Assembly: GCA_051047955.1 (NCBI GenBank) | Contig: JBPGPT010000047.1 | Span: forward strand, 62,001 to 94,342 | DNA: 32,342 bases | Source: Cystobasidiomycetes sp. EMM_F5 | Lineage: Eukaryota | Direction: 5' to 3' | In this document: positions 1-32,342 of the stretch, in pieces | How positions within the stretch are numbered: position 1 is the first letter of the stretch | How the letters are laid out: every line of letters begins with the position of its first letter | Notes under the pieces: generated by a model | The model's input: only the letters and a program-made list of their open reading frames with translations | What the model was told of the DNA's origin: nothing | The model's database searches: none | Translations under genes and position numbers: made by a program

Positions 1-121
1 CGGAAGGTATTTTACGAGTGTGAGAGACCGGTAGTCGGATAGGAGACGGTCCGCACTATCCATCAGATGAGAGATCCATTCAGTATTTTACCCCACAACC
101 GTTGGTCAATCGAAATGGACG

Positions 122-1105
122 TCAAATACTCACATCGATCACTTCCTCCTTGTCTGGACTCGTTTTCTGCACGCTTTCGAGTGCAAGTATAGCCTCGGCA
201 TACTGCTGATATTTGGGTGTCGCTCCTGCATCGGCAGGCAGGGACGACGCAAAGGCAGTATGAGCCGTCGCTATACTTCTCGCTCGCAGTATGAACGGCG
301 CAAGCACGATGTCGGGGAGGGTCGGATATTCGCCCGAGAAGAAAGGTCCTCGAATCTGTTGCCCGACAATCATGCTGTTAGCGCAAGAGATGATTGTAAA
401 CTACGACTTGTAGCGTACTTCCGCAGCGTACGCATCCAGATTCTTGCAAAGATCGATGCAGGAACTTTGAGGCGTGGCTGTACCGTCCTGTTTTGCGCGA
501 AGTATGCGCATAAATACAGGAATGATCACTCTGCGTATCCAATCTGTCCAAACTCGCTCTCGAGAACGCTCAACCAGGTCGGCCGACCACAGTGGCGGAT
601 ACTTTTCTGAAGAGGGAAATGCTACGAAGTCAAAAGAGGGCGAGTCAGTGATGCAATAGCCAATATTAGAAGAGTATGCCAATCACCATCTGCCAAGTAT
701 TCGATACAGGGAATACTGCCGCGAACACGACGACCGTCTGGCAGCTCGAGGTATGGCAAGAGCTGATTTGGGGTATACTGGAAATGGTCGGTATCCTTCT
801 GGTCGCTGGACGCTTCCTGATAAACAGTCAATCTCGTCATTCAGAACGACCAAGTCTTTGTTTCGAGTATTTCGGTGGCGACACACCCTATACGTATAGG
901 GTATACGACGTTGCTCGAGGGCAATCCAGGCTCGCTGGGCAAACGGCGAGGCTGACGATACGGAATACGGGCAGCGACTTAGTTGGATTACAATATCATT
1001 TGAGACGCCCAGCTCACAGCAGTCGGACACCAGAACCAAGCCAGTCTCGGTTGGGCCAGCATGACCGCGTATCGTGTGCAGCGCAGACCCAGCGTGGGAG
1101 CTCAT
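122..1105 (-). CDS. Glutathione S-transferase, omega-like (spliced; 3' end uncertain, may run to window edge)
   Basis: Joined exons give LVLVSDC|SSPFAQRAWIALEQRRIPYTYR|...TPNQLLPYLE...GSIPCIEYLAD|AFP...PLWSADLVERSRERVWTDWI...|IRGPFFSGEYPTLPDIVLAPF. These match GST N-terminal (xPFAQR, cis-Pro region) and C-terminal (GPFF..G...L.DI.LAPF) motifs. Introns are GT..AG, e.g. 1017-952. A further GTGAGT donor near 133 leaves the last exon unresolved. Confidence 0.8.
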
Positions 1106-1400
1106 TGCAGGCCTTTTATGACAGCAGTGTCATGAGAGATCCATGTCATATTTAAGAGTCATATTAGAAGTGACAGCAACGTGCTGCAAAGCAAGACCCG
1201 CGAGTTGCTCGACATTCTGATCGCCGCGTGGACCGAAATCCGAATATTGACCCAATTACATTACGCAGACGCTCTATGCAGTCTGGACTCTACTATACAC
1301 TATACCCAAGCAAGTCGCATGCTACATGTGGCTTCCGTCCGCCGTCCCATCAACACTCCCGACAAGGTACTCGGCCCCCAGCTCGTTCACTGTTCCATCA

Positions 1401-2452
1401 CTACGACTCTGGGGCGAGTTCCTCTCCGCTCGAATCACTGGCACTCGAATCGCCATCCTCGTTTCTGAGCTTTGCGACTTCAAGAGGTGGAAAGGCGGGT
1501 GCTGATCCCTCGGCTTGGGCAACAAATCCTTCCTTGTAGAGGCCATGTCTTCGAATATACTTGCTGACGCAACCAGGAAGGAGGTACTCGATAGACATGC
1601 CTTTTTTGACAAAAAGTCGGACTTTGGTCGACGAGACGTCGTTTCGTACGAGTTGTGGCACCATGTAGATATTGTCGCGATATAACGCCAAGGGAGAGCG
1701 AGAATGTACAGATGACGACGAGAAGATGCTCTGATCGATTTCGGATTCTGCTCGCTCGATAATATATGTGCCGTATTGGCCAAGAATATGGTGAAGCTGG
1801 ATGAGCAAGCAGCATTAGCGAAATGTTTCGCTCGAGTTCCGAGTAAAGCAACACACATCTTCCTCAGCCCAGACCCCAGGTTCGCTCATTGTCTGGATGA
1901 GATCGCTGCCCGCCAGTAGAATAATACGCACGTCCTTTCTCCCGATCTCATTGCCCTGGTCGTCCACAACCGGCACGCCGCCGCGTTTCTTGTTGATCTC
2001 CTCGTGGAAGTGGTCAAGTACCGGAGCCGTAGGAACGTATCTGTCCGAGCGTGCTTCCCAAGGGTCCACCATCAGCCAATCGCTTGTTCTGTCGCATGCC
2101 AGCCTGCACATGTTGTAGCGGTGTGGAGCAGGAGCGAGACCTGGCTTCTTGTATGCATCGTTGACGAGAGATAGATAGCCTCCTACTACTTGAAATTTTG
2201 TATGTAGCCGGGCATCGTCCTTTGCCATTTCAAACATGCGGAGGTGCAGAAAAGTCACTGGACTGAAACTTCCACAAGCGACGAGGACCAGGGGCGTCTT
2301 TGTTGGATCTGAATGTTCATTCCAACAGCATTGGAGCTCGTCAGCGCGCAGTTTGGCAGAGTATCTAGCATTATCCGAAATGCCGCAACTAAATCCAACT
2401 AACCCCGGAGAGACTCCAGTCGTCTGGTAGGGAAAATGTAGTCGCCCTGCAT
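1401..2452 (-). CDS. NMA1: Nicotinamide/nicotinate mononucleotide adenylyltransferase (NMNAT)
   Basis: MQGDYIFPTRRLESLR|DPTKTPLVLVACGSFSPVTFLHLRMFEMAKD (intron 2403-2309), VNDAYKKPGL, WLMVDPWEA, LLAGSDLIQTM, NDVSSTKVRLFVKKGMSIEYLLP. The start could lie further upstream in the same open frame (to about 2750). Confidence 0.95.
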
Positions 2453-2828
2453 GGCTGATATACTACGATAATGAGTTTGGCGACTCTCCGGAAGGCTGTG
2501 GTTGCCTCGTCGATGTTCTCGCTTGGGCTGACTGACTGCTCGGGTGGAGCTTGGAGCCAACGAGACGGTCCCGCAACGCCAGACAAAGGCGAGCCTGGTG
2601 GTCGTCTTGACTTGGTCGTATTTACTGGTAGAAATATTCACAGTAATATTCACACAGAATTGTTGGGTTGCAAAGTCGCAAAGCCGCTCGGTCTCATGAC
2701 TCGCCACAAAATAGGGATGACATGACATGCGCGGTTGCAGTAACATTTGCAAAGACTGAAGATGCGACTACCACTGCTCCTAAATATGCTGGTAGACATG
2801 TATGCCAATGCGATGCACTCACTGATAC

Positions 2829-4283
2829 TCAGTTCAAGCCTACTTTACTGAGAAGTTTAGCGAGCTCATCGCCTTCCCTGTCGTTCGCAGACGCAGGCTT
2901 AGCAGGCTCCTCTTCCTCTTCCTCTGCTAGCTGAATACGAAGACCGAGGAGTCAGCAATCATGGCCTTTCTTTCGCCCTCGTCTTTGCTCACCTTGTCTG
3001 CCTGTACTAATGGCGCCTCTGTACCTCGGACGTCCTCCCCGCCTGTCTCCGCACTGCCGGCAACGACTACCTCCTCGACTTCTCCAGCAGCGTCATCTTC
3101 CTCGCTTGCTACTTCCTCTTCCTCCTCGTCCTCTTCCGCATCATCCTCGACCTCCTCGACATCGTCAATCTCGTCGATTGCGTCTTCAAAGCCATTCGCG
3201 GAGAGAGCTTCACGAAGCTTGACCATGCTATCGTCATCGCTTTCGACTCGGTTGCCGTTCAATTCGACTACTGAAAGCTGCTTGAGGTGAAGCCGGACTG
3301 CGTCAGCAAGCACGTTGATCGCTCTGACGTCGACCTCGTCCGACTGGAGTTTCAGACTCTCTAGCTCTTTGTTCCTCCCCTCCAGCAGCGCATTCGTCAA
3401 AGCTAGAGCGCCTTTCGGTCGCAACAGGCAGTCTGACAGGTTTAGGTGTTTTAGTCTTGGCCAGCTTTTTAAGGATTTCGCAATGGCAGAACTGCCAGAG
3501 TAGGCCGCAGTGTTGTCTTGCAGATCCAACGTTTCCAAGTTTGGACAGTTCTGCAATCCTCTAGCCAGAGCAGCAATGCCCTCCATGCGGATACCATTCT
3601 GTACCATACGTACTTCGCGCAGACTTGTGCCCAACGCAGCGTATGCTTGAGCAAAGAAGGGAGCTGACCCATTCTCCAGGCGATTCCGACCACAGACTAC
3701 TGTTGCAATGCGTTGCGATGGCGAAGTGCTTTTGGCGTTGTTGAGCAATGCTTTCGCAATGACTGTGCCCCCCGCCGGACCCATTCCGTTGTTGAGAAGT
3801 TTAAAGACGGAAAAGTATTTGTTCCCCGTGATGAATGGGACCATGGGATCCGCAACGCGTCCCCCGAACGCATTGTCGGATAGGTCCACCTCGACGAGCG
3901 TATCAATTTCGACGAGTGCGTCACACAGCGCCTGGAGAGCCTGAGGAATCTCGGTAATCAGGCGACCTGTAAATATGTCTGCAAAGTCTGCAATCTATCC
4001 AGCAAATACACCATTCAGCCGCTTTGTCGCATAATTTCAGACGCCACTTGTATTGATTGACCTCGAGGTGTTTTTTGGTCTTGATGATTTCTGCAAGATC
4101 CTGGCACGCCTCGACTCCGAGCGTGTTTCCTCCCAGGCGAATCTCTCTGACATCGCTGCCCATGTCGGCCAACACTTTGCAGTACGGCGCAATGTCGTCC
4201 TTGGAGGTCAGCTTGAGGCCTTTGCCATGGATGCTGAAGACGCCGTCTGCAGCCTGCGTAACATCTGCGGTCGTGGATGCCAT
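2829..4283 (-). CDS. RNA1: Ran GTPase-activating protein (LRR domain plus acidic tail)
   Basis: FSIHGKGLKL, LGGNTLGVEAC, ADIFTGRLITEIP, VDLSDNAFG, CGRNRLENGSA, QNGIRMEG, LDLQDNT, followed by a long Asp/Glu tract. Last exon is LAEEEEEEPAKP...LLSKVGLN* with stop at 2829-2831. Confidence 0.95.
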
Positions 4284-4417
4284 ACTTGCAGGCAAAAAGC
4301 AGACCAAGGCAGCAGCAGTATCTTCAGGTTGTACAGAACTGAGACGTCTTTTCCAAAATATTACTCATGATCATCAAGTCTGCAGCGGCGGCTAGCTTCT
4401 GCTCCAACATAGACCAC

Positions 4418-5387
4418 ATGAGTGATGCCTCTGCAGAGTTGGACAAGGATGGATTCCAACGCGTATCGAGTTCACGAAAAGCCAGCACTTCCGCCGGGAG
4501 AAAGCGCGGTCGCAAAGGCAATTCAGCGCCGATATCGCTAGAGCAACAGCTACAGTCGAAACGGGACTTGTTGCGTAGATCAGGCTATGATTCGCGTTGT
4601 GCGAGTATGTCGAACGCCTAGTACAAACAGAAAAATGAAGTCGCCGGGCTCATACTCTGTCCGCGGCAGGACTTGCGATTGACGCCGGGCCATCGCTTCA
4701 GCTGAAATCCTGCACCCAATGCATTTGTCTGGGCCTCGGGAGCCTGAGCAATAGCGCCAAACCGCTGTTGCAGCTAGCCCTCCTCGAGGCTTTACTCGAG
4801 GAGTTGGCTGTGAGGATTAAATAAACTGATCTGCCTGGCAGCTCTGACTGACTTGAGCGGCTTTTGCGCTGCTGACAACAGCTCAATCTTCCAGTCACGA
4901 TGATAGATCCAGTTTTTGACAATCAAGACAAGAATTTCTTCGCGGAGAAAGGCTATCGAACACTGGAAGGGTCGGTATGCTCGACCATGTTGCGGCTAGA
5001 CTATGCTACGCTCTAATTGACTGTCAAATCCAGTCACACATTCTTTGCCTAACATCCCGCACATTTCTGTATATGCCACATTGTCCAAGATCTCTTTACG
5101 AAGAGATTCTACAATTGAACAGTAAAAACTTGGATCAAATAGTCTTACTGGGGAACGATATATCCCTCTATGCGGAGAGGTATGCAATACTTCTCGGCTG
5201 TACTTTTTATCTGTAACACTAATGGTGACACGTTCAATAAAGGGAAATCCAAGCTAAACAGCTTGCTCAATTTCCGCATATAGTGTCGCAAAGTCATAAA
5301 TTCAAAAAGCTCGAGCTGGGCACATTCGAAGATAGGCCGGACGCTTTCAATGACATGGCGTGGCAGTGGATAGACGGCAACTCGTGA
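4418..5387 (+). CDS. SRR1-domain protein (SRR1/Ber1-like)
   Basis: Spliced exons give CICLGLGSLS...LLQLALLE, IDPVFD, FLYMPHCPRSLYE, VLLGND and DAFNDMAWQW*, the characteristic motif series of the SRR1 domain. Confidence 0.85.
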
Positions 5388-5606
5388 AGGAGATTCGATG
5401 ACCATCTATCCGCCGTTGTGTATGCGTCAACGCAATAGAGCCACATTTTGTGACAACGAACAAGATAGATCTGTGAGCACGTCTGTTGCGAGACGTCCAC
5501 ATGTACAGTGGGCAAGGATTTCTGCTTGCAAGTATAGCTTCTATCTCGCATCGCTTGCTTACTGACAATCCTTCACAGCTGCAGCTTCAACGAGAGAAGA
5601 CGAATA

Positions 5607-6813
5607 CTATACCAGCTCCAGCTGAATGTCGCGACGGCTGCAGATTTCACGTATCTGGCCCCAATGCCCGTCTTCGTTTTCGTACAGCCTTGGGCAATCC
5701 CGCCTACCAACCGCTAGCTGCTGCAGTGCCGGGCTCCATCTGTCGTCTTCAAGACACCATTCAATTGCAGCGCCAGATCTCCAGTGTTCAACTTCAAGCC
5801 GTCTCAGCGACGATAGGCCGCGAAGAAGGTGGAACAACCAGACCAGTCCTGCCTCGTCGTAGAAGGCGAGGGTCGTAAGATTGCTCAACATTATCGACAA
5901 GTCGATCGTCAAATCTGGGAGCGCTCCGTCTGCCAAGCTGTGCCAGAAGTCGAGGTATAGTGACTTGAGGCGTAATCCACATACTCGCAGCAGAGTAATC
6001 AGCGAGTCAAAGCGATACACTGTACAGCGTAGGTGCTGCAGTCGTGGAGCGTTCTCCACAATAGACACAAGCAAGCCTGCTTGCTTGATTCTCCCACGGC
6101 CTATAAGCAGATTGGCCGTTTGTAAAACGGGAAAGCTCACGGCTGTATCGTAGGACCGTGCCAGGGACAGATCGTCGGGAGAATCGATTGTCAATTCAGT
6201 AATCATGGCAGCGCAAGCTAACAACAATTCTCGAGCTTGTACGAGCAGTCTGTGACACTTGTCTTCGCTTGTCCAGATGGCCAATTCGATGCGAAGTGAC
6301 GTAAACCGTCGAAGATCGAACGCTTCCAAAACATCGATTGGGACGCTCCCGACTTGATCATCGACGATTATCTTGCACGGCGCGAAGAGCAGTGGGAAAG
6401 ATCCTTGCTCATGCCGAATGTCTTCGGGCGGCCTACACGCTCGATGCATGGGTCTTGATGTGAGCGAGACCTTGGTGATATTGTTGGCCAGCTCGCGAGC
6501 ACGAGGCGATGCTGAAGTAGACCAGCTGGCTAGCTGCTTGACTTCTGCCACGGAGACTCTACGAAACGGAATGCCGATAGAGGTTACAGCATCGCATACC
6601 CTTGAGCAGACGGGGGCATAGTCTGAGCGGCCATATGGCCCATTTCAGCCGAAATTTCAGTGATTGGAGGCAATGGAGTGTTTTACTCAGGTGTGAATCG
6701 TCGCCAGATTGGTGCACAAAGATGTTCACGAGTACGTGATGGGGAAGATCGAGGAGGGTAACCTTTGCTTTTCTGACTACAGCACAGGTAGTACGCCTAC
6801 TCTTGCGGGGCAT
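5607..6813 (-). CDS. F-box-like / LRR-like protein (family 1, copy A)
   Basis: N-terminal TLLDLPHHVLVNIF F-box-like start, phase-1 intron 6686-6623, then a Leu-rich region (APRLQHLRC, LKSLYLDF, NLTTLAF, SSLRRLEVE, PALQQLAV). Clear paralog at 9071-10337. Confidence 0.7.
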
Positions 6814-7244
6814 TTTTGTTGCAAAGTTTGCGAAAATTGGATGGATCAAGAGAGCGGTTTCGACATATCGACAGCCAAACGGAGTTAGTTTCTCACACGC
6901 TGTCCGCTGTCGTAGTCGGACGGTCACCAGCGCTTGCCAGCTGTGACTCCTGCGTTGTACAAATGTCGGCGAGTCTGCTTGCGAGTCAGTAATAATCGCA
7001 ACGTCAGTGATAAGTAATTGAATGTTCAATGACACGTCAGCATTAGCCTGTCCATCGCCAGCAGTCAACTCAGCCTCAGCGTACTTCAATCGCATACATT
7101 GATTATAAATCCGTCCCTGATCGGCCCTCCGCCACCAACTCCTGTGCCGGCCCGACGCCTCACTCGCACTGCTGCAATTTGACCAGCATTTTCAAGCAAT
7201 GGCAGAGATTGCAAACAGCCATTAATTTGTGAAAAGTGCCGGTC

Positions 7245-8680
7245 ATGCCTCCCGGGAAGACCATAGCGGAGGTGAGCAGCCGTCTTGAAATAATGCCGCT
7301 TGGAGCATCCGCTGAGCTTTGGTCCATCATTCAATCATCCAGCTCCTTTGGGGCCGCTCCGTTGGTCTCGCCGGGCGAGGTAGTAAAGCTCTACGTCCAT
7401 TCAAGAAGAGCGCCTTTTCGCACTCTCCCCATCTCCACAATGCCAGTCGGAATGGACAGGCCGTTCTGACGTCCAAAATTGGTGGCGGAATATTCATCTC
7501 CCTGCTGAACGACGTCTTTTCAGTCCTCTTCCGCGCGCCTGGCACTGTATCACCCAGAAGAGTTAGGTTCGAGACTGCCACGGACTTGGTCTCACGCATC
7601 AAAAACAGCCACGCTTCATTCCATTCGGCAACGGCAAGCCGGACTACCTGGCGAAATATACGACCACAAGCAGTACCCAGAGCGCCGGCGCAACTTGGTC
7701 TGCAAACGGCTAGATCCTTCTCGAGTAGTCGGCCTGTGTTCGACACTCTCATCCAGAATGCCCCGCTCGGACTGCGAGCGATAGCCGACTACGATGACCT
7801 CGATATGCGCAAATACAAGTATCGGATGCGCTCGACATTTGTCCGATCCGCCTTGGAACACGATATTGATTTGGATACTGTTGTCGCCGAACGGCTGTGG
7901 CAGTCCTACCCAACCTCCTCCGCTTCGTCTTCCGCTTCATCATCCATTGCATCCTCCGCTGCGGTAGTCGAGAGTGTCCCGTCCAGTCAGGATGTCGATC
8001 ACTACTTTCACGCTCACACAAACACAATACTCAAGCCAGTCGCCAAGATTGTCATTCCGCTAAACCCGTACGCAGGCTTTAGCGAGCGCCCGGTATTTGA
8101 TGCAGCGGAAATCGAGGAGAGCGTCGATTGTCACCGCTTGTTATCAAATTCATACCTCAATCAAATACTCGAGCTGCGAGATATTACAGGCAGACACAAT
8201 GCCAAAGTTCGAAATCTTCTCAACGATCTCCAAGGCGCAGGATTTTTCGACGCGGATGTCATCACGGGCGAGAGTTATACCTCGTTTACACTGAACCGAC
8301 GTCTTGCGGTTTGTACCATCACCTTTTATGGAGGCAAATGGAAAGCGATTGATATCCGACAGGTGCTGGGTGTATGGCCAGGCATGGAACCCTGGTATCA
8401 GATCATTGACCTCGAGAACGAGGCATGCGAGTCGTCGTTTGGGGATGTCGACTCGCTCCCCAGCGATATCGACGCGATCCTGCAGGATTCTGCACTCTTG
8501 TCACGCACGGCCTCCGCAACATCGTCTGCTGGGCTACACAACAGCCAGCACGAGCATGACAGGGTGATGCACAGTCTGTGCTTGCCGGAAGCGCGGTGTG
8601 TCCAGTCTAACGACAGCTACATGCTAGGAGTCGACTTCTTCATCCATACGCTCGACAACGCTGGCCGCCCATTCTGGTGA
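7245..8680 (+). CDS. Hypothetical protein (about 450 aa), function unknown
   Basis: ATG 7245 MPPGKTIAE, then a GTGAGC...GCTGAG...TCCAG intron, then a long open exon to TGA 8680. It has an Arg/Ser-rich N-terminal half and the motif LGLQTARSFSSSRPVFDTLIQNAPLGLRA, which from memory resembles uncharacterised basidiomycete proteins (not verified). Confidence 0.75.
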
Positions 8681-9070
8681 CATTTTACAGAAAAACTCCT
8701 AGAAGTTGTTAGCCCATCTTAACATTGCAGTACCTGTATCGTTACTCTGAGACTACATATACACGCTGTGTCAAGTGCGTCAATCTATGCTTATGCACTC
8801 ATCCAGGCTGCATTTCCCATGTTTTGACGTGACTTCATGAGCATTTCGGTGCTTCAATGCAGCAAGCCATCCCGGTGAATATCTTAGATTACATGGTGCG
8901 AGTACGATGTCGTGATGAGCCTAACTATATCACGCTTCATTGACTACGCATTCAGACGATATAGAGCGTCAGGGCGGACAGGAGAAAAGCGTTTTGCTAA
9001 AATTTGAATATATATCTTCGTTGTCGTACTAAATCCGGTACTCTTCAGGAGTCTCTGACCTACAAACTCT

Positions 9071-10337
9071 TCAAGTATACGGCCCAACCTCCTGTAGATC
9101 AATTCCGCGGCGGTGACAATGTTGCCGGATCTGCTTCTGGTGGGGACCTCTTTCGAGTTGACGGGATACCCGCAGTATTTGCAAGGTCGGTATCCAAGCA
9201 TCATCCGCCAAACACTGCTCAATACCGGTGTCTGGACCGGCATCTCCATATGGCCAGTCTATCTCCAGCTGCAGTAAAGAAGAGAGCGGTTTTAAATACG
9301 ATAGTGGTCCTCCAGACTCCGCGAATGCGCGGGCACAGAAGCTTAGTTTCGTGAGATTTGGCAGCGTCTTGACAAACCTTGCGCTATCCTCGAAATGCCA
9401 TTCGGATGTGGTGTTATATTCATCCAAGACCAGGATCGTCAGGGAAGTAAGTTGCGGCCCGCACACTTCCAACAGCGGAACAAGCGACAGTAAGAGCGAC
9501 GGCAGCTCCTCCGCACTGCAGTCCATGTGAATCAATCGTGGAGCGTTCGCCAGTATAGAGGCGTACAATCCCATGGCATCAACAGCTGCAGGCGGCTCGC
9601 AGAATTTAATACGCTCCAAATAGGGAAACTGCACTGTTTCCCCATGTGACCATGCTGGGACTATGTCGATAGGTATGTCAAGGTCCAGTTCGATAATGAA
9701 TGTGGAGACGATAATAAGCATTGCACGAATCTGCAAGATTTGCGCCTGATGTTCCTGTTCGCTTTCCCAGTGACAAGCCCGAATCTCCAAAGTCCGGAGT
9801 CGTCGCGTATCGAGTGAATGGAAAATATCAGCTGACACGGGCGTTCTGGTCATGCCGATGGTGATACAGACAGGCGCCATGCGTTGGGGTGTAGACCCGC
9901 TTCCAGCATCGCCCGGCATGCGTGCCCTTCGCTGGCGAGAGTCATTCCTATCTGCTGAGTATATGCCGATGTTCTGGATGCTATCGACCAATTGGCGCAA
10001 ACGGGGGGATACCGGCCAGCGTTCGGAAGCGAGATCCGCCAACTCGGTCACCGACATTGCGCGATAACTAATGCCTAACGATGTAATGGCCTGGCATACC
10101 GCAGAGGACACAACTGCATAGGCTGCGCAGGCGCAGACCGCTACGAGTCAGCTCGGGAAAACTCGCAGCACATTGTGATATCGTCACGCTACCGAGTCGA
10201 GATTCGCCGAGACTTATATAGGAGAAGATTTCAGCAAGAACGACGTGCGGAAGATCTGAGAATCCTGTTTTGGCGCGAACGACAGGCTGGCATTGGACTG
10301 GGACAATGCCCTGAATAAGCTCATGGCCGCCGGACAT
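9071..10337 (-). CDS. F-box-like / LRR-like protein (family 1, copy B)
   Basis: GFSDLPHVVLAEIFSYI F-box-like start and a phase-1 intron at the same position as in copy A. Aligned blocks: AYAVVSSAVCQAITSLGISYR vs NYAPVCSRVCDAVTSIGIPFR, NAPRL, and IRQHCHRRGIDLQEV vs IREICSRRDIQLELV. Alternative ATG at 10409. Confidence 0.7.
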
Positions 10338-10575
10338 GTGTGCGTGTGTGGTGGGTATAGTCACAATCGATGCAGCTGCTGTTAGTAGCCCACGTCGTAC
10401 GTCGTACACATGTCCTCGGGCGGCGCCGCCCTATGATTATTATCGGACGCTTTAGCGGGATTAGCATTAGTTATCAGCGAGCGTATACGTTACTGTCAGT
10501 AATATTAAGAAAATGTCAGCTGTCCTGGCCTAATAAGCCGTCATTATGCCTGCTTTCGAGTTTGTAATGGACCAA

Positions 10576-10581
10576 CACGTG
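10576..10581. promoter_or_regulatory. CACGTG E-box, candidate Pho4-type site upstream of PHO81-like gene
   Basis: CACGTG lies about 160 bp upstream of ATG 10741. PHO81 is a Pho4 target in Saccharomyces. A single hexamer is weak evidence. Confidence 0.4.
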
Positions 10582-10740
10582 CGCTTTCGGACCATGTATA
10601 GCCTGCCGCGCAAATGATTGTATGGCAAGCCTGCTCTGCGACGATGCTGAAAACATGAGAAAGGCGACACTTTCCAAGTCGCAAAGCCTCCCGCGTTTCC
10701 TGCGCTCGTCCAGCCTGAGTAGGGCCGTCATCCGGGACAA

Positions 10741-13700
10741 ATGAAGGTGAATTATCGAATCCGGCTAGCGGGGTGCGAACGAGTCTGACAAAGTTGTTGC
10801 GCAGGTATGAAGCGGAGCTGCTGGTTTGTAGAACACATCAGGTCTCAGCTAACCTCTGACGGCTTGGACAGTTTGGAAAGCAGCTCGCGGCGCAGCAGGT
10901 GCCAGTATGGGCTCGATTTTACATTGACTACAAAGGCTTGAAGAAGGTAGGAAGCTTTCCCGTTGCTGATACGGAGCACTGAAGCTGGATATACGTGCAT
11001 TCGCAGATTATCAATTCACTCGCCAAAGGCCGCCCAGCTGATGCAGCCCTGTTAGCCGCTGGGTATCGACCACCGTCGCATACGAACGCAAATCACAATG
11101 ACGTGCCTCAGGCTGCGCAAGAGTCCGCTGCGGAACTGCATGCCGCAGCGACGAGCCTGCAAAGAACCCCAAGCAGTCTTCACCCGGAAGCATCAGGCGA
11201 AAGTGCCCTACTGCAAGCACATAAAGCGGCATTCTTCTTCAAGCTGGAACGAGAGTTAGAGAAGGTCAATTCTCTGTACTTCATTGCTCAAGCCTGCAAA
11301 GCTGATATTGAGTCAATCTTCAGATCAATGCATTCTATCTGCAGAAAGAGTCTGAATTCAAGAGTCGGATGCGTGCACTCATTGACAAGCGCAAGACGAT
11401 ACAGACACATCTAGGAGGTACGCTATCTCGCGAGTCAGCCGCTTTCAATGCGTTATACGATGGTCTCCGCTACTTTGAACGCGATCTCAGTAAACTGCAG
11501 GTAAGCCAGAAGTTGCCCGAATTGTCTTATTAGCAGATTGCTCAATCCTTCACTCCCCAGAATTATGTGGAGATGAACGCTACTGGCTTTCGCAAGATCC
11601 TGAAGAAATGGGACAAGCGGTCCAAATCGTCTACTAAAGAATTGTATCTATCGCGACAAGTGGATGTGCAACCCTGTTTCAATCGGGAAGTCATAAGCGA
11701 ACTCTCCGACACGGCGGCCGCCAATATTCGCAAGCTTGAAGGACTCTGTACGCCCCGCGGTGGGGAACATACCATAGATCCCGCGGCCGATGGCATCCTG
11801 AGCGAACGGAAAATCAACGTTGCTCTTTCGGCTACGGATGGGCAAGATGACGTCCTGAGTGACTTGGAAACGGAACTCATTGCCGCAATTCGAGCCAAAA
11901 ACAAGCACGCAGTTGACAATATCATGAGCGGACTCCCAAATGCAGATGGACTCGACAACGAGGTGCATCTGCAACTAGCGCGGATCTTTTGGCGCGCAGC
12001 AATCTCAGAAGATCCCGCGAGTCCTGCCCTCCTCGATCGCTCTCGCCTCAACTTCACATTTGTGGACGACATCAATGGTCGCACGCCGCTCATCACCTCA
12101 GCTGTGAAAGGCAGACTAGATCTCGTACGCCTGTGCATTGACAATGGCATCGCTGTGGGACATCGTGACATTTATGGCAGAGAAGCACTACATTATGCCG
12201 CTATGGTCAGCCGGGAAGTCTGTTCATATCTCATTCAGCAGGGCGCAAGCGTAGATGCGATTGACTTTGATGGCCAGAGTCCGCTCATTTACGCTATTCT
12301 GCATGGCGAAGTCGAGTGCGTCAGAAGTCTCATCAGGAACCGCACGTCGTCTCAGCGACCAGCAGGAGAGTCCGTCTTACCGCTGTCGCAGGCAGCCAAA
12401 CAAGGTGTCGTACCGATCGTGTCGTTACTCTTGGAGCATGGCCATGCGATTGTACCAGACGCGTCTGGCTTCCTGCCGCAGCATATTGCTGCAAAAGAAG
12501 GGCATGTTGAGGTGCTGGACATCCTTCTCAGAGCAGGCGCAAGCATAGATGCGCAGGACAAGTTTGCAAATTGGACACCTCTGTTCCATGCTGCGAATGA
12601 AGGTCATATTGATTGCGTACGAGCATTGATGCGAGCTGGCGCGAGTGTCACGGCCATCGACGATCAAGGGAAGACTGCTCTACACCACGCCGCTTGGAGC
12701 GGACATCCGCAGCTGGTTACCATACTTCTGCAAGCAAGTCCGCCTGTCCGGCCGAAAGTCACATCGCCGACGCCTCTGCAGCCTCGCAAACGCACAGCGG
12801 CAGACGTGGTCAATGACGATATGGATCTCGATAGCGATATGATACCCGATCTCTCTCTGCCGCCGCCTGCACTACCTTTACGCACGTACGGACACGGCTA
12901 CCTCGACAATAAATCCAGCCTTGTTCAAATCACTCTCGGGCATCCTACAACCACTTCGCAGCAGGTTGCTCCCATGCGTTTCCATCGGCAAGATCAGCCT
13001 TCTTCCACTAAGCTTGTTGTAAGCTCACAGCAAGACACGCTTGGCGCTCCTCACACCGTCATGCTTCCGCTCGGTGACGACAGGGAAACTATTTCTATCT
13101 TTATAGACTCCTTGAGCACCTTCACCTTGACCATCGACGTTTTTCCCACTTTCGGCTCGCGGCTATTCGGCAGAGCTGTCTGTCTACCGGGAACATTCTC
13201 GGATCTGAAGAGTGTAGAAGCTTACACAATACCGGTTCTGGACACGCATCTGAACGTCGTAGGAGAAGTCAACTTTGAAGCCAGCTACATTCAACATTTC
13301 GAAAATTTGCAGTTGGCGATAGGCGGTCGTTTGGAGACGTACTGGAAGTCGACATCGACCGAACCGCCGCCAATCAGCAAATTACTCGGCAGCAAGCCAC
13401 TTGCTCCTGCTCAAGACTCATCCTTCCTTACCGCGTCCTCGCTCGAGGGTGACTACGTCAAAGTTGTCGTCCAAGTGACGCGTGATTACGTTCCTGTCAC
13501 TTTCCCACGGTGGCAGCTTCCCCCAGAAATGTATGATCTGATGCTAAATGCTACGACTAGTCGGCAGCTCGGCGCCCTCGCAGCCATCAACAGTCAAACA
13601 CTTCAGCAAGCCACTTTGCCACGAACGAGTTCGCCGCATGACTGGTACCGGACCCTTAGCGGTGTGATCGCACCTCTACAAGACGTGTTTGCGGTGAGTG

Positions 13701-14411
13701 CGACTTCTACCTGGGTCGATGTCTTTACTCATGCGTGCCATTGATCACAGGTATTGCCTGACGATCTTGGCCTCAATATCGAAGTGCGGTATCCTACACC
13801 CTCCGACTGTTCCAGATTGGACATACGAGCGCCGATCGAAGTCAATACCTTTATCGACGCGATCCTTGCAGTAGTGTATGCGAATACATTGGCAAGCACA
13901 GGAAAACCACGTCGAATCATCTTTTCGTCCTTCTCACCGGCGGCCTGTGCTGCTCTCAACTGGAAACAGCCCAACTGTATGCATACTCTGCCTGGTCACA
14001 CACATTCTGCCCGATGCTGACATCTGTGCATTACCTAGATGCTGTTCTATTTTCAAGCTATTGCGGCCTGTCTCGAAGCACGCCAGAAGGTCAGCTCAAT
14101 CCGCCGCATCGGACAGAGCTGGACAAAAGGTGTACAAGCATTGAAGGGGCTGTCAAGTTCGCAAAGGCGAACAATCTCCTTGGCGTGTCACTCGACGCTG
14201 CAATTATTGTAAGCATGCTTCACGAAGGTCTGTGCCTGTATATCCGCCTGACTTTCGGGTTCCCCTTGCCCTTTCTGCGCAGATGCAAGTGCCCTCGCTC
14301 GTTACCAGCATCAAGGAGACTGGCATATTATTGGCGCTATTTGGAGCAGGTGCAGCGACGTTGCCCAATGTCGATGCCTATGCTCGGTCGGACGGCGTCC
14401 TCTCTGCTTGA
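10741..14411 (+). CDS. PHO81: SPX-ankyrin-GDPD-like CDK inhibitor (Pho81/Nuc-2 family)
   Basis: SPX domain: MK|FGKQLAAQQVPVWARFYIDYKGLKK|IIN, FFFKLERELEK|INAFYLQKE, NYVEMNATGFRKILKKWDKRSKS. Ankyrin repeats: GRTPLI, GQSPLIYA, WTPLFHAANEGH, GKTALHHAA. Also PPPALPLRTYGHGYL and a GDPD-like C-terminus (RIIFSSFSP, LNWKQPN, AVKFAKANNLLG). Stop TGA at 14409-14411. Confidence 0.95.
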
Positions 14412-15015
14412 TCTTCCTTTTCTATTGTGCAAATGTAGAGGCGAGTGTATATATACACACCGTACATACTCGATGGTGCAATAGAGCATATTACGAATGC
14501 ATTCCGGCCAGAGCGTAAGTTAACGCGGTCTTGTGGGACCCTTCAACCCGGCGGGGCTGGCCAGGCACCAGCTGGAGCGACGCTCAACTTGGCCTGTTGT
14601 TGTGAACCCATAGCTGGCAGTCTATCCTGAATGTGCGTCATGAATTGGACTGAGAACCATTGAAGACGCATTCCAGTGACCACCTCGCTGTTGAATGACA
14701 TGCCAAAACTGCGATCACGTTTGTTCGAGTTCTTTTGTTGGCTCTTTTGTCTGGCGTTAGTGACCGAAGACGCTGAACGCGCAGGGTAGACGTTGAGAAT
14801 AGAGAGCTGTGTCGACAAATTGCCAGTCTTTCTGTCTTTGAGCCTTTGCGCAATCACAGCTTCCCTCTGCTTTCTTCAGTGTCTGCATTGCATTCGTCGC
14901 GTTTCTAAGGTACGGCTGGTGGCAAGCACTCGAGAGACCTCTGCAAGAGCTGATTGCTTTGCGAACGACGCGCGTATTCGACAGCTTTTAATACATTCCA
15001 CACAATCTACTCAAC

Positions 15016-15804
15016 ATGCGCACATACACCACATTTGCAGTAGCCGCCATCGCAGCTGTAGTATCCGTGAACGCGGCAGCTCTTGTTGCTCGACAGAATC
15101 CTCCGGCATGGTGAGCGTTGCTTGTAGCAGAATATTACTGCTTCCATCTTATCCGTTTTTCATTTCCAGCTTCCTTCCATGCATCGCTTCTTCAGCCGGC
15201 AGTATCGGATGCTCGCCAGTGAGTTGGATGCAACTTGAAAGACGCCAAAGCGATTGCTGAGCCAACACTCTTCTTGCACAGAACGATGCACAATGCTTGT
15301 GCTCTTCGACAGCCTTCATTAACACCGTAGCTGTCTGCTTCGCCAAGCAATGCAACTCAGCTGATGCGCAGACCGGTACGCTTTTGGGCCAACAGGTTCG
15401 TCTTCAGGATTGTTTCCAGACTGGCAGCAGGATACTGATCTTGTCTTGCTCGACGACAGCTTTGCGCGCAGATCGGCATTTCCGTCACTATTCCTGCTGC
15501 TGCCGCCTCGGCCCTGGCATCTGGTAGTACCGGTGTATCCGGGAGCGGCGCGGGAACTACATCTTCAAGAGCATCTTCATCTGCCGCATCTTCTTCTGTT
15601 ACATCTTCGTCCTCGCGCCCAGCTTCCTCTAGCTCGGCCGCACCAGCTGCACCCACCAGTGCACCATCAAGCAGCGCCGCTCCAGCTTCTGCGGCAGCTC
15701 CTGCGTCCACTTCAACCAAGCCGAACAACAGCGCTTCGAGTCTTGTAGCTAGCGGCGCCCTGGCCGGTCTTGCGGTTATCGGTGCCGTCTTCGCAGCACT
15801 ATGA
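15016..15804 (+). CDS. CFEM-domain, Ser/Ala-rich, probably GPI-anchored cell-surface protein
   Basis: Signal peptide MRTYTTFAVAAIAAVVSVNA; 8-Cys CFEM (PAC|FLPCI...GCSP|NDAQCLCSS...VCFAKQC...|LC); S/A/T stalk; hydrophobic tail NNSASSLVASGALAGLAVIGAVFAAL*. A probable 5'-UTR intron lies at about 14910-14984. Confidence 0.9.
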
Positions 15805-16290
15805 GCATGCTTGGGGAGAAACGCAGATACGTTAGGCACTGAGGACAGAGAGTGGTTGGCATTAGTGGTCCAGTAGTAGAGCAGATTTGTCATGTAAGGG
15901 TGATGGGGAACAAACGTGCGTTGCAGTCGGCAGGACAGAAAAATTGGCTTGCGCTGTGCCAAGTCTCATACGGCCACGTCGTGCGAATTTCCTTTTTCGG
16001 TAAATTGTAGACTGGCCAGTTCGAAGACTCTTCCCTCCCTTCGCTTTCTGTCATGAAGGCAGAGCGCGACAAGTACTGCTTGGAGAAGAGTGTCCGTCGC
16101 GCGCGATTGGATGGGCTCTGCGCCAAATTGAAGAAAACTTAGTATTCAGCTAACCGTGCGACTGGGTTTTGGACCGTACAGAACTCGCATTATTGTATCT
16201 CGCAAGGCAAGCAATAACATTCTGCGGGAAATCTGCATACAGGCCGCCAGCTGTGCTGATACAACTTCTGCCACCGATGTTTCGCCCATG

Positions 16291-16779
16291 TCAACGCCCT
16301 GACTGCCTAGCCTGACGGCGGACTTCGGAGTGAGAGCGCGTGCGTCCCTGAGCGGCTGGGATTGGCGAGGCGGAGCCGCCATTGCGGGGCAATGGCGATA
16401 CATCGCGGACAACCGGCGAGGATTGAGTGATCTGATGCGATGGCCGCCCTCGGGTGGCATTGAGCGTCACGGACCGGGAAGCCAGGTCACCTGAACCAAC
16501 TGGTTGACGACTAACAGATAAGGAACCAGACTGTGATGATTCAGTATTCGCCGGTATCGTTAATGCAGGCCGTTCATTTCGTGAGCCTGCGCGGGGAATT
16601 GCCCATGGCATCGAAGTCACTATAAGAACTGGCCGAGCTCTTTGCACCGTACGCTCTGGTTCTGAATCACTGTTGTCGCTATCGCTGAATGGGATTGGTT
16701 CGTGAGCCATCCTGTTGCTGCGAGGCCACTGTCGCATCTGACGAAGCTGCCGGCTGCGCTCACTGCTCCGACTGGGCAT
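16291..16779 (-). CDS. Hypothetical Ser/Arg/Pro-rich low-complexity protein
   Basis: 162-codon ORF from ATG 16779 (MPSRSSER...FSDSDNSDSEPE...) filling the gap between the two CFEM genes. No recognisable domain; it may be spliced or non-coding. Confidence 0.3.
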   Translation of the reverse strand: MPSRSSERSRQLRQMRQWPRSNRMAHEPIPFSDSDNSDSEPERTVQRARPVLIVTSMPWAIPRAGSRNERPALTIPANTESSQSGSLSVSRQPVGSGDLASRSVTLNATRGRPSHQITQSSPVVRDVSPLPRNGGSASPIPAAQGRTRSHSEVRRQARQSGR

Positions 16780-17197
16780 GATCACCGGAAAGATTGGGAT
16801 TGGGAGGTAGCAGCGTGTGGGTTTCGTGTCTTATGCGGGAAGCTGTGGATGTTAAGAATGCAAGGCTGCACGGCGCGATTCGTATGCTTCAAAAGAGTGA
16901 GCTCTACAAGACAAGAACAGCCAAGGCATAGGAGAAACACATATCACTGCATTGCTGCGTGCGCGATGAAAATTGTAAGACCATAGTGGCGGTGAGCGTG
17001 GATTTGTCCATATTGGTCGTCATTGTGCGGTACCTTTTGGCGCCACCAGCTCGTACTTTGCTCGACACGTCAAACAGCTTCGGCTTCAACCCGATGAAGG
17101 GCTTTTCATTGCTCTTTGTCTCACGCTTGAGATCTGCGTGCGCGGTACTTGCCGAACGCAGATACAGAACCAACGAGCGCATTGCAGCTGTTTGAGC

Positions 17198-18098
17198 ATG
17201 TACGGCTGGACAATTTCTGGCATATTGCTAATCGCAACATGGTTGCACACATCGGTGCTGCTTTGTAGGGGTCTGTCTGTCAGACAATTGCCGTCATGGT
17301 CAGTACGGTCCGGTGCTACGGAATCCGTCAGGGCAGAATGACTGTATCTTCTGTTCAGCGCCAATGACTGCTTTGGAGCGTCCGTGAGCAAGGAAGGATG
17401 CAGTCAGAACGGTAAATGTTGGGTCGCGAAGCTCTGAAAACGATTTGCTGATACGCTACATTGCAGACGTGAATTGCTTCTGCGCCAAGTCCGATCTCGC
17501 TCAAGTGGTCGCTGCATGTGTCTCGACCGGGTGAGTGAGGATTTGACACACGTTTCCGCGTGACTAACATGTGAATGGTCGGTTTGCAGATGTTCCTCCA
17601 AGTATGTAGAAGCGCCTTGCCGTAGCGTCACATGCTCATCCAACATGTTTTCCGCTTCCGAAGCCGGGACCAGCAAGCCGGTGTCGACTTTGTCAGCGGC
17701 GTATGCTCTGCTGCTGGCTACTCTTGGCCGAATGACAATGCAGCCAGCGCCATCTTGAGTTCCGCCAGTATCCGCCGCTCCGAAGGAATCGCTCAGCCCA
17801 GTCGTACGCGGACGACCACGATCACAACAGCCACAGTCGTAGTCACCGTTACTGTTTTCCCGACCGGAGATGCCGCTGGACAGGGAAGTGGCCCTACAGT
17901 GACGACAACCAGCTACACCTCCACGGAAACGCTGACGCTGACGGTAAGTCGCGCCATCTGCATCTTGTCATCCCGAGACGCGAACTGATTAGACTCTGAC
18001 AGTTGACTGGCAACGGGGCGAAGGCGTTTCTGCCACGATTATTGTCTGCGGTGTGCATGCTTACGGCCATATTATTGTATAGACCCATGCTGTGGTAG
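17198..18098 (+). CDS. Second CFEM-domain, Thr-rich, probably GPI-anchored protein
   Basis: Signal peptide MYGWTISGILLIATWLHTSVLLC. CFEM assembled from small exons: LPSC|ANDCFG...GCSQN|DVNCFCAK...AACVSTG|CSS|NRDQQAG...VC. Thr-rich stalk and hydrophobic tail LLSAVCMLTAILLYRPMLW*. Confidence 0.85.
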
Positions 18099-18128
18099 AC
18101 GGAATCGTAGACCGCATAGCAGCCTCCG

Positions 18129-19339
18129 TCACAAGCGGCCTTTAGGCGACTTTGGCAATGGGCTGCCAACTTTGTCGAAGGTCTGCATCCATGAAACAAT
18201 GTGCTCGACGACCTCGTCAAAACGTTTGAGATAGTTGTGATCTGCGCCATTCATGATTTTCAGGGTGCTACTTCCATTGTTCAGGCGTTTGGAGAGTATC
18301 CTGTGATAAGTGTGACCGTCGTCTACCGGAACAACCTACCACATTCTGTGAGTGACTGGCACCCGACCCGTGGCATCCCCATCTTACCTCGTCTGCGTCC
18401 CCGTGAATGGTCAGGACATGCGTGCTCTACATTGTCTCACATATGTCAAGAACCGGCTCTTCGGACGTAATCAGGACAACTCACCCGAGGAAAAGAGTGC
18501 TCGACAAACGAGGTATCGTGATTCACAAATTCCTCAAATTGGTCAGGCGTTATCTGAAGTGAGAGCGATGAGCTGCGGTTACAGTTGCCCGCTTACGCCA
18601 TTGACTAGTTACCAGCGTACCTTTACAGCAACATTTTGCCCCTGTATTCTCAGTTTCCACTCGTAGAAGCCATGCTGGGCGAACGCAGGATAGTATCGCG
18701 GCCCCATTATGGCTATGCCGAATGATTCAGATACACATAGCAGAGTACTCCTAATATTTGGCCGGACTTACACTTTGCACGCTGCATATCGTGTCGCCCG
18801 CTCAGATTCACAAAGTATGGTGGCGGCGAAGGCGTCTGTGAAAGATACATAAAGGAGGAAAGAGCGCCCTTGGAGTGTCCAATTACTGTGTGCGACTATC
18901 GGCTGAGCCCGATATTCAAGAAACGCGCATCCTCACATAGGGTGACCCGGTACCGGTACTCCGTCTCGAGAAATGCTATGACACTTTGAAGCTCGTCCAC
19001 ATCGCGCTGCAGATTGCACATATGCCATTCCCAGTCCGGCTGGTTATACTTGGCATGCGTGAAATCGAAGCGGAATGAGTCTACATGGAGCTTTTCGTCG
19101 ATAGCCTGTGCCAATTTTCGATGATATCTGGAGGGCCTACAGTCAGCAGGCTTCCGGATTGAACCCAGGATATGGCGAATGTACGTTTGATTCTTGTGAG
19201 CCATCTGGCCGTGCAAAAGCAAGGCTATTCCGTCAGTGTGCTTGCCCGGCTCGCAGCGACGCAGTATGCCGGGTAGGAATGTCTGCCGGCATGGGACATT
19301 GAGGAGCTCTTCTCGCTCAGAGTTAGCTTCTTGAGGCAT
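18129..19339 (-). CDS. Alpha/beta hydrolase (serine hydrolase)
   Basis: LLLHGQMAHKN, SFRFDF, nucleophile motif IGHSKGA, VLTIHGDADE|VVPVDDG, GADHNY (Ser-Asp-His triad). C-terminus is ...PKGRL*. Confidence 0.9.
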
Positions 19340-19650
19340 CTCTGGTGTTGAATATGTATCGTATTTCTAGCTCGACTCCAATGTATTTTGGATACTCTCG
19401 ACTCTCGAAATGGCCAACCAGAAACCTGAATGAGGAATGACCACTGCTGCGACTCTGACAGTCAAGATCTGAGTGGAATTGAGTCACCTTGACGGCTGGC
19501 ATCAAGAAGCATTGTTTCGCGTCAAATTGGATGGCCGCAGAGTAATAACAGACCACGCTCGTTTCTGAAAGACGCACGGCAGCTTTGGTGGATATCCAGC
19601 TTCAGGTGGAGCATACGGTCCACTCCACGACTTGCATACCATCGCTCGCA

Positions 19651-21895
19651 ATGGCTTCCACCAAGGACTTCTTGTCCATTCAAAGCGCGACCGCAGGACC
19701 ACCTCCGGCTCCGAGCTATGCTGGACTCGTCAAGACCGTACTAAAGTATCGCCAGAAGCGTGTCTACATCCTCGCATTTGCTGGGACGGCAGTCTTGTTG
19801 CCGCTCGCAACATTTCCAGTAGCGGGACTCGGTGTGTAACGACCATGTCAAATTATAAGACAAGTAGACTGCAATGCCTGGCTGACATTCAGACGTTCGA
19901 AACAGATGCCATACTAGCTTGGTTGTATCCCACGGCCTGGGCAGTACTGTTGCTCGGTTGGGTTAGTACATTGCCAGTCTTCGTCGCTCGAAAGCAGTAC
20001 CTCTCCGCAACGCCAGCTGCACACAAGGACCGTATATCTGCGTACTATGCTCTCCTCACCCTCCGTGCCGCAAAATTTACATTCCTGGCTTATAGCATAG
20101 GCGCTGCTCTTTTCACGTCAGCTTACGTTTTTATGCTTACCTGGCTGGTTCCGACCCGATCCTACCTGGCCCTAACGAGAACGCCAGGACGTGATCTCAT
20201 CGCAATCAACGAACGCTGTGTCTACATCGCTGTCTGTGTGTTGGCCTCGACCGCAACCTACGCCATCCGACAAATTCTAGCAAACAGGCAAATTCTCAGA
20301 TTCGATGCTGAGCAGGTGAGCTATAATCGATTGCGTTCCACGATCGTCGTGGTTCTCAACTTCCTTCATGTGCTTAGCATACCCTTGCGTCGCGGTTACA
20401 AGCCCGATTGAGCAAGAACGCGCCTGCTTGCCTGGCTACGGCTGTATCATCCAACTTTACGGCGCTAGGCTTGTACTTATTGCTCAAGAGGTCTGCATTG
20501 CGATTCATCATTTATCGTATACCAGGTGGCCGCATTCTTAGGTTAGTTGGTCTTACTTTCCGGTGCTTCTGGCCCCAGCTGACTCCTATGTTTACATCCG
20601 ATAGACCATACCTGCTCAGCATGCTTCGTGCGAACCATGTGACGGCATCTTTAATACTTGCGGCACTTTCTGCTTCGATTTCCTTCCTTTTACTTGTCGA
20701 GCTTGCGAACAGCCTAGCGGATGTGTACTACTCCCAGGTATGCAATTTTTTTGCGCATGACGTGTTTGGGCCGATCAAGCTAATGCGCATTCAGCCAATG
20801 CTATTGTCAGCCTACTCAGCAGATCCTCGCGGTAGCCTTGTGAACGGCTTGCGAGATGGCGATCCATATATCCGGAGGTTTGCATATCTTGAATTAGCGC
20901 AAGTATGCTCATCCGATGCATCGCGCCGTATTGATATGTTCACCGATATCAAAACGCATACATACGAGGCTGTAGTAAAGGAATGTCTTTTGCAACTAGG
21001 AAGGTCGTACCGTAATCTGCAAGGGCGAGGTGGCAATCCGCGATCTGCTGCTCCTTTAGCTGCTCGGGCTACCGGGACAGGCGGTTCTGCAAGTCCTCAA
21101 GATTCCCATCGGATACCCATCGCCAAGGAGCCCGCGTTCGCACCTTCCAGACTGTCTGGTCTGGAGAAAATCGCCTCATGGGTGAACACTTTGACTGGCT
21201 CGCAATCTTCACCTTCACAGACTGGTACCGCAATTAAGGCTGCCCTCGTTGCGCCGTCAGCGGCATCTGCACTGGCAAGTGTGCCGCCGATCCTCCAGAG
21301 GCGTTTACCCGATGCCGTCAAGACCGCTGCCACAACGGTGGACAAGAAGGTTGAGAATGCGCAAGCCATCGTACAAAGGGCAGAAAAGACGGTATTCGAT
21401 CGCTTCGAAGCCTTGACGCCTCGGTCAATAGCAAAATCCGCTGGGTATAAACATCTTTTTGACGCACAGATAGCTGCAGATGTGGCTCGATGCCTCCCAA
21501 ATGCAGATCTCGACAAGTCTGCGGCAATTGCACTCGGGTCTCTGTTGATGGCGTCAATCAAAGAAGATCAGTACGGCGTGGCGCAAGCCGATATCGCGAA
21601 GGTACTAGAAGCCTTCGTGCTGTATATGAAAGTGGTAGACGGCTACATCGTCGAGCTCAAGCAGTCTGTTGAGAAAGGCTTGTATGCGCAAGGTGCGGTG
21701 GAAACAACAGTCCATTCCATCGTTCGGCCCCTGTCGGAGGGTACGCTGTGCATTCAAGTAGCTGGCCCGTGACTAAATTCTTGTTCGACAGCTCTTCGGA
21801 ACAATGTAGTCGGCATCTTGCATACATTCGGGCCATACTTGCACGAAATCAAATTTCCACCGCACATTGCAGCACAATTGCAAGATTTGGTCTGA
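19651..21895 (+). CDS. NDC1: Nucleoporin NDC1 (transmembrane nucleoporin)
   Basis: Several N-terminal hydrophobic segments, INERCVY, FAYLELAQVCSSDASRRIDMFTD, and the hallmark ALGSLLMASIKEDQYGVAQADIAKVLEAF. Last exon is ALRNNVVGILHTFGPYLHEIKFP...*. Confidence 0.88.
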
Positions 21896-21934
21896 CAGGC
21901 GTAGTGACGGAGATGCATCGGAGCGGGAAGACTG

Positions 21935-23891
21935 TCAATCCCCGCAAGCGGCGAAATCGAAGACCAAAACAGCGTCGTTGGCAGTATGCCATCGACCAGT
22001 TGGGTCCTGGTTCCCGATATTTGCTGCATCTGCGGGATCTTCTTGAGATCTCAAGCCGTGTACGGCATCGACGACCGCGTGCGCCAATACGCGACCATCG
22101 GTGTTGATCCACACCATGCGCATATTTTCCTCAGAAACGGTAAACACAATTCGACAGTATTCTGGACGGTCGAGGCCGGCGGAAGCTCCAGTCGCGTAAA
22201 TAGCTGTCGAATCGCATTCAAGACGCGTCACGCCGTTGAATCTGCTGGTTGGCACACACCCGAGAGATCGGATTCTCGGCAGATTTGCGTGATGGTCATT
22301 GAGTTCAGATAGGTCGAAGGTGTACAGGACGTTTGCGCCTGGCAAACGCTAGGTCTAATATGAGCCGAAAATGTTGTTATCGCGAGAATAATCAATCAGC
22401 ATACCTGCGCTGTGAAAGCCACTACAATACGAATCAGTGTCCATTGCAATCTGTCCACAAACCAAAAGTATCTCACCTCTACCGTTCTCGACACAAACAT
22501 TGGTTATCCGCATGTTACCAGCAAGCTCGGCGTCCCCCTCAGCATCTAATTGGTAGAACGACAGTTTGACCAGGCTATCGCGACGAACATCGGGCGTCAT
22601 GCTGGACCAGCTTCGAAAATTCCGGAGCCACAGCAATTCACCGTCTGTAGTTCCGGCTATGAGATGCTTTCCATCCAGCGAATGATGCACGCATGTTACG
22701 AGGCACTGCAATGTCAACATGCGCGAAAAGAATTGGCTTCCATTCAGAGCTGTAGCGCCAGGGAAAAGTTGTGGATCCAGCAAGTTTAGTCTGGCTCCGG
22801 TTCGGCGATCAGTCAGAGTGATGGAAGAATTGGCTTGTATGATGCACACTTCGTCAATTTCGATATAGCTATAACCGGGCCGGGCCTCGAGTGCATAGTT
22901 TTCTGCAAGCTGACCACTGACCAGATCAAAGACGCATAGTCTCCTTTCCCTGTGTGATTCCGTCACCAAGTACGGATATCGAGCTTTGTATGAGGAAATA
23001 CGACAAAGAGGTGTAATCTCGTGAACGGGTACAAGGGCGTGAATGTTGCCGGTAGTGATATCATCGCACACTCGAAGGACGTGTATCTTGAAGCTGTCGC
23101 AGTCTGGGAAGGCAGCCATAGCTCAGTATACAATGTCCAGTCTTTGCCCTCAAGTTGCGTACATATAAGCAGGCCATGCGTGAACTCTATATGCGTATAC
23201 TGGCCTCCACCTTGCCGTAGAGTCTGGGGATGACGAGCCTCGGCGGACGGTGTGAAAAGCCTCGTGGACTCAATAGGCAGTGCCCAAATATCGTCGAGAG
23301 TCTCACCATCTTGCATGTAAACTGTGGGGCAGGCATGTTTTACTTTGCGATTCGCAGCGAACCAACTTGCGCCAGCCAACACTTACCACTTGCAAGAATG
23401 ATACGTCTTTCCGGGCAGACCTTGAAGCGCCAGACATCCCGTTCTGCATGTCGAATTTGGCAGGCTCTGACTACTGGTACACCGCGAGTCCAATTCGCTG
23501 CCAGCCTGTGTTTCAGCCGGACTTTGAAAGAGACTATCAGAACACGCTCTGGAAGAACATCAGATCAATGTATCGCACCAAATTCCTTCCAAGAGCCTAT
23601 GCTTTCGTAGTATGACGATGGCGTCCGCTGGCACGCGACCGCGCGCGCAAGACCTTTCAGATCCGGATAGTCGATAGTGTACCGCGATATGCCAGAGTCA
23701 CTGGCAGTCATCGGTACGTATGCATCGTATTGCAGCTCGGCGACGCCTTGCCATATCGAATCTTCGTTGTCTTTGAGGAGGGCTTGACATGACGCTGACG
23801 CCAGCCCGAAGCGCAATACGTCTAGGGGGGGAAGCAGCTGCAGAATCTGCACAATGATTTCATTTGGCAGGAGTGTCAACAGTTGGTTCAT
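21935..23891 (-). CDS. F-box protein with putative beta-propeller C-terminus (family 2, array copy A)
   Basis: LLTLLPNEIIVQILQLLPPLDVLRFGLASASCQALL F-box. Shared family motifs: YKARYPYL, HSLDGKHLIAG..G.LLW.RNFRSWSSM, DSTAIY, VFDFA*. Confidence 0.85.
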
Positions 23892-24048
23892 GTATTCCAC
23901 AGAGGCGAAAGTTGCAAATCACCACGAGTCAAACAGAAACAAGCGAATTGCAAGTAACGATACAGGCCAAAGCAAGACGACGGAGCAATTATCATCCACA
24001 ATACCTTCCTCTTGTATTACTGGTTTCGTGTACTGAAATACCGCCTCT

Positions 24049-25976
24049 TCAATCGTAGATCTCTACAACTGGCTCGTCCTGCCGATATCGTCTCCGCTCC
24101 GCCTCGCGCTGCGCAATCCGAGAGCTCGACCAGTTCGCATTTGCAAATTCGTAGGCCAATACGGTATGAGAAATAGGAGCAGCCTTACGTCTGTCGCGAT
24201 CTGCTTGACAAAAGTTGTCCAACTGGTCCATCTGACGATTATGGTCGCGAGTTATGTCAACGTAAGCTGGACATATTTTCCCGCAGGGACTACTCCAAGT
24301 GAAGGTCGGCAAGCTGTGGGTCCTGCGGATGGAAGGCTTTCGTACTGACAGATAGATTGCGGTCGAATCAGCGACGAGAGAAGGCTTGCCTGGAGTATGG
24401 ACAGTCTGCGCCAGTGAACGTAAGACCGGACAATGTTTTTGGATGTCGTTGATCCCAGTCCATTCAAAGATTCTCATGGCGTAGACAGTGGTGAAATAGC
24501 CTAAACGTTGCGTAGGCATGCCATCCATAATCGTTGGCGAAGTCACGGCAAAAATGACTTCGCAATAACCTCAGATTGGCTTGTACGAGAACCTGACCAA
24601 ACAAGGCTTACCGTGTTCATTTTGTATGGCTACATCAGATACGTGTATGGTACGAGGCACGACATCCGAGTTCGTGGCGATGTCGAGTACCATCACACTC
24701 TGGAATTCATCTGTGGCGTTCATTGATGACCGACTGCGAAATTGACGGTACCAAATCAAGGCCCCATCTACGCCAGCGAAAAGATGATTCCCGTCTGGAG
24801 AAAGGGCCAAAGCGTGGAAGCGTCCGAACGACGGGTTAAAACCTATTGGCAACAGATCAAGTACAGCACCTGTATTTCGCTCCACCGCAAGGATGCATCG
24901 TTGCGCCCAGATGACGTATTTTTCGTTGAATTCTATGCGCGCTTCTTGAATGCTGAATTGGTCCGATGTTACGCTATAGGTTTCTTGGAGACTACCATCG
25001 AGCAAGCTGTATATCCGCAACTCTCGCTCTCGTTGCCCCGAACCTTCGCACCAAAGGCCGACGGCTAAAAAGGGATACTGTGTTTGATAGCCGTTCACCA
25101 GGCCAGGAAGCTGTATGCAGACATGGCCATCCAGGAAGTAGTCATGATCAGAGTCATTCTTGACGCGCAGCTTTCGAACATGTATAACAGAGAGGGAAGA
25201 TTCCGACCGGCGACCAAGATCTACTTAAATTCATCACGTTGTGTTCTGATCGTCAAGCTGAGAGGCTCACAAACGACCAATCCGTTTGCGTATTGAACAC
25301 GTGTGGAATATTTGTCGATGAGCGTCAGTACTTGCGCGCGAGAGGGCCGTGCGTCACTGGTCATTTGTATAGCCACAATCATGCTCTGTAATTCCGGTCC
25401 GGATTGATGATCTACTTCACAAGTGAATGTGAGCGAAAGCCGTATACATTCAGGGTGAGCGCGTCTGACATAGGCTGGCGATTACCAGGCGTGTATCTGG
25501 GCAGACTTTGAAATTGTAGATGGAACATCCATACATTCCGTGCGTTGACGAGTCCAATTGGGCAATGTTTTTCTCCTTGGGAGTGCCATGCCTCCATGCC
25601 GTACGGAGATTCTGCTCCAGCTGCACTGTACAAGAACAGATATTTGATCAAGATTTATACTCGTCCATCATGCACACTCACCAAAGTCTTTCCAGGTTTG
25701 TATTCCATCGTAACAGTTTGATGCTGTCCGTCGGCAAGAGATAGCTCGTTGTAAGCCTGTTTTCGGCTCGGGCTTGTCAGCCCCACAGGTTGTGCCAGGT
25801 GTATACGCGCTGAAGTGAATCAAGGCGATAAGTCGCCATAGCTGTTCGGAGATGTCATCGACGGCGGCTCGACATGCTTTCGATGCCAAACCAAAGTTGA
25901 GAATCTCAGCAGGATTCAGCTGCGCTAGAATTTGCACCAGCACGTCGCCGTGCAGGGCAGCAATGGTAAACGTCAT
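24049..25976 (-). CDS. F-box protein, family 2, array copy B
   Basis: IAALHGDVLVQILAQLNPAEILNFGLASKACR F-box. Motifs YQTQYPFL, LSPDGNHLFAG, WYRQFRSRSSM, DSTAIY, AYEFA. Intron positions are shared with the other copies except the last one. Confidence 0.85.
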
Positions 25977-26040
25977 CTTCGACACAATAGTGTCGGATTA
26001 GTGCGTAAAGTCACATCAGCCATCCTGATCAGCGCTTCAA

Positions 26041-26180
26041 GTCTGACGGTCTTGCAGTGAGCGCACTGGCCCTCTTGGGAGATTCCGACTTCGACAGTCA
26101 TTTCCAGCACATTGGTCGGTGGACAAGCCAGTCAAATATCCCAGCTCGCGTCGGTCGATAGGCAAGTGTCATCCTCGAAA
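26041..26180 (+). pseudogene. Degenerate remnant of the 5' end (exon 1) of the methyltransferase gene at 31158
   Basis: tgacggt...gcgcactggccctcttggga...gacagtcatttccagca...ggacaagccagtc...cgcgtcggtcgataggcaagtgtcatcctcgaaa aligns by eye to 31170-31315. It has indels and no start codon. Confidence 0.75.
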
Positions 26181-26516
26181 CTTATGCAAGCTGGATAAGT
26201 GCCAGTGTGTAGCTTTCCGTATATTCAAAGCCTGAGTTCGTTCGGTTTGCAACTACGTGGATAGATGCATTCGATGTGCAAGGCTTCGCAATACTTACGA
26301 ACGCTAATAGCGTATCGGGTATTGCTTCTGGCTTTGAAATGATTTTAACCGACTCGTCCTTCTTCACCGGCAAATCAGATGTACAGTTGCTAGCAAGTCT
26401 CACCGTACTCATCGCTGGTTGCTGCGCTTTCCGTCTGCCATAGCTTCCAGTCTCAGCTGCCTTGGTCGTTTCCCTTCATATACCCTCGCATTGCCCGTCG
26501 CTGTCCCCGCAATCGC

Positions 26517-28488
26517 TCATGATTCCCTTGCCGACTGCGCCGCGAAATCGTAGATCAGGATAGAACCCTCCGTCATATTGGTGCGTTGTGCACGATGGAA
26601 CTCGGGGGAATCCACAGCCCAGACTTCCTCTACCAATGCATCCCCCAGTCTCCCACCATCGTCATACCAACCTAGACGTCGATTGTCATGCTGGTCGGAA
26701 CTCCATGCGCTTGCCTTGAGAGTGTAACGAACGTATATGGCAGCGGCGTCTACGGAAACTTTCTGCCCGACAGAAGTGAAGTCAGTTAGCAATCGTGTTG
26801 CGACCGGCATACTCTGTAGCCTTACACAATCACCATCTGCTATTTGTATGCTTCGTATCTTTGGACGACGATCCATAAAATCTGCAGTATTTTCCCAATC
26901 AAAGAGTTCGAATATGTAGATGGCCGACGGAAGGCCCTGAATTGAAGGAAATATGTCAGTGAATGGTCATGAACGCGAAGCGCTTCGTTCGTCTACTTGA
27001 ACCTGAAATACCACTGCAGCAACCTGTTAACACGAAGCATGTGCGTTTATGTGTGCAATACTGACCTCTACCCTCGCAAATGAAGACATGGTAAATGCCG
27101 AAAGACCTTTCGTTGTCCTCACGTTCAAAATGTAGCCAGACCAAGCTCTTCCGCCGAGCTTCATCGCTTAGGCTTGACCAGTCGCGGAAATTGTGATACC
27201 AAAAGAGGTATCCGCTGTATGTTCCAACAAGCAGGTGCTTGCCATCGAGAGAATGTGCAAGAGCTGTTGTTTGAGGGTAGAGATCAATCTGTGTGAGGCT
27301 GGGGGGAAGCAGCTCAATCGCGGTGCTCCTGTGTCGCTGAATCAACAGGAAGTCGTCATCGTGGCCTACCATGATGCAGTCTGCATCGAAGTCCAAGCGT
27401 GCATCACTGATGAAAGCGACGTAAGGCATGTCGTCATAAGTCTCCAGAAGGCGTCCGTCTTCAAGACTATAAATGAGCCATCGCTGGTCATACTCATCAT
27501 CATCTAAATCATCCTCTACCACAGAGGAGACCAGCAAGTAAGGATACCGGGCTTTGAATCCTGCAATTTGGCCGACCGGACGAATTGCTATGCGATCGTG
27601 GAGGAAGTACTTGTCATTCGGCTCTGATGTCACGCAAAGACGTCCAACGTGAATAGTATGGCGATCCTGGTCGCCTTCAGTGACTTTACAAATCCACTCA
27701 GCTATAGACACCGCACAAAGGTATCAGCAAACACGCACAAACTACCACTTGGTTATCAGTGTAATCGATATAGTAATGCAGAAAATGCCCAGAATGTGTC
27801 GCCAGTACTTGATGTCGGCACGGCTGCTTCTTGGAGTGAATGTCCGACCAGGGGACGGCGAGAACAAGAGAGCGGCTATTCATGCTAATGGGGTCATCTT
27901 ATGTAGGGCTTCAGAATGCAGACCTGACGAAAGCATGCAGCCTTTCGCTCCTACCGGCAAAGAAGAGACCGAGTTGCAGATCTCCGCAGACTTGCAAGGC
28001 GCGTTTGCTCAGCTCAGGGATCGGCCCCAGATTAATCTGACCAGTCTTAAGTGACGGAGTGCCCTTCTTCCAAGCTGACCGGATCTTTTGTTTAGTCTGA
28101 ACTATACACCATGAAATTTGTAGAATCCGAAACGTGGCGGGCGTAAGAGAGATGTCGAACGATAGGATAGCTTTGACCCACCAAACTCATTCCACGTTGT
28201 TGTCTCGCTGTAGCATGTGGAGACAGTTCGCTGGGATGCGATAGCGCGCTGCAATGCCGTCATACCAGGGTACGTGATGCGCTCGAAACCTCTCGTATGG
28301 TCGACAATGGGTGTATGGGCGTCGAAGTACCCTAAGGCTACTTCTCGCCATATCTGCTCTGAAACATTCTGAAAGGCTGCTTGACATCGTTTCGAGGCCA
28401 GTCCGAAGTTGAGGACCTCGACAGGGTTCAGCTGCCCTAAAATCTGTACCAGCACATCGCCGGGCAGGTCAGCAATCATGACTGGCAT
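26517..28488 (-). CDS. F-box protein, family 2, array copy C
   Basis: IADLPGDVLVQILGQLNPVEVLNFGLASKRCQ F-box. Motifs FKARYPYLL, HSLDGKHLLVG, WYHNFRDWSSL, DAAAIY, IYDFA. Confidence 0.85.
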
Positions 28489-28562
28489 CTTTGTAACTTT
28501 GTGCTGGTGTCAGGATCAGTGTCGGAGTTCGGCATAGCATTAGCATCTCCAGCAGCCGTCAA

Positions 28563-28720
28563 GTGCCGTTGTATGACGGTACAGCAACCTGCGCACTGGC
28601 CTCTTGGGAAGGACCATCATTGACAGTCATTCCAGCATCTGATTCAACGGAAAAGCCAGTCGCGTGCATTCAAGTTCGTATCGGTGGAAACAAATGCAAA
28701 GCGTCATCGTCGCGTCGAAA
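28563..28720 (+). pseudogene. Remnant of the 5' end (exon 1) of the methyltransferase gene at 31158
   Basis: Translates as (V)PLYDGTATCALASWEGPSLTVIPASDSTEKPVACIQVRIG vs MPFYDGHDGTADSALVSSEGPSITVIPAYDSKDKPVVYIPIRVG in the intact gene. The ATG is GTG here and similarity stops before the GTTG..LW motif. Confidence 0.85.
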
Positions 28721-28980
28721 TATGTGCGCGATGCAACTGATCCAATCTATAGCATTACTCAAGGTTCGTGCCGATTGCAACTCTGGGGACAAGTGCGCTT
28801 CATCTACAGGCTTTGCGGAACCTAAAGGCTGAGAGTATGTCTCAGATGTTGCTTCTAACTTGATTCATTTTCCGGCACGATACTAGTATGACCAGCTCTA
28901 AAGGAAATGTAAGTTTCGATTCGTACGACGCTTTTCGCTGCCGTCCTCCTCTACAACTCCGTGTTTGTCTCCAAGTTATT

Positions 28981-30992
28981 TCAGTCGGTCTCCGGACGCC
29001 GCGCCCTTGCGAAGTCGTATGCGATGATGCAATTCTTGGTGGAATGGCCCGCGTGCTCCGCTTCAACTGGAATCACATCATATTCGAGGAGAGTTTCGAT
29101 TTGTGCATCGCACATTTCTCCGTATTCACTGTCCCAGACTAATCGTACTTGGCGCTCTGACGGTCGCATGACGCGTCCTGGGACTGGCTCAGTCTTGGAT
29201 GCACTGACGTAGATTGCAGTCGAGTCTGCGTCAAATGTCTGATAGTTGACACTGTCACTGTCGGTAACGTCCAGCTGCGAATCGAATGCTTGCCCACTCA
29301 CGTAATCGTCGTCGATATTGCCATCTGGCCCGTAGATGACTCGAATCTTTGGGGGACGCGAAGCGAAATCTTTGACATTCGTCCATTCAAACAGTTCGAA
29401 AGTGTATAGCTTGTATCTGTAGCCCTGTTAATAAATCTCAATAGGTCACTTAGGCGTCAGATCGCGCAATCGTACTCGCAAGCCAAATATCACTGCAGAA
29501 AACGATCAGTTGAGTCAGGTTGTCTTGTATCGGGCTCACCTCTGTTGCCGTTGACGATGATATTATCGATCCTGTCCCCTACACCATGCACTTCTAATCG
29601 GACCAGACTGTTGCGCTTGGCAGGACCGCTCATTGAAGACCAGTGCCGCCAATTTCGGAACCATAAGATCTGGCCGTTACAGAAGCCCACGATGAGATGG
29701 TTTCCGTCTAGCGAATGCGCAAGATGCCTTGTTCCTTGATTCTTGACTCGCATAAACGATGACATTAAATTCATGACTGTACCGCTGTGTCGCTCTACTA
29801 ATGAAAGAGGGTGTCGGAGGGAAGTGACGACGATGTGATCTTCGTCGAAATCGACGACGGCGTATTGCTTGAAGCTGTCTTGCTCACGACCTTCGACGCC
29901 GACATAGTGCTGTTCCAGTAGGCGACCGTCTCGCAGGTCGTACATGCGCAACTGTGGCGCATCGGCATCGGCTGGCCTGTCATCAGTCTGCCCATCTTTT
30001 TCTTGGTCCTCATCGATCTGTTCTTCGTTGCAACCAAGCAGTAGCAACAGGAAAGGGAAGCGAGCCTTATAAGCGTACACCTCTTGAGGAAGTTCAAAAG
30101 AGAACGCGTTGTCAAAGCCGAGCTTTGTTGAGCCTGGCAAATGCGAAAGTTTTCGGACCTCTACTGTGAATCCTTCACGATCCGAGCAATCGTTGTCGGT
30201 GTCTATGAGGTTGATTTAGCAAGCAAAAGATCATATACAGAGTGCTCTCTTACAGATGAGCAGGTCATTCACACACTGGAAGGCTTTCACAGTATCATAC
30301 GTAACGAGGGTTTGCGCATGAGGCGATGGCATGGGACCAGTACTCCAGTTTTGTGCGAGGATACGGCAGTCAGCTTGACCGCCGATCCAAGAATCTATAG
30401 GTTGTAACACTGAGCATGATACCGGGAGACATCGATGCACTGACGTACCAGCAGCTGCGAGGATAAGTCGATGTTTTGGGCACACTCTGATGTACGTAAC
30501 GCAGGGCCATTCCAGATCCTGCAACTCGGATAAGAGAACCATGCGCCGTCTTTCTGGAATGCCATACTCCCAAGCTTTGCGAAGGTTGTGCTTTATCTTC
30601 ACTGAAGGTCAAATGACGGATGAGCTCGCATAAAGGTCCTGGTACAGCGCTACTGGCCAGAATCACATATGCTTACCGAATTCCTTCCAAGTTTTCACAT
30701 GGTCATAGCATGACGATATCGTCTGTTGGGCAGCAATAGCCTGCTCCAACGCCGACGTCAGCTCAGGCAGTTCCATATCCCTCACACCTATGCCATTGGT
30801 ATCGATGCGATTATGGTTATGGTAACGCTGCCGGGCTATAGCCCGCCACAAGGGTTCCGATACGCTTTCAATTGCTGCTTGACAGGCCTTTGAAGCCAGT
30901 ACGAAATTGAGAATGTCGGCAGGCGATAGTTGTCCAAGTGTCATCATCAGCACCAGCACATCCCCGGGCAGGGCATAGATAATGGGCGGCAT
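28981..30992 (-). CDS. F-box protein, family 2, array copy D
   Basis: IYALPGDVLVLMMTLGQLSPADILNFVLASKACQ F-box. Motifs YKARFPFL, HSLDGNHLIVG, WFRNWRHWSSM, DSTAIY, AYDFA. Confidence 0.85.
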
Positions 30993-31157
30993 TAGTGCGA
31001 TACTCTGCCAGTGGTGCGCTCAAGATCAGTTGTGGAGATCGGCCTAGCGTCAGCACTCAAAGCAGCTGAAGAACTGCGGTCTTGAAAACTGTGCCATGCT
31101 TCACCGTCATACTCGGCCAATCATTCCGGGACGGTGTCATTTTCGCCTTTCGTCCAG

Positions 31158-32228
31158 ATGCCGTTTTATGACGGTCATGACGGTACAGCCGACAGCGCAT
31201 TGGTCTCATCGGAAGGGCCATCAATAACAGTCATTCCAGCATATGATTCAAAGGACAAGCCAGTCGTGTATATTCCCATTCGTGTCGGTCGAGATGCAAG
31301 TGTCATTGTCGAAATCCAGCAGACGGATCAATTTCATGGCACGACTGGAAGCACGCTCTGGCTGGGCGGACAGGCGAGTTTTGTTTTATTCACCATCTGC
31401 CGAAAATCAGAATGGCTGATCTGTGCAATTTGCACTCGCCAACACGACTAATGATTTTTGATTCATGACGCTCGATAGATCCTCTCCGCATATCTTCAGT
31501 CCCTCTTCCTGCGCAAGCCACGAACCTCATCGAAAGCTCATTTGAAAGCAATAGACCTTGGTGCTGGCTTGGGCAAGTCTCGCAGAGTGTTTCCAAGCAT
31601 TGCGGTTCCAACTAATGGTACCGGTACCGATTGCAGGCCTGACATCGCTCGCTCTGGCCGCCTGTGGTTTCGATGTCGTAGCGACCGACCTGCCCGTCAT
31701 GGTCGACGGCCTCTTGAGCAAGAACATCTCCAATAATCTGTCTAAGCTTCGGAATGCAACAGACACTTGTGGAACCATCCACGCACATGTGCTAGACTGG
31801 GGGAGCAGCCACACTGATTGGAAATGGCCAAACGATACCCACATACCTGCTTTTGATGTGATTGTCAGTGCGGATTCCAGTCCGTCTTTCCTTCACTTTG
31901 CAACTGTACTAATACTGAGATGACCTTCTCCACATTAGTCTACTCTGCGCCTCTGATTACTCCACTTCTCGATACCGTGCAGGCTTTGTCTCAGCAATCA
32001 ATGCAACGTAACGGCAAAGGACCAGAGATATACATTGCGTACGAGCACCGGGACGATGCGCAGTATACCAATTTTCTCCTTCAAGCGGAAGCGCGTGGCT
32101 TTCATATCAAGACTATACACGCAGACACTGTTCACAAGGCTGTCTATGAGGCATACGCATGGGATGCCGAGCAGTATGAAGGGATCAGTGTTTTCCGCAT
32201 GCAGTTGCGGGTATCGCACAAGTCTTGA
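31158..32228 (+). CDS. Class I SAM-dependent protein methyltransferase, METTL21/EFM (Methyltransf_16) family
   Basis: GTTGSTLWLGGQ|ILSAYL, motif I AIDLGAGLG|LTSLALAACGFDVVATDLP, LDWG, FDVIVSADS|IYS (DxxY motif), IAYEHRD. Exons 31158-31373, 31479-31572, 31637-31879 and 31939-32228 join in frame. Confidence 0.9.
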
Positions 32229-32342
32229 ATGCATTTCATTACAGCGCAGTATTATTCTCTGCTATGGCATGACACTATCTAGCTCTCATGCCTGCCTGCC
32301 GCACTCTATAGATTCTGCCTGCCCAGAAACGCTCTCACCGCT

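Follow-up and report, generated by a model that had tools for sequence, protein, structure and literature searches.

Recursive splice sites, or ratchet points, lie within long Drosophila and vertebrate introns, which span tens to hundreds of kilobases, and in vertebrates they involve RS-exon definition. More closely comparable systems come from fungi with short introns. In Cryptococcus neoformans, the annotated 375-nt intron of BOT1 splits into pieces of 210 and 165 nt at a zero-nucleotide exon, termed a "pivot point"; its junctions, branches and intermediates were observed, and across the transcriptome the authors reported a single recursive event (Burke et al., bioRxiv 10.1101/224170). The finding of one event in C. 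neoformans suggests that such sites are rare or rarely used. In S. pombe, zero-length exons were found by spliceosome profiling; Chen et al. (bioRxiv 10.1101/226894) report two instances, one of them in the 336-nt intron of SPNCRNA.445, a non-coding snoRNA host transcript, where sister species share the zero-length exon. Stwintrons, described in Pezizomycotina and Lipomyces, are composed of two U2 units, one interrupting a splice element of the other, and are removed in a fixed order by consecutive reactions. The authors of those reports separate recursive splicing from stwintrons and describe removal in Lipomyces starkeyi by either one step or two (PMC5587772, PMC7138796). Thus, one-step and two-step removal can coexist.

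Here we describe the 5′ end of the PHO81 gene in a 32,342-nt stretch of DNA from Cystobasidiomycetes sp. EMM_F5 (hereafter, the window), where 125 nt between the second and third codons can be divided into two abutting, intron-shaped units of 58 and 67 nt (units A and B). Like BOT1, the locus belongs to a basidiomycete yeast with a narrow range of intron sizes, places a 3′ splice site directly before a 5′ splice site, and would yield the same mRNA as removal in one step. Unlike in BOT1, the whole is just 125 nt, the halves are of modal size, and the site follows codon 2. The arrangement shares with SPNCRNA.445 a 3′ splice site that adjoins a 5′ splice site within an intron of a short-intron fungus, but PHO81 is protein-coding, and, in contrast to both precedents, the candidate site is known from sequence alone. 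As at animal ratchet points, the juxtaposed AG/GT (the slash marks a splice junction) would regenerate a 5′ splice site after the first ligation, whereas each step in PHO81 would remove a minimal intron by intron definition. The locus also resembles a stwintron in being a fungal complex intervening sequence of two U2 intron units; unlike in stwintrons, however, the units are uninterrupted, either order of removal would work, and the outer intron is canonical on its own. We regard the PHO81 site as a candidate further case of the zero-nucleotide-exon recursive splicing documented in S. pombe and C. neoformans. A search of the literature on Cystobasidiomycetes introns returned nothing relevant by title or abstract among the matches listed.

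The locus was brought to attention by an earlier sequence-only reading, which interpreted it as a zero-nucleotide exon in a short-intron fungus. The micro exon encoding MK and the two complete and abutting units hold up in our analysis, and the arrangement is unlikely to have arisen by chance. Its account of known cases, which placed recursive splicing mainly in long animal introns and stwintrons in Pezizomycotina, proved incomplete, as zero-nucleotide-exon recursive splicing has been demonstrated by experiment in two fungi with short introns, at SPNCRNA.445 of S. pombe and BOT1 of C. neoformans.

Results

The large downstream frame of the gene (11534-13744) matches PHO81/NUC-2-type proteins in protein searches (860 with E ≤ 0.001 among 8000 scored candidates). 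The closest clade is 56-62% identical, and the best named matches, from Geosiphon, Paraglomus and Rhodotorula, are 41-42% identical. The publicly annotated pho81 product of Cystobasidiomycetes sp. EMM_F5, P0241 (KAL7004459.1, 1074 aa), which falls in the same protein cluster as this frame, contains the SPX (3.3e-24), Ank_2 (1.7e-51), C2_GDE1 (7.7e-26) and GDPD (4.1e-09) domains by Pfam. These are the domains of a PHO81/NUC-2 type SPX protein, in the order SPX, ankyrin, C2_GDE1 and GDPD, and agree with the PHO81 identity first assigned from the DNA.

To place the exons we used P0014, a 1202-aa member of the closest clade that is 56% identical and begins MKFGKQLAAQQ (more fully, MKFGKQLAAQQIPAW...YKGLKKIINSLAKGRPADAALLAAG). 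As a 1202-aa protein encoded on a 4476-nt contig, P0014 is probably transcript-derived. The resulting gene model downstream of the 125-nt gap is as follows.

10872-10946, + strand: exon 2, FGKQLAAQQVPVWARFYIDYKGLKK (begins TTTGGAAAGCAG...), from tblastn of P0014 against the window
10947-11006, + strand: intron 2, 60 nt, GTAGGA...TTCGCAG, from the sequence and tblastn of P0014
11007-11264, + strand: exon 3, IINSLAKGRPADAALLAAG ... FFFKLERELEK, the remainder of the SPX N-terminal part, from tblastn of P0014
11265-11323, + strand: intron 3, 59 nt, from the sequence and tblastn of P0014
11501-11560, + strand: intron 4, 60 nt; the public model has a 36-nt version that adds 8 residues
13694-13750, + strand: intron 5, 57 nt
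13977-14038, + strand: intron 6, 62 nt, phase 1
14209-14282, + strand: intron 7, 74 nt

MKFGK forms the N terminus of P0014 as well as of the related proteins P0019 and P0021. Among SPX chains in the PDB, it runs from residue 1 in 5ijj_A and 7d3y_A and from residue 2 in 7e40_B. Likewise, positions 1-5 of the Pfam SPX profile are MKFGK, and P0014 aligns from profile position 1. In the region from 9801 to 10871, the only ATGAAR that is then followed by GT or GC is the ATGAAG at 10741, and an MKFGK start is obtained only with this exon. The MK/FGK join across 125 nt is well supported by these comparisons; P0014, the PDB SPX chains and the Pfam SPX profile all agree with the MKFGK start by way of 10741 that had been proposed. 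Two other candidates for the start were examined and rejected. An ATG at 10807, inside unit B, is one where CG rather than GT then follows, and it opens an out-of-frame ORF of 44 codons; an exon 1 extended through unit A meets a TAG at 10766-68.

The public annotation, made on a near-identical assembly, places the start elsewhere, with the following first exon.

10546-10578, + strand: rival first exon of the public annotation, MPAFEFVMDQH, from tblastn placement of P0241

In this model, P0241 begins MPAFEFVMDQH/FGKQLAAQQ, without MK, and a 293-nt intron (10579-10871) that uses the same acceptor at 10871 swallows exon 1 and both units, leaving ATGAAG and everything up to FGK merely intronic. 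The first 11 residues of P0241 do map to 10546-10578 at 100% identity, and GTGCGC at 10579 is a possible donor. However, the MK that the public model lacks is present in P0014, P0019, P0021, the solved SPX structures and the Pfam profile, and Pfam SPX meets the public protein from residue 12 only, which corresponds to profile position 3. ATGAAR precedes FGK or FAK, either directly or across an intron, in 75 of 80 orthologous loci, that is, in all readable ones, and an intron of 293 nt is about five times the local norm. The public model also carries an 8-residue insert, IAQSFTPQ, that P0014, P0019 and P0021 all lack and that requires an intron of 36 nt, a sign that the model was predicted ab initio, unsupported by transcripts. 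Given the missing MK, the SPX match from profile position 3 and the insert, the public model appears to have a wrong N terminus and one wrong acceptor, and we consider it highly improbable that translation begins at 10546. The ATGAAG micro first exon is of a kind that gene predictors overlook.

With the start at 10741, the gap between ATGAAG (10741-10746) and TTTGGAAAG (10872) reads directly from the window sequence as 125 nt on the + strand. It is laid out as follows.

10741-10746, + strand: coding part of exon 1, ATGAAG (Met-Lys), start of the SPX domain, by sequence reading
10747-10804, + strand: unit A, 58 nt, donor GTGAAT, acceptor GCGCAG, by sequence reading, with signals compared with seven confident introns
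10803-10806, + strand: AG/GT junction of units A and B, a zero-nucleotide exon and candidate recursive splice site
10805-10871, + strand: unit B, 67 nt, donor GTATGA, acceptor GGACAG, by sequence reading

Unit A has the branch motif CTGAC at 10785-10789, in which the A at 10788 lies 16 nt 5′ of the acceptor G. An AG at 10792-93 is just 5 nt past this branch, and the first usable AG downstream is that at 10803-04. In unit B, the branch adenosine of the motif GCTAAC (10848-10853) is at 10852, and a second CTGAC (A at 10859) occupies 10856-10860. The split point is CAG/GTATGA (10804/10805), with zero bases between the units. Indeed, the CTGAC branch is followed by a CAG (10802-04) that directly abuts GTATGA (10805-10), as in a zero-nucleotide exon, and joining the AAG of exon 1 to 10805 would give AAG/GTATGA, a regenerated donor with G at +5. 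The outer 125-nt intron (10747-10871) is fully canonical on its own sites. The anatomy described earlier for the two units (their coordinates, the lengths of 58 and 67 nt, branch adenosines at 10788 and 10852, and zero bases between them) thus matches the sequence in full. A stwintron reading of type D1,2 or A2,3 was tried and rejected: G plus GTATG is not a donor, the CAG at 10802-04 is intact, and all three introns are complete.

The consequences for the reading frame follow from this layout. When unit A is retained, the frame reads MKVNYRIRLAGCERV and then a stop, a 15-residue peptide; when unit A is removed and unit B kept, it reads, by eye, MKV and then a stop. The frame is therefore broken by retention of either half, as had been argued. 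Because both half-retained frames stop early, a working protein would need the whole 125 nt removed. The further claim that the mRNA is the same whichever unit goes first also stands, in that both orders, and one-step removal too, give the MKFGK mRNA.

We next compared the internal signals with those of seven confident introns in the window, six of them in PHO81 and one in Ndc1 (20316-20377), the latter placed by Pfam profile continuity. These introns have a YAG acceptor in 7/7, G at +5 in 6/7 and CTNAY in 4/7, and their signals are equalled in quality by the internal CAG, the CTGAC and the GTATGA with its G at +5. To estimate how often such an arrangement arises by chance, we simulated 40000 125-nt introns with the real ends and first-order intron composition. 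The simulated introns contained the following.

Any AG/GT with both halves at least 45 nt: 6.0% of simulated introns
YAG/GT plus CTNA (branch 8-35 nt upstream): 1.5%
YAG/GT plus CTNA, plus GTNNG or GTNAA: 0.44%
YAG/GTNNG plus CTNAY: 0.26%
YAG/GTRNG plus CTRAY: 0.06%

The real sequence falls within all five definitions, which were set after the site had been seen, so that these frequencies are a post hoc estimate of chance. In the two strands of the window (64.7 kb), the combination of a CTNA branch with YAG/GTNNG occurs 10 times; four occurrences read as ordinary exon-intron junctions and one is the PHO81 site. From this motif count, approximately 0.003-0.006 occurrences would be expected among the 36 positions at which neither half falls below 45 nt. 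By a rough estimate, a genome containing hundreds of long introns should by chance hold a few such composites. One minus-strand look-alike, at 22405, was set aside as an ordinary exon-intron junction inside an open frame.

Intron size provides a second line of comparison. The seven confident introns measure 57, 59, 60, 60, 62, 62 and 74 nt, and the 125-nt gap is thus about twice the usual size here, as had been noted. A signal-only scan of the window gave 12 candidates of 50-69 nt versus approximately 4.7 expected from shuffles, a weak result that agrees with a mode near 60 nt. The neighboring NMN adenylyltransferase (NMNAT) gene, whose frame is 99% identical to an NCBI protein of Cystobasidiomycetes sp. 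EMM_F5, has a 95-nt intron in its public model.

We then examined the equivalent position in 80 orthologous metagenome loci by a scan of the SPX region. All 80 are distant: where tblastn gave a match (72 of 80), identity across the large exon did not exceed 40.6%. In 68 loci there is a single intron right after ATGAAR, of 46-71 nt (median 58; 47 distinct sequences; none longer than 71 nt). The position is the identical phase-0 one in 67 of the 68, being shifted by one base in L010, and the donor is GC in two. Seven loci are intron-free at this position (L002-L007 and L009), and the remaining five are cut off or unread, although one of these (L046) shows an intron of approximately 59 nt by eye. 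Thus, with 68 single-intron loci among 80, the intron position is old, and at these distant orthologous loci the intron is always single and short. The PHO81 halves of 58 and 67 nt are inside the 46-71 nt range, while the whole 125 nt is far outside it. A close relative was sought in metagenome contigs, using an alignment of the 57-62% identical clade, and none was found among 436 pattern matches. Taken together, the modal size of the halves, the single short orthologous intron and the rarity of the signals by chance make it likely that the two modal-size introns form a genuine composite and not a fortuitous one.

Finally, we looked for traces of how the second unit arose. Units A and B are no more similar to each other than chance would give (69% of 2000 shuffles matched or exceeded their score), and no further copy of either unit longer than 16 nt is present within the 32-kb window. 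Given the dissimilar units and the absence of copies in the window, there is no sign there of a tandem duplication or an introner-like element. AGGT occurs twice, at 10745-10748 and 10803-10806, that is, at both ends of unit A. An insertion at AG/GT that duplicated 4 nt would fit this repeat, but the repeat is inherent in every composite of this kind and so is not independent evidence.

Discussion

The reading that we favor, and which we regard as evenly balanced between true and false, is that the 125 nt comprise two complete U2-type introns abutting at a zero-nucleotide exon, an ancient intron plus a gained unit, and that many transcripts are spliced in two reactions. Considered separately, two-step removal in a substantial fraction of transcripts seems to us marginally more probable than its opposite. 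The proposal builds on the narrow range of intron sizes, from which we infer that splice sites would pair over the nearest intron-sized distance, so that many transcripts would lose units A and B in separate reactions. All four signals could be occupied at once, and the permitted pairings would be 10747-10788 (unit A), 10805-10852 or 10805-10859 (unit B), and 10747-10852 (the whole). Use of the branch at 10788 would lead to the acceptor at 10803-04 and hence to the junction 10746^10805. If unit A were removed first in this way, the ligation would recreate a donor, AAG/GTATGA, for a second reaction, in the manner of a recursive site. Removal of unit B first would be equally legal, with the acceptor at 10804 subsequently joined to exon 2. 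Both orders, like one-step removal, are predicted to converge on an identical MKFGK mRNA.

It is quite possible, though we would not expect it, that the 125 nt are instead one ordinary, somewhat long intron (10747-10871), excised in one reaction from the donor GTGAAT to the acceptor at 10871 by way of the GCTAAC branch, and that the internal CAG/GTATGA and CTGAC are fortuitous and rarely or never used. The outer sites are canonical, so removal in one step needs nothing special, and longer introns are annotated in this genome, such as the 95-nt intron in the public NMNAT model. An AG/GT of any kind with halves of at least 45 nt arises in 6% of simulated introns, but just 0.06-0.44% have, at an admissible site, the full set of signals (a branch, a YAG and a donor carrying G at +5). 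The reading as one intron must also accommodate an orthologous intron of 46-71 nt in 68/68 informative intron-bearing loci, and it therefore has to assume an unusual doubling in length together with chance signals that happen to give two modal-size halves. Nor did we find a significant fold able to shorten the 125-nt intron or bring its distant sites together (z = +1.07; 176/200 shuffles fold at least as well). In its favor, the two profiled fungi show very few recursive events, and in L. starkeyi a complex intervening sequence is described as removable in one reaction as well as in two. A regulatory gate, raised in the earlier sequence-only reading, is a sub-case of two-step removal, in which one half would be retained under some phosphate conditions to give MKV and a stop, or the 15-residue peptide, and so lower PHO81 output. 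The logic of the sequence alone speaks for it, as the frame ends at once if either half is retained; however, the same frame loss would come from retaining any first intron, and one intron at this place, or none, suffices in the orthologues. We consider such a gate very unlikely, and a regulatory role of the two-unit arrangement is unsupported.

Should the internal site be used, as in the two-reaction reading that we favor, PHO81 would add a third fungal lineage, the Pucciniomycotina, to those with recursive splicing, and its two minimal introns, as opposed to one long intron cut up, would make it the smallest case. Because the intron at this position is single in 68 orthologous loci, PHO81 would moreover offer a clear-cut instance of an intron unit being added beside an existing one and would bear on the origin of introns. 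The special interest of the locus lies in the minimal size of both halves and in the contrast with these 68 single-intron loci.

As to how the second unit was acquired, an ancient phase-0 intron after codon 2, which is single in other basidiomycete orthologues, may have gained its neighbor here either by insertion at the AG/GT where the exon meets the old donor or through new sites arising in an enlarged intron. A more specific scenario, which we think unlikely, is that an intron gain has been caught in the act: a 54-nt insert flanked by AGGT in the AG/GT of exon 1 and the old donor would have created an obligatory two-step splice at codon 2, and the half-spliced, untranslatable RNA might tune PHO81 output. 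If such an insertion took place, it would show that new introns in a basidiomycete with short introns use exon-intron junctions themselves as proto-splice sites.

Intron position after the start codon in distant orthologs

At L010 (2775 to 2841), one of the distant orthologous metagenome loci, the intron that follows the start of PHO81 is displaced by a single nucleotide (ATGAA|GTGAGC...TCCAG|GTTC) from the phase-0 position found at 67 loci, and MKFGK is still encoded despite this displacement. Loci L062 and L080 carry a GC donor (GCAAGT) in the orthologous intron after ATGAAG, which in both is a 52-nt GC-AG intron. The intron after codon 2 is absent from seven Rhodotorula-like loci (L002 to L007 and L009), which are marked by MKFGKTLQ..IFAQNGFPGW; it was either lost or never present there. 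A further intron, between KGLKK and IINSL, is kept in the same seven loci and is absent from the Agaricomycotina-like loci.

Second ATGAAG and upstream ATGs

A second ATGAAG occurs at window positions 10807 to 10812, two bases into the downstream of the two abutting intron-shaped units of PHO81 (GT-ATGAAG-CGG). Its use as the Met-Lys exon is ruled out, as the next bases are CG; the ORF that begins with this ATG is out of frame and 44 codons long. The recurrence of the hexamer is probably a coincidence, because the donor GTATGA provides four of its six bases. Upstream of the PHO81 start, in the interval 10410 to 10740, ten ATGs are located in 10410 to 10655 and none in 10656 to 10740. The ATG-free stretch would fit a short 5′ UTR beginning after 10655, with the gap itself not significant (∼1.3 ATGs expected in 85 nt).

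Public PHO81 protein model

The public annotated protein (KAL7004459.1, from a near-identical assembly) seems to be mis-modeled in two places, the N terminus and an 8-residue insert. Its N terminus, MPAFEFVMDQH, derives from an upstream exon at 10546 to 10578 and stands instead of MK. The insert, IAQSFTPQ, implies a 36-nt intron at the site for which relatives back a 60-nt intron (11501 to 11560).

Neighboring genes

Neighbors of PHO81 in the window include the following:

1404 to 2452, minus strand, NMN adenylyltransferase (public model with introns of ∼95 and 60 nt)
2927 to 3994, minus strand, leucine-rich-repeat protein
19569 to 21772, plus strand, nucleoporin Ndc1 (62-nt intron, 20316 to 20377)
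28102 to 28509, minus strand, F-box protein

Most other long frames of the window had no Pfam match. On the plus strand, 15261 to 15804 contains a Cys-patterned frame and, downstream of it, a Ser/Ala-rich frame whose tail is hydrophobic. The two are probably separated by an intron of ∼75 nt starting at 15396, and the region looks like a putative secreted or GPI-anchored wall protein.
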